Origin: Takakia lepidozioides
Lineage: Eukaryota; Plantae; Bryophyta
Direction: 5' to 3'
DNA length: 64,000 nucleotides
Assembly: GCA_030704615.1 (NCBI GenBank)
Contig: CM060732.1
Location: forward strand, 32,426,001 to 32,490,000
The translations under genes were made by a program, and so were the position numbers. Positions 1-64,000 of the stretch are shown here, piece by piece. The notes beneath the pieces are model-generated. The model worked only from the letters and a program-made list of their open reading frames with translations. It was not told the DNA's origin and did no database searches. How positions within the stretch are numbered: the stretch's first letter is position 1; every line of letters starts with the position of its first letter.

Positions 1-176
1 TTAAGTATTTTTTCAGTCTACTAATATCCACATTTTTACAAATTTTCAAAACCTCAAGTTTTTTCCAGATCTTAGATCCCTTCAGGTCCCTTTAGATCCA
101 TCAATTTATATATCGTTCACCATCCACTAACATTTACGTTGCAAAATCAAATTTTTTAATTTCATATAATCTTAAG

Positions 177-177
<1 letters not shown>

Positions 178-215
<38 letters not shown>
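178..215. repeat. (TTA)n microsatellite = (TAA)n 3' tail/target of LINE-A
   Basis: About 12 TTA units seen directly at the 3' end of the minus-strand LINE. Confidence 0.85.
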
Positions 216-532
216 TTATATTTTATATTTTTTAGAACAGGGACAGAGGCCCTGGTTAGGTTTATTGCAAATTATTCGGGGAAAAAAATTAAAACCCCCT
301 TTTACACCACGAGGCACACACACCCTTTTTCAGTGAAAGAACGAACCTTGACCCCATGTAGAGGGAATCTATCGAAACCCGACTTGACTAGAATCGAACT
401 AGCGACATTATCGGTTTCCTACCGATTTGTATCGACCATGATCGTGGACCTTCAAGTAAGTCTAGATTGTCAGAATAATAAAGCAGTTATGTGGGCATTA
501 AAAGTGTCTTCCTGAATATTGATCGAGGCTAC

Positions 533-640
533 CTATCCCTGGGTATAGTGAAGCCGTGAGGCTTTTGTGGAACACTTAAGATGTTTCCAATTAATGTCCC
601 TTTCAAACTCGGGAGATGCGGTGGAGTGCTGCACGAAGTC
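533..640 (-). CDS. candidate +1-frame micro-ORF overlapping the LINE-A ORF2 stop (..PEFERDINWKHLKCSTKASRLHYTQG*)
   Basis: Homologous peptide in the same +1 register in LINE-B (9679-9770) and LINE-C (34960-35058). Start/entry point unknown. Confidence 0.5.
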   Translation of the reverse strand, partial: DFVQHSTASPEFERDINWKHLKCSTKASRLHYTQG

Positions 641-2602
641 CCCTCCATGAGGGAGGTGGCGGGTCGGACCAGATGCAGGAGTCTGGGGATTCACTCTAGC
701 AAATGAGGCCCTGATTCCCCCAGGTGGAGCAGAACTTACGATGGCTGGCAGCTGCGATTCGAGGCTTCCGTTTGATATCTGCACATAACTGGGCCCATGC
801 CTTCCTGGATTCAGTACCAAGATCGTTAAAAACACAAGCGAGAAGAGCAGAAGTAGTAGTTGTTTCTCCAGAAAGGGTTTTTGTGCATCTTGCTTTCCAC
901 AGATGCCACAGGGTGCTACCCCTAAGTGTTTCAAAGACAGGACAAACAACCGCCGTGGTTTTGGTATTGGTATCATAGTTTAGAAGAAGATCAACAGCAG
1001 AGAGGTGCATGTGGTTCCAATTTGAGTAAAAGGTTTTGACAAGTGGCCATACTGTTGCCGGTGCATGACAATGAAGGAGGCAATGCTCCAAGCTTTCTAT
1101 GATTCCTGTTGCACAACAAGCACATAAGAGGGCATCCAGAAACTGCAACCATTCGCCTACTTTGAGGACTCTGTTAACTATTTGCCAGAGAAATGTAGAC
1201 ATCTTCGCTGGTCTCGATTTGTGCCATACCGACCTCCATATTGATGTCCAGTTTTCATCTCTGAAGCCATGGTGCTAATAATGCTTTGTATCCCTGTTTG
1301 GTTGTGTATGAGAAAAAAGGCTCTAGTTGCCTACCAAAATTCCATGTCCATTCTGAGGGATCAAACTGCAGCTCCGCCAAGGGCCTACCCAGTATCCACA
1401 TGAACGTGTTGGTTGTTAGCCAGGCAACAAGGGAAATCACTGGTGGCGGCTGTGGATCCATCTCTCTCAATGGGGCAGATGTCCAGCAACATACTCTGAT
1501 AGGTGTTATGGAGATGGGGGGAGAACCATCGACTGGGTTGAAGTCAGGTGGAGAACAAGTGTGACATTGTCAATGCTTAAGGTATGTACGACATGGTTGT
1601 TCAAAGTGGTCTGGCTAACAAAAAGCATTGTCAGCATGTTGTTGAGGATTGCGAGTGCCCAATAGTTGTAAGAAGGTCAAATCGGTCATGTCTGCAATTT
1701 CCCCAGCCATTGCTGATCCACAGATTGAATGAGCTCTGAGTATGATCTTCCTATCCTTGCATTGCCAAGAACTGCCGCAGTCGTGTTTTGTGGCTTTAGA
1801 GCATCATTCTGCCAAAGATGGCCAATCTGTGAAATCCCTAACTCATCCCAGGCAGACCAACGGCTGGCCTCTTTTCATTGGGAGGGTGTGGGCTTGTTGG
1901 TATTCAAGAAGAGGTTCTGCCTGAGGATCTCGAAGTAAGTGGATGGTTGTGCTTTCTGTAGAAAGCCCCTCAGCTTACTCCAGGCATGCCAAATAGCGTT
2001 CCATAGCACAGATCCAGGCTTTTTGTGCTTAAAACCATGAACTATCCAGCGGAAAGAGGGGGACCAGGAGATGTTTTTAAGTGGAGAGGCAAGAAGTATG
2101 CTATCCGCCACCAGAAATTTCCACCACCCTCCCTCGGGTCCCATGAAATGGGGAATCCACTTGCCCAATAGAGCGTTGATCTGTGTCTCGGGGTCTAGAA
2201 CGCCGAGCCCTCCCAATTTTTTGGGGAGGCATATTTGGCTCCAAACAACCTGGGGTCTTTTTTGTTGAGAAGAGGTTTCTGCCCCCCATACGTAGTTTCT
2301 GAGCATTCTCTTGATCTGCTGGATCTGAGCTTTGTTGGGTCTCCAGGAACTGGCATAAAACCAGATTCCTACTTCTAATATTTGATTAGTTGTGAGAGCT
2401 CGACCTGTGATAGTAAGATGTTTGGATCCCCAATATGCCATTTTGTGCCTGAGTTTCGAGAGGATAGGTTCAAACATTTGCTGGTCCGTGAGATCTATGC
2501 CAAATGTGTAGCCAAGAAGCTTTGTAGTTTGTCCTGGTTTCAGCCATGTGAGGCCTAAGTGTTGTCCCCAGGTTGGATCTACCCCAAGGTCTGAGCTGAA
2601 TT
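603..2602 (-). pseudogene. LINE-A ORF2 C-terminal half (post-RT region and zf-RVT), frameshifted with stops
   Basis: Motifs KLLGY..LTITGRALTTNQ..WSQICLPKKLGGLG (1875-2639 ORF) and FLWQIVNRVL..CACC..ESLEHCLLHC..WHLWKARC (696-1202 ORF). Reading past the TAG at 696-698, the frame ends at TGA 603-605. Confidence 0.9.
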
Positions 2603-2864
2603 CCTGGGGGGTGCACTTTTTATAAAATGTGCGTATCACGTGCGTTCGCCGACTAATAAAAAAACCCCTGTATACGGGTCCTCGGATAATTTATATCCCC
2701 TCTGTACATACTTTTTGAGGATTATAAAATCCTCTCCTGTACATATACAAAAATTTATAATTTAAAAAAAAAACCCCCTCTATATGTATATTCTCCTTTT
2801 CAATCATTAAAAAATACCCTCAAATATGCATATGTATGTTTTTATATTATATCAAGTTTATTCA

Positions 2865-3369
2865 TTAAAAAACATCGTAGAGGGCGGCCTCAGTGTCCAC
2901 GCTTATGATGGTGTCCTCAACCGGCTCGAAGACGTTGAGAGAGCCTATGAACGTGCCAAAACTTGCTCCTATCTCAGGGAGTGAAGTGAGGTAAGTGGCG
3001 GGGAGAAAAGGGATTGCAATTACCTGGTCATATGGTCGGTTGGGATGGATCTGTCTTGGCATGCCCCCGTTTTTTTTCGTCTTTTTGGAGAGTTGTCCTT
3101 TTTTAAGGACCTCCGTGTCCATTTCTCGAGATGCCTCAACAGTAGTGCTTGGAGCTGCTGATTTGGCAAGTTTAGGGTAGTTTGATTTTACGTGCCCCTC
3201 CCCGTTGCAAGCAAAACAGATGGTGGAATCAGCTCTTCATGGATAGAGACCACAATAAAGGAGTCATCTAGTGTATAGAGCTTGATTGAGAACCCAATGT
3301 GCCGTTTCTGGCATGAGAACAACGATTTTTGGCACTCCATTATCCCTTGTGATTATTGAAGTATCATGG
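2865..3369 (-). pseudogene. LINE ORF1-like fragment (degenerate CCHC zinc knuckle) inside the TIR element
   Basis: Minus strand ~3175-3230 reads DSTICFACNGEGHVKSNYP (CX2CX4HX4C with last C->Y). Confidence 0.6.
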
Positions 3370-3424
3370 GTCATCTGCTGCTATAGCGGCATTACATGTT
3401 GAAGACGCGTCGGGAGGGAATGCG

Positions 3425-3585
3425 TCTGGGACAGCCGAGTCTGCCATCCAGCAGACTCCCATCCAGCAGACTCCCATTCAGCACGCCGTCATCCAGCAGA
3501 CTCCCGTTCAGTAGCCTGTCATCCAGCAGACTCCAAGAGAGCAGACTCCCAACAAGCAGCATGTCATCCTGCAGACTCCTCTCCA
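3425..3585. repeat. short minisatellite built on (T)CCAGCAGACTCC
   Basis: About 6 copies of cagactcc at 15-30 bp spacing. Confidence 0.8.
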
Positions 3586-4140
3586 GGAGCCCACAATAAA
3601 TTAATTAAAAGGATATCTATTTGCCCTTGATAAGATTGTCAAAGACTTTCCGCTCATTGTAATTGTGTTTTTCTCCAACACCACATATCTTCCATAATAC
3701 TAATAAGTTGAGCCAGCTTATAGAGTAGTTTTTAAGCTACCTACCATGCTGATTAAATACTAAATAGTACGATGGTTTCAGTTCTGAATCAGAATGTATT
3801 GTTCAAGACATCTTATCTCCAAGAGTCTGGGGTTTTCAGATGTATAATGTTATCTTTGGATTAACCACCAAATGGTACAATGTATACTCTTATCTATGGC
3901 TGGTGAACAGAACCATGCCAGTATATTCTATATACTTTAATGATAAAGAGCACTAAGAGTATGTGTTGAACTCAAGGCTGGTACAGATGTAAGTTGCTTG
4001 GGGAAGTGAAAGCCTAAGTAATAAAGGGCATTGGGAATTGCAGAGTTCAACATGGAATTTTAGGGCCAATTCTCATAAGAGAGAAGAACAGGGTGAAATG
4101 TATCCCTTAGTGATTTTCCTTCCCTAGATAATTTGGACTC

Positions 4141-6300
4141 TCAGAATGACACAAAGTACAACAATTCCAGCTTTTGACAATGTCACCGTGGACCTCTTCC
4201 CCCTTTTCCAGGTCTGCCCCACACTCCCTTTGCATCCTCTACGCACCCGCATTTGGCAGACCTGTCCACCAGGGCACTATTCAGAATGACATAAGGTACA
4301 ATTCCAGCTTTTGACAATGTCACCGTGGACCTCAGCTTCCCCCTTTCCAGGTCTGCCCCACACTCCCTTTGCATCCTCTACGCACCCGCATTTGGCAGAC
4401 CTGTCCACCAGGGCACTGTTCAGATGACATAATGTACAATTCCAGCTTTTGATAATGTCACCATGGACCTCAGCTTCCCCCTTTCCAGGTCTGCCCCACA
4501 CTCCATTTGCATCCTCTACGCACCCGCATTTGGCAGACCTGTCCACCAGGGCACTATTCAGGATGACATAAGGTACAATTCCAGCTTTTGACAATGTCAC
4601 CGTGGACCTCTTCCCCCATTTCCAGGTCTGCCCCACACTCCCTTTGCATCCTCTACGCACCCGCATTTGGCAGACTTGTCCACCAGGGCACTATTCAGAA
4701 TGACATAAGGTACAATTCCAGCTTTTGACAATGTCACCATGGACCTCAGCTTCCCCCTTTCCAGGTCTGCCCCACACTCCCTTTGCATCCTCTACGCACC
4801 CGCATTTGGCAGACCTGTCCACCAGGGCACTGTTCAGATGACATAATGTACAATTCCAGCTTTTGATAATGTCACCATGGACCTCAGCTTCCCCCTTTCC
4901 AGGTCTGCCCCACACTCCCTTTGCATCCTCTACGCACCCGCATTTGGCAGACCTGTCCACCAGGGCACTATTCAGGATGACATAAGGTACAATTCCAGCT
5001 TTTGACAATGTCACCGTGGACCTCTTCCCCCATTTCCAGGTCTGCCCCACACTCCCTTTGCATCCTCTACGCACCCGCATTTGGCAGACTTGTCCACCAG
5101 GGCACTATTCAGAATGACATAAGGTACAATTCCAGCTTTTGACAATGTCACCATGGACCTCAGCTTCCCCCTTTCCAGGTCTGCCCCACACTCCCTTTGC
5201 ATCCTCTACGCACCCGCATTTGGCAGACCTGTCCACCAGGGCACTGTTCAGATGACATAATGTACAATTCCAGCTTTTGATAATGTCACCATGGACCTCA
5301 GCTTCCCCCTTTCCAGGTCTGCCCCACACTCCCTTTGCATCCTCTACGCACCCGCATTTGGCAGACCTGTCCACCAGGGCACTATTCAGGATGACATAAG
5401 GTACAATTCCAGCTTTTGACAATGTCACCGTGGACCTCTTCCCCCTTTTCCAGGTCTGCCCAACACTCCCTTTGCATCCTCTACGCACCCGCATTTGGCA
5501 GACCTGTCCACCAGGGCACTATTCAGAATGACATAAGGTACAATTCCAGCTTTTGACAATGTCACCATGGACCTCAGCTTCCCCTTTCCAGGTCTGCCCC
5601 ACACTCCCTTTGCATCCTCTACGCACCCGCATTTGGCAGACCTGTCCACCAGGGGGCACTATTCAGAATGACATAAGGTACATTAATTTCAGCTTTTGAC
5701 AATGTCACCATGCACCTCTTCCCCCTTTCCAGGTCTGCCCCACACACCCTTTGCATCCTCTACGCACCCGCATTTGGCAGACCTGTCCACCAGGGCACTA
5801 TTCAGATAACATAAGGTACAATTCCAACTTCTGACAATGTCACCATGGCTCTTCCCCATTTTCCAGGTCTGCCCAACACTCCATTTGCATCCTCTACGCA
5901 CCCGCATTTGGCAGAACTGTCCACCATGGCACTATTCAGAATGATATAGGTACAATTCCAGCTTTTGACAGTGTCACCATGGACCTCTTCCCCCTTTTCT
6001 AAGTTTGCCCCACACTCCATTTGCATCCTCTACGCACCCGCATTCGGCAGACCTGTCCACCAGGGCACTGTTCAGATGACATAAGGTACAATTCCAGCTT
6101 TTGACAATGTCACCATGGACCTCTTCCCCCTTTTCCAGGTTTTCCCCACACTCCCTTTGCATCCTCTATGCACCCGCATTTGGCAGACCTCTCCACCAGG
6201 GGGCACTATTCAAAATGACATAAGGTACATTAATTTCAGCTTTTAACAATGTCACCATGCACCTCTTCCCCCTTTTCCATGTCTGCCCAACAGTACTCCA
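4141..6300 (-). repeat. tandem array of ~16 x ~138-bp units derived from a PLS-class PPR gene, with 414-bp (3-unit) higher-order period
   Basis: Unit starts near 4141, 4281, 4420, 4558, 4695, 4834, 4972, 5109, 5248, 5386, 5523, 5662, 5802, 5936, 6072, 6210. Unit translates to EEVHGDIVKAGIVPYVILNSALVDRSAKCGCVEDAKGV. ORF-track hits recur at 4183/4597/5011/5425. Confidence 0.92.
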
Positions 6301-6464
6301 TTTGAATGGACTCTATGCACCAACTTTCTGAATCTTGAGGCTGAGCCAAAGCTCAGCCCCTAAATCACCCTCTCTGCACTAGACTTAATTCAAACTCAGG
6401 GGGGGAACCCGACCTTTGCTCCATCACTATGCTCCATGACACCACATTGCATACACAACCCCTT

Positions 6465-6921
6465 AGCTGCCCATCACTCCCTTTGCATCTTACACATACC
6501 CACATTTGACATACATGTCCGCCAGGGCAGCTTTCATAATGACATCTGATACAATCACTACAGCTTTGACGATGCCACCGTGGACCTCTTCTCCAATCTC
6601 CAGGGCTGCCAAGCTTGTACATGTGCTCAGAGGTCTCCAAAGCCTCCCTCCTCTGCCCTTGTAGCGCTTATAGCATGCCACCATCACGCTCTATGACACC
6701 ACATTCCGTTCAGCCATACTGCCCAACACCCCCTTTAATGCATCCTTCATGCACCCGCATTTGGCATACATGTCCACCACGGCACTGGTCAGATTGACAT
6801 CTGATACAATCCCAGCTTTGATGATGCCACCATGGACCTCCTCATTTTCCAGGGCTGCCAGGATCGCACACGCATTGCAAAAACAAACGAATGTGACTGG
6901 CCTGGGCTGGAAGAATACCAA
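6465..6921 (-). pseudogene. PLS-class PPR gene fragment (two degenerate repeat sets); likely source of the satellite
   Basis: QPRPVTFVCFCNACAILAALENEEVHGGIIKAGIVSDVNLTSAVVDMYAKCGCMKDA..ERNVVS and CTSLAALEIGEEVHGGIVKA..DMYVKCG. Confidence 0.88.
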
Positions 6922-7330
6922 ATCATGGTACTAACAGGAGGCAAGAGCCCGCATTTCCAGGATGGACAAACTTCTTCACATTGTACCTTAAGAAAACGCC
7001 ACACCTTGCGACTGCAGTTGTCCCACCATCGTGAAGGATCTTTAAAAAACTTTTGTCAGCTCTGCTCCGTGCTGCAAATTCAGGGGCGCCGAGTGTGATG
7101 AGAGGGAAAAACAGGCTGAAATAGGTCGAAGAAGAAGGTGCCCTCACCACATTGTCCTTGACCTTGTGTTGTGACCCATGGAGGATTTGACCTCCCATCA
7201 ACCCCAAAATGATCTCTTCTGTGTGCTGCTGATGGCTGTAGTCAGGTAATGTCGGATTGGTCTTTGAGAACCACCACAGTGCAGCTGAGCAAGCAGAGAT
7301 TGAAACACGGCTTGCTAAGACCAAGCTGAC
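6922..7330 (-). pseudogene. probable upstream part of the LINE ORF1-like fragment continued at 3369
   Basis: 7-bp direct repeat ATCATGG at 3363-3369 and 6922-6928 brackets the PPR-containing insert, and coding-like sequence continues across it. Family assignment is weak. Confidence 0.4.
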
Positions 7331-7682
7331 CCTCCCAAGAACCTTGTAAACATCAAGAAGAATACCATGCCCTGCGGTCGACCACCCACCCACGAACGCG
7401 GGAGAGGAGGGGAGAGGAGATGAGAGGAGATGAGAGGAGAGGAGGAAAAAGAGAGAGCAAAAAAAAGGATACCTCGATTTGATCCCGCCGTGCATCGCGG
7501 ACTAAACGATGTCCTTACCACTAGACTACCCCTTACAATTCAACAACCCCCTCCTGTAACATTATATTTAACGTGTTTTAAATCCCCCTATTTATGTATA
7601 ATGTTGTACATGGGGGGTTTAAAATACCCCCTCCTGTGCACGCACGTGGCTGGTACATATTGGCTGGAGTGCACCCCCCAGG

Positions 7683-7892
7683 GCTGAATTGATCTCCAAC
7701 AAGCAAGGCACAAGTCTTTCCCCAATTTACCTTGAATCTCGAGGCCGAGCAAAACATATGTAATGTTTCCACGGCTCTATCCAGGTTCTGAGAGCAGGCT
7801 TGCAGGATCAGAAAAGTGTCATCTACATACATCGAATCCTTGACTTGTGCTGGTTGTTGTGTGATGTAGTTGTTGACTCTAAGCCCGGCCAA
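7683..7892 (-). pseudogene. LINE-A RT catalytic segment
   Basis: SMYVDDTFLIL..FCSASRFKVNWGKT (YxDD motif). Confidence 0.9.
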
Positions 7893-8718
7893 TTGGGCGT
7901 TGTGTTCGAGGGCATACCCTAGAGCTTACATCGGCTTCCAGCCACTTCAAAGCCTTGTACCAAACTGACCTTACCAGCCTGGAACCTTCCCGGCTGCAAA
8001 ACAGCTGCCTGGCCAGTACCCCATCCATTTTGACCCAGCTCTCTGCAGTAGTGCTAGAAGGGGATTTCACGGACATAGAATTGGGAGATGCGCTAAAAAA
8101 GCTAAAAAATAACAAGGCACCTGGAATTGATGTCATGACGGTTGAATTTTACAAGGCTCTATGGCCAAAGCTATCCGAGGACTTCACTCTAATGGCCAAC
8201 TTTATTTTCAACCGCAAGGAGATGTCATCAGCTATGTCCCAAGGTGTCATAACCTTGTTGTATAAAAAAGGGGATAGAACCAATCTCTCTAACTATAGGC
8301 CCATCACCTTGTTGAATGTCGCTTACAAAATCATCGCTAAAGCCTTGGCCCTCTGCCTCCAACCTCTTCTGCCCACTCTTATCAAACCCAATCAAACGGG
8401 ATTTATCAAGGGCCGTTATATCATGGATAACCTTCTTTTGGCTCAAGAGATTCCAAACTACGCAAAAAAAACAAACCAAGCCATAGCCCTTCTTCTACTA
8501 GACTGAAAAAGCGTTTGACAGGGTGGAGTGGTCCTTTTTGCTTGTTGCAATGGCAAAAATTGGGTTTCCACAATCCTTCACTCAATGGGTCAAGATTTTG
8601 CTTTCAACATCCACCAGTAGAGTCACGGTTAACCGGGCACTGTCCAAGCCCTTTCTTCTTCGGAGGTCAGTTCGGCAAGGCTGTCCACTGTCCCCATTTC
8701 TATTCCTCATAGTAGCGG
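7893..8718 (+). pseudogene. LINE-A RT N-terminal segment, inverted relative to the rest of the element
   Basis: KAPGID..EFYKALW..NYRPITLLNVAYKIIAK..QTGFIKGR..LD*KAFDRVEW..RQGCPLSPFLFLIVA. It ends about 12 codons before the sequence that begins the minus-strand segment at 7892. Confidence 0.9.
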
Positions 8719-8956
8719 TTATTATTATTATTATTTATCATATACCTTTATATAATGTTATTTATAATTTATAATTCTGATTCATGATGATATGTATTTT
8801 TTATATTATTATTATTAATATATATTTTCACCCCCTATTTTTTATGCGATATCATTATAGTTTATCAAAATCTAACTAAAGTTAATTTAATTATAACAAG
8901 GAAAAACTTGTAATCATTTATAACTCAAAATACATATTTTATACGCAAATTACTTC

Positions 8957-9226
8957 TTGAACATGGATATAAATGTTGTCTTGAATTCTAAAAATCTCGA
9001 ACGAGTAAAACATTATCCGTATGTCTTGAGTGATTGTTTGTTCGACTCTATTGCATTTTTATTGGATTATGAGTATGCATCGAAAGAGTTGCGACAACAA
9101 AGCATGACTTATTTTTTACAAAATTATCAAACCTCCAATGACGATATGTTGGAGATGGTTCAAATACATTTTTCTCCAAAAATACTTTTTGTATTGCATG
9201 CGTCCATACTTTGCAAGAATAAATAA
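8957..9226 (+). pseudogene. OTU-like cysteine protease fragment in AT-rich DNA
   Basis: VLSDCLFDSIAFLL..SKELRQQSMTYF resembles the OTU D-x-x-C-L-F-x-S/A..LR motif. Truncated at the LINE-B tail. Confidence 0.4.
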
Positions 9227-9678
9227 ATATATATGTATTTTTAAAGAGAAAGGGGACGGAGGCCCTTTTACTCAAATTAATAAAAAAGAAAATAACAACA
9301 GGTGGAAAAAATAACCACCTAGGAAGGCCGTGAAGGCTAACGGAGGGGGAACTTCCCCGGAGCCAAAGCTAACTTGCTACATGAGGTGCTAGACAGGGGG
9401 GAAGATTTTTGGTAGCTAGAAGGTAAGAACGAGCATGTTGGATTATGGTTCCAAAGGGGGCAGCGAGAGCGGGGTGGTGGAATCAGGGGCAGTAGAAGAA
9501 GAAGTAAGCCGAGGCTGTTGCAGGCTGCCTGCATTCTACCTGCATGACAGAGGCAAATTAGGTGTGCCCCAAATCAGCAATGGAGATCAAAGCAATGTCA
9601 CTGAAGCACTTATGCGCTTCCAATAGGAGCCACTGTTTAAGCCAGCAGGGAACATCCTATGAAGCACACGTAAAAGAC

Positions 9679-9770
9679 CTAAAATCGAAGCTGAGTTCGG
9701 GACTTTGTAACGCGAGCCTTCTTATGTCTCCAATTAAAGTCACCGTCATCCCCATCACCAGGAGACCTCC
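9679..9770 (-). CDS. candidate +1-frame micro-ORF overlapping the LINE-B ORF2 stop (..GDGDDGDFNWRHKKARVTKSRTQLRF*)
   Basis: ORF2 stop at 9755-9757; peptide in +1 frame, homologous to those of LINE-A and LINE-C. Confidence 0.55.
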
Positions 9771-12700
9771 CAGTCCGCGGGGATAGTGCCATGCCAGCAG
9801 AAACGCAAAGAGGGAAGGCTGGTGTCGAGTATGCCATTTTTCCCCCAGGACTGGAGAAAATCATTGAGCAGCTTGGTCCTGCGTTGTTGTGAAGATCTGG
9901 AAATAGCTGCAGTTAAGATGCCCCAGGCTTTCCTCCCCTCAGTGAGCAGGTCATGGTAGATACAAAACAGAATTGACCTGCCCCTAGGGGGTCTTCCCTC
10001 ATAAACAAAAGAACACCTAGCCTTCCAGAGATGCCAAAGAGTAAGTGCCCTAAAACAAGCCCAAACAGGGCACAAAAGGTAAGCTGTGAACAGGCAGCAA
10101 ATTCAACAACAACAAAGAAATGGGGGGAGGGGATGGGAAAAGATCCCAGTTAGAGTAGAAACGTATCACCATTCTCCACACTCTTGTAGGGAGATTACAC
10201 TCTGCTAAGCAATGTTCGATTGACTCAGGCAGAGTTAAACACAAGTTGCAGCAGGTGTTGTTGAGCATGGTAGCAGCGTTGACTTGCAAGATCCTATGTG
10301 CCAACTTCCACAAAAAGCCTGAGATCTTAGCTGCTTTTGGCTTCCTCCAGATATCTTTCTATACCTTATCCCAGGTTTGCTGTGAGAGATGGAGGTGACT
10401 CCATTTCAAATTCCATTTGTGAAGAAATGATCGGGGAGGCCTTAATAGCGAGTAGGCCATCTTCACTGAGTAGGCAAAAAAAGGTGAGTGGTGGGAGTCC
10501 ATCCAGCTCCATTCCCTTGGGTCAAACTACAGGGAAGCCAAGGGGTATTTAAGAAACCACGTGAAAGTAGAATGTCGAGCCCATGTTAGCTCTTGACCCA
10601 TTGGAGGGCTTGGGTTTGGATTTCCTTTGGAATCAAGCACCTTTATGGGAAATAGAGAACTCTTCGGCAGATCCATCATTCCATCGAGTTGAAGAGTCCC
10701 ATGAAAGTCAGCTTCAAAGGCTATACCAGAGGCTGTATGCCCAGTCACCGCTAGGACTAGGAGGACTATGTTACCTCTATGCAGAGTTGAAGCCATTCAG
10801 GTGGGTGGAGACCACGAGGAATCTCCATCTCTGAGCAGTGGCTTCATATATTCCAGTACTTCATCAAGTAGCGCAGGCCATGCCCTGGCTCGTCTCGGGC
10901 CAAGAATAGGGCTGACTGCTTTTGCAGCCAAGAAATGGTTTTGGTCCCAGATGCTGCCCATATGGGTAAATCCACAATGCTCCCAAAATGCCCATTTTGG
11001 GTTATGGTCAATCAGCATACCAGAGTCCATGTTATAGTTTGCAAAGAGCGGCTGGCGGGAACATTCAGCATAATTGAGAGGAATTCTTTGAGTAAGGGAA
11101 CCTCTTATGGATTGCCAAGCTGCCCATATTGACTGCCAAGGTCTCGATCCCATGTGCTTATTCGCATTCTTGCCTTGCACTACCCATCGTAATGATTGAG
11201 TCCATAGCGGGGAGGAGGTGGGATGCGCATCCATGAGGTAAGGTTGAATGAGCTTGCTCCAAGGACTGTGACGATGAATCAAGGCTCCGGGGATATTCCA
11301 TTTGGCCAAAAGCGCCTTGATCTGCGTTGCAAGATCAATAATCCCAAACCCTCCCTTCTTATTAGGTTGACAAAGCTGATCCCATGAGATGAGGGCACGT
11401 CTCACGGGAGAGTGTGTGGTTGCCCCCCAAATAAAATTCCTGATGAGAGCTTTGATCTCATTCGTGAGCTTGGTTCCTGGATCCCAGACTGCAGCAAAGA
11501 ACCAAGTGGAGGCGAGAAGTACTTGGTTGGCCACCAAGGCTCTTCCAGCTATGGACAGCATGGCTAAGCTCCAGTGAGCAAAAGATCTCTTCAACCTAGC
11601 AATAACCACACTCAAGATGCTTTGTTGGGACAGGTTGCGACCAATCTGATGTCCCAGAAGCGTGTGGGACTCCCCTTCAGGAAGCCAATTGAGACCAATG
11701 TCTTGTCCCCAGGGGTCGCAGTGTGATGAGGTAGCTTGGTTCTGCAGCAGCGAGAGCAGGCCCATGGACTTTCGCCAATTGATCTTCAACCCCGAGCCTA
11801 AACAGAATATCTGTAGGGCTTGAAGGGCACGTTGGATGTTGTCCTGATTTGAATTATCCAACAACAGGGTGGTATCATCGGCATATATGGAAAGCTTGAC
11901 CATTTCAGGTACAAAGGTAGGCAAATGAAGACCCACTATATCATGTCTTGCCTGAAAAAGATGCCCAAGAGAGTCTGCCGCGATGAGGAAAAGAAATGGA
12001 GCTAAAGGGCATCCTTGCCTAACCGACCTAGAGATAGGGAAGGAATGAGATATAACCCCGTTCACCATGACTTTGCTTGAGGCCGAATGCAGCAGAATTT
12101 GAACCCACGTCAGGAAATTGCCTCCCAACCCTGATTTATATAGAGCAGCAAGAAGGAAGGTCCAGTCAATTGAATCAAAAGCTTTTTCAAAGTCCAGCAT
12201 TAAAAACGCTAAAGGCTGATTGTTCAAGGTAGCTCTATGGAGGGCCTCATGCGCCAACAGAATGTTATATAAAATCATGCGGTCTTTGAGGAAACCAGAC
12301 TGCTCTTTCCTGATGATTTTTGGTAACAATGGTTGCAGCCTCAAGGCAAGGGCCTTAGCAATTATTTTGTACGAAGAATTGAGTAGGTAATGGGGCGGTA
12401 GTTCACCACATTGTCTCTCTCACCTTTTTTATAGATCAAGGTGATAAGGCCTTCAGACATCTGGGAAGGCATCAGCTGCTTTTGAAATATATCGTTGGCT
12501 ATGCGGAGAAAGTCCTCCCCCATCGTCTGCCAGAGAGCCTTGAAAAGTTCAATGGGAAGACCATCCGGACCTGGGCTCTTCATAGAGGCCAAAGCATCCA
12601 CCGTGTCACCCAGTTCCTGCACAGTGAACGGTTCTGCCATCCTGCCCTTATCCAGAGTGGTTAGCGAGCAAGGGATGTTGTGCAGGAGGATATGTCTGGC

Positions 12701-13930
12701 CTCTACCACCTCGGGAGATTGTGGACATGCCTGAAAAAGATGTCTGAAGAAATCAGCTGCAGTATTGGTCATCTTCTAGGGGTCACATATCCACACATGG
12801 CCCTCCAGTAGGGCACCTCGACCCCATTCACACTCAATGGCAGATGGTCAAAGTTGTGCTCATGGGGCAGAACAGCACATACTGTCACGGACATTGTCAA
12901 ACAACAGAGCTTCATAAGAAACTGAAGAGCACAAACTTCCACAACCCAAAGCAGGATAATGTGCAAACATGACATTCAATGGCAAAGTTCATGTGAGCCT
13001 GTAAAGGTACAAAAAATTTAGGATAACACATGGCAGTGCCCAAGGTAATGGTTGTCACTGCTCACTTCCTCAACATCAGACAAGATATCTGTCGAAAAAG
13101 GTCAAAAAGCATATGTGTGGAATCAGAAGACAAGAACATACCAGGGGTAAGTAGCGCCGCATATCCTCTACTTATGAGAAAGGCATCAATAGTAGCTGCA
13201 CCTTTAGTCTGCACAGCAGTTGCACCAACCAGCTTTGCCACTCTGTCTGTGTCAATGGCTTTGTCTGCCAGGGCCAAGTTTTGTGAGAAAAACTTAATCC
13301 ACAAACAACAGTCCTTCAGCATTGGGCCCAACTGAAGATATAAACATATACACAGAAAGATACCAACTTTTTCATTGTAATACGTTGTCAAAAAGTTCGT
13401 TCTTGGCTGGATGTGCACAACCGACACCGATCATCCTCACTGTTAGCAATTGACAAAGCATTCAACATGCATTCTTGGAAGAAAATTCAGGCATCAAGTA
13501 GCCCAATCGCCATACATAAGGAATCCCAAGCGTCCCTTTCAGCAACAGAGATATTTTGGACATTGGAACCCGAGCGATCTCCTTCAAATTCAACCATGTT
13601 AAAATCACCTCCAACCACCCAGTGATGAATGTCCGGCTGCTGTAACACTTTCAGCCTCATTTGAGACCAGAGCTGAACTCTATCCTCCTCACAGTTGGGA
13701 GCATGCACATTGACAATCCCTACCTTTCCAATGGACTGGCCTAGGTCTATGGTCATGGATTGAACCCGACCCTATACCCAGATGTCGTTGGCCAAAATAA
13801 TGGGACCCAAGGTGGGGGAGGCCAAGATCGTCATTCCCCCTCTAGTGTCCACCACTGTGGGATTCCAAAATGCAATATGAGAAGGCCAAATAGAAGCACC
13901 TAGAGAGTTAATTTCGGCAGCGTCTAGCTT
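9755..13930 (-). pseudogene. LINE-B ORF2 (APE-RT-zf-RVT), frameshifted, with ~12773-13486 apparently replaced by unrelated DNA
   Basis: ORF track 13487-13756, 12362-12772, 10797-12344, 10050-10313, 9755-10075. Confidence 0.88.
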
Positions 13931-15107
13931 ATGCTCTTGAAAGAAAATAAGGGAAGAGCGATTGATGAAATTGGAGGCCCAGTGTCTAATTCTTGCCCTT
14001 TTTGGGGCAGACTAATCAGACCCTATTCCCCGAATGTTCTAGCTAGTCAGGGAGAGATTCATGGAACAACATGGATAAGGCCTATGGTGTCCCCGCAAAT
14101 TGATGGCCAAGTTGGAAGAAATCTGAATTTGGTCCTTTTGTCAGTAGGGTGAAGTGTGGAAATCCATTTGAAGCCTGCAGGTGGGGGGAGCAGCGACGGC
14201 ATTTTCCATACATAAAATGCCCTAGATCTTTTCCTTTTGTTTGGAGACTTCAATTCCAATATCTGGTTTCTGGTATCAGTCATTGTAGATAAATCATTCA
14301 AGGAGAGATCCCAAGAAAGAGCAGAAGAGAGAAAAGAGGCAGCGGCCACTGAGAGGAGAGGAGTGGTAGAGACGCACCAACCAGGAAGGACTTTGAGGTC
14401 TGGGGGTTGGTTATCAAATACCAGCATCCAGCCCCACTTGGGGTTGTTGTTGTCAGGGACAAAAAAGAGAATGGGGAAGTAAGCATGAGGAATCTTGCTT
14501 ACCGCAGGTGGCAAGTTGACGGTCTCCTCTGGATAAGGTCAGTGCCGATATTGTTGGCCCCATTTGATGATAATAGCATGTCATTTTCGTGAAAGAGGAC
14601 TAGTTCCTTGTTTGTGTTGGGCCCCAAGTCAATGGTACGGTCTTCTTCATATGCTGCCAACCCCTTTTGCTTCTGCAGGCTCATGAGCTCAACTACCATC
14701 TTCTGACCTTCCTCCATAATGAGGGAACTGCGAGCCCAAGTGCTTGGGTCAGTGACTCTACACGACAACCCAAAACTGTCCACCCACAGCCATTTGTTGG
14801 CAGCTCCAGAGGTGTCCAGATCTTCGGAGGAAAATATTGGCAGGACATGAATAATCGCCAAGTTCACCAAGGCAGCATTATTCTCCACCATAATGCCTAT
14901 ATGCTTCAAGTGGGAATGCAAGAGGGAGGTGCAAGGAAAAAATTCCCCGAGAATCTGCCTGGCCAAGTACAAGGTGATGTCTCTTGGATTCAAGATATCA
15001 AGCTCCGAGGGTAAAGAGTTGTTGATCCAGGCAGAGCAGAAGCCTTGTCCAGAAGAGGGGATACATAAATTTGTGTACTCGTCAATAACTGTGAAGACAA
15101 GTGGATA

Positions 15108-15565
15108 TCACAAAGTGGTGATATAAGGGTCCAATCTACTATCCCCGTCATGGCGCTCATCCCAAAACACGTTGGCGGTGTGGCCCGGCTGTAAGGTAAC
15201 TGAACTGTTGATGAGCCCAACCACGTTGCCGTACACATCGGGGTTTCCGTCACAATAAATATGGGCTTGGCGGCCCAAATTTCTCGCCCTTACATCATTG
15301 TCATTCACAACAAGGATGTAAGGATGGATCAATACTAGGGTCCATTGCCTCCATCATGCAATACATGCGACCCCAAAAAAGAAAGGGCGAATCGGAACTG
15401 GACAAGACACAAGACATTGGTAGAAATGGGGTTGGACTCCCATCGTGAATAGCTCCCTAGCACCACGATGACGTATGGTGTCGTCATCAGGCCGGCGAAG
15501 GCGCGGACCAACCGTGCGAAACAACTTCGGTCCACCTCTCCTAGGGGGCGACGTCCGTCCATCAC
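15108..15565 (-). pseudogene. SET-domain-like fragment preceded by a Pro/Ser-rich region (15562-15900)
   Basis: AGLMTT..LGSYS and YILVV..IYCDGNPDVYGNVVGLINSS..ANVFW resemble SET motifs GLFA..GEY and IDA..GN.ARFINHS..PN. Confidence 0.4.
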
Positions 15566-16022
15566 TTCGGGGGGCCCTTCTCCCGGAGTGGGAACCTAGT
15601 GATCCATCGGTCCCAGACATACACAGTCCCCAAAGGTGGTGGGATCCATCCGGGTTCTGCCGGAGGACCCGGATACGGACTCGGTGGTGGCTGTGGTCTC
15701 GGCAATGGAGGGGAAATGACACGTAGGTTGGTATGAGGGATCTTGCGTGGAGGTAGTACTGGCCGAGATGGCCGGGATGGCGATGGTGATGAGGAAAGAC
15801 TATGTACAATAGGAGGAACGGACGATGTGGATGGTGATGATGGGGGTGCCGATGTCGAGGATGTCGAACTCGGACTCGGTGGCGGCTGTGGTCTCGGCAA
15901 TGGAGGGGAAGGGACACATAGCCGGTCGGTTCCTTCACCTTTTTTTCTTTCCTTTGCCTTTCATTTTGTTTCTGGTTTGTTTCTAATTTTGTGGGTTTTG
16001 TGTTCAGGAGCTTGGCGCATTC

Positions 16023-17375
16023 GTGGCTAAGCTTGTGGCAAGCAGTGGGATTGCCACCGACAAAGCAGGGACAATGGTGGTGCCTACCCGTGGGGACGGT
16101 AAGAGGAAGAGGAAAAGACGTCGTGTCCTCGAGGTTTCCCTAATCATCAATGAGGGTAGGGAAGTAGTGGAGGGGAAGGGGAAAGGACAGGCCCAGGAGA
16201 GGGAGCGTAAGAGAAAGAGGCGTAGAAGGAGAGAGGTGCAGCCGGGGGAGGGCACTAGTGGGGGAACAAAAGACAAGGGGGAGCTAGTTCAGATGAGCGT
16301 GCAGCCGGTGGAGGGCATTAGCGGGGCAACAAAAGACAAGGGAGAGGTAGTTCAGAAGAGCGTGGATGAGGTAAAGACCTCGGGTCCCCGCAACCTTGAT
16401 TTGCCAAAGATGAAGGTACCCCCCTTAGAGACCAATAAGGTCGGTGACCCCATTGGTGAGTATTGGGAGGCCATGAAAAAAGTAGCCTTCGACTTGGCGG
16501 CGAGGTGGTTCCCTTGGCATATTGATTGGCCACGCCAATCACATCGCCATAGGCGAGCATTCGTGCAAGCACTTGAGGGCACATTTCCGGGTGAGTGGAA
16601 TGAGGGGAAGCTCTTGGAGCTGGTGGGAAAGAACCTCAAGGACAAGAGGTACCGTGTGCGACAAACCATTCACAAGGCACTCAAGGCGGGGGTCGAACCA
16701 ACGACCATGCCACATGGAATAACCAAGGTAAGGCGCACTTCACTTGTCATTGGTGTCTTTGAATGCATGTTCATTGCAGTATGGAGTTCATTAACATTTA
16801 TAGTGTCTTTGTTGGGGCTGGACAGGAATCTTGGGAGGCTCTCATCGCAGGGGAGAGGGAAGAGCTGAAGGCGTAGATCTTCGCAAGGGGACGTGCGGCA
16901 ACTGCAGCCCGCCTCGAGAAGTGTGCGGAATCAACACACAAGTGGGGCCCCGACGGAAGCAAGAGTTTTGTCACCCGATTCGTAAGTGTTCTTTCTTTTG
17001 TCATACCCATTCTTCTTTTTTAGCTTCTCCCTTCCATTATGAATTCTGACCTGTCATTGCATTTGTATGTCATGTGCAGAAAAAAAGTTTGAGAGGCCTC
17101 CCTCCGCCATCGAGCACAACTTTTGCAAGACTCAGGGGTGGAAGGCCCTTGTAGCCTCAATGGCCAAGACGCCACAATTGACGGAGGATAGTGCATCTGT
17201 AGGGGTGGGGATGGGTAGTTCAGTGGCTCGGCCGGATGGGGGAGAGCCAGTAGTAGGGGGTGGTTCGAAGGATGATGTAATCTCGGACTCGGCCTCATCA
17301 TCCTCCAGATTGGAGGCCCAACGTAGCTTGCATTCCTCGGACGAGTACACCTATGACTCAGGTGATGAGGAGTGA
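16023..17375 (+). pseudogene. CACTA TnpA-like (Ptta/En/Spm Transposase_24-type) gene with introns
   Basis: DWPRQ..KRYR..PHGITK, then GT-AG intron ~16728-16825, ESWEALI..THKWGPDGSKSF, and a second intron ~16982-17079. In-frame stop near 16866. Confidence 0.6.
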
Positions 17376-18281
17376 GGGATGGTTCCAAATTAGAGACATG
17401 TAAAGGTAGTACTCGCTTTATGTATGTATTTCTTCAGTTACTTGATCCTCATTCTAACCTTAATGGACATGTGGATTCTAATCTAACCTATAGATTAGAA
17501 TGCATGCATTTCATGCAAGCACAAGGCACACCCCAACCCCCAAGAAAACCCCACCCCAAATACCAGTTGGCTACCCTCCCACCCAGCGATGCCGGCGCGA
17601 CGGCCAGGTGCGACCAGTGACTCTGCTGCGATTCCCCGCCGTCGCAACAGAACCACGCCAACGTGGAGCTAGCGACGCCACAAAGGGGCTGCGACGTTGT
17701 TGCGACTCCAGGGAGTCGCACACGAACGTGCCCTCCCATGGAGCTAGCGATGGTCCCCGGGGGCTACGACGTCCCTGCGATTCCCGGGCGTCGCTACCGA
17801 ACCTCCTTACCCATGGGGGTCTAGCGACGCCCCCAAATGGGTGTACCTCGGCCCAAAATAGGGGAACAAATCCACAGAATCCTCTCCTCCCCCCCCGGCT
17901 GCGACGTTTGGACGACGCCAGCGCGTGGCTAATTCTGGGAATGGGCGATGTCCTTGCGACTGCCCCATGACGCAGGGGAAGGGATGGACCCCCCTCCCTG
18001 CCCTTTGTTGTGACTCCTGGGAGTCGCCATATTGCGACGCCCCGGAGGGGCGGTGTCTTTTCGCCGTCGCTGGTCGTGGCTAGGTGGACCCGGGGATTAG
18101 CGATTCCCTTAGGTCGCTAATCTGCGACGTTCCGGGAGCGACGTGGCGGCGACTTCCCGACGTCGCAATTTGTCCTCGGCGCGCCCCGGGCGCTGTAGTG
18201 TATTTTCGTCGCTAGGCGCGGCGTTTGGAGGTTGTTGAGGCATCGCTAAAACCCCCCCCCCAAAAAAAAAATGTAGTAGTG

Positions 18282-21173
18282 TGACATGGAGAGGTCATTG
18301 ATCCAGTCACGGACTATGGAGTTGTTCGAAGCTGGATTGGTGGAGTTGTCAGGCGGGGAGTATGCCTCGGCAACGGTGATGCCAGCTACGAAGGATATCT
18401 ATGGCAATTGGACAGAAAGAAGGATGTGTGGGGACTATCGTCCTGTGAACCGTCAGACTAAGTCCGATAGATATGCCACGCCAACTCCAGAGGAGATATT
18501 TGATGCCATTGGGCATGCAAAGGTGTTTAGCACATTGGACTTGCGATCCGGTTACCACCAGTTGCCAATCAAAGAGGCAGATAAGCAAAAGACGGCATTT
18601 TGGGGGATTGACCAACATGAGAAGGATTGTTTGTACCAATGGCGGTTCTTACCGTTTGGGTTGAAGAATGCTCCTGTAGAGTTTCAGAGAGTCATGGATA
18701 GGATTCTCGCGGGGCTAGACTTCGCCCGGTGCTACATTGATGACATCATGTCTTTAGTGCTACGGTTGAGGAGCATGAGAGACACCTTCTGGGTGTTTGA
18801 GCGTTTGAGAGCGCACGGGTTGAAACTGCACCCCGGAAAGTGCAAGTTCTTCCACAATCAGATTGAGTATCTGGGCCACATGATATACCCTGGAGGATTG
18901 GGTGTTCAACAGAGAAAGGTGGAGGCCATTGCATGCATTCCACGCCCCATGGATGTGAGCAGAGTTCGTGCTTTCATGGGATTGGCAAACTACTATCGAC
19001 GGTTTGTCAAGGGATTTAGCAGCATTGCAAAGGCTCTTACCAAGTTGACCAAGGTGGGTCAGGAGTGGCAGTGGGAGGAGGAGCAGGAGGAGCCTTTGAG
19101 GAACTCAAGGCTCGATTGACTTTTGCATCTATTCTGAGGCGGCCTATTCGAGGGCGGCCTTTCCAGCTACATACGGATTGGAGTATGCTGGGGATTGGAG
19201 CAGTGTTCACACAGGTGGATGATGAGGGAAGAGAGTTCGTAGTGGCATATGCTAGCTGCTCGAACAATGATGTCGAGGCGAAGCATAGTTCCTATGAAGG
19301 GGAGTGTCTAGCTGCGGTATGGGCAATGACACATTTCAGATGCTACCTCTATGGCAATCTCTTCACCCTTGTCATGGATCACCAACTATTGAAGTGGTTG
19401 ATGGAGTCAGACAAGCTTACAGGGAAACTTGCACGGTGGGCACTTATGCTTCAAGAGTACGACTTCTAGGTGGTGCATCGAGCCGGTATTGTCAATCAGG
19501 ATGTAGATGGATTGAGTCGTAATCCATGCACGAGCAAGCATGATGATATTAGAGCTCGGTGGCATGGTAAGACGGATAAGGAGATGGTGCCAGAATGGCA
19601 TGCATTGGCCTTTCTGTGCATTATAGCAATGGGAGCTCAAACTGGTCTATCTCATGCGATTGGTCATGTAGATAGCGTGCATGACGATCCAGAGACTAGT
19701 GAGGAGCTTGGTGGTGCTAAGGATGTGCATGAAGATGCAGCAGTGTTGGCATACCTTCGTACCGGAGAGACATCAGCCAGTGTGACTACTAAGGAGACAG
19801 ATCGGGTCCTACAACGAGCCAAAAGGTTTAAGTGGGAATGGATTCACCTACTCCGGGTATGGGAGGATGGACGAGTGAGGATTGTGCCTCATCCAACACA
19901 ACGAGCGCGATTGGTATGCCATGCCCATGAGGAATTGAGACATTTTGGGGTGCGGCGTACTCATAGTTTACTGCAAGGGCAGTATTGGTGGCGGGGTATG
20001 CACATGGATGTGCAATAGTTAGTGGCAAGGTGCATGGTGTGTGATAGAGTGCGGGTTTCTTTCAACGCCCCTACTCCACAATTGCATCATTTACCCATTA
20101 TGGGTTTGGGCTATCGTTGGAGTCTTGACTTTGCAGGCCCATTGCCATTGACAATTCGCCATAACAAGTATGTGCTGGTGATGGTGGAACACTTCTCCAA
20201 ATGGATTGAACTGGGGGCATTGCCTGACAAGGCAAGTGAGGGGGCTACGTATGCATTCTTAGATTGAGTGCTTAGCCATTTTGGTGCTCCAGTCGAGGTA
20301 CTCACGGACCAGGGGAGAGAGTTCTTGGGGGAGTTTCAAATTTTGTGTGAGCAAGCCTTGATAGATTACCGCACTACTTCTCGAGATCATCCCGAGGCTG
20401 ATGGCTTGGTGGAGAGAGTTGTTCAGACAGTCAAGAGACGTTTGCGCAAGTACGGTTTGCAGAAGAGACACCTAGGAGATTGGGACCTTCAACTGCCTTG
20501 GCTAGCTATGGGCTATAGGTTCAGCAAACAGGCTTCACTTGCCGCCTTCTCACCTTACTTTCTTCTCTTTGGCCGAGAGCCAGATTTGCCTGCATCTATT
20601 CGAAGGGAGGCTGCAGTAGTTCTCAACCTTGATGATCCGGATGTGTGGACACAAGCATGTGCCCAGCGGGCAGAGTTGTTCAAGAGAATCATGCCTATGG
20701 CTTTTGAGAACCTTGCTATTGCCCAACACCGAGACACATTGAGGTACGCCACTATACGTGGAGGGGGATATCGGCCAAGTGTTCGGCGTTTCCACCCTGG
20801 GGATTATGTGTATCTGGAGCAGATCGCGTCTACGACCTTGGATGTCACAACAGGACGTGTGATTCTAAGGGTCAGGGAGGTGTTGTCTTCAGGAGTGTTG
20901 ATTCTGGAGGGTCGAGACAGCATGGTATGGAAGGACCATGTGCGCAATTGTGCGCCATGTCACATTCCACATGTGGATGGGAGGATAGATCCCAACCTTG
21001 CAGTGGTACCTGCAGGGTTGCATTGCATGCTATGTGGGCATGCTGGTGGCGCCGCAACCATGTTGGTGTGTGACAACTACTCAAGGGGGTGGCACATGGG
21101 ATGCTTGACACCGCCACTTGAGGAGGTTCTTATCGGAGAATGGTTGTGCCCACGATGCCTTGGACAGAGGTAG
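18282..21173 (+). pseudogene. Ty3/gypsy pol: RT-RNaseH-integrase with C-terminal PHD finger; several stops and frameshifts
   Basis: RMCGDYRPVN, LDLRSGYHQ, PFGLKNAP, YIDD. RNaseH: LHTDWS..YEGECLA..DH. Integrase: H..HFG..YWW..CMVC, LDFAGP/TDQG/ERVVQ. PHD: CMLC..MLVCD..GWHMGC..GEWLCPRC. Confidence 0.95.
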
Positions 21174-21419
21174 TGGGCATGCCAATGGTGAGGCGGACAA
21201 GTGATCCAAGGTCTAGTTAGTGGGGCTTCAATGCCATGGATACTCAATTGAAGATCATGGATTGCATGAAGGCGACTAACGATGGGGCTACATTTGCACC
21301 CGGCCTCTTGATATATCGACTTCAGGTGTTGGGACTCGTGCGATTGAAGACCAAGCGATGATCTTATTGGGGTGGATACTTGCAAGCTATCCGGTGTTAG
21401 AGGCACCTAATCACCAGCT

Positions 21420-21865
21420 AGGGGGGCGATTGTGGCGTGGCTTTCTAGGACTATATGCTAGGAAGTGTGGTTGGACAGCGATGTATGTTGTGGCACAATG
21501 CTTAGGTGCATGACAGCTGTCATGGTTTTATTTTTGATTAGTTAGAAATAGTTATTTCTAGCTAATTAGGACATTATACATTCATATTTGTATTTTGTTG
21601 GCATTGGGACTTCATTTGGTTCCATGTGCCAAGTGAGGTGGCGAACCTCACTTGGGACGTGGAGAGGTTATCTCCACGTGAGATGTAGGCAGGCTCGTCT
21701 TCTTCTAGTCGAGCCTCCCGAGGCCTCTCTTGCCGCCATAGCTCTAGTTCTTGAGATGGAGAGTGGGTGAGGTCTGTATGGTAGAGTCATTTAGCAAAGG
21801 TGCCATTGGCTTGACTTATATAACGTGATAGAGTGGTTTCTCCTCTTTTCACCATTTCCGTATCA
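21420..21865 (+). mobile_element. polypurine tract (21420-21430) and 3' LTR (21431-21865, TG...CA) of the gypsy element
   Basis: AGGGGGGCGAT immediately before TGTGGCG; ends ..CCGTATCA; LTR start is duplicated directly after. Confidence 0.75.
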
Positions 21866-21866
21866 T

Positions 21867-21952
21867 TGTGGCGTGGCTTTCTAGGACTATATGCTAGGAA
21901 GTGTAGTTGGACAGCGATGTATGTTATGGCACGATGCTTAGGTGCACGACAG
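21867..21952 (+). repeat. second, truncated copy of the LTR 5' end in tandem
   Basis: 86-bp near-identical copy of 21431-21516. Confidence 0.9.
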
Positions 21953-22059
21953 AGGGTATATTTCTCATTTGACAAACATCCACAGGGATGAACAGTATGA
22001 AACACCCTACCTACTTCATCCACCTGCTGTAAAAATTTCAGATCATTTGACTTGTCATT

Positions 22060-22450
22060 ATGAAGATTATAACAAAATTTGTAGTTTACTCCAATTTGAG
22101 AGTGAAAAAATGGTTTGACCAAGCATTTGACCTACCAAAATGATTTTTCATTGATAAAGACCACCCAGATTCTGATTATGAGGCACGTAAAGCGTGTTGG
22201 CCCAAAATTTCAAAGCCCGAATCCAAAATCTTAGACGGGTTGCTTTGTATGGAAAAATAGGGGGGTAAAAAAGATCATAAAGTACAATTGTCACCCAAAT
22301 TGGCAGCCTTAGGGTGTTCAAATTTTCATTGGAACCAAATTCCCTCAGATGGTCATATTGTTCAAGACTGATTACTCACTACCTTGGAAGAACCATTCAT
22401 CATTATAACCTATATACATGTAGAGATTTGCATTTTTGTGAATTTTTACT
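22060..22450. repeat. dispersed repeat related (inverted) to ~59840-60340
   Basis: Shared blocks such as AATTTGAGA..GGTTTGACCAAGCA.TTG..TGATTTTT and TGCATTTTTG. Confidence 0.55.
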
Positions 22451-22599
22451 TGAATCCCAGCTCAGGACATCTCCGGCAAAAAAGAGGCCCGAAACCGTGT
22501 ACCCCCAAGAGGGGCCCCAGGATACCCTGTGTTTCGTCGTTTGAACCAATAGGCAACCTGCAACCTCCAACGACCAACAGTTATGTCTGCTTCCAATGT

Positions 22600-23520
22600 A
22601 TGTGCTTCCTATTCCGCTAGAAGACAACTCGTTGCCGCCACCCTTCACTGTGTACATGCTTGTGTCCACATGGGCGGACATGCCACACCCTACCTACACG
22701 CAGCCTATTGCCGACATTTGGCATCATGCCCCATTTGACTTGCCACGTGGCTAGGCCAATGGTGGTGGAGGGCCCTAAATTGCAGGATTCTGGGTACATA
22801 CCCCTCTTCACTTCAAAGAATCTCGATGGCGATATTTGTATCCTTTTAGGGTCCATAAATTTAGGCATGTGCATTACTTCACACGCTACAACTTTCATTC
22901 AGAAAGGGTCTTTACAACCTCTTCCTCTTATCGAGATCTCCATAAAGTCTCACGTTCCTCTCTTTGTAATTTTGCTTCCTCTTCTTTTGTGGGGTCAGCC
23001 GACCGGGCTTCCCTAGAGGGAGGCAAGGACCTCCACACTTCACTACCAAGTGTAGACAATCACCGTGTAGCCCAATGGTAATGGACCCATACCACGTTGG
23101 ATGTGGTTGTGGGTTCAAACCACGGTATGGTGTGTCATGAAGGTGTCCACCTTCCTAGCAGAAGGCAGTAGCCCTTGGGGGTGAAGTGACTCCATAAGTT
23201 ACGCTCCCTTCGAGAGGCGTCATACTTCACTACCAAGTGACATTGGAAGTTGTGCTTGTCCTTCCAACAATGCTTGGTCCGTTGTTGCAAAGCAGGCAAA
23301 ATTATCACCCCGTGTCGTTTCGTCTGAAGTGCACCCCTTCCTGCACAAATTGTGAACCTGAACAAACAAAATGTAGTCAAAAACATTGTTTGATGTGGGC
23401 TTGGGGCCATTGACCTCGTGCCCAGCTTGAAAAGTTCGGAATATAGTGGGACATAACCTACCTTTGCCAAAGGGCTGATTCTGGTAGTAAGACCTGGCTT
23501 GGAATAAACAATTCATCAGG
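22600..23520 (-). pseudogene. highly degenerate transposon-like ORF (possibly MULE/SWIM-associated)
   Basis: Coding-like fragments in several frames with scattered Cys/His; no intact motif. Confidence 0.25.
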
Positions 23521-26500
23521 ACATTCCAGATATCCTCTACGAATCCCGCAACACAGCCATGTTGATAGAAACACAGATTGAAGCGAGGTAATATTTACCT
23601 TCGAGGAGGTTTGACTGGGCATTGCTTCGTGTCGCTTGCCTGATGCTGCTCAGCTCTGAGTGTTCCAATGATTCTACATTGTGGATGATATTTGATGCGA
23701 CCCAATTGGAGTCACTTCGTCCACTAGGGGTAAATAATATTGTAACGCCAATATTATTTCCAGAAAAACCCAATTTTCTGTTTTCATGATCAATTCCCAG
23801 CGACAAAAAAACTTGAAATTCAATATCTCCTACACTGTAGTCCCAAAAATAATGAAACCACCTCGATGCACCCCTACTCACTTTCCAGCTGTATTAAGAC
23901 CCCCGGGCGGAGGCCTTGCGGTTTGGGGGTCTCAACGACAAAACAATATAAAACAAGCGGCTCGTCGCATAATGGCTCCACCTTATATGAGTACCTATTT
24001 AGAGTATTATGCTAGTATTATGATGATAATATATGTTGGTAGCAAGGAATCTATTAGGTAATTTAAAAGCAATAAATATAGGTTTATGGTCCGTCCAATA
24101 TGCTTATGTAATGCTAGATATGAAGTGTTGGTGAGATGCATTTGTCCAAACACGGTCTAGTTGAGATCCATAAATAGTAGTACTAATTGTGAATTGGAGT
24201 TGCATGTGAAAACAAAACATAATTTTTTGCAATTGATTTGTTGTTGCGATATTATTCTGTAAAAGATCTACATTAAGATCCCATATTATTATTGTTGGAT
24301 ATGTGTGTGGGATATTATCAATGAGCTTTTCGACATAAGATAAGAAAATAGTTAATTGTAGTGTTGGAGGTTTATAGTGCCTTATTACTGGAGTGTCTTA
24401 TAAGCAAGGTCATGATTAATGCAAGGATGGCAGGGTCCATAAGATGCACATTACGCTCATCTCTCATATAAGAAGATCAACAAATTCCGAGGGTGCGAGC
24501 TTGAAATCAAAGCACCAAAAGTATCTGTATTCGTGGGACAGTCCTCATCACAGGTTCCAATGTGAAGTTGGAAAACAAAAACTGAAGTAACACCGGACAT
24601 AGTTCCAAATACTAGAGGTTCAGAGAGGGCTTCTTGTAGAGCTGAACTTTTAAGTAGTTACATCATATCAAAGAAAGCACAAGCTACTAGGAAAGAAGTG
24701 CAAGAGCTTCAGGAGTTGCGAGAATAATTTTTAATCTAGCACACTGGCTGAACTCTCTGGCTTGCAATGACAAATGCAGTGACTAGATTATCCTATGAGA
24801 CATCGTAGCAAGTGGATGCAAGTACCTTCTGAAGTTCTGACCATTGAGGAGGTCAACAGACACTTGTCCAGTTTTCCTTTTGAAGTCATCGTCATTGATC
24901 TATATGCATTTCCGACCGTCCATATTACCACCAAGCACCAGTCAATCCCAACCTATTGACTCACTATTGATTTGATGACTCAGTACTAGTAGTCGTTGCC
25001 TACTCTCATTCGTAACTCATTCAGTCCTGCACGAACATATCCGCAAGATCCTGAACCCAATCGCATAGCCAATGAGAAAAGTTCAGTGGCTCTACCATCT
25101 TTGTCAAGAAGCCCCCAAGCATTCCATCAAGTGTTGCCATGCGTGGATGACATAATACGGTGAATTCATTGGTAGCAAGGCTCTCTTCAAATACCCTCGA
25201 AGATGCCAAACTTACAAAACAAGATATTTATCTCATTTATATCGACTTCACTGCAAATTGATTTTCTGAGGTATGGATCAGGTCCCAAAGACCTTGTTTA
25301 CTGTAGTGATCAAAACAGTGGTCCACATATCACAAGAGGACGATGGTACCTTTTTAGGTACGGGCTTCACTGCAGATTTCCAACGTTGTGGTCTTCAAGC
25401 ACATGCAACTGCTTCATAGCATCGTCTTAAGCTTGCTCCAACGCTTCCTCTAGTACATATGCAAGTCCATCGGGCTCAACAACCACCGCCACTACCTCTT
25501 CATGGTACAATGAGTGCATGGTTGCTGCAGGCAAGTCCATCGTAGAAGTAGCTAGAGAATTAACATATCTTCCTTAACCTGAATCGTTGTATGCAAACCT
25601 GCTGTGGCATTGACATTATTGAGCAACTTGAAATTAGAAGGGCATGTATCATGATGTTTATCAACAGCTTGAAATATACATATTTGTCGATTGTTTGTTT
25701 GAATAACATTTATTTGTTCGTATAATATAAATTGGAAATGTAGAATTGTTAGGTGGTGGACGACAACACTGATTGTTAATAATATGTATATCATCTTGCA
25801 TTTGTGTGGCTGTTCTTAATCGATTCAATATAGCTATGAATGTTGAAAATGGGGGTCTAGAAGGTGACAATCGCTCTATATTATGTGTAGCAAATTATTT
25901 GCAAAGATGAATATTAGTTTGGTCAAATACAACAAAAACAATTATGTTATCAGCAGGTGATATCATATCATTCGATGTGTCCATTATAATGAGCACCGAG
26001 ATCTTGAATTTTTTTTGTCAAGAACAATTATTATTATTTCATCCGTTTCAAAACACTGAAAAATCACAAAAACATAACCATGCAACTCGGCATGATGCAT
26101 ATCTTGCTCACAAATCAACTGTATTACTTATTCGGAAGAAATTTGTATTTAGACAGATTTAGAATCAAACGCTCATGAATTAGCAAAACATAGTAACAAC
26201 ATGGATGGACTCATTTGCAGATGTTGACGATAGTGGTCAAATTCATCAATTCACAAACTTTGCACAAATTGAACCATATGATATGAATACCAAATTCCAT
26301 TGCAAACCCCAACAGGGATGATCGAGCAGAGTGGGAGAGAGATGGGTCTGGACTATGAGGGGACTTTCTGAGCTAGTAGTGATCTTGTCCATCTGCAGTT
26401 TGGTTTGGTATTGTGGAAGTTACGGTGGTGGGAGGACTGGCGATATATGAAGCCGGTTTCGCTGCCGTACCCGGTGTCGTTCTCGTCTTCCTCACGCAAC

Positions 26501-29500
26501 CCTTGCTGGTATGTTCTCAACGAGTGAATGTACTTAAGGGCCAGCGAATTCATGATCTTCTCTAACTAAGACCACCGCGCAGTTTTATTATTTGGTTTTG
26601 AAGTTTTCTGAGTCTTTAGGCCTCTCGTTTATCCGTTTGTCCTACATATTCTCCTTCTCAGGTAACCTGATCTGTCTGCCGAGGTTTAGAGATAGCTATG
26701 TTTTCTTAGTTTCTTTCTTTATTCTGCTGTCCCAGAAACTGGAGCCTCCCATGGAAGGAATGATTTCGTTGGAGGTAATGAATTTCTCTCTCTCTCTTTC
26801 TCACGTCTGCTGGTTGATCAGCTTTGGGTGGCTCGAGTGGTGGGTCGGCTTTGACGCAACGCCATCCGATACACAGATGCCCGGGTACGTTTGGTAGGAG
26901 AGGTTTTGGCGGGGTTCCGGGTGGTAAAATACAATGGATGGATTGCCGCTTTCCTGAAGCGAATTGGAGACTTGAGGAGCTCTGAGATGAAATGGATCAG
27001 AAACGCTGCATTTCTACGGGGATCAACATCTTCTCTCAAGGTAATTTCGTACTCAAAAAGAGTCGCGACACCCTCAATTGTGCATCATCCCCATACGCAA
27101 ATGAGCACATCTTAAGAAGCTCCAGTAAAATTGAGATCATGTTTCGTGGCAGATAGATCATTGGTTGACTGTAGCAGCATTGTACTCACTGAATAAACAC
27201 CACAAGACAGTGAAAGATCAGGGTCTTTTTATAGAACACAAGTTTCCCAGGATCTGTGACATACATAAAATTTCAGTGTGGCACTCATTTCAGTATCTTG
27301 CACTTCCAAAGGCTGACTACCCATGCACCAAGTTGGTATGTCAGGGTTTCCCTGATCACCTCTTTGGAGCTGGATTGTCTGCAACACAGCGTCCAACATA
27401 GCTGCTATATGTGGAAGGCAACTCAGACCACCCGATGAAGTGATCTAACTACACCGGTCTTGGACCCCGCACTGAAGAGTTGAAAGTGTACTGTGTGCTC
27501 GATTTGTCTATATATCTTAGCCCACAGTAAACTCTGGTCTGTGACGGATATACAGCTCCAAACTGTATAATGTGGATCTTTACAAGAGGCTTTAAGCGGG
27601 TGTGTGCAGGCTCTCTAACACTTCCCTTTTGTGCGAATGGGGATGCCCTCACTTCTTCAACGCAGGATGCAGTGGCCCCCTGGGCATCGTCACGTTTGCT
27701 ACATACGCAGCCATGGTGGAGCGGCACTAAGACCCGACCTCGCTTTCATTCTTTTGGCTCTTTTCGGCATTCTTGTGCGCGTGTTCGCAGTTGGTCCAAT
27801 AGGTACTGTTCTTCAGTGCAAACACCTGATGCAGAGAGTCTTATGGATTTTTACTCCTCATTTGGTTTTTCTCTACTTTCTCTCATTATGGTGGTAATGA
27901 ACTGAATACAATCACCGTGAGTATGCACAACCCGCTTGTAAGGTAGACTTGTGCCCTACCCAATGGACCATTTGTTGACTGCGTGTATGTAAAGTGGAAG
28001 AGGTGTCCATAGAAACTTGGAAAGAGCAATTGACTATGGCACACAGCATTTGACTGGTGGCTTTATGGACCTCAATAGGGGTTCGATGAATAGTAAAGAG
28101 GAAATACTAGAGTATGTGTTGTGTATATTGGTTGGTTCCAATCTAGCAAAGGTGACACTTGGGGATTCAATAGGTGTACAGTATGCAGCAGAAGCTCTAG
28201 TGGCCATCCAACGCTTACAAAGGCTTCTTGACCTCCCCAATGGGAATGGATTCAGCAGCCCCAAACAGGCAGACAAGGTATTTATTTTGATAATTGAACT
28301 ACTTTTCAATGATTCAATTTGGGGTTGATTATGTTTCTCAGATAGTTGCTTATTGACTCCACTCTGCAAGTGTGCATACAAATGCAAAAGGGCAGATTTC
28401 GCAGAGGCTAACCTTCCAAGAGCTGGTCATGGAGTGTCAACCCACTTGTATGAGGCTTGCCTTGGAATTTATATTAAATGGACTCTCCCCAACGGCAGAT
28501 GCCCTGAAAACAGTGTACGGCACCACGCACTGTACCGCACACTGTTTTCAGGGCATCTGCGTGGGAACGGAAAAACCGTGAGGGAGGGGTTAAGCAGATC
28601 GAGAGGTAAACGTATCAAAAAGGGTTGGCAATTTGAAAAGCAAAAATCATGGAACTTCTAAGAGTGCAAGACCGTTGGACTCATGGTTGTGACTTGAGGT
28701 TACGTTTACCTTCATAACGAAGGTCAGGTATAATGGGCTGACCGGAAAGCAACTGGTATGATCGAGGCTTCAATCGACTGCCCTCTGAGGTGCTTGCGAT
28801 GTTGTGATCTACTGGATCTAGTGCGTGCAATCGAACAACCAATACGTCTTAACATGATTTATCTCATGTTTCCCTCGTCTGTTCACGGGCCGAAGGTTCC
28901 TTAATCTTCATAATGTTCATGTAAACTGTTTCTAGTAACTGTTACATGCATGGGTTGATCTTAGCACACCTAGAACTACTACCCATTTCAAATAGAACCA
29001 AAATCGGATTTCACTGTGTGGATCTTCCTTTCCAATCTGCTCAACATGAATGCAGTTCTAAACTGTAAGCTGAATGTTTAATACATGTGTAGAACGAGTA
29101 GTTTATAGATCATAATCCGTTGGAGACCAAATAAATATCACTGACCAGTAGATCTTTCAGCGAGCCTTGGAAAAGGAACTAGGAATCGAAAATTATAGCT
29201 GAGACAGGACGTCCGGAAAGGTGTATCTAGAGCAACCATCAACCGTGAGGCGAAGATACTAACCTGCAAACCCAGGTCTACACTTAACCCTTTATTCTGT
29301 TTAGTAACTGGTGTACTTAAATACGTTGAATCCGGCAACTGCATTGCTTCCTCATTAAATGGAAATAAGTTGACGAGCAGCTAGTACACAGAAACAAAAG
29401 TATACCATGACCGTGAGCGTAAGTTGTGAGACTGTTCCCCTCCGTTTCCTGTGATATGACCAGAGCTTGACCCATGGATGAGCTTGCTTCTCTCTTACGT

Positions 29501-29951
29501 CTCGTTGCGTCTGCTGTCTCAACTCCATCATGTACAGTTTACTTCAGCTTGCGTGTGTAGGGAGCACCAGAGGGAACAGGATACTCTGCACAGGCAGAAA
29601 CCACCCATGGATTGTCTCGAAATGTCATATTGGGCGTCAGGAAATGAATTTGCAGAACATTTCAAGGAGCTACTTAAACATCATAGTCGTTGCACAAATC
29701 GAGCCCAATCAAGAAGGTTAACTTTGTATTATATCACGCGATCAGATCAATGAGCTGAGAGACATTCGTGAGCTCCAAAAGTCTAAAACAACATTCTTCA
29801 AAAGTTACATCAAGATCACATAAAATCTAGGACAACGCAACTCGGGACGATCCATAGTGGTGCCCGGTGTAAAACTCGATTGCGACGTGCCCAACCATCA
29901 AAGCATTTCATTCGGTATTTCATGTATCAAAGAGATAGACTTTATCACGTA

Positions 29952-30381
29952 TCACTGCAGTTTTGCTAGCTTCAACCCTGAACAAATTGCAAATTGTACA
30001 TAACGCCGTGCACGCAGCAATGATATCTTGAAGGGAATCAATACGGGACAAGATGTGTTATCGAGCCGACTCACTTCCACAGGTAGATCCCGTGGGGACG
30101 GGGCGCTGACAGTTCTTGGCAAGGTTAAGGGCAGCCTGAACATTGATCCCTGCATAGTTGCCGGACCCAAATGTTGAACACAAGCAAGCAGAATCAGCCT
30201 TTCGCACAATGCCACAGCAAGCATCATCGGGCAGGGGAGGTGAGGACCCCTCAACGGCTGGCAAACACGGCATGAATGTCTCCAAGGTCTGTTCGCAAGC
30301 GTACACTGAGCTGGGCTCAGCCATGGCCACAACCAAGAGGATGGCTAGCCCCAACGCAGTCATGGGCTTGCCTGCCTCCAT
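29952..30381 (-). CDS. non-specific lipid transfer protein, type D-like; 2 exons (30381-30075, 29977-29952), 110 aa
   Basis: Signal peptide. 8-Cys motif C-X9-C-X15-CC-X9-CXC-X22-C-X9-C. GT-AG intron 4 nt after the last Cys codon (the type D/G position), giving a short non-GPI tail RLKLAKLQ*. No lesions. Confidence 0.92.
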
Positions 30382-30476
30382 CTCTGCACAAAATAGTTAA
30401 GAAACAAAAAACTAACGAAAGAAGCAGCTGGAAAGATCGAATGAAGACCCACCAAGACTAGAAAGAAAGACGCACA

Positions 30477-30484
30477 CTATATAC
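30477..30484 (-). promoter_or_regulatory. candidate TATA box of the nsLTP gene
   Basis: TATATA about 100 bp upstream of ATG, followed by a CT-rich leader. Confidence 0.45.
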
Positions 30485-33400
30485 ACACCAAGAAACCACA
30501 CTCCCGAGCCTCGCATCTGGCTCGGATCCGGTCTCCCCAGGTTTGTCTCTTCCGATTCCCAGTAGCACCAAGCCATAGGAGGTCCCCGTACTGACCGCCA
30601 GTTGGTGGTTGACACTTGACACCGCCCTCTGGCACTCATCACCCTGGACCTAACACTTAACGATGGTCACCAAAACAAGCAGCGGGTGAGCCGATTATCT
30701 CCGTGTGCTAGGGTATGTGGCTCTCTTCCATATCTCCGGTACAATCTCTCTCGTACAATTTGTTGTACCTACTAGCTCACCAGCTATGGTGTCCAGAGTG
30801 AAGAGATGACTGCCTGCTTTCCAATGGCAGTTGCAACCGCCATGGATATGGCGGCGTATACAGCTAGGTGTTGTGGCAATATGTTTCTGTCCGGGCTTTT
30901 TTACACAGTTTCATCCCTATCAGCTTGTGAGTGAAAATTCACTAGTAGGTGTGGAATGAAATTCCTCAGAAGGTAGTCCGAGAAAAATATCAACTCTCTA
31001 TCAGCTTATATGGGTAAATCTATTGGTAGTTGTCGGAAGACAACCATCAAGCCATGTATAGACATTCTGTCCTCTCGGCTTCAAATGTATAACATTTCAT
31101 GCTGGCGGGGACAAGGCGAAGTGGCTCTTAGTTACGTCCGGCTTTGGCTGGAGTCTTCTCTCTCGTGGTGGTGGGTAGAGTTGCTAACGGAGAGGAACCT
31201 ACGAACCTAAAATGGACATTGACCTAAAATGGACACCTATTTTTGTATGAAAAAGTGGCGACAATTGACCTTAAATTGAGCAATAAATGAGTAAGTGGGC
31301 TAGGAGGTTGACAAGGGTGATGATAGATTAGTACCTGCCTATGCTCTCCCATGATAATTAAATCCCAAAAGAGGGTGCCGGTAAATTTAAAATCAAAGCC
31401 CACCAAACGCCGGATGTCAGGAATTCGACCCCAAGACTTGTTCTGCCACAATCTCGACTTGTTCTGCCTATGCTTGTGTGAAGGGCTTTATACAGGAAAT
31501 CTGGAACGCCCAAACTAATTGTTTATAACAAGGTTTAGAAGTCCCACTACTGGAGTGAGCCCTCACAAAGGTAGTGTATGTTCCCTCTTGTTCCGCCCAA
31601 GCTAGGTGCAGGATCTATGGCCACAAGGCTACAACAAACAATGTCTTATGAGTACATTTTCCTCAAGAAAGACTTGAAACATGTGATCGGGGACGTCAGT
31701 GATTATACTGTAGGGATCAGAAATGCTGCCAGCAAGAGAGACAAGGCTGGAAGGATTTTCCAGAATAGATTGTCGAACCCACATTCTGAACTTTACAGAT
31801 GGATGATTGCCAGGGTGTTTCATCAGTACGGGCTTATGGGCTAGAAGAGAGGATGCATGGCCGATTCATCGAATTGATCGATGCCAACCACCGGGCCTTA
31901 TAAAGTTCGTGCATGCCAGTCGCTGGCTTGGTGTCCGCCTTGACTTTGCTGCGGCTACTTGTGTTGTGTTGGTAGCACTGCTTGTGGTCCTCCTTCGGCA
32001 CACCATATCCCCTGGTCTAGCAGGTATCACTCCCTCTCTCTGGCATACAGGACCTACAGCATTCAATCCTTCCTTTTCTGCAGTTTCTCTCTTGGTTCTT
32101 TAGGTGGGATTCGTATGTACCCTTGTGGCCATAGACTCTGGGGGGTGGTCCTGGTTCAAAGTCTACAGTTGACAGGGAGTTTTCAAACTATGGTGCGCCT
32201 GGCGGCTGACAGTGAGACCTATTTTACAAGCGTGGAACGTATTCAGGTACTGTCCTTCAACCTCCTCCAATGAGCATGACAAAATCATCTTCTTCTTCTT
32301 TTCTTTTTAACTGCATCTAGAGTTAAATTGGAGTCCATGGTTGGGTGCCTTGCCTGTGCATAGCCAGGGTGATCCAAGCTTCAGGTCTAAACCATCCATT
32401 GGCTACATGTGAGCTGTGTGTAGAGCGTGAGACTCTAAATCACTGGACTTGAACTTCCCTCATCCAATGCCTCGGTACTAATTATCAGGCATACTACGTA
32501 CAGCGTGTCTTCAATGCACATGCTGTGCCATCATTTTTTTGCTCCGAGTTGCAAGCTGCCATGCACTTCACAGAACCTTTACTCTTCTAACTCTCTCGTA
32601 GCTACCTGTTTTGTGTGATTCGATATCGTTCATCCTCAATCTGTGTCTTGCTTTCTGCCAACCGGAAGGGATTCTGACCTGCATGTCTATGGCCACTAGG
32701 TGGATACTTTCAATCAGACCATCTTCTGGTGAATTGATAGTCCACATATGATTTTGAAGTACATCTATTGGTCTGTCCTGTATTCAGGCATACGCACATT
32801 TACCTGCTCACCATGTTATAAACTAGAAACAGGTTCAGGGAAGTCTTATGCCTGACGCTGTTTTGTTCGGACATTCTTCGTGCTTCCGACATGGCCTTAG
32901 ACATTTCAGCATCCAAGTAAGTTTCATCTAGCAGGGTCAGTTCTTCCTGCATAATATGCAGGTACTTGAAAATCTCCTCTACCCTTTTCTGCCAGGACTC
33001 ACTCTTAAACATGACGGTCTTGCTTCCAAGAAACGATCATCTTAGGGTATCTGGCATTATGCATGCGATTCAACTGACCCGACCATCTGTATTTGAGCAC
33101 CGAAAGCTGAATGAGGCTGAAAGAAAAGCTTGAGAGGGAGAAATAGAAAGAAGAGGGAGATTTATTCGTCCAGTCTCACCTCTGGGGGTCGTGGGGGATG
33201 TGGTAAACGCGACGGATAATAGTCGATGCGATTATATCTGCAAGTGTCTGTGGAAGTGGAGGTTTTTAGGTGAACCCGACCGTCTGCGAGAGAAACAAAG
33301 AAGAAACGTTGTAACGTTCCAGCCAAGGGGATGGAGAGAGAGAGAAGCCGCACTAACCCACATCCGTACATTCGACTGAGTCTCGCGAACCCACCTTGAC

Positions 33401-33883
33401 TCCACATCTTCTTTCATGGGTGCAGAGAACGTGGAGATTTCAGAGGTCCAACTGGAAGCAGACGACAGCACCGCAAGTGTTCACCATGTTTTCGCCCATA
33501 TGGTGGCCCAGACTGGCGCCTCCTTACCCAAGCAACTTCGAGAGGCAGCCGAGGCTGCCGACCTCGTCCGCAAAGAACGTATGAATAAGATGCAGGCAGT
33601 AGGTGAAGTTCAGTAGCAAGGAAAGACGCTTATCAACATTCAGGCAGTGAGAGAGAAAACCCACATGCTAAAGCTCAGTGGCAAGGAAGCTGGCTTGGCC
33701 CAGAAAGAGAGAAAACCCATCAACCCATTGAGGAAGACAGGTCAGGCTTTGCAATCAAACAACTATGACAGCTGCTTTGCTCCAGGAATTGCTTTGGTTG
33801 ACAATCTCACTACAAACACTGTAACAACTTAAGAGTCTTTGAGGCCCCCTGTCAAATCCTCCCCAACCCCTCTACCTCGGGCC

Positions 33884-34470
33884 CACTATTAAATATTTCA
33901 GACAAGAAAATTTTATGCAGGGACGAGTAGCCTGCTGGGAAGGTGATGGCGATGGTAGCTAGGGTGTCCGTGTCACCCCAGCTCGTGTGATTTGTGTCAC
34001 CCAGGTGTAATTTTAGTGTATTCTTAGTGTATCTTATAAGATCGGAGTGACATTCTCTTCTGTGTCACCCCAGTCTCACTCCTGTGATTTGTGTAACCCA
34101 GGTGTGATTTTACTTCTTAGTGTATTTTATTCTTAGTCAAGATCGGAGTGACATTCTCTTCTCTGTCACCCCAGTGTCACTCGTGTGATTTGTGTAACCC
34201 AGGTGTGATTTTACTTCTTAGTGTATTTATTCTTAGTCAGGATCGGAGTGACATTTGTCACCCCAGTGTCACTCTGCATGATGTCACTGAGTGTGTGTCA
34301 CTCTGGATAATGTCACCCCAATGCCTGTCACTCCAGATGATGTCAGCTCATTGTGTGTAACCCCGATCTGTGTCACTCTAGAGAAGGGGTGGGAGGATTT
34401 GACATGCCCAAAACTGCGTGTTGTGGGAGTGTGCATTTTCTTTTGGGGTGTTTTTTTCGGGTTAATGGTG
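33884..34470. mobile_element. 587-bp non-autonomous CACTA-like element made of TGTCACCCC repeats
   Basis: TIR CACTATTAA / TTAATGGTG (8/9 match). 3-bp TSD GCC (33881-33883, 34471-34473). Removal restores the LINE-C reading frame. Confidence 0.8.
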
Positions 34471-34959
34471 GCCTCTTCCATCCATTGGATGCCTGCACGA
34501 TCTGCCCCTCCTATTTGCCTGAGTCCATTGAACATTGTCTGGTCTCGTGTGGCTTTGCTCTGCAGGTTTGGGGCAGAATCCGCTCCAACCATGCAACCAT
34601 TCTCTTTAACATCTTTAATGGTGTGCCTTGGCGGTCTTGTCAACTGTGGCAATGCCTCAGAGCTCTTAGCCTTTGGCACATATGGAAGTCACGTTGTGCA
34701 TGGGTACACGAGGGTAGACCTCCATGCCCTTTTGCCACTCTTGCGCGTGTTCATTTTGATCTAATAGTGCAGGGTCGGAAATTGTGGGATTTGCTGGTCT
34801 TGGCAGTTCGCAGATGTTCTGAGAACAAGCGAGAGGCCCTGCTCCTTGCCTTCGACAAAGCTTGGACCCTTCGAGGCATCCTCTGCTCCAGGGATGGAGG
34901 TTACCCCTGTTGGGTCAGTCGAACGCCTGATGTCTGGAAAGCCCTGGCCCTCACCAGCA

Positions 34960-35058
34960 GAGACAGAGGAATTTGAAGATATCAACTGGCGGCACAAGAA
35001 GAACCGGGCTTCGAAAGTCAAGGCTCATCTGAATTTTGATCCCCGCAGGAAGCGGTAG
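34960..35058 (+). CDS. candidate +1-frame micro-ORF overlapping the LINE-C ORF2 stop (..ETEEFEDINWRHKKNRASKVKAHLNFDPRRKR*)
   Basis: Homologous to the LINE-A and LINE-B peptides, same +1 register, synonymous codon differences. Confidence 0.55.
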   Translation, partial: ETEEFEDINWRHKKNRASKVKAHLNFDPRRKR

Positions 35059-36859
35059 ATAGTGGGTGTCTCTCTCAGGCACCCCTTAGCTTTAGTCTCT
35101 GCTGCTCATCTTTTCAGCCTGGACCTCTTTCATTTCGTGTAATGCTTGTTGGGCTGGCTTGGCTGGTTTGGTGGCTGGCTGACTAAACTGGCCTGGCGGG
35201 TTTGGCTGGCTGGCTGGCTAGCTTGGCAGGCTGCCTGGTTTGGCTGGCTGGCTTGGCTGGCTTCTTCTCAATTGCTTTGACCTCCTGATACCAATGGTTC
35301 ATGACTCTTCTTAACGATCAGAGATGCTTTGCAGAAAGTTCCATCTTCTGAGGACTTCTAGTGTAATTCAGCTCTGTTTTTTCTAGGTGGTTTCCATCTT
35401 CCTCTTGGCTTCGTATTCTCAGGCAGTCTTTGAATGCTCGCTGTTGCAATGGACAGTAAATTCTGCTTGGTCAGAGCTTACCCCTTGGGGGTTTGGACTG
35501 GGTGTTACCCAATCACTTTGTGATGAAAGCCTTATGGCCTCCTATCATGGTTATTTTTTCCATGATTTCTCTTAATATGAATTAAAGGGCTTCTTCCCCT
35601 TTAATTTTTTTTTTAAAAAAAAAATAGTATGCTTGAGCGTTTTGAAAAGTACCATAAAGTGGTGAAAAAAGGTTGGTGGGGCATACCTTGTCACAAACTC
35701 CTGAAGAGGATAACATACTCAATGCAAATTATTATAACATTTTTTTTAAATAAAAAATGGTGGGCCACCCCCAAAAGTGCACATACCTGCCTGTCTTGAG
35801 CTCTATCTTGCTACCCTGAATCATCCAGAAGTTTGAACCTTACAAATATGTGGAGCATCTCTGTTTATGTCGAAATGCAGTAGGGAACAATATTTTCCCC
35901 ATCTGCAGAACCTTTGTGTAGTCTGGACGAGCAAGGAGTGGCCTTTGTAAGTTGGATAATATACATGGAATTCTACACCTTTGTTGGCGACTGTGCATCA
36001 CGTTGAAGTCAATGGAGAAAAAATGGTCAACTAACCTTAGAGCACCTTAGAGCCTGTCAAGACTGTTATTGGTTTACAATGTATGTTACATGTGATGAAC
36101 TATGTTTACACCATGTCAAGACCGTCATTGGTCTAAATGATCAACTAACTTTCCACTGTGTAAAGACTGGGATTGGCCTAAGAAATCTTAAATCTAAATT
36201 ATTTCGTAAACATGCCAAAATCCCTATTAGTTTAAAAGTTTGTACAAGTAGAAGCTAATTTTATGCTATGTTAATTGCGCTTTTGTTATTAACTCATGCA
36301 AAAGCTTCAAGTGTTCAATCATATTATCAATTCAAATTATTGATAAACAAATAAAAATACATATACTATTTCATGTAATATATAGAACGGATATAAATAT
36401 ATTATAAGTAAATTAAAACAAAAAACTGGTTCGAAAATTGCAGATGCGTGTACAGCCCCCGCCCTCGATGGTTTAAGCCCACGGCCAAGCTTATAAGCCG
36501 CGTAGACTTAAGGAGTCTTATGGGGGCATCCGAAATGCCTCGACAACATGCCCGATAGGAGGCCACCAAAGACATGATGGGCAAGGTAGCCGTGTCCCCA
36601 ATGGGTGCCATACGTACTTTTTACGCTACCCTTTCGGCTCCTTCTCCTGTTCGAACAAACCTAGATTCTGGGGGTTTTTCTCATTAAGGAAGAAAATTGA
36701 GGCAGGTACTAGAAAGAAAAGAAATGCTAAACATGTACCCAGAGATCCTCTAATCAGAGTCTGAGAATAAAGCGTCACCTCCTACATCTTTCAACCCAAG
36801 CCTTCCCAAGGGCAAGCAGAAGTACTGACCCGCCAACAATCCCGGGATAACGTGAAATG

Positions 36860-36995
36860 CCCAAGCCGTGCCGTGCCAAGGAGGTCCACCATGCATCCAT
36901 AATGCTCCACTGTTGTCATGAGGGCATGATCTCCGCTCATGGAATCAAAGTAATGACAACCTTCATATAGTAGGCCAATGTGGCTCATGCAAAGA
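36860..36995 (-). pseudogene. PLS-class PPR fragment (L2/S2 region)
   Basis: CMSHIGLLYEGCHYFDSMSGDHALMTTVEHYGCMVDLLG. Confidence 0.85.
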
Positions 36996-37416
36996 GAACG
37001 GATTATATGTTCAAAAAATAATGTGACAGTGTGGTAACACATCAATGGTATCTTCAAAAATAATGTAGCCGATCCAAAGTTTACGAGTAAATTTTGGAGG
37101 GCACTTTGGAAGAAGATAGGGACGAGGCTGAAGATTATATACATATGTATCACCCTACTTCATCTTTATGTAACTCATATGCATCTATATACCACCAAGG
37201 TTTGTTTGGAGATACATCTTTTAATGCAACTTTAGTTTAAACCATATTCAAAGTCATAGTTATAACATGTTTTTTGTTCACTAACGCAATTTCTAATTTA
37301 AAATTTGCTGCATCAACATCTTTACTTGATTTACTTGAATATCTGTCGATATTGCCCCTACTGGCAATGGTTGCAGCATATCCATGGCTTTTGGTCCTTG
37401 GATAGCTATGGTCCTC

Positions 37417-38068
37417 TTATAATATCATGTCCATTCTTTCCTTTCTATGGTGCAAAACATTTTGCATGTAGATAAGGTAAATGTCATCTACCTTGAGATC
37501 GTCAAAATTCGCAATCATGCGGTCTTCCTCTAATGCGCCCTTTGCGTTGAAGACCACAATTGATGTTGTTGTCTTTGGGTTGTATTTTGTGTATCCAGCC
37601 CAAGCATCCACCATATCCTCATGTAACCAATATGGCTTGATTCTCAATTTAGAATTGTTCGGAACATCCCTATAAACTAAATGAAATTCACTATCATCAG
37701 ATAAGCCTAATTTTTGCAATATGTTTTTCCCAGATAAAGATCCACTACCGATTCTACATTTTGCTACAACATAGTTTGCATCTTTTTTATTGTCTTTGTG
37801 CTATTTTGGCAAATTTTACTACATTAGTAAACTGCTCAATAGAATGGATAACTACGTTATCAACTACTGTACATTGCAACCAAGTTTTTGTATAAGGCTT
37901 TGAATCTATAGGCCATGGTGGATGTGTACACATATGACAACTTTGTTGCCCAATAGATTTGAAACATTCTACACATAACTTATGGCACTTCTCGCCATAG
38001 CTTATTCCGATTACAGTTGTAAGTTCGGAATTTGATTCAGACATTGTACGAAAAGTATTGTTCATCAA
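37417..38068 (-). pseudogene. degenerate unknown ORF with RING-like Cys pattern
   Basis: CHKLCVECF..SCHMC resembles the second half of a RING finger. Confidence 0.3.
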
Positions 38069-41000
38069 GGACTTCTAACAAGGAATAACATGTAAGATAA
38101 GAGTGTTTTCTTCAGTATCCGTGTACAGGATTACAACACCCTGCCATCCCTAATCTTCATACTTAAGTATGATTGTTTGAGTTCATTGGGGTACCTTCTA
38201 CTCAACAATTTCACAGTTGATCGTTTTCGTTTTCCCAAAGCTTCATGCTTATCCACATTTGCTTCAATAAGATCCATTGTCTTGTTCGTCTCTTGTCAAA
38301 ATGGCCACCGCAACTGTGGTTCCTTGCTTCACAGCAAACACTACACTCAAAACTATGTATGAATGATGTAAGACCTAAAACATAACACATATAATAGCTT
38401 CATCTATCAGCTCATCTAACTATCTAGACGTATGTTTGTTGATATAATCATTGGCAAGTGCGACCCTCATTGAGTATATAGTATACGATATGATCTAGGC
38501 GACATGTGTACTCTTTCTATAAATATTATGCTACATAATGTTCAAGTGTGCACTCAGCTCCAAAATGATATGAAAATATACAATGTATGTGGACCACATT
38601 TCTTAATATAGAGTCTTCATCTAGTCAACTCTAAATCCCTACCACCTTTATATAGCTATTGTTTTTAATTACATACCCCATTTATATTTAACACTATCAT
38701 GTACAACCTATTTTTAATGATATCTTCCTCTGAACATTCATTTGTTATATTTAGTGGTATATTTTAGCACAAGAACCATAAGCACGACCTATAATTAATG
38801 GTGCCTACCACCACTTCTGTCATAGATATTTTCCACTGCACCTATTCGTACATTTAAACTATAAATATCTACATATAAATAGTCTAAATATATATTTCAA
38901 AATCTCATCAAATTGCATCATTGATTAAGATAATTACACACACACACACATATACATATACATATTTAAACCATCATTGATAAATTAAACATATCATTAT
39001 TCATAGTAAACATCAATTGTCTTGTTGAAATTATTAACATACAAAATATAAATATTTTATTTTATTTTCATCATTTATCTCAAGTATATACCCAGGACGG
39101 TTCAACTCTAAACTTTGAGACCAACTTGAGTGATCTAAGTTTTGTACTGGTGTGCTGTACATACAAAACTAGTGAACTGACGTAACAAGTATAACATGAG
39201 TTCTTAATAAGTTATAACTACTTGAATTTAAGTCTCAAGAATTTAAGTCATACTCACCCATACATAACCTTTTGACTTAGAAATTTCTTGAAGCAAATAC
39301 AAAACAAATTTAAGTAGGTAAGTAGTTTCAAAGAGGAGTTTGACCCTGCGACCTATGTTGCACATCTTTGCAACTGCTCATACCACTACCTATCACAATT
39401 AGTAATGACGCCACTGTCATAGTAAGCCTAGGCACTCAAGTCCGTTTTAGTTATAACTTTGAATATATTACATGTCCAATTTAGTAAGAACTTGAGTTTA
39501 GCTTATGAACATGTGCAAGTAAACACATAGTACGTTTTATGGTGATAGGATTTTTACCCTCTGACCTATTTCCCGCAAACTAACATTCATCCCATTCTCC
39601 TACCTACTTCAATTTCATAAATGAATATGAAGTTAATTTCATTTTAAAGTGGGAAGCCTGCTTCAGATAGCGTTGCCTCACCACTTCAGATATTAGACTA
39701 GGGGGGCACTAAAGTCATTGGGCAACGGGCCAAGTCTACACATAGGCCTGTAGAACAAAGACACATTTTATTGTGGCCCATTTTATTATTGCCAAGTATA
39801 GAGTGTCAATTATGGCAATGAGCAGCTGAGGTAAACACGTAAATGGCTCTAGTGGGGAGCTCAGGTGAAAACATGAGCGGCTCAGGTGAACACATAAGCC
39901 CAATGAGGTGGAAAACCGAATGGCTCACAATGGCAGCTCAGGTGAACACCTGAACCTGAGCAGGTTGGCGTGCGAACCGGAGTGGCTCGGGTGAACGTCC
40001 CAGCCATTCAAGCAGCGACACTGCCATGTGAGCAACCTGTTTGCTCACGTAAGTGTACTCACACACCTATGATTTAATGGTATGGATAGTAGGGAATGGT
40101 TTAGTCGGCTGTCGTAGGGGCATGTTACCACGGACACATATACAAAGAAGGGCCTATAGGTGCAGGACCGTAGGCGGTTGAACAGTTTACAAAAATGAGA
40201 ATGTCATATTATCCAGCCGTGCATGTTGCACCAGATTACTTTACTTTTTTGTTTTTGTTTTTTTCATTGTTTGTTCTTCATTTGGTTCATTGGTGGAATT
40301 GTGCGTTGGACATGTGCGCCACCCCAAAACGCCAATGCACATTTGTTTCGTAGTGTTTTATTATTTTCTTATCTCTACTTTTAACAGGGGCTGAAAAAAA
40401 GCTGTGGTTGAACGCATACTTGCTTTGCAACAGCCCAACCAAAAAAAAAAAAAAAACAGGGGTTGAAAAATAACTATGCGTCAACATACACTTCTGTTGC
40501 AGCAACCCAATATCTCTCCTATCGTTTTACATCCATGAATTATTTGTTATAGATTTCTTTTGTACTGTGAATTCATGAGGTGAAATTTTCTTGTCAAAAG
40601 ATTTTGTTTCAAAGTTGTTGGATGGAATCCGTGGGGTACAACAATTATGTAGCATCCATCCATTTTGCCCTAGAATGTCGGGACTTGTGCAGGCGACGGG
40701 CTGAAGGCAAGCAGGCTCGAGGGTTTTCCACGAGCTGGATATGGTTGTCTCTTAATAACTCCACTTGAGCATAGAAATATGACGGCTAGAGTTTAAGATT
40801 TCCGTTGTATTAATGGTGGAAGCTCCCGCCATGGGAGCTAGCACTGTTTTGGGGCAGTGTGGCCAAATGTTGTGACAGGAGAAAAATGGCAATACGAAGG
40901 GAATGGAGAGACGACAATGGGAATTTAAGCCAAGAATAGAGAGTAGATGAGGGTTTTTTTGCTGATAGAAGATGAAAGGGAAAGTAAGCTGAGAGAAAAA

Positions 41001-41949
41001 AAAAAAAATGGAACAGATGGTTCTAGGTGCTTAAGTTGATTCCAGAAGAGACTATGTCTGACTCGGTTATTCACCTTCTTTGGGGTTAATTTTACCTGGA
41101 GTATATTGACACATGGATAACTGACTCCCGAACTCATTAGTTTCTGATGTGTATAATCCATTTCGGGATGTAGGATTTGTGGTTTGGGTCTAGTTTTCTT
41201 AGCTCTAGGAATTATCTGTCACCTATGAACTACTCTTTTCATTTGGCATTGCATAATAGAGTTCAATATCTTAAAGCATTTCTCTGTGATGGTTACGCAG
41301 CGCTAAGTCTTCTTATTGTGGGACCTTGTCTTTCTATAAGGATGAATAATTCAGTGACATAAGTTATAGAAGCATAATCTAGAGTATTTGGTCCATGTTA
41401 ATAGTAAGAGAAAAATGTTGGGGTTGGGGAGAGACCATGAGGTCATGAGCTTTAGGCCAGATAGACATCCACCATATAAAGGAATTCATGAAAGTGATGG
41501 AGGATATTCATGTGGTGCTTGCATCTGACGACTAATCATGGGCAGCCTTTTCCCGGGTGGTTCTTTTGAAGAATATTCCAGGTCGAAGCTGTATTATGCA
41601 ATCATGAATGAAGACTTTGCATCACGAAATGGTGTCACTAAGAATCATGTCTATGTTTTCATCTTCCGCTACAGCATCGTAGGATTGTATAAGAATCTCT
41701 GATCATGAACACTAAGTCATGGCCGGTAGGATTTATGAGCCTTGTTTTCACACCACACCTTCCCCCAATGGGTCTTGTCTGTTTTTCCATATACTCGGGA
41801 ATATGGTCATACGGTTCAGATACCATCCACGGTTATAGGTTATTTTTTATTATTCTTGAATCATCTTCCAGCTGAAGCACCACAAATCATGTTTTGCTAT
41901 AGGCTCACCGCTCGCAGGCTCACGCGAGCTTGCTCACCAAATAGCATTC

Positions 41950-43010
41950 ATGCCATTCAAGTGGGCAGATGAAGTGATCACCCGAGCGGCTGTCTAAATA
42001 CCTTACTAAATCTCACACATATTCATATTTCATTGAGTCTTTTTTTTTAAATGATTTTGGTTTTGACTTTCATTTCATTCCCAGCCTTTTTAATGAAATT
42101 TATGGTGTAAATTAAATAGTAAATTTTACTTAAAGTTCCAACATTGAATATCTCTCACGACTTACACTGCGTTTGAGCCTTATGGTGGTCATCTGCCTAT
42201 AACGACCCGAGCCGTTCAAGTGGGCAGCTGAGATGATCACCCGAGTGGTTGATTATAAAATTTAAATACCTTACTAAATCTCACACTTATTCATATTTCA
42301 TTGAAAAAAAAAATTGTAAATGATTTTGATTTTTACTTTCATTTCATTACCATTTTTATAATGAAATTTATGGTATAAATTGAATAGAAAATTTTACTTA
42401 AAGTTCCAACATTGAATATCTCTCACGGCTTACAGTGTGTTTGGGCCTTACGGTGGTCATCTGCCTATAACGACCCGAGCCGTTCAAGTGGGCAGTTGAG
42501 GTGATCACATGAGCGGCTGATTAAAAATATAAATACCTTAATAATTCTCACACCTTATTCATATTTCATCGAAAGAAAAAAAATTGAAAATTTTGATTTT
42601 GGTTCTGATTTCATTTCGTTCTCAGCTTTTTTAATGAAATTTATGGTGTAAATCAAATAGTGAATTTTACTTAAAGTTCCCACATTGAATATCTCTCACG
42701 GCTTACAGTGCGTTTGGGCCTTATGGTGGCTATCTGCCTATAACGACCCAAACCGTTCAAGTGGGCAGCTGAGGTGATCACCCGAGCGGCTGATTATAAA
42801 ATTTAAATATTTTACTAAAATTCAGACATACTCATACTTCTATTTCATTGAAATTTTAAAAAAATGGTTTTGGTTTTAAATTTCATTTCCTTCTCAGATT
42901 TTTTGATGAGATTTATGATGTAAATAAAATAGTGAATTTCACTTAAAGTTCTAACATTGAATAATCTTTCTCGTGGTATCCTCCTAAGTTACCCTACGTT
43001 TGGGCCTTAT
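41950..43010. repeat. tandem array of 4 x ~260-273-bp units
   Basis: CC(A/G)TTCAAGTGGGCAG..GATCAC recurs at ~41953, 42212, 42480, 42753. Confidence 0.9.
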
Positions 43011-46000
43011 GCGGATAATGTGTCTATAACAGTTCTAATATTTTTTTTTTAAATAATTCTGATAAAATCCTCTAGGGCCACTATCATGAGTTTTAGTACA
43101 AAAGAAAAAAAAAATCATTTTTTCTCTGTTATTATTAAAACTTATTTTTTTAATAACTTATGTTCAGTATTTAATGTGTATAATGTTGAATTTTTTATTT
43201 TCTACTTACTTCAAGATTTTTATTTTACATACAACTTGCACATAAATGCACCGATTTTCATTAATGACATATCTTGTTTGAAAGATATTGTTACATTCTG
43301 TGGTTTAAGGTACTCATTTTCATTTTTTAGCAATATAGTTTCACATTGCTCTTAGACTGCGATTTCCAAGTTTGCTATTGTTAGATGCTGATACACCTCA
43401 ATTTTGTGGTTAAATGGGTTCGAATCCTTCTCCATCCGTGAGTAGGATAATTAGTTAACAGTTTTTTAAATAATTTAATTTATTTTATTTAACAAATGGT
43501 GTAACTATTACGGATTTTAACGTTGTATAAATATTTTGCACACATCACATAGTGTGCGTGAAAAAAAAGAATTCGTCATCTGTGTTTTACATGGTGAAGA
43601 ACACTAAGTGGATTTAAACAGTTGATACAACTCAACTCAGCTTCCATAGCTTCTATTTTGAATGTGTGTTTCTGCAATATAAACTGTCAATATTTCATGT
43701 AGGATTACTTTTGGTGCTTCTTCTTCTACTGCAATTGTGCCTACATGTGAGGGACCATTAGTGACTGCAAATGATATTGATGAGTGTCCTCGTGGTGTAG
43801 CTTTTGAGGGAAAAAATTATCTCGATATGGTACTTTTGAAAAGAAAACTACAACCTCAAAATCAATAGGTGCTGGAAATTTGTACCTTCACTGTAGACAG
43901 ATTAGAATATACGACTGTCACCTTGACTATATCTTCTGCTTTCACTACTCAACATGGAAAAAAACTGTTGAGATGTTCATATGTCAGAATTTGAAAACTT
44001 TGGCATTCGTCGAAAGTCAGATAAAGGCTTTAAAAAATGTGACTATTGTGTTACGTGTTGAGTCCACTACAGAACTGAAATGTATTACAATATTTCAACC
44101 CGATTTGATTCCTAAGTTTTTTCACACTGATACATTCAAAGAACTTCGTGCTCAAACCCATGAGGCTTGGACATGCTCTAACCATGCATTTTTTATGGAC
44201 CTGCCAAGACCCTAACCCTCCTTGCAAGTGCAAAGCCTACATCTTCGAGCATTGCAATTTCATGGTTACTGAGATTTGTCTCCATCTTCACAGGCCAAAT
44301 GCTTGGTGGAGATGGCTTCATGATCACTGAAACTCGCATAGTCCCATGCATACACCTCGTACAATCTTCGACGTAGAATCAAAATTTGTGATTCTTTGAC
44401 TCCTCTTGACCAAATGGCCGAAAGAAGCCACTGAAAGTTGAAGCAGGTGTCTGAATACCCCCTCTCGATATGAATGATTTGCACTTCTCAAATGTTCTAG
44501 TGTCACTCTGGCTTCCTTCACTCTCTATTTACATGCACTCTTGATATTCAAAACACATCTATATATTTGTCTCAAACCACAACGATAAGACTCTCAAGCA
44601 CTCGACACCATCGTTGAAAAGTAGCATACTTACTTTCTTCGTGTAAAGAGATAGCGTTTTTTGCTCTGAGCAACATTACATAGTTCGTGACACCTCAGCG
44701 TCGAAGAGAGACTAAAACAATTCATAATCCAGCATGCTCTCATCCCACTACTCTATCTCCACACTCTTTATATGCTTCCCGGCCTCGGCCCGTCATGGGC
44801 ATGCACTGGCAGGGGCCGCTTCCGTGGTGATGGCATCACGACCTTTCACGACCACGATTTGGCCGCGACATTCATCCGAGATACTCAGAGAGGTCACTTC
44901 CTATCTAGTTTCTCATGCACGTGATACAAACAGACATTTTTTATGGGGGTATTAATTTTATTTTCTGAATTTTTGGCCACCATATTATTATATAATTCTG
45001 TAATGTGGCATATTTTCTTGCAGGCTATATTATTTATATTTTATAGCATGTACTATATTAACCTGAAATTAAAAATTAAAAAATTACGGGGTAATAAAAA
45101 AATTTATATGCTGCAAACAAATTCATCCAAAGTAGATGCATCAGCATCATTTAAAGTATAAAGGTTCTAAGCAAAATCAAATCTCATACTAACTGAACTA
45201 ATAATTGAATATAGGTCTATCCACTTGCTGTCAGTTACATCATATTTGAATTTCAGGTGCCCTCTAGATTTTGAGAAGTAATTAAGAAGCACCATGATTG
45301 TTGCACTGCATGTTCTGAATTGCGTGTCACTGAACGACACGTGTCTTTTTAATTTATCTCCACCATATATTAATTTTAATTTTTTTCGAACACATCTTTA
45401 TTTTGGACCCTATTTTAATTTAAATGTGGTGTCACCAATATATTAGTACCCTATAGTATTTCTAAATGTATTCTAAATTTTATTTTCTCAGACTTTTCGG
45501 CACCTTATATTTTTTTGCACGTGAAGTGGTAATATTTGGAAGTGACCTCCCCTTGCCGAGATACCCCGCGGTATTACACGCCACGACCCCTCACGAGCAC
45601 GAACTGTCCACGACCACAGTTCCCATGCGTTTCCAGAGAGTTCCTACGCGTTATCACGCTTTCTCATATAGTTCCTACGCATTCCCAAGCGATTCCGAGC
45701 TGGGGCTTGCGGCACGTCACGGTTAATTTACGAAATCAGTGCTGCCATCTTGTGGTGCCGTTATGCTAGTTCAGAGTTTTTTTCAAAACCCTCATCTTAT
45801 CCGTATTTCATTGCCTCAGGATGGTTGGGTGTTATCCTCATTTTTCTCTTTAGTTTAAAAACATCTCATCAGAATAAACATCATACATGCAGCCACTAGT
45901 TAACTGCCACATGTTTTGTAGGATGAAAGTTTTACCTACATTTTTATCAATCCTCACACTATTTGCTCATTTCATCCATAATTTATTTAAGTGTTTATCC

Positions 46001-46254
46001 TAAAGACCTGCCCACATCAAAAATAATGAAATTCATTAAACTACTGGTACCCAGAGTTTATCCCCCAATCTGACGTTTATCCGTCAATCCATTCATCCAT
46101 ATCTTGCTCATTGTTTCATTCATTTATGTTTACGTTAAACTCAATCGTCATCCCTAAACACAACAATGCTTACGGATTTTTATGCCACACCGGAATGACA
46201 AAACTGTCAAACTTAAAATGAAGACATATAATCATTGTTTTTTAAAAGATAAGA

Positions 46255-46565
46255 AATATACAACTGCCAATATTGGTGGTTGTACGTATTTAATTTATTT
46301 TTTTAAGAAACTGAAAAAATGTGAGTGTCAATATTGGTGGTCATCCGCATTCAAAAAAATGAAAAAGTATGTGACCGCCAATATTGGCGGTTACAGACAT
46401 TTTTAAACATGCGATCATCAATATTGGTGGTCGCACGTATTAATTTGTTTTTTTAAAAACATGTGACCGCAAGTTTAAAAAGTGTTGCGATCACCGATGT
46501 TGACAGTTGTAGACATTTAAAAATAAAAACAAACAAATAAACCGTCAATATTGACGGTCGGAGTA
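46255..46565. repeat. array of imperfect palindromes (TGACCGCCAATATTGGCGGTCA-like)
   Basis: About 6 copies separated by A/T-rich spacers; related motifs at 48570-48860. Confidence 0.75.
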
Positions 46566-46769
46566 GTTTACAGAAAAAATCATTCTGAAATCACCACCGT
46601 GTCTTCGACAATGCGACATGGCAGATGAGGTGATAATTTTTAACCATAACATATTTTTCACTGATATTTGGATAAATATCGATGTGATGCGAGTCGCGTT
46701 AGCGTTAGGTCTAACGTGACTTGACGTGACGTGACGGACGTGACATGTACAACCCTACCTGAGACTCTG

Positions 46770-47290
46770 CCGACACTCACGATGCCCCCCGAGAATGTCT
46801 TCATGTGTATGTATGAAGTTGAGGTTCTTGACAACGAGGGTAAGAGCGTCATCTACTACGATAGTCTATTTGTCAAAAATTCTTGCGTCCGAACTATTCT
46901 GCTTTTGGGTACCAACACGGGGCTTAATAAGAACGTTGTCATGCATGACCAGCTCCATGATGCACAAACCACGTGACTTTATTGGCGAAGTTGATAAAGT
47001 CGAATGTGGTATCAAGATAGGGCTTATAGATATATAGTATTTCGAAATTGTCACCGTGGTCATATGTCTATGTGATAAAATGCATAGCTAGTTTTGTGCC
47101 AACAGTACCGGCATGTAAGACTTCATCCGTAAAGTAGAAAGATAGTCGGTATGATGAGACAAGTAGATCGAATGTCTCATCCACTTTGCCTTGAAACCTG
47201 ACTCCTAGCTCCATTTCGAGAACAAACGGCCTGTCTCCACGGAGCAAGGCCAGTTTGTTGACCTCTGGGTGCTTGAGCTCCAGGCGCATG
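46770..47290 (-). pseudogene. RRM-like retroelement-associated ORF fragment, paralogue of 52700-55257
   Basis: RGDRPFVLE..GKV..FDL..RLSF and DDALTLVVKNLNFIHTHEDI align with KSFE..RLSL and REALTLIVRQLRITETQDEI. Confidence 0.55.
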
Positions 47291-48264
47291 ACAGAACTAG
47301 GGTTGCTTTGAGACTGACATCGCGTAGATGAGGAATTGTAGATATTCTCATGATGTACTTTGTTTATATTCGATTAACCGATTGATGTAAATATTTCTTT
47401 TTATTGCTCAACTTTTGCGATTTTGCATATGTGAACTGGACATACTTAAGCACATGTGGACCAAAGATGAGTTTGAACCAAGTTCATTCAATGGGTTATT
47501 CATGTGATGAACACAACTACGTGCCATAGAGACAGGAAACAACGTTTCACCTACACATGATTTTTCTTTTTAAATTTTATTCTCAAGCCATATGCTAAAT
47601 GACAGCATGTGCAATGTGCATGCAAAATTTGACAGTGAACAGACGTCATCTGCACCCATAATCATATTTTTTCCCCTCATTTGCACTCCAAAGTTGAGTT
47701 CTCTTCAATTTCATATACTCTTTATGGAGAATTTTGCAAGAGTGAACGAAGAAAACACATTTTTAACAAACACTGTTTTTTGATCAAATATTTTACATGG
47801 ATATAGTGGTGTCGGGGTTGAATTCACAGAACAAAATAGAGCCAAAAATAAAATCATTACGTAGCAAAAAATCGCAATCCTCTAGATATTTTATATCCAA
47901 ATATTTATTTAAAAAAATCATTTAATTTTTATTTAATTCAAAAGGTGAGTGAGTCGTAGGAGAGGTTTTTTTTTTGTTTTTTTCATGTGTTGCATACATA
48001 TTCAAGCACATGCATGTAAAAAGTGAGCTTGAACCACATCCATTCAATGGGTTCAATAGTCATTCACCCATGAGAGGATTTTATTTCACATTGCACAAAT
48101 TGGTTGACAGGGTAAACGCGTCATTGGAGGGGCAAATGGTTTTGTTTTGTTTTGAAACATTGAATACGTGTTCACACATATTGCAGCACATGCGGGCCAA
48201 GTATGATTTGAAACCATTTACCTAGTGTTACTGTACTAATGTTCTCAAATAATATCTTCATAGG

Positions 48265-49365
48265 CTAGTTGCACACTTCACGTCGCGTCGTGTCACGTCA
48301 GAACTGACGGTAATGCAACGTACATCACGTCTATTTTTCTATAATAAAATTATATATAAATGAGGATGAATTGCGATGCCGTAATTAGGGTGAACAGTCC
48401 ATACATGACAACGGAAAACATATGTGTTAGATGGAGTTTCGCAACGTAATAGTGATGAATACATCAGCAGCCATATAAACAATATCGCAGCTAATTGAGA
48501 ATTAAAATAATAACTTCGACTGCCATATATCCATAGTTTAATCTCATTAAAAATATAAAAAAATACGTACGATTTGGCAGTCCAGGATAATTTTTTTAAT
48601 TTAAAAATATATACGAACGCTAAAATCTAGAGGTCGTAGTGTTTTTTTTTTTAAAAAAAAATACATGCTACTGCCAAAATTCGATGGTTGTATATAATTT
48701 GCGTTAAAAAAGTGCATGTGACCGCCCAAATTCGGCAGTAGCATGTAAATATTCTTAAAAAAATAATTACGACCGCCAAAACTCAACGGTTGCATGGAAT
48801 TTATTTATTTTTAAATTAGTATGATCATCAATTAGTGCGATCGCCAATTATGGCCATGATATTTATTTTGCTACCGACAGACAACGTCGACTGCTAGGCG
48901 ACTGTCTGACGACGGACGATCGTGGCTATGCAATTTTATTTTTAATGACCGGCTAACCGCTGGGCAACGGCAACGGTCAACCCACCATCGCCCCGTGGTA
49001 GCCCCACCTTCACCGTGCTTACTCCAACGAACGTGACGACCCATTATATTTACTAATATTTTTTAATTGATTTTTTTTTCATACGTGTAATTTCCATGGG
49101 ACGTGGATATTTACGTGTGACACTTTTCACTTTCCTAGAGACTAAATTACCAACACCTAAAATTGACGTTACGTAGGCCGCGTCAGCGTCAAGTCTTACG
49201 TGACCATACGTCATTGACGTAGATAACTTATATGATAACACTCGATGTTATGTGGCTGCTGATGTGGCGTTTTTTCAAAATCTCTCATATATATTTATTT
49301 ATTATAAAAAGCAACGTGACGTTAGTGTTAGTTTTAATGCGACGCGACGTAATGTGTGCAACTAG
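48265..49365. mobile_element. ~1.1-kb MITE-like element
   Basis: ~26-bp TIR CTAGTTGCACAC.T.ACGTCGCGTCG at both ends. TSD ambiguous (TA or CTAG). Internal palindromic motifs. Confidence 0.75.
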
Positions 49366-49499
49366 AAACGAGGATCCAGATGTTCAATTGTAGTGTGAAT
49401 ATGGGGAGAGATTTTTGGCCAATACACTAAAATTATATGGTGGATGCAAATGGAGAATACTTGAGCAAGTGGACATGTGTTAAGGTCTGTACTGCGCTC

Positions 49500-51000
49500 C
49501 TGAATATCATTCATCCACCGAATGGATATCATTCATTGAAGATGATATCTCAGGATAAGGGGCGATGACAAGAGGAGGAAGACGATGCAGGAAGAAAGCA
49601 AAGGGACATGGAATTAAGGGAAGTTGAATCTGCACTGTCAATCTTCTTGAATCACCTAGAAGCAATGAGTTAATTAGCTCTAATGCAAAGGAAATGAGAT
49701 GAGCTTGGTAACCTGTGTAGCTAACAGAGAAGGGGGCGGTGCCGTCGTTGGTTTGATGAGGCATGTACCTTGGGATTTATGAAAATTGGTCTTGAAGGGG
49801 ATCATGGCTGATGCTACAAAAGTTAGAAATGGCAGAATTGTACATAGTAGGTAATTGAGACCATTCTGCTTCTTTCTTGCTTCTGCCTTAAGATATGTGT
49901 GACTTAACAATAATGAGGCAAATAACGGCTATTTAGATAGGGAGCTTGACCAACTGTGTCTGATGCCAATAGGGATAGCAACACCGTCACCTGTTTGATG
50001 ATTTGTAACTCAGACAGGGCTGTGAAAGAGGCAGTGAAATGATCTTAGGGATGACTCCGATATTTTGGGAAACGCCGGTGTGGGCAGCAAGCGACAAGCG
50101 TTACAAAGGTTGCAGACAACGAAGCAACTGCGAAGTTGAGCAATGGTCTCCACCGCTTGAATCAGAATATAAACCAGCTGAGTCGTTGATGTTTCTCTTC
50201 TACTACTTAGGATAGTTGTCGTTGCAATTTGTAGTAAATGCTCTCGATTTAGCATGAGGGAGATGTAACGTTTTTAAAAAATGGAATGGGATCATGGCAT
50301 GGATTTCAAACTAGTGAAGTGTCAAGGGAATATGGGTCAATGCAAGTGTCTCTTGGAATGTTGATTGAATGGCAGTGTAGTAGCCCTGGAATTACTGAGT
50401 GCATAGTGTGGTTTCTATTATTGATACTTTGGTTTCAGCAGTGCAAGTATGGATTGAAATTCATTTAAGGGTTTTAGATGAGCATCATATCTGCAACTTA
50501 GGCTTCTTGGAATAACAGTTAGTGGGATTTGCTGTTGTATCATATCATTTAGGAATTACGAATGCAGCTGATAAAGGAATGAGTGTGAAAGTCATGGTGT
50601 CTGTAGTATCCATGAAGTTGGAGGTAGAGTTTTAAGTTCATTGAGCCACTGTTGAATCTGTAATAAGTAGGTAGTAGATGCAAGGTCTTGATTTTGATTT
50701 ACCTTATTTGCATTAGTACATAGGACTGCAATGTTATATGTGTTACTGAATGGCAAAAAGACGAAGAAAAAAAATGCAAACTGTTTAGATTCAGATGTGG
50801 GGAATAGAAGAATGCTAAGAAAAAATGTGATTTGTCTTATGCTCCAAGGATGAGAAAAGTAACACTACTAGATGTCTGATTTGGCAAGTGCACTTACAGG
50901 TAGAAATATCCCGTTTATATGATAATTATGTCAATCCTTGGTGAGAAGAGAAGATCATATGGAAATGGGAGAGAGTCTTCAGTAAAATGGGGAACCAGGG
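49500..51000 (-). pseudogene. very degenerate RT-like ORF (possibly Penelope-like)
   Basis: Scattered fragments (TNANKV..LLQIQQW, WILQT..IP, QTGDGVAIP, QLPLIPCPF) in plausible RT order; no intact YxDD seen. Confidence 0.3.
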
Positions 51001-52699
51001 AGGCATAAAGTGAGAAAGTGGAAATACCATGAGCTAGCTACAGTGAAACAAATCCTTGTAGCTCTGTAATGCACGTAGTAAATGGTAGTTGTGTTTCTTT
51101 AGTGGTGAGAATAGAAAAGCAGAGTGCATGAAGAGAGATCTGTTTTGGTAAAAAGGAAAATGGTGGATTGACATAGTGAGGAGCTGTTTGGAAACAAAAC
51201 CCTAAAGTGATTGCAGTTCAATCAACAACTGGAAAACATGATGCATAAACATGCATCCACCTTGCAATTACCAAACAAGTGTATGCTTTTCGTGACTGAA
51301 TTTTTGACACTAATGTTGGTATAATATGTCTGTTGAGACATCAGGAACAGTAACCTTGGCATATGTAATGATTCATTGTGAAAGAGAACCAACAGTTTAA
51401 GTTGGCATAAACCCTGTACATGTGTTCATTTCCGCTACGGCGTGAATGGGGTATATCATCTCTGGTCATAAAGTGAACTTGGATTAATTTAGGTAGGTTC
51501 TTAGCAACTTAGAAAACACAAGCAGATGTGTATACAGAAAGGTCACATGGAGTGTTGTACAAATACGTTTATAAGTTACCTAGAAGGGGATTTATGCCCC
51601 ATCTTTTTCACACTACACAATGTTTCCTGATTGAATCAAACTTAATATAAACTCGCTCACATCCTTAAATTATAAATAAGGACGAACCAGATATTTTGTA
51701 TTATGATAAAGCATTTGATAAGGTTGTCGACAATTAAAATATAGATTGTAATTAAATAATATATTTATCATCTAATATGTGCAGTTATTGATGACATATG
51801 TGTTACATTTTCTTAAATAAACATAAAGATATGTGTAAAGAGGAACATAATTCATTTCCACATTCGGATATGACAGCCCTCTCTCTGATAATTGTCATGA
51901 ACGTGATCAAGTAATTCCATTATGAAATCAATAAATAACAAAAATTGGTCCCAACATTTCCTCGAGCTATTCACATTGGTATCATAATGTAGATTTCGAT
52001 ATGACGCCATTTGTATTTGTAATGTATGTATCTGTGTTATTTTTATTTAAAAATATGAGTGTCTTTTTTTTAATCATTTTTACTAAATTAGACCGAGTGA
52101 TATGAGACACAATTGAATCCATCGCGCTTTACTAAAACTGTCATTCATCAACCAATCATAATAATTACCAAATTCACAGTCATTCTTATTACTAATTAAA
52201 CTAAAAGCCGAATCAAAATAATTTTCAAATTTATCATCTACCCGAGCCTCATTCATGAAACTCAAACTTTCAACCGTTTCGGATTTTGTCCCATTGTGAC
52301 TTGGGGGTTATGGACCAAATCAAATCAAATGAGTTATGAGAACTTTGTACCCATACAGCGTCATTTCAATAAAAAAAACCTCCGTTCCCATGACTCACTG
52401 CCATTAATGAAGGTGTTAGCTTATCAACCATGAAATCATGGAAGCGATGTCATTTCACTCTTACTCACTCTGCAAGTAGCTGCCCAACAGCAACTATATC
52501 TCACATTAACATAATCGTCAAATACATAACTTAAACCACGACACGTTGTCATTCACCTCTATGCACTAAAATTGCAAAAGCGGTCGTTATCCCATCGAGC
52601 TTGCGTTACCACCCATTCTCACAGTTGCGCAATATATCCTCACAGCTAACAACTTCTTTTCCTCCGTGCTCTGTGTTTTTGCTCATATTATTCACAACG

Positions 52700-54477
52700 T
52701 ATGATACAATCAAGGAGGAAAAAAGCTTTGAAATGGAGAGCAGCGGAGACCGTCTATCCCTCCACATGAAAGGCTCCACCCTGGAAGGGCTCCCAGGCGC
52801 ACAAATTGTTGCTAACATTGTCTATGAGGCTTATAATGCAAAGAATGAACTTGAAATACTCTACGCTGGCAAGCCCACTACAGAAACGAACTTTGGATAT
52901 CTGTACACGGCAACAGAGGAAACCAGGGCTCGAGCCCTTGCTCATGGCCTAAGGCACGAGAACCTCTAAATGCAAGAACGTCTGCACAGCATCAGCGGGG
53001 CTATTATCCAGCCCAAACAACAAGTCTAAAAAAGAGAAGCATTGACGCTTATTGTTCGCCAACTCCGAATCACGGAAACACAAGATGAAATCTACAAGGA
53101 CATCTGGCATCTAATGGGGAAGGACAACGTCGCTAATTACTTATTTCCCCAATGTGCTCAACAACGAAAAGGTGCTACATGCAGGAACCATTCATGTCAC
53201 ATACAAGAATGCAACTACCTACAACATTTGGCAGGGGAAAACGAACATCCGCATCATGGGCAAGAACGTGGATTTCTTTCCACACCCCCGCTGCCTCAAT
53301 AGTAAAACCGCAGTGGATCCGGACACACTTCAACAATTACAGATCATAGACATCAACAAAGCGTTGGCCAATACAATCGAGTCGATTCAACTGCATTCTG
53401 GGCCCAGCAACGGAATGTTACGATATGAGCTGCTTTTATTGGTGGCAACGCAGCACAAAGAGCACAAATGGGACATCGTCGCCTTCAAAGACGTGGTAGT
53501 CTCAGAGATCGAAACACAAACATATCAGTACATGGAATCTCTGAAGTCATCAGTATTAGAGGAGCTGGCCCACTACAGCAAATGGGAAGGGTTTGCGACG
53601 TCAGCCGCGCCCCCACGCCCCGCACGGGGCTGAGCCCGCGATGCTTTTTTGCGACGCCGGGGCCGCGACACCATTACGACGCCCAGCCATCATAAGGTGA
53701 CATGAAGGGGGAAAGAGAGCCCTCGCTGCTATGGATTTTTTTTTCTTGCGACGCCCCGACGTCGTATATATATATGGACGTTACGACGCCTCGGCGTCGT
53801 AAAAGCGTCACTAAGGGCGCCTCTGCGTCGCTAGGGCGTCGCAACAGCATCACCACAGTGTGAGTTTTTTTTTTTTTTTTTTTTTTCTCCGGCTTTGCGG
53901 CCCTCAACTTCACAAAAACGTCGCTGGGGGCGCCCTGCGCTTGGACGCCCAACGTTGTGACGTCAGGGGGTCGCAACGGCGTCGCCACAGGGGGTCGCAA
54001 TGGTGTTGTGGTCAGCTTAGGTCCACACAATGACGTCGCTTGGGACGCCTAGCGGTGGGAGGTACAACAACGGCGACGATGCTGGGGCTGGGGTTGGGCA
54101 CTAAGGTTGTGGAGGTTGCAACTCCCCGGCGTCACAAGAGAAACCCCCTTAGAAGGAACTTGAAGGAAATATATATATATATATTGCTTTTGTAATACAT
54201 AGATGTAGCGTAGGTGTGTTGGTTAGTTTGTCGTGTCTTAGAAATGTTATAACGTGGAGATCTTAGATTCAAGTATGCATTGCATGATATATGTAGAACA
54301 ATGAACATATCGTCATTAGACAGAACCGGTGTCAATGGTCAACGCCTGAGTCAATGTTCAACAAGTTTTTGAAATTCAAATTTTCCCGCCTAAATTCAAA
54401 TGCACCCCCTTAAATTGTGACGTCCAGGCGTCGCACTTTGTGAACCCTGGACGGTGCTAATTCTGCATTAGAGAATA

Positions 54478-54539
<62 letters not shown>

Positions 54540-55257
54540 CCGTCGCAAATCGTGGTTTCGCATATTTGCGACACCCATTGGTCACAAATTTGCGATGTTT
54601 TTTTGGCGACGAGCTTGCGACACCCGGGCGTTGCAAATTTGGTTTTTCCCCTGCCCGAAAATGGCTGTTTTATGACGTCGCGGCGTGGCTGCGGCGTCGA
54701 ACCCCCCCTCCTCTCCCCCATTTTTCCTGTAGTGGCCTACAACATGTCATCATATCAGACCCGATTTAACACAATGATGACCAAGCTGCCAGCATTTACT
54801 CTCACCAAACTGTAGCTGCAAAATCACACAACTACAACGACGCCCACTTAGCTGCAGCCGGTCTTCCAGTACCAACCACCTCCAGCTAGCAAGTTTACAA
54901 GACAAACGTGGAACCAAATCACCCTGCTTAGGGTGGAGCAAGTTGCCACCACAAGCGGACATCTCTCTCCTGAAACAAACCAGTAGCCAACTGCTAGCAC
55001 CTCCAGGAAACGACTGGACAATGAGTAACACCCCTGGTAAAAAAAACATGCTCGAGCAGAGTAATCGTGCCCATACAGATGCTAACTGGCAGAGCTCTAT
55101 TAGTTTTTCCGCTATGATGTTTTTCGGTATGTTCATTCTGCTATACAATACTACATTTTTGTATTACCCATCTGCAAACAACATTGATACTCAAACACAC
55201 AACTTTGTTGCTACTATGTTGCTACAACTAATGGGTATGCTTACAACTAATGAATAA
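52700..55257 (+). pseudogene. RRM-like ORF1/gag-like protein pseudogene interrupted by a CACTA element
   Basis: LTLIVRQL..IWHLMGKDNV..HAGTIHVTY..IRIMGKNVDFFPHP. Reading frame EELA|YNMSSY is restored on removing 53571-54734. Confidence 0.6.
53571..54734. mobile_element. 1164-bp non-autonomous CACTA element
   Basis: CACTACAG..CTGTAGTG termini. TSD GCC (53568-53570, 54735-54737). GCGACG subterminal repeats. Poly-T tracts at ~53865 and 54480-54539. Confidence 0.92.
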
Positions 55258-55989
55258 GCTTGAAAATTTTAGTGCTCTCTCAGGAGAGATGAGCAGATTG
55301 TACCTCACTGGCAAGGCGACTAGGTCGCATTTTCAGTCCAGTGCCAGTTTAGGGTGGTGATCTGGTGTGTTGCAGGAAGTATGGTGCTGAAATGACTCAC
55401 AATGTGTCGACATTGAAGAGGAAAGTGAAAGTGGAGCGTGCTGCACAGTGGAATGTTGCAGTAACCAGTGGGAGAAAATAAAAAAATCAAAGATTTGTCT
55501 CACATCTGCTGTGTTGTCTTATTCTACGTTGCTTTCATCAGTCTACCTTTTCCCAAATGGCAGACATCATGGATTAAATCTTATCATGTGCTTCATAAGG
55601 GATTTTCTCCAATTTGTGATGTTTGTGCAAATGACATTGATTGTTGTGCTTGGTTCAGATAAATGTTAGAATGACATCCTCATTCAACATTCATCCACTC
55701 TCATACATCCACATTCATCCACAACTTTTCATCCATATTCATCCATATTCGGAGCATGCTGACTCTCCTTCATCCTCATTACGCCTCGTCGCCCACATAT
55801 GGTTCCGTATGTGCCGAATGCGCAAGTCCGCGGCTATAGGCACTCTTCTGCCTATTCGGTCCACGGTTATAGGTCCGTACCTATGGAAATGACGTGACGT
55901 CAACCACGTTGGCAAGGTCTGTTGACGTGGCGTCAGACCCGTGAGCCAACGTGACAATAACTGCTGACGTGGCGTGAGCCTGGCTGCGC

Positions 55990-58291
55990 TCACATGCTCA
56001 CGCGGAAGCATCCCCCATGGAAATGTTGCTCATGTTCGGGAGTAAGCGTGCCATTGCCAGTAGAGCCGGAGTGAGAGGCAAATGCCTGGAGTTGATCAAC
56101 GGGGGAGTCCACCAGTCCAATATCATGAAGACTGAGGCCTTTCTGAACAGAGGCCAACTCAGACAAAGGAGAAGCAGTTAGCCTAGCAAGGACCTGACCC
56201 TTGCGGACACTGATGCTGATACGTTCTGGATTAGCAATCAGTAATCTGACCTCTCCCTTAAATCCCCTGTCTAAAACCCAGAAGCAATCATACAGTGCTT
56301 TTGGAGGGTAAGTTTTTTCCAACCTTCAACCTCAAGGAAATGACCTGTAGGGCAAGCAAAAGCTAAGCCTATAGGTACTATGCGCTGAGAAAAAGCAGGG
56401 ATACTGAAGTCAACTAGAGAACGTAGCAATATGGTATTCTTTGCCATAGGCAGGGGAGGTCCAGACTTCTTACATGGTGGAGGGAAATGCCATTGGTAAA
56501 AATTATCACCAAGTGGTTGGAACTGGCTGAATTTGGCCCAATTATAATGCAAACCCACCTGCTTCTTCATCTGCTCAGCTTGAAGCTTGAGACGAGAATA
56601 GTTGGCCATAGAGGTCCCAGCGGCAATAGTAACATGGCTTAGACTCACCTTGAAAGGTTGCCCCTCACCATTGTGAAGACACATAAGATTGTTCATGATG
56701 TCAAGCTGGCCTTTGCACCCTTCATCCAATCCAGAACCATTAAAATTTGTTCACCCATGGTGACAATGCAGGTCAACAAGACAGTTTTCCCACTAATGCG
56801 GATAGGCAAGATGACCAACCCTATGGGTTCATATGCCGTGCCATCAGCTATGGTAACCTCAATGCCACGAGCAGGGCTAATCTTTAATCCAAGAATGCGA
56901 ATTGTACTAAGTGGAATGGCAGACATGGTACATCCAATATCAATAATACATGGAAAGGAAAGGTGGCCCACATGACATTGTATCATCAATGGGTGGGTGC
57001 GGTCCCTACTGATGCTCTTATAGGCCTCACAATGCATGAGTTTGAAATCATGAGAAAGAACAACACTTACCAGCATTTTGGGGTTCTTACCATGGTCATC
57101 TAACACCCTCACAAACGACTGGGTTCGTTTAAAGTACCCTTCTATTTTTTGTCTCTTTGCAAGTGTTCAATCAAAGCAGGTAAGTCAGATTGGTAAGGGC
57201 ACCACCTGGTGTAATGCTTGGTGGACTTGCAGATCATGCATGCCACCACTGAAGTCCTGGCTTCATGACGAATGCCAGCATTGGTCTTACCTTGAGGCCC
57301 AGATTTGGCAGTGACTGTAGAGTTCCAGCCTACCTCAGCTTTGAAGGCTTGAAGTTCTCCCTGGGTTTCATTACGAAAAGATGACAACCCATGCACAATG
57401 GAAAGGACCAAATCTTCTGCAATACCTTTCACCCCAAGGTCCCCATCAGTATGCTCTACACAGTGACCCTCACTAGCTAGATGAGTGTGTTTTGTGTTGG
57501 CAACTTTAGACAGGCCTGCCTTGGCAGCTTTGAGACGTAGCCTTTCTTCAATCAATTCCACCATCTCATCTTTAGTGCTGTAAGTCTGTTTTTGCATAAA
57601 TACTTTCTCAGCAGGGGGCAAAGCCCTTTACAAAACAATGTTTCAAAATAGCAGGTCTCTCCGAGGCAATCAAAACTGACTTACAGATTGCAGTTCGCAA
57701 GTCAGTGCAGTATTTCCACACACTGTCGCCATAATGAAATTTTAAGTATGGTGTGGTGTAAGCTATGGGCTTTTCTTTACGAAAGAGTTTGCGAGCCAAT
57801 TCTCTGGCTTCTACCCAAGTAAGATCATTTTTGTCCTTAATATTGGACTCAAACAGTTGCCTGGCCTCTCCCTTGAGACAGATCCGAAAAGACTTGACTT
57901 GGAACCGTGGGGGAACTCCATTCATTTCAGTGTTGATTTCAAAAAATTCCAAGAAGTTGTACTCAGGGTATTGTTGCTTATGCATTCGCTCCCCATGATC
58001 AATTTTTTGTGGAGTAGTATCCGGAACTTTAGTTTGTTTCAGCAACATTTTCATAAGCAGGGGGCAATTTGAAATCACCCCCATGGCTTCACACAGCTTG
58101 TCCAAATCAAATGTGGGTTGAGGCACAGTCGCCGGATCCTTGTGATCTCCGGACGACTCTCCCATTTCCATATTATTTCTTTCATTAGTTGCTGTCTCTT
58201 CCCTCTCCTCCGCTGCACGTTTTTCCAACTCACTTAGTCCTATCGTCTCTTCTGCTTCCCTCTCTAGCATAGATCTTGTAAATACAGGCAT
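55990..58291 (-). pseudogene. retrotransposon gag (CCHC knuckle) - aspartic protease - dUTPase-like polyprotein, frameshifted, no RT
   Basis: Gag LKGEARQLF..CFVKG and CMICKSTKHYTRWCP. Protease CIIDIGCTMSAI..ITIADG-like..DWM. dUTPase-like IPAFSQRIVPIGLAFACPTG..VLDRGFKGEVRLLIAN..VRKGQVLARL. Confidence 0.75.
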
Positions 58292-59343
58292 GAGAAGAGG
58301 AATACACGGCTACCTGTCCGAAGGGGCACTGAGCTTCGAATCCCACCCAGACACACAGTGGGATGTGATGAAGCGATGTTTGTGCAACAGGTACACTCCT
58401 TCCCCAATAAAGCCCACAATTCCTCTTCACCCTTGAGCCAAAAAGTCACGCGCACGATGCTGCGTACCACCTTTTCCTTCACCAACAGTGTATGGGTAGG
58501 ATATGCCTTGGCTTCTTCGGCCTTATAGAGACTTACTGTTTCACGCCGAAAACACACCCCCGGAAAGATCAACACATCAGTAGGACAAAAAGGGAACTCA
58601 GAGTCGGGAATACCAGTGATGAGCTCTTCCCAAGTAGGATCCCGGGTAGGGGCTGGCGGAACTCGAGGCCTTAAATTAGCAAGCAGGATTGATGTACCTC
58701 CTTTAACCACTTCCCACAATCGTAGAGGACTCGGCTTGTCAGGAGGCAAGAAGCTCTCAAGCTCTACACCCAATTCTCGACTCACAGAGAATTGTGGAAT
58801 GCCCAAGACAGCCCAACTAAGTCTCTCACCACTCTCCAACTGCTCCTTGGCACTAGCAAGGGGAATTTGTAGAGTGACTTCCCTGGAATGAAGCTTGAGG
58901 AGAAGGCGTGCGGCGTAGGTTCCCTGAAGAGACTCGTGAATGCGCCGGCTCTGCTCCCTTTGCTCCGCTTTGGTGTGTATGGGTTTGCAAGCCTCTTTGC
59001 GTGTCGTTTCCTCAAAGGTCTTGGCCCAAAACTCCGAGGGCGTGTCCAGCGGGAGCTCAGGCCGTGGAATAGGTTCTCCCTCCGGGTAATCAACAAACAC
59101 CAGCTGCTCAGGTAATAGGTTGCGTGCAAGCTCACAAATGTAGTGAGATTTCAACGCCTGAGTATGTTTCAAGCACGGGACCTCGAATTGATCAAACTCA
59201 AACCAACCACGCTCAGAACTGTAAGCCATAATGCTCACTTGCGAAACTCTCAAAACACAGAAAAGCTTGAGCAGGCAAACACACACACTCTCTCTCTGTG
59301 CACGACACACAAGCCGCCATTTTGCCACTACCTCTCCCTTCAA
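58264..59343 (-). CDS. additional unknown ORF (~320-359 aa) directly upstream of and overlapping gag
   Basis: Long uninterrupted ORF; probable start MAYSSERGWF at 59229; no recognised domain. Confidence 0.45.
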   Translation of the reverse strand: MKGEVVAKWRLVCRAQRESVCVCLLKLFCVLRVSQVSIMAYSSERGWFEFDQFEVPCLKHTQALKSHYICELARNLLPEQLVFVDYPEGEPIPRPELPLDTPSEFWAKTFEETTRKEACKPIHTKAEQREQSRRIHESLQGTYAARLLLKLHSREVTLQIPLASAKEQLESGERLSWAVLGIPQFSVSRELGVELESFLPPDKPSPLRLWEVVKGGTSILLANLRPRVPPAPTRDPTWEELITGIPDSEFPFCPTDVLIFPGVCFRRETVSLYKAEEAKAYPTHTLLVKEKVVRSIVRVTFWLKGEEELWALLGKECTCCTNIASSHPTVCLGGIRSSVPLRTGSRVFLFSCLYLQDLC

Positions 59344-61714
59344 TCATGCAGGATCCCCCGTACACAATCTACTGTTCTCAGATGTTTCGTACGAGCCAAA
59401 TTCTTTGTTAACGATTTTAGCTACCCCGCATCTCCACCATGATTCCGGCGCTATGGGTTTGTTCCCCTTCCTCTACCGCACTTAATCCTATCTGGGGAAT
59501 GTAGTCGATAGATGGGCCTGGCAGAGAAAAATCTAATCTTAGTGTCGTGTGGCATTTACATATAGGCCAGCCAGATGCCCTCCCAGCATAGCCATAGAAA
59601 GAAGCCAGATCACCCAGATCCATCCTAATCTAATCCTAAACTAGCTGTTAAAATAAGAGAGCACCTAATAAAGTCATCAGCTGTTGCCAGCTCATCCTCA
59701 TGCGCAAGGTGTAAGTTTATCCAGACTTCATCCTGGCTCCGTCCATCCCTAAATCATCTGGAGCGCATCCCTCCTCCATTCATCCAAGTCGAAAAGGAAG
59801 GTGAGAAGGAATCCCAGCTCCACAACCCTGACCTGCAGATTTTTGCAAAAATGCATGGGTTAGGTAAGGAGAGGGGCTAGGCGGGGTTGAGTACCTACGT
59901 GGCAACGTTATATTGGTGCATGCAACAGCTAGCTCCAAAACACTTGGCCCCGCTTCGGCCTCAACTTTTGAAAAATTCACCATTGGATTTCCAAAAAAAT
60001 TTAACATTAGGATGAGGATCATAGGAACTCATTATCTCACCGCTCAGATAGAATTTGTTTTTGGACTTCTGCACATTTTTTGACAATGTTTGAAATTCCA
60101 CGTTCTGGAACATATCTAAACCCCCCAAAGAATACATACGAAGGGGCATGTAGCATCCTTTGGCATTTTAGCATGAAATTTTGTGCATACTTGGGTATCT
60201 TGGAATAGGATATGGCTGTTGGTGCAGTGGGCCCAACAAAAATCAATCCAATACTGCAATTGCTTGGTCAAACCTAACATTGTAGGTTTCTCAAATTCCC
60301 AAAAAGAAAACAACCCCCACCAAAATACTATAATCTTGAAATTTTTGTGGTGATTTTTTTTTGCAATTTGGTATATGGATCTATGAGGTAGGTAACCACT
60401 GATTTATAAGGTTCATATTTCTGGATGTACTATGATATGCGGATAACTTGGTTATAGTGCCCAGGGGTAAGAAAATTTAAGGGCAAAAAAACTCTATCTC
60501 TAGGAAGTTAAGGGTTAATATTAAAATTTTGTCATGAAGAGTGCCCATAACTCCATGAGCAAGCTATTTGTCACACAACAAGCTCTCTTTCTCCATGAAA
60601 CTCATTGAAGCAAGCATAGAACAAGCTATTGAGCTTTCTATGGCATACCCCATTTTAACCATTGTATGCACTCATAGTGCTCCCTCCCATGGCCATAGTG
60701 CATCCCTTAAATTTCCTAATTATCCAGCCCCGGCACTTGCCACTTCCATAGCCATCATGCTCGCTTGAGATTGAAACCCCAACTCAAAGCATGCTCTACC
60801 AATGCACAATCTTGCACAAAAAGAGAAATCGGATATCTCCAGCTTCAATAGCTCTCCTAAGCTTGAAGTTGAAGACCCCCAAAATGAAAATGTGTAATTT
60901 TACGTGAAAAACAATGGGAAAAATATAAGAACTTAATATAATAGATTATTAGATCCAACAAAATCTTCAAGTGAATATGAACAAGTTCATTACGTAGGTT
61001 AATGTGATCACTCCATATTCAAGCAACATGGCCAATTTGAAGGTTGAGTTATGGCAAGATCGCTCTTCTAATTCACATTTTAATCTCTTCATGCATTTGT
61101 AGAGATTGTCTCAAATTTTGATGAGCTTGCTAACATGTACATGGGAGTAACCAATAGAATTTAAATCACATAAGATTCATTCACCCCTATTGGCTATTTG
61201 ATTTATGACATATAGCTTCATGTCGGCTACCTTCCCTGTAGATTCCAACAGTATAGTTCGTTAGTCAAATATTCTTCAATTTAAATTTGTTGATTTTTTT
61301 CCATAAGAGCTATTGTTATAGCTGTGTTTCTTGGAAAAAAACACAGTATTTAAGAAATTAGATGATTCTAGATCAACAAACTTAATATGTGATGACATAC
61401 TAATGAGATGTTCAACAGTGTTAGAATAAATTTTTACTTTGACGCTTTCAACATTAGATATCGTAAGCCATTCATGATGTGAACCGCTTGATTCATTTCT
61501 TATTCTTGGAATGTGTGGGCATGTGGCACTCTTGGGATTATGTATGGAGCTAGTTCTTGGAATAGACAATCCGACAGTTTCAATTGATTACTTACATTAA
61601 AGACGTATGAAAAGGAGGAGTTTGAAGAGATCAAAAAGTATCAAAGGAGGTCAATGATGTTTTTACAAAATCTTTCTGTTGAAGTAGGTTTGTAGATTTG
61701 ACATACTTATTCAC

Positions 61715-64000
61715 TTGATTAATTTGAACCACAAAGTAATATTGATCAAATATAGAATCTGCAAGAACATTATATCCAAAAATTTAGAATAACTTGTGTC
61801 ATAAAAAAAATTCAATTAGTACGAAACTCAAATAGAAATGTGCAACGGATTAAACTAGTTACTTGTTACATGCAAATACATGTAAAATAACAAAAAACTC
61901 AAACATATGTTATTATATTTGAAACTTGCTTTTGGTCTCCCATCCTTTTTGGTCGGAAGATATAACTAGATTTCATCTTTGCAAAAGTAGAAAATAGACT
62001 CTAGGAACATCAAACTTTGAAGTGTTTTTTGTGCAACATCCTTTTCATTGGCAATGTAACCAAAAAACAACCCCCACAATATTTGCAAATTCTAGTTCTC
62101 ACCGGTCTAGCTATCAACAAACTCATTTTTGGATTTCCACATATCTTCTTGCAACACAACGCAAATTCACAACTCCTTGTCGCGATGCTCTTCCTGCCCC
62201 GCACAAGAACACAACGTTTTTGGGTGGTTTACTTATAATAAGACATTCTTGCATGTTAGATTTCCCCTACACATATTGGATGTTCAATTGTATCCTTTTC
62301 CAATAGAAGTGTTATGTGATGATTCATAGATATGGGCATACGGTCACGGTTGCTTATGCTAGCATTGTGGCCAACCTTGCAAGTTGAAATCGTGGTACAA
62401 AAGACCTTAGATATTCAGATGGTATTACCTATGGGTGTTCTTGGTCCGGGAAGGAGTCAAGTGGGCATTTGGCGTGCACGTTTGATGGCCTCTCAACGAA
62501 TGCGACTGTAGGATAATGTCCACCCTGAGGCGTGAGGATTAGAGGATATGGAGCAGGCCATCGTGCATCTGCAGCAGAGGGTCTCCAGATTGGAGACCGA
62601 CATAAATCTTCAGAGATTAGTTGAGAAGGCAAGCCGCCGAATTTGCAAGTTGGCTTTTGAATATCCTCACCAGCGAGTTACTGAAGTCTATCATGTGTTG
62701 GCTTATGTCTACCTATATGTTCTGAGGGAAAATTAAAAGCATAGTTATTGATAACCTCACTTGTCAAGCTTTGGGGATACAGACAATGTGAATACGGTAG
62801 GATCTTCTTGTCAGACTACACTTGCATCAAGTACTAGTGAAGTCCCATGTGAGCGAGTTACGCTTTATCTTGACTATTTGTCCACCGTGTGCAGGATTGT
62901 AAATGGGGTGGAGGTGGGAGGGATGCGGATCAAAAGATTGTAAACGAGGTGGATGACACTTGCAATGTTGATTGAAGCCAAAATCCTCTCAATAAATTAT
63001 TCTCTGTAAACACCCAACATAGTGATATGAGAAATCAAGATTGTCATGAAGTCACCTTCCAGGTTTGTAAAAGTGGTGGAGGAGAAGGATTATCAAGAAA
63101 GTCTTCCCGAGAAGACACAATGCAAAAAAGGAAGTAGAAAAGGAGACGTAGAGGTGCTGCCAATCCGCACATCCCGAACGCGTCTACCAACTCGCACATC
63201 CCGAAATCTTCCTCTATTTCTGAGACTCCCCTCTTGAAAGGGAAGCACAAAAATGTCAATGTCACATCAATGTCATAGCATTTGGTTCTTCCCTGTAATA
63301 TCAACAAAGACGTGGTTGTGGTATTTTCAACCAAATGGCCCTAACAGATATCCAAACCTACTTCAACTGTAACATCCATAATATGAGATAACAATGTTCC
63401 CTCTAATCCAACATCTATCATTTCCTCAACAAACAAACAATACATCTTTCAAGCATCTGGATATCAGCCCTGAAGACTTAAACTCTGCTGGATGAATCTT
63501 AAGAGGCTGAAATATCTAATGTCTGTTGCCCCTATCCAATTCAAATAAATAAATAAAAATAGTTTTATATGAGGTCAATGAAGCGTTTACCCCCTGCCTT
63601 CTCACACATAGAATCCATGGCCCTTTCTATACATAACCTCAAAGTCGCGAAAAACTATTTCAGTTAGAGTGTGGGCTCACCACTATTCAAATATGACAAA
63701 TTTTTCACAAAGAATACTTTCTTGGGAGGATTTTGCTTCAATCGACGTTGCAAGTGTAACTCGCATATGACTTCAACAAGTTCAAGTTTTTAATATATCA
63801 AAAGTAAATTTCACATACGAGAAAATATCTGTGAGTTTTTTGTTATTTTACATGTATTTGCACATAACATGTAACTAGTTTAATTCATTTGAGTTTCCTA
63901 TTCATTGAGATTTTTTTATGACACAAGTTATTCCAAAGTTTTGGGTGTAATGTTCTTGTATATTCTTTGCATATACTTGATTTGTTAATTCAAACTAATC
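61715..64000. mobile_element. long-TIR (MULE-like) element; right TIR runs off the window
   Basis: ~61715-61925 is an inverted copy of ~63800-64000 (e.g. GAATAACTTGTGTCATAAAAAAA and GCAAATACATGTAAAATAACAAAAAACTCA). Degenerate coding-like interior. Confidence 0.75.

Follow-up and report, generated by a model that had tools for sequence, protein, structure and literature searches.

A conserved +1-frame peptide at the end of ORF2 in L1-type LINEs of Takakia lepidozioides and its possible origin by ribosomal frameshifting

LINE elements of the window

The DNA considered here, a 64-kb stretch of Takakia lepidozioides (the window), carries the 3' parts of three LINEs, LINE-A, LINE-B and LINE-C, together with tandem repeats and other retroelement remnants (Table 1). 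In each of the three an acidic stretch is followed by the peptide D[IF]NW[RK]H[KL]K...[TS]K...L-x-[FY], and the translation up to the stop codon is ETEEFEDINWRHKKNRASKVKAHLNFDPRRKR in LINE-C, SPEFERDINWKHLKCSTKASRLHYTQG in LINE-A and PGDGDDGDFNWRHKKARVTKSRTQLRF in LINE-B. Three-frame translations place this peptide in the +1 frame relative to the conserved ORF2 tail (LWHLWKARC ... WG..GILC ... CW...P..W) in all three elements, where it starts at the UGA of ORF2 or slightly beyond. An earlier sequence-only reading had assigned coordinates, frames and strands to the three peptides, all of which were reproduced on re-translation, and the synonymous codons it had listed (GAC/GAT, ATT/ATC, AAT/AAC, AGA/CGG, CAT/CAC) are present. 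An additional premature ORF2-frame stop of LINE-A, at 696-698, was missing from it; this stop is attributed to decay, since the relative L025 (see below) has a sense codon at that place.

Table 1. Positions of the ORF2 tails, +1-frame peptides and 3' UTRs of the three LINEs within the window
Feature	Positions	Strand	Remarks
LINE-A 3' UTR	178-532	-	terminal motif 237-253; A-rich/(AAT)n tail
LINE-A +1-frame peptide	533-616	-	SPEFER-DINWKHLK...TK...LHY; stop TAG 533-535
LINE-A ORF2 tail (zf-RVT-like)	603-1202	-	decay stop 696-698, frame then continues CIW...PPPPSW; TGA 603-605
LINE-B 3' UTR	9225-9678	-	terminal motif 9250-9266; A-rich end
LINE-B +1-frame peptide	9679-9762	-	acidic GDGDDG, DFNWRHKK...TK...LRF; stop TAG 9679-9681
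LINE-B ORF2 tail	9755-10075	-	LWHLWKARC ... WGKNGIL ... CW...P..W; TGA 9755-9757
LINE-C ORF2, last in-frame piece	34353-34976	+	zinc-binding zf-RVT-like region and tail WTLRGILC...CW...P..W; TGA 34974-34976
LINE-C +1-frame peptide	34960-35058	+	acidic ETEEFE, DINWRHKK...SK...LNF, basic end; stop TAG 35056-35058
LINE-C 3' UTR	35059-35625	+	(GGCT)n-like array 35152-35262; terminal motif 35586-35602; T/A run at element end

LINE-B retains an RVT_1 domain at 10797-12344 (minus strand, E=2.3e-25) and, upstream of it, a weak Exo_endo_phos (APE endonuclease) fragment at 13487-13756 (minus strand, E=7e-4, below the curated cut-off). LINE-A and LINE-C are degraded or truncated on the 5' side in their RT part, LINE-C being a short copy, and match zf-RVT weakly (E=0.004-0.009); each of the three elements shows the C..C...H...C and tail motifs. 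Judging by the weak APE fragment, the RVT_1 domain and the zf-RVT-like tail, the three are plant-type L1 LINEs, and it is the L1 part of the label L1/Tx1, proposed earlier, that holds.

All three elements end in a common terminal motif, AGGGCYTCY.YCCC (3 matches in the window vs 0.04 expected), with A-rich or (AAT)n runs downstream of it, and a GGTTATTTTTTCC-like box precedes it at each of the three 3' ends. By analogy with stringent LINEs, the motif is a candidate recognition element for the reverse transcriptase of the element.

LINE-C is nearly unique in reads and contigs, with one paralogue over 34981-35039 at about 78% identity, and the reads and contigs mapped on it gave no sign of transcription and no informative indels. 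A 101-bp tandem repeat (33982-34255, 2.8 copies, 89% matches) lies directly 5' of the truncated element. The array in its 3' UTR is of the (GGCT)n or TTGGCTGGC-like kind, and similar TGG-rich repeats occur at the same place downstream of ORF2 in the related elements L026 and L028.

Elsewhere in the window, a tandem array of about 15.5 copies with a period of 138/275 bp (4161-6292, 92% matches) is situated a short way 5' of the LINE-A remnant and yields three equal-length ORFs of 129 aa on the minus strand (4277-5494). An RVT_1 fragment (7955-8506, plus strand, E=4e-10) is located between LINE-A and LINE-B on the opposite strand. A retroelement-like region at 16023-21173 (plus strand), with RVT_1 at 18286-19119 (E=7e-25) and a downstream ORF with a PHD finger at 20268-21173 (E=4e-8), is not an L1 of the type studied. 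An ORF at 57142-57621 (minus strand) matches eIF3g at E=2e-5, just above the curated cut-off, and probably represents an exon of a gene of the host at 56-59 kb.

Offset and conservation of the peptide frame

The three elements had been described as very different from each other, and their ORF2 tails are indeed only 27% (A) and 44% (B) identical to that of LINE-C; the DNA of the aligned 3' parts is hardly alignable, with a mean column identity of 61%. For the same pairs the peptide is 44% (A-C) and 55% (B-C) identical, and is thus conserved as well as ORF2 itself. In a six-frame regular-expression scan of the 64-kb window the pattern [DE][IFLVM]NW[RK]H was found at these three sites only, the chance expectation being about 0.005 by a rough estimate from typical residue frequencies.

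A profile of the ORF2 tail matched 330 proteins in a library of 1.84 billion, including full-length ORF2s of 1271-1530 aa, and the position at which ORF2 ends in LINE-A, LINE-B and LINE-C is the usual end of the other L1 tails in that library. ORF2 thus ends at its usual place, and the peptide is an add-on and not a displaced ORF2 end. The ORF2 tail and the peptide were kept separate in every search. Word searches of a set of 5.8 billion proteins gave no match for the +1 ORF of LINE-C or for the ORF2 tail alignment, and an alignment of four +1 ORFs retrieved only the product of L025, one of the four; the +1 ORF had no match in Pfam, PDB or the ESM Atlas. A degenerate DNA motif pattern matched 2 viral contigs and 10 JGI metagenome contigs, all in unrelated contexts and attributed to chance.

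L025, a Logan contig, was found via P0002, a protein 51% identical to the zinc-finger part of LINE-A, so that the peptide had no part in its retrieval. Its ORF2 tail reads CVW...PPQWRG...RV and then TGA TAA, and its +1 frame reads SPEFDKS-DINWKH...TK..L-S-Y-stop, at the same offset as in the window copies; since the retrieval was blind to the peptide, this is a successful prediction. At about 2380-2450 the contig also has an internal deletion of about 75 codons, with a change of frame, by which the LWHLWKARC region before the WG..GIIC tail has been lost.

Two further elements, L001 and L032, come from one other run and are related to the nearest protein match, P0001. Their +1 frames read acidic-DVNFHHLL-stop and acidic-DVNHRNVRM-stop, respectively, a short and degenerate version in which the W is replaced and the tail has only 8-9 codons; the motif is thus not indispensable. 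It was found in no frame of the other L1 tail families inspected (L003, L004, L005 and L006-L012), and is therefore not a general L1 feature. The library protein P0016, a gene call on L032 at 145-627, has W at two TGA codons and crosses over from ORF2 into the +1 reading of the tail; translation of the locus does not give P0016, and the call is an artefact, yet it exposed another copy of the motif.

The +1 offset occurs in all six elements, namely the three of the window and L025, L001 and L032 from two other public runs, a small sample of about four lineages in which every copy is decayed. Measured from the start of the codon for the conserved W (of P..W), the D codon of the peptide lies 49 nt downstream in LINE-A, 52 in L025, 31 in LINE-B, 43 in LINE-C and 64 in L001. 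All five distances are 1 mod 3, so the length of the linker has changed in whole codons. Since the offset recurs beyond the window, with linkers of this kind, it is not a matter of three independent decay events.

These data bear directly on whether ORF2 of active master elements could genuinely end in the peptide, in frame, the +1 position being a product of decay or of a misjudged frame. The decayed state of every copy studied would allow it, and the related family L026 does end in frame with a basic sequence (...IEWNWKRRRR-stop). In alignment, however, that end falls on the usual 'W-N' tail that other L1 ORF2s have, and the in-frame EWNW plus basic residues of L026 and L028 were for this reason rejected as a homologue of the add-on. 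The ORF2 frame is moreover set by the widely conserved W...P..W tail, the motif follows the tail in frame in none of the best 150 of the 330 profile matches, and the same offset is combined with linkers of five different lengths. Descent by decay from an ancestor with the peptide in frame is rejected on the ground that the offset is the same in every lineage and length varies in whole codons, and this reading appears very improbable.

Two other resemblances were noted during the searches. The L026/L028 family, both members of which come from ENA metagenomes, shows a faint +1 sequence, GGDWFRWH, beyond the stop. In the unrelated LINE ORF2s P0034, P0072, P0127, P0133 and P0137 the zf-RVT region starts with K-DFNW[KR]-[LI]FHG, sharing the five residues DFNW[KR] with the add-on; this is regarded as coincidence, because LINE-A, LINE-B and L025 have FLW[QK] at that position.

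The differences among the copies are those expected of a coding sequence. In the six-codon core the variable sites are third positions, all of them synonymous, plus the I/F and K/R replacements, and conserved residues further on are encoded by different codons (R by AGA/CGG, T/S by ACA/TCG, R/K by CGA/AAG). Over 17-20 aligned codons the BLOSUM62 scores are 46-65 in the peptide frame vs -9 to 37 in the two other frames; past the first ten codons, one to three codon gaps were set manually, a bias towards the peptide frame; the alignment of B and C alone is gapless, and this pair scores 65 vs 8 and 0. When an equal number of differences was put at random sites (null means 0-30), the peptide-frame score exceeded the shuffled null in all six pairs, with p <0.0002 for A-L025, A-C and B-C, 0.0002-0.001 for L025-C and L025-B, and 0.02 for A-B. 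The DNA identity of the peptide stretch is not above that of the 60 nt on either side. Protein similarity thus exceeds the expectation from DNA, in agreement with the earlier reading of the stretch as a conserved protein and not an RNA motif; the +1 frame has most likely been under selection at the protein level, and for so small a sample the coding interpretation has good support.

If the stretch were a conserved, untranslated nucleic-acid element (RNA or DNA) of the LINE, such as a site bound by LINE-encoded proteins, its likeness to a peptide would be incidental. Stringent-type LINEs are recognised via elements in their 3' UTR (PMC5135761), and between LINE-A and L025 there are runs without any wobble change, ATGGAGGGGA and GAGTTTGA. 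The excess of third-position change is also modest over all 20 pooled codons, identity being 0.50 at position 3 vs 0.64 at positions 1 and 2. Such an element would, on the other hand, have to combine high protein similarity with ordinary DNA similarity, conservative replacements made through two or three base changes, and indels in whole codons. In the 133 nt around and after the stop no consensus structure was predicted (0 pairs), single-sequence folding gave z-scores of -0.9 to +1.1, and Rfam had no match in the window. The peptide stretch also lies 300-560 nt upstream of the true 3' terminus, which has its own conserved motif, so the peptide region is not the 3'-terminal recognition element. 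A nucleic-acid element is accordingly held to be improbable as the explanation of the conserved stretch.

A possible +1 frameshift near the end of ORF2

A stretch that has evolved like a protein while lying one base out of frame suggests that the ribosome probably shifts frame to make it. According to the proposal, there is a subgroup of plant L1-type LINEs with coding sequence for a short C-terminal add-on, consisting of an acidic linker, the core D-[IFV]-N-W-[RK]-H and a basic tail of about 12-20 residues, in a +1 frame that overlaps and then follows the end of ORF2. The standard product would be the ordinary ORF2 protein, terminated at a UGA a few codons past the W...P..W tail. Some of the ribosomes would shift by +1 (or, with the same outcome, -2) over the final 15 or so codons of ORF2; the simplest place would be NUU-UGA, where a P-site tRNA on NUU could re-pair on UUU. 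The result would be an ORF2 protein with a basic extension, perhaps serving nuclear import or nucleic-acid binding. As a whole, this explanation is given a probability of roughly 0.5, and frameshifting is plausibly the most economical route to the peptide.

In all six elements the ORF2 frame stops at UGA, with A or U as the next base. Its last sense codon is GUU in LINE-A and L025, AUU in LINE-C and CUU in L001, whereas LINE-B has UGG and L032 has AGA. The earlier placement of the shift exactly at the UGA is no more than plausible: NUU-UGA occurs in four of the six elements but not in LINE-B (UGG-UGA) or L032 (AGA-UGA), and both UGA and UUUGA may be by-products of +1 codons such as those for F-E or G-D. 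In the eight codons before the UGA, moreover, LINE-A and L025 share S[TS]ASPEF[ED] in the +1 frame, with four synonymous changes, while the ORF2 frame reads L[HF]R[IF][SP]RV. This conservation, from one pair with few changes, hints that the shift may lie upstream of the stop, or else that the overlapping ORF is independent.

Beyond the D codon the +1 frame is open for 19-26 codons in LINE-A, LINE-B, LINE-C and L025. It has no conserved ATG: LINE-A lacks one over the 127 codons that precede the D codon, and in LINE-B, LINE-C and L025 the ATGs stand at differing positions, which favours entry from ORF2 over a separate start. Readthrough of the stop was excluded, because LINE-A and LINE-B have further ORF2-frame stops past the first one. 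Sites for stop-start overlap or homopolymer slippage were not conserved across the elements. No stimulatory RNA element was found in the 133 nt around and after the stop, neither a consensus structure nor unusual stability; some known +1 sites work without one (PMC5009743).

The +1 frame could instead be a small overlapping gene of its own, expressed through internal initiation or through a spliced or subgenomic RNA, with a product of about 60-150 residues that is free or fused to an upstream exon and does not extend the ORF2 protein. The hint of selection ahead of the ORF2 stop in the A-L025 pair would suit this arrangement. So would the lack of stops in the +1 frame ahead of the D codon, over 57-127 codons in the three window elements (in LINE-C from 34768, 70 codons upstream); the background in the RT region is 0.042 +1-frame stops per codon. 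This openness looked significant and was set aside as evidence, since L1 tails devoid of the motif (L004, L006) also have few +1 stops and the openness may be compositional; in L001 the frame is open for no more than 33 codons ahead of the D codon. Some upstream +1 ATG is present in LINE-A, LINE-B, LINE-C and L025, and a gene caller gave a 67-aa product on L025, but the positions of the ATGs are not conserved, and upstream of the linker the +1 sequence shows no conservation beyond that due to the constraint on the ORF2 tail itself.

Splicing, which the sequence-only reading had offered as a second route through a 3' exon, fares no better. The acceptor-like AGs differ in codon phase between LINE-A and LINE-C and are missing from the aligned positions of L025 and LINE-B, so that such sites are conserved neither in place nor in phase. 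RNA junctions upstream of the peptide, which the earlier reading had proposed to look for, did not appear in the contigs of two runs guessed to be RNA, which cover small parts of the stretch at 80-95% likeness; none of the runs on record as RNA contained the stretch. A separate overlapping gene is on this evidence considered unlikely, though the least unlikely of the alternatives to a frameshift.

Relation to known systems and significance

The proposed frameshift resembles programmed +1 frameshifting at a stop or slow codon, as in bacterial RF2, antizyme, yeast Ty1/Ty3 and closteroviruses, in having a 0-frame UGA at the junction and +1 coding without a start of its own. The bacterial RF2 frameshift site is CUU-UGA. 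The LINEs differ from these programmed sites in that no one shift heptamer is common to the six elements and no stimulatory structure was found. Further differences are that the trans-frame portion, about 20-35 residues long, is a tail and no enzyme domain, that the element belongs to the nuclear retrotransposons of plants, and that the case is known from sequence. The last sense codon NUU of four of the six elements is a further likeness to known +1 sites at stop codons (PMC5009743).

Among retroelements, frameshifting is known in LTR elements and, among the non-LTR elements, in HeT-A gag (PMC5009743). Drosophila HeT-A gag and the +1 arrangement of TART gag/pol provide a likeness, as these are non-LTR elements that need a change of frame (PMC5009743); there the shift concerns gag or the gag-pol junction, whereas the shift proposed here would take place at the 3' end of ORF2 (pol). 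The ORF2 of plant L1s has gained an in-frame RNase H domain (RVT_3), likewise a lineage-specific piece of extra coding after the RT and zinc-finger region (PMC5203782). RNase H is folded and in frame, in contrast to the add-on, which is short, basic and out of frame and lacks a Pfam or PDB match. Stringent-type LINEs and their SINE partners also have conserved sequence downstream of ORF2; in the L1s of the window the candidate of that type is AGGGCYTCY.YCCC with the A-rich tail at the very 3' end, and the peptide differs from it in its distance from the terminus, its protein-type conservation and its want of a conserved structure.

Reviews of recoding and of non-LTR translation, a eukaryote-wide L1 survey and full-text searches, a coverage that is incomplete, yielded no case of a LINE ORF2 that ends in an out-of-frame coding tail or a frameshift; the literature searched thus agrees with the earlier statement that no such product had been described. 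To our knowledge, no recoding event has been described at the 3' end of a LINE ORF2, and we know of no comparable +1 frameshift in a plant nuclear-encoded element.

That these L1s make two forms of the reverse transcriptase through a programmed +1 frameshift at the end of ORF2, one of them with a basic C-terminal tail, is put forward tentatively, with slightly less assurance than the account of the add-on as such. Even if the frame were not reached by frameshifting, it would be out of the ordinary for a LINE to have a conserved overlapping micro-ORF. LINE ORF2 is usually taken to end at its stop codon, and an out-of-frame tail, if real, would mean a second isoform of the ORF2 protein or a third product obtained by recoding. 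It would further mean that annotation pipelines halting at the ORF2 terminator miss coding sequence in LINEs, and it would offer plant biology a natural +1 frameshift cassette. For the elements themselves, it would add a layer of regulation to retrotransposition, acting for example on nuclear import, RNA or DNA binding, or the dosage of the active form.
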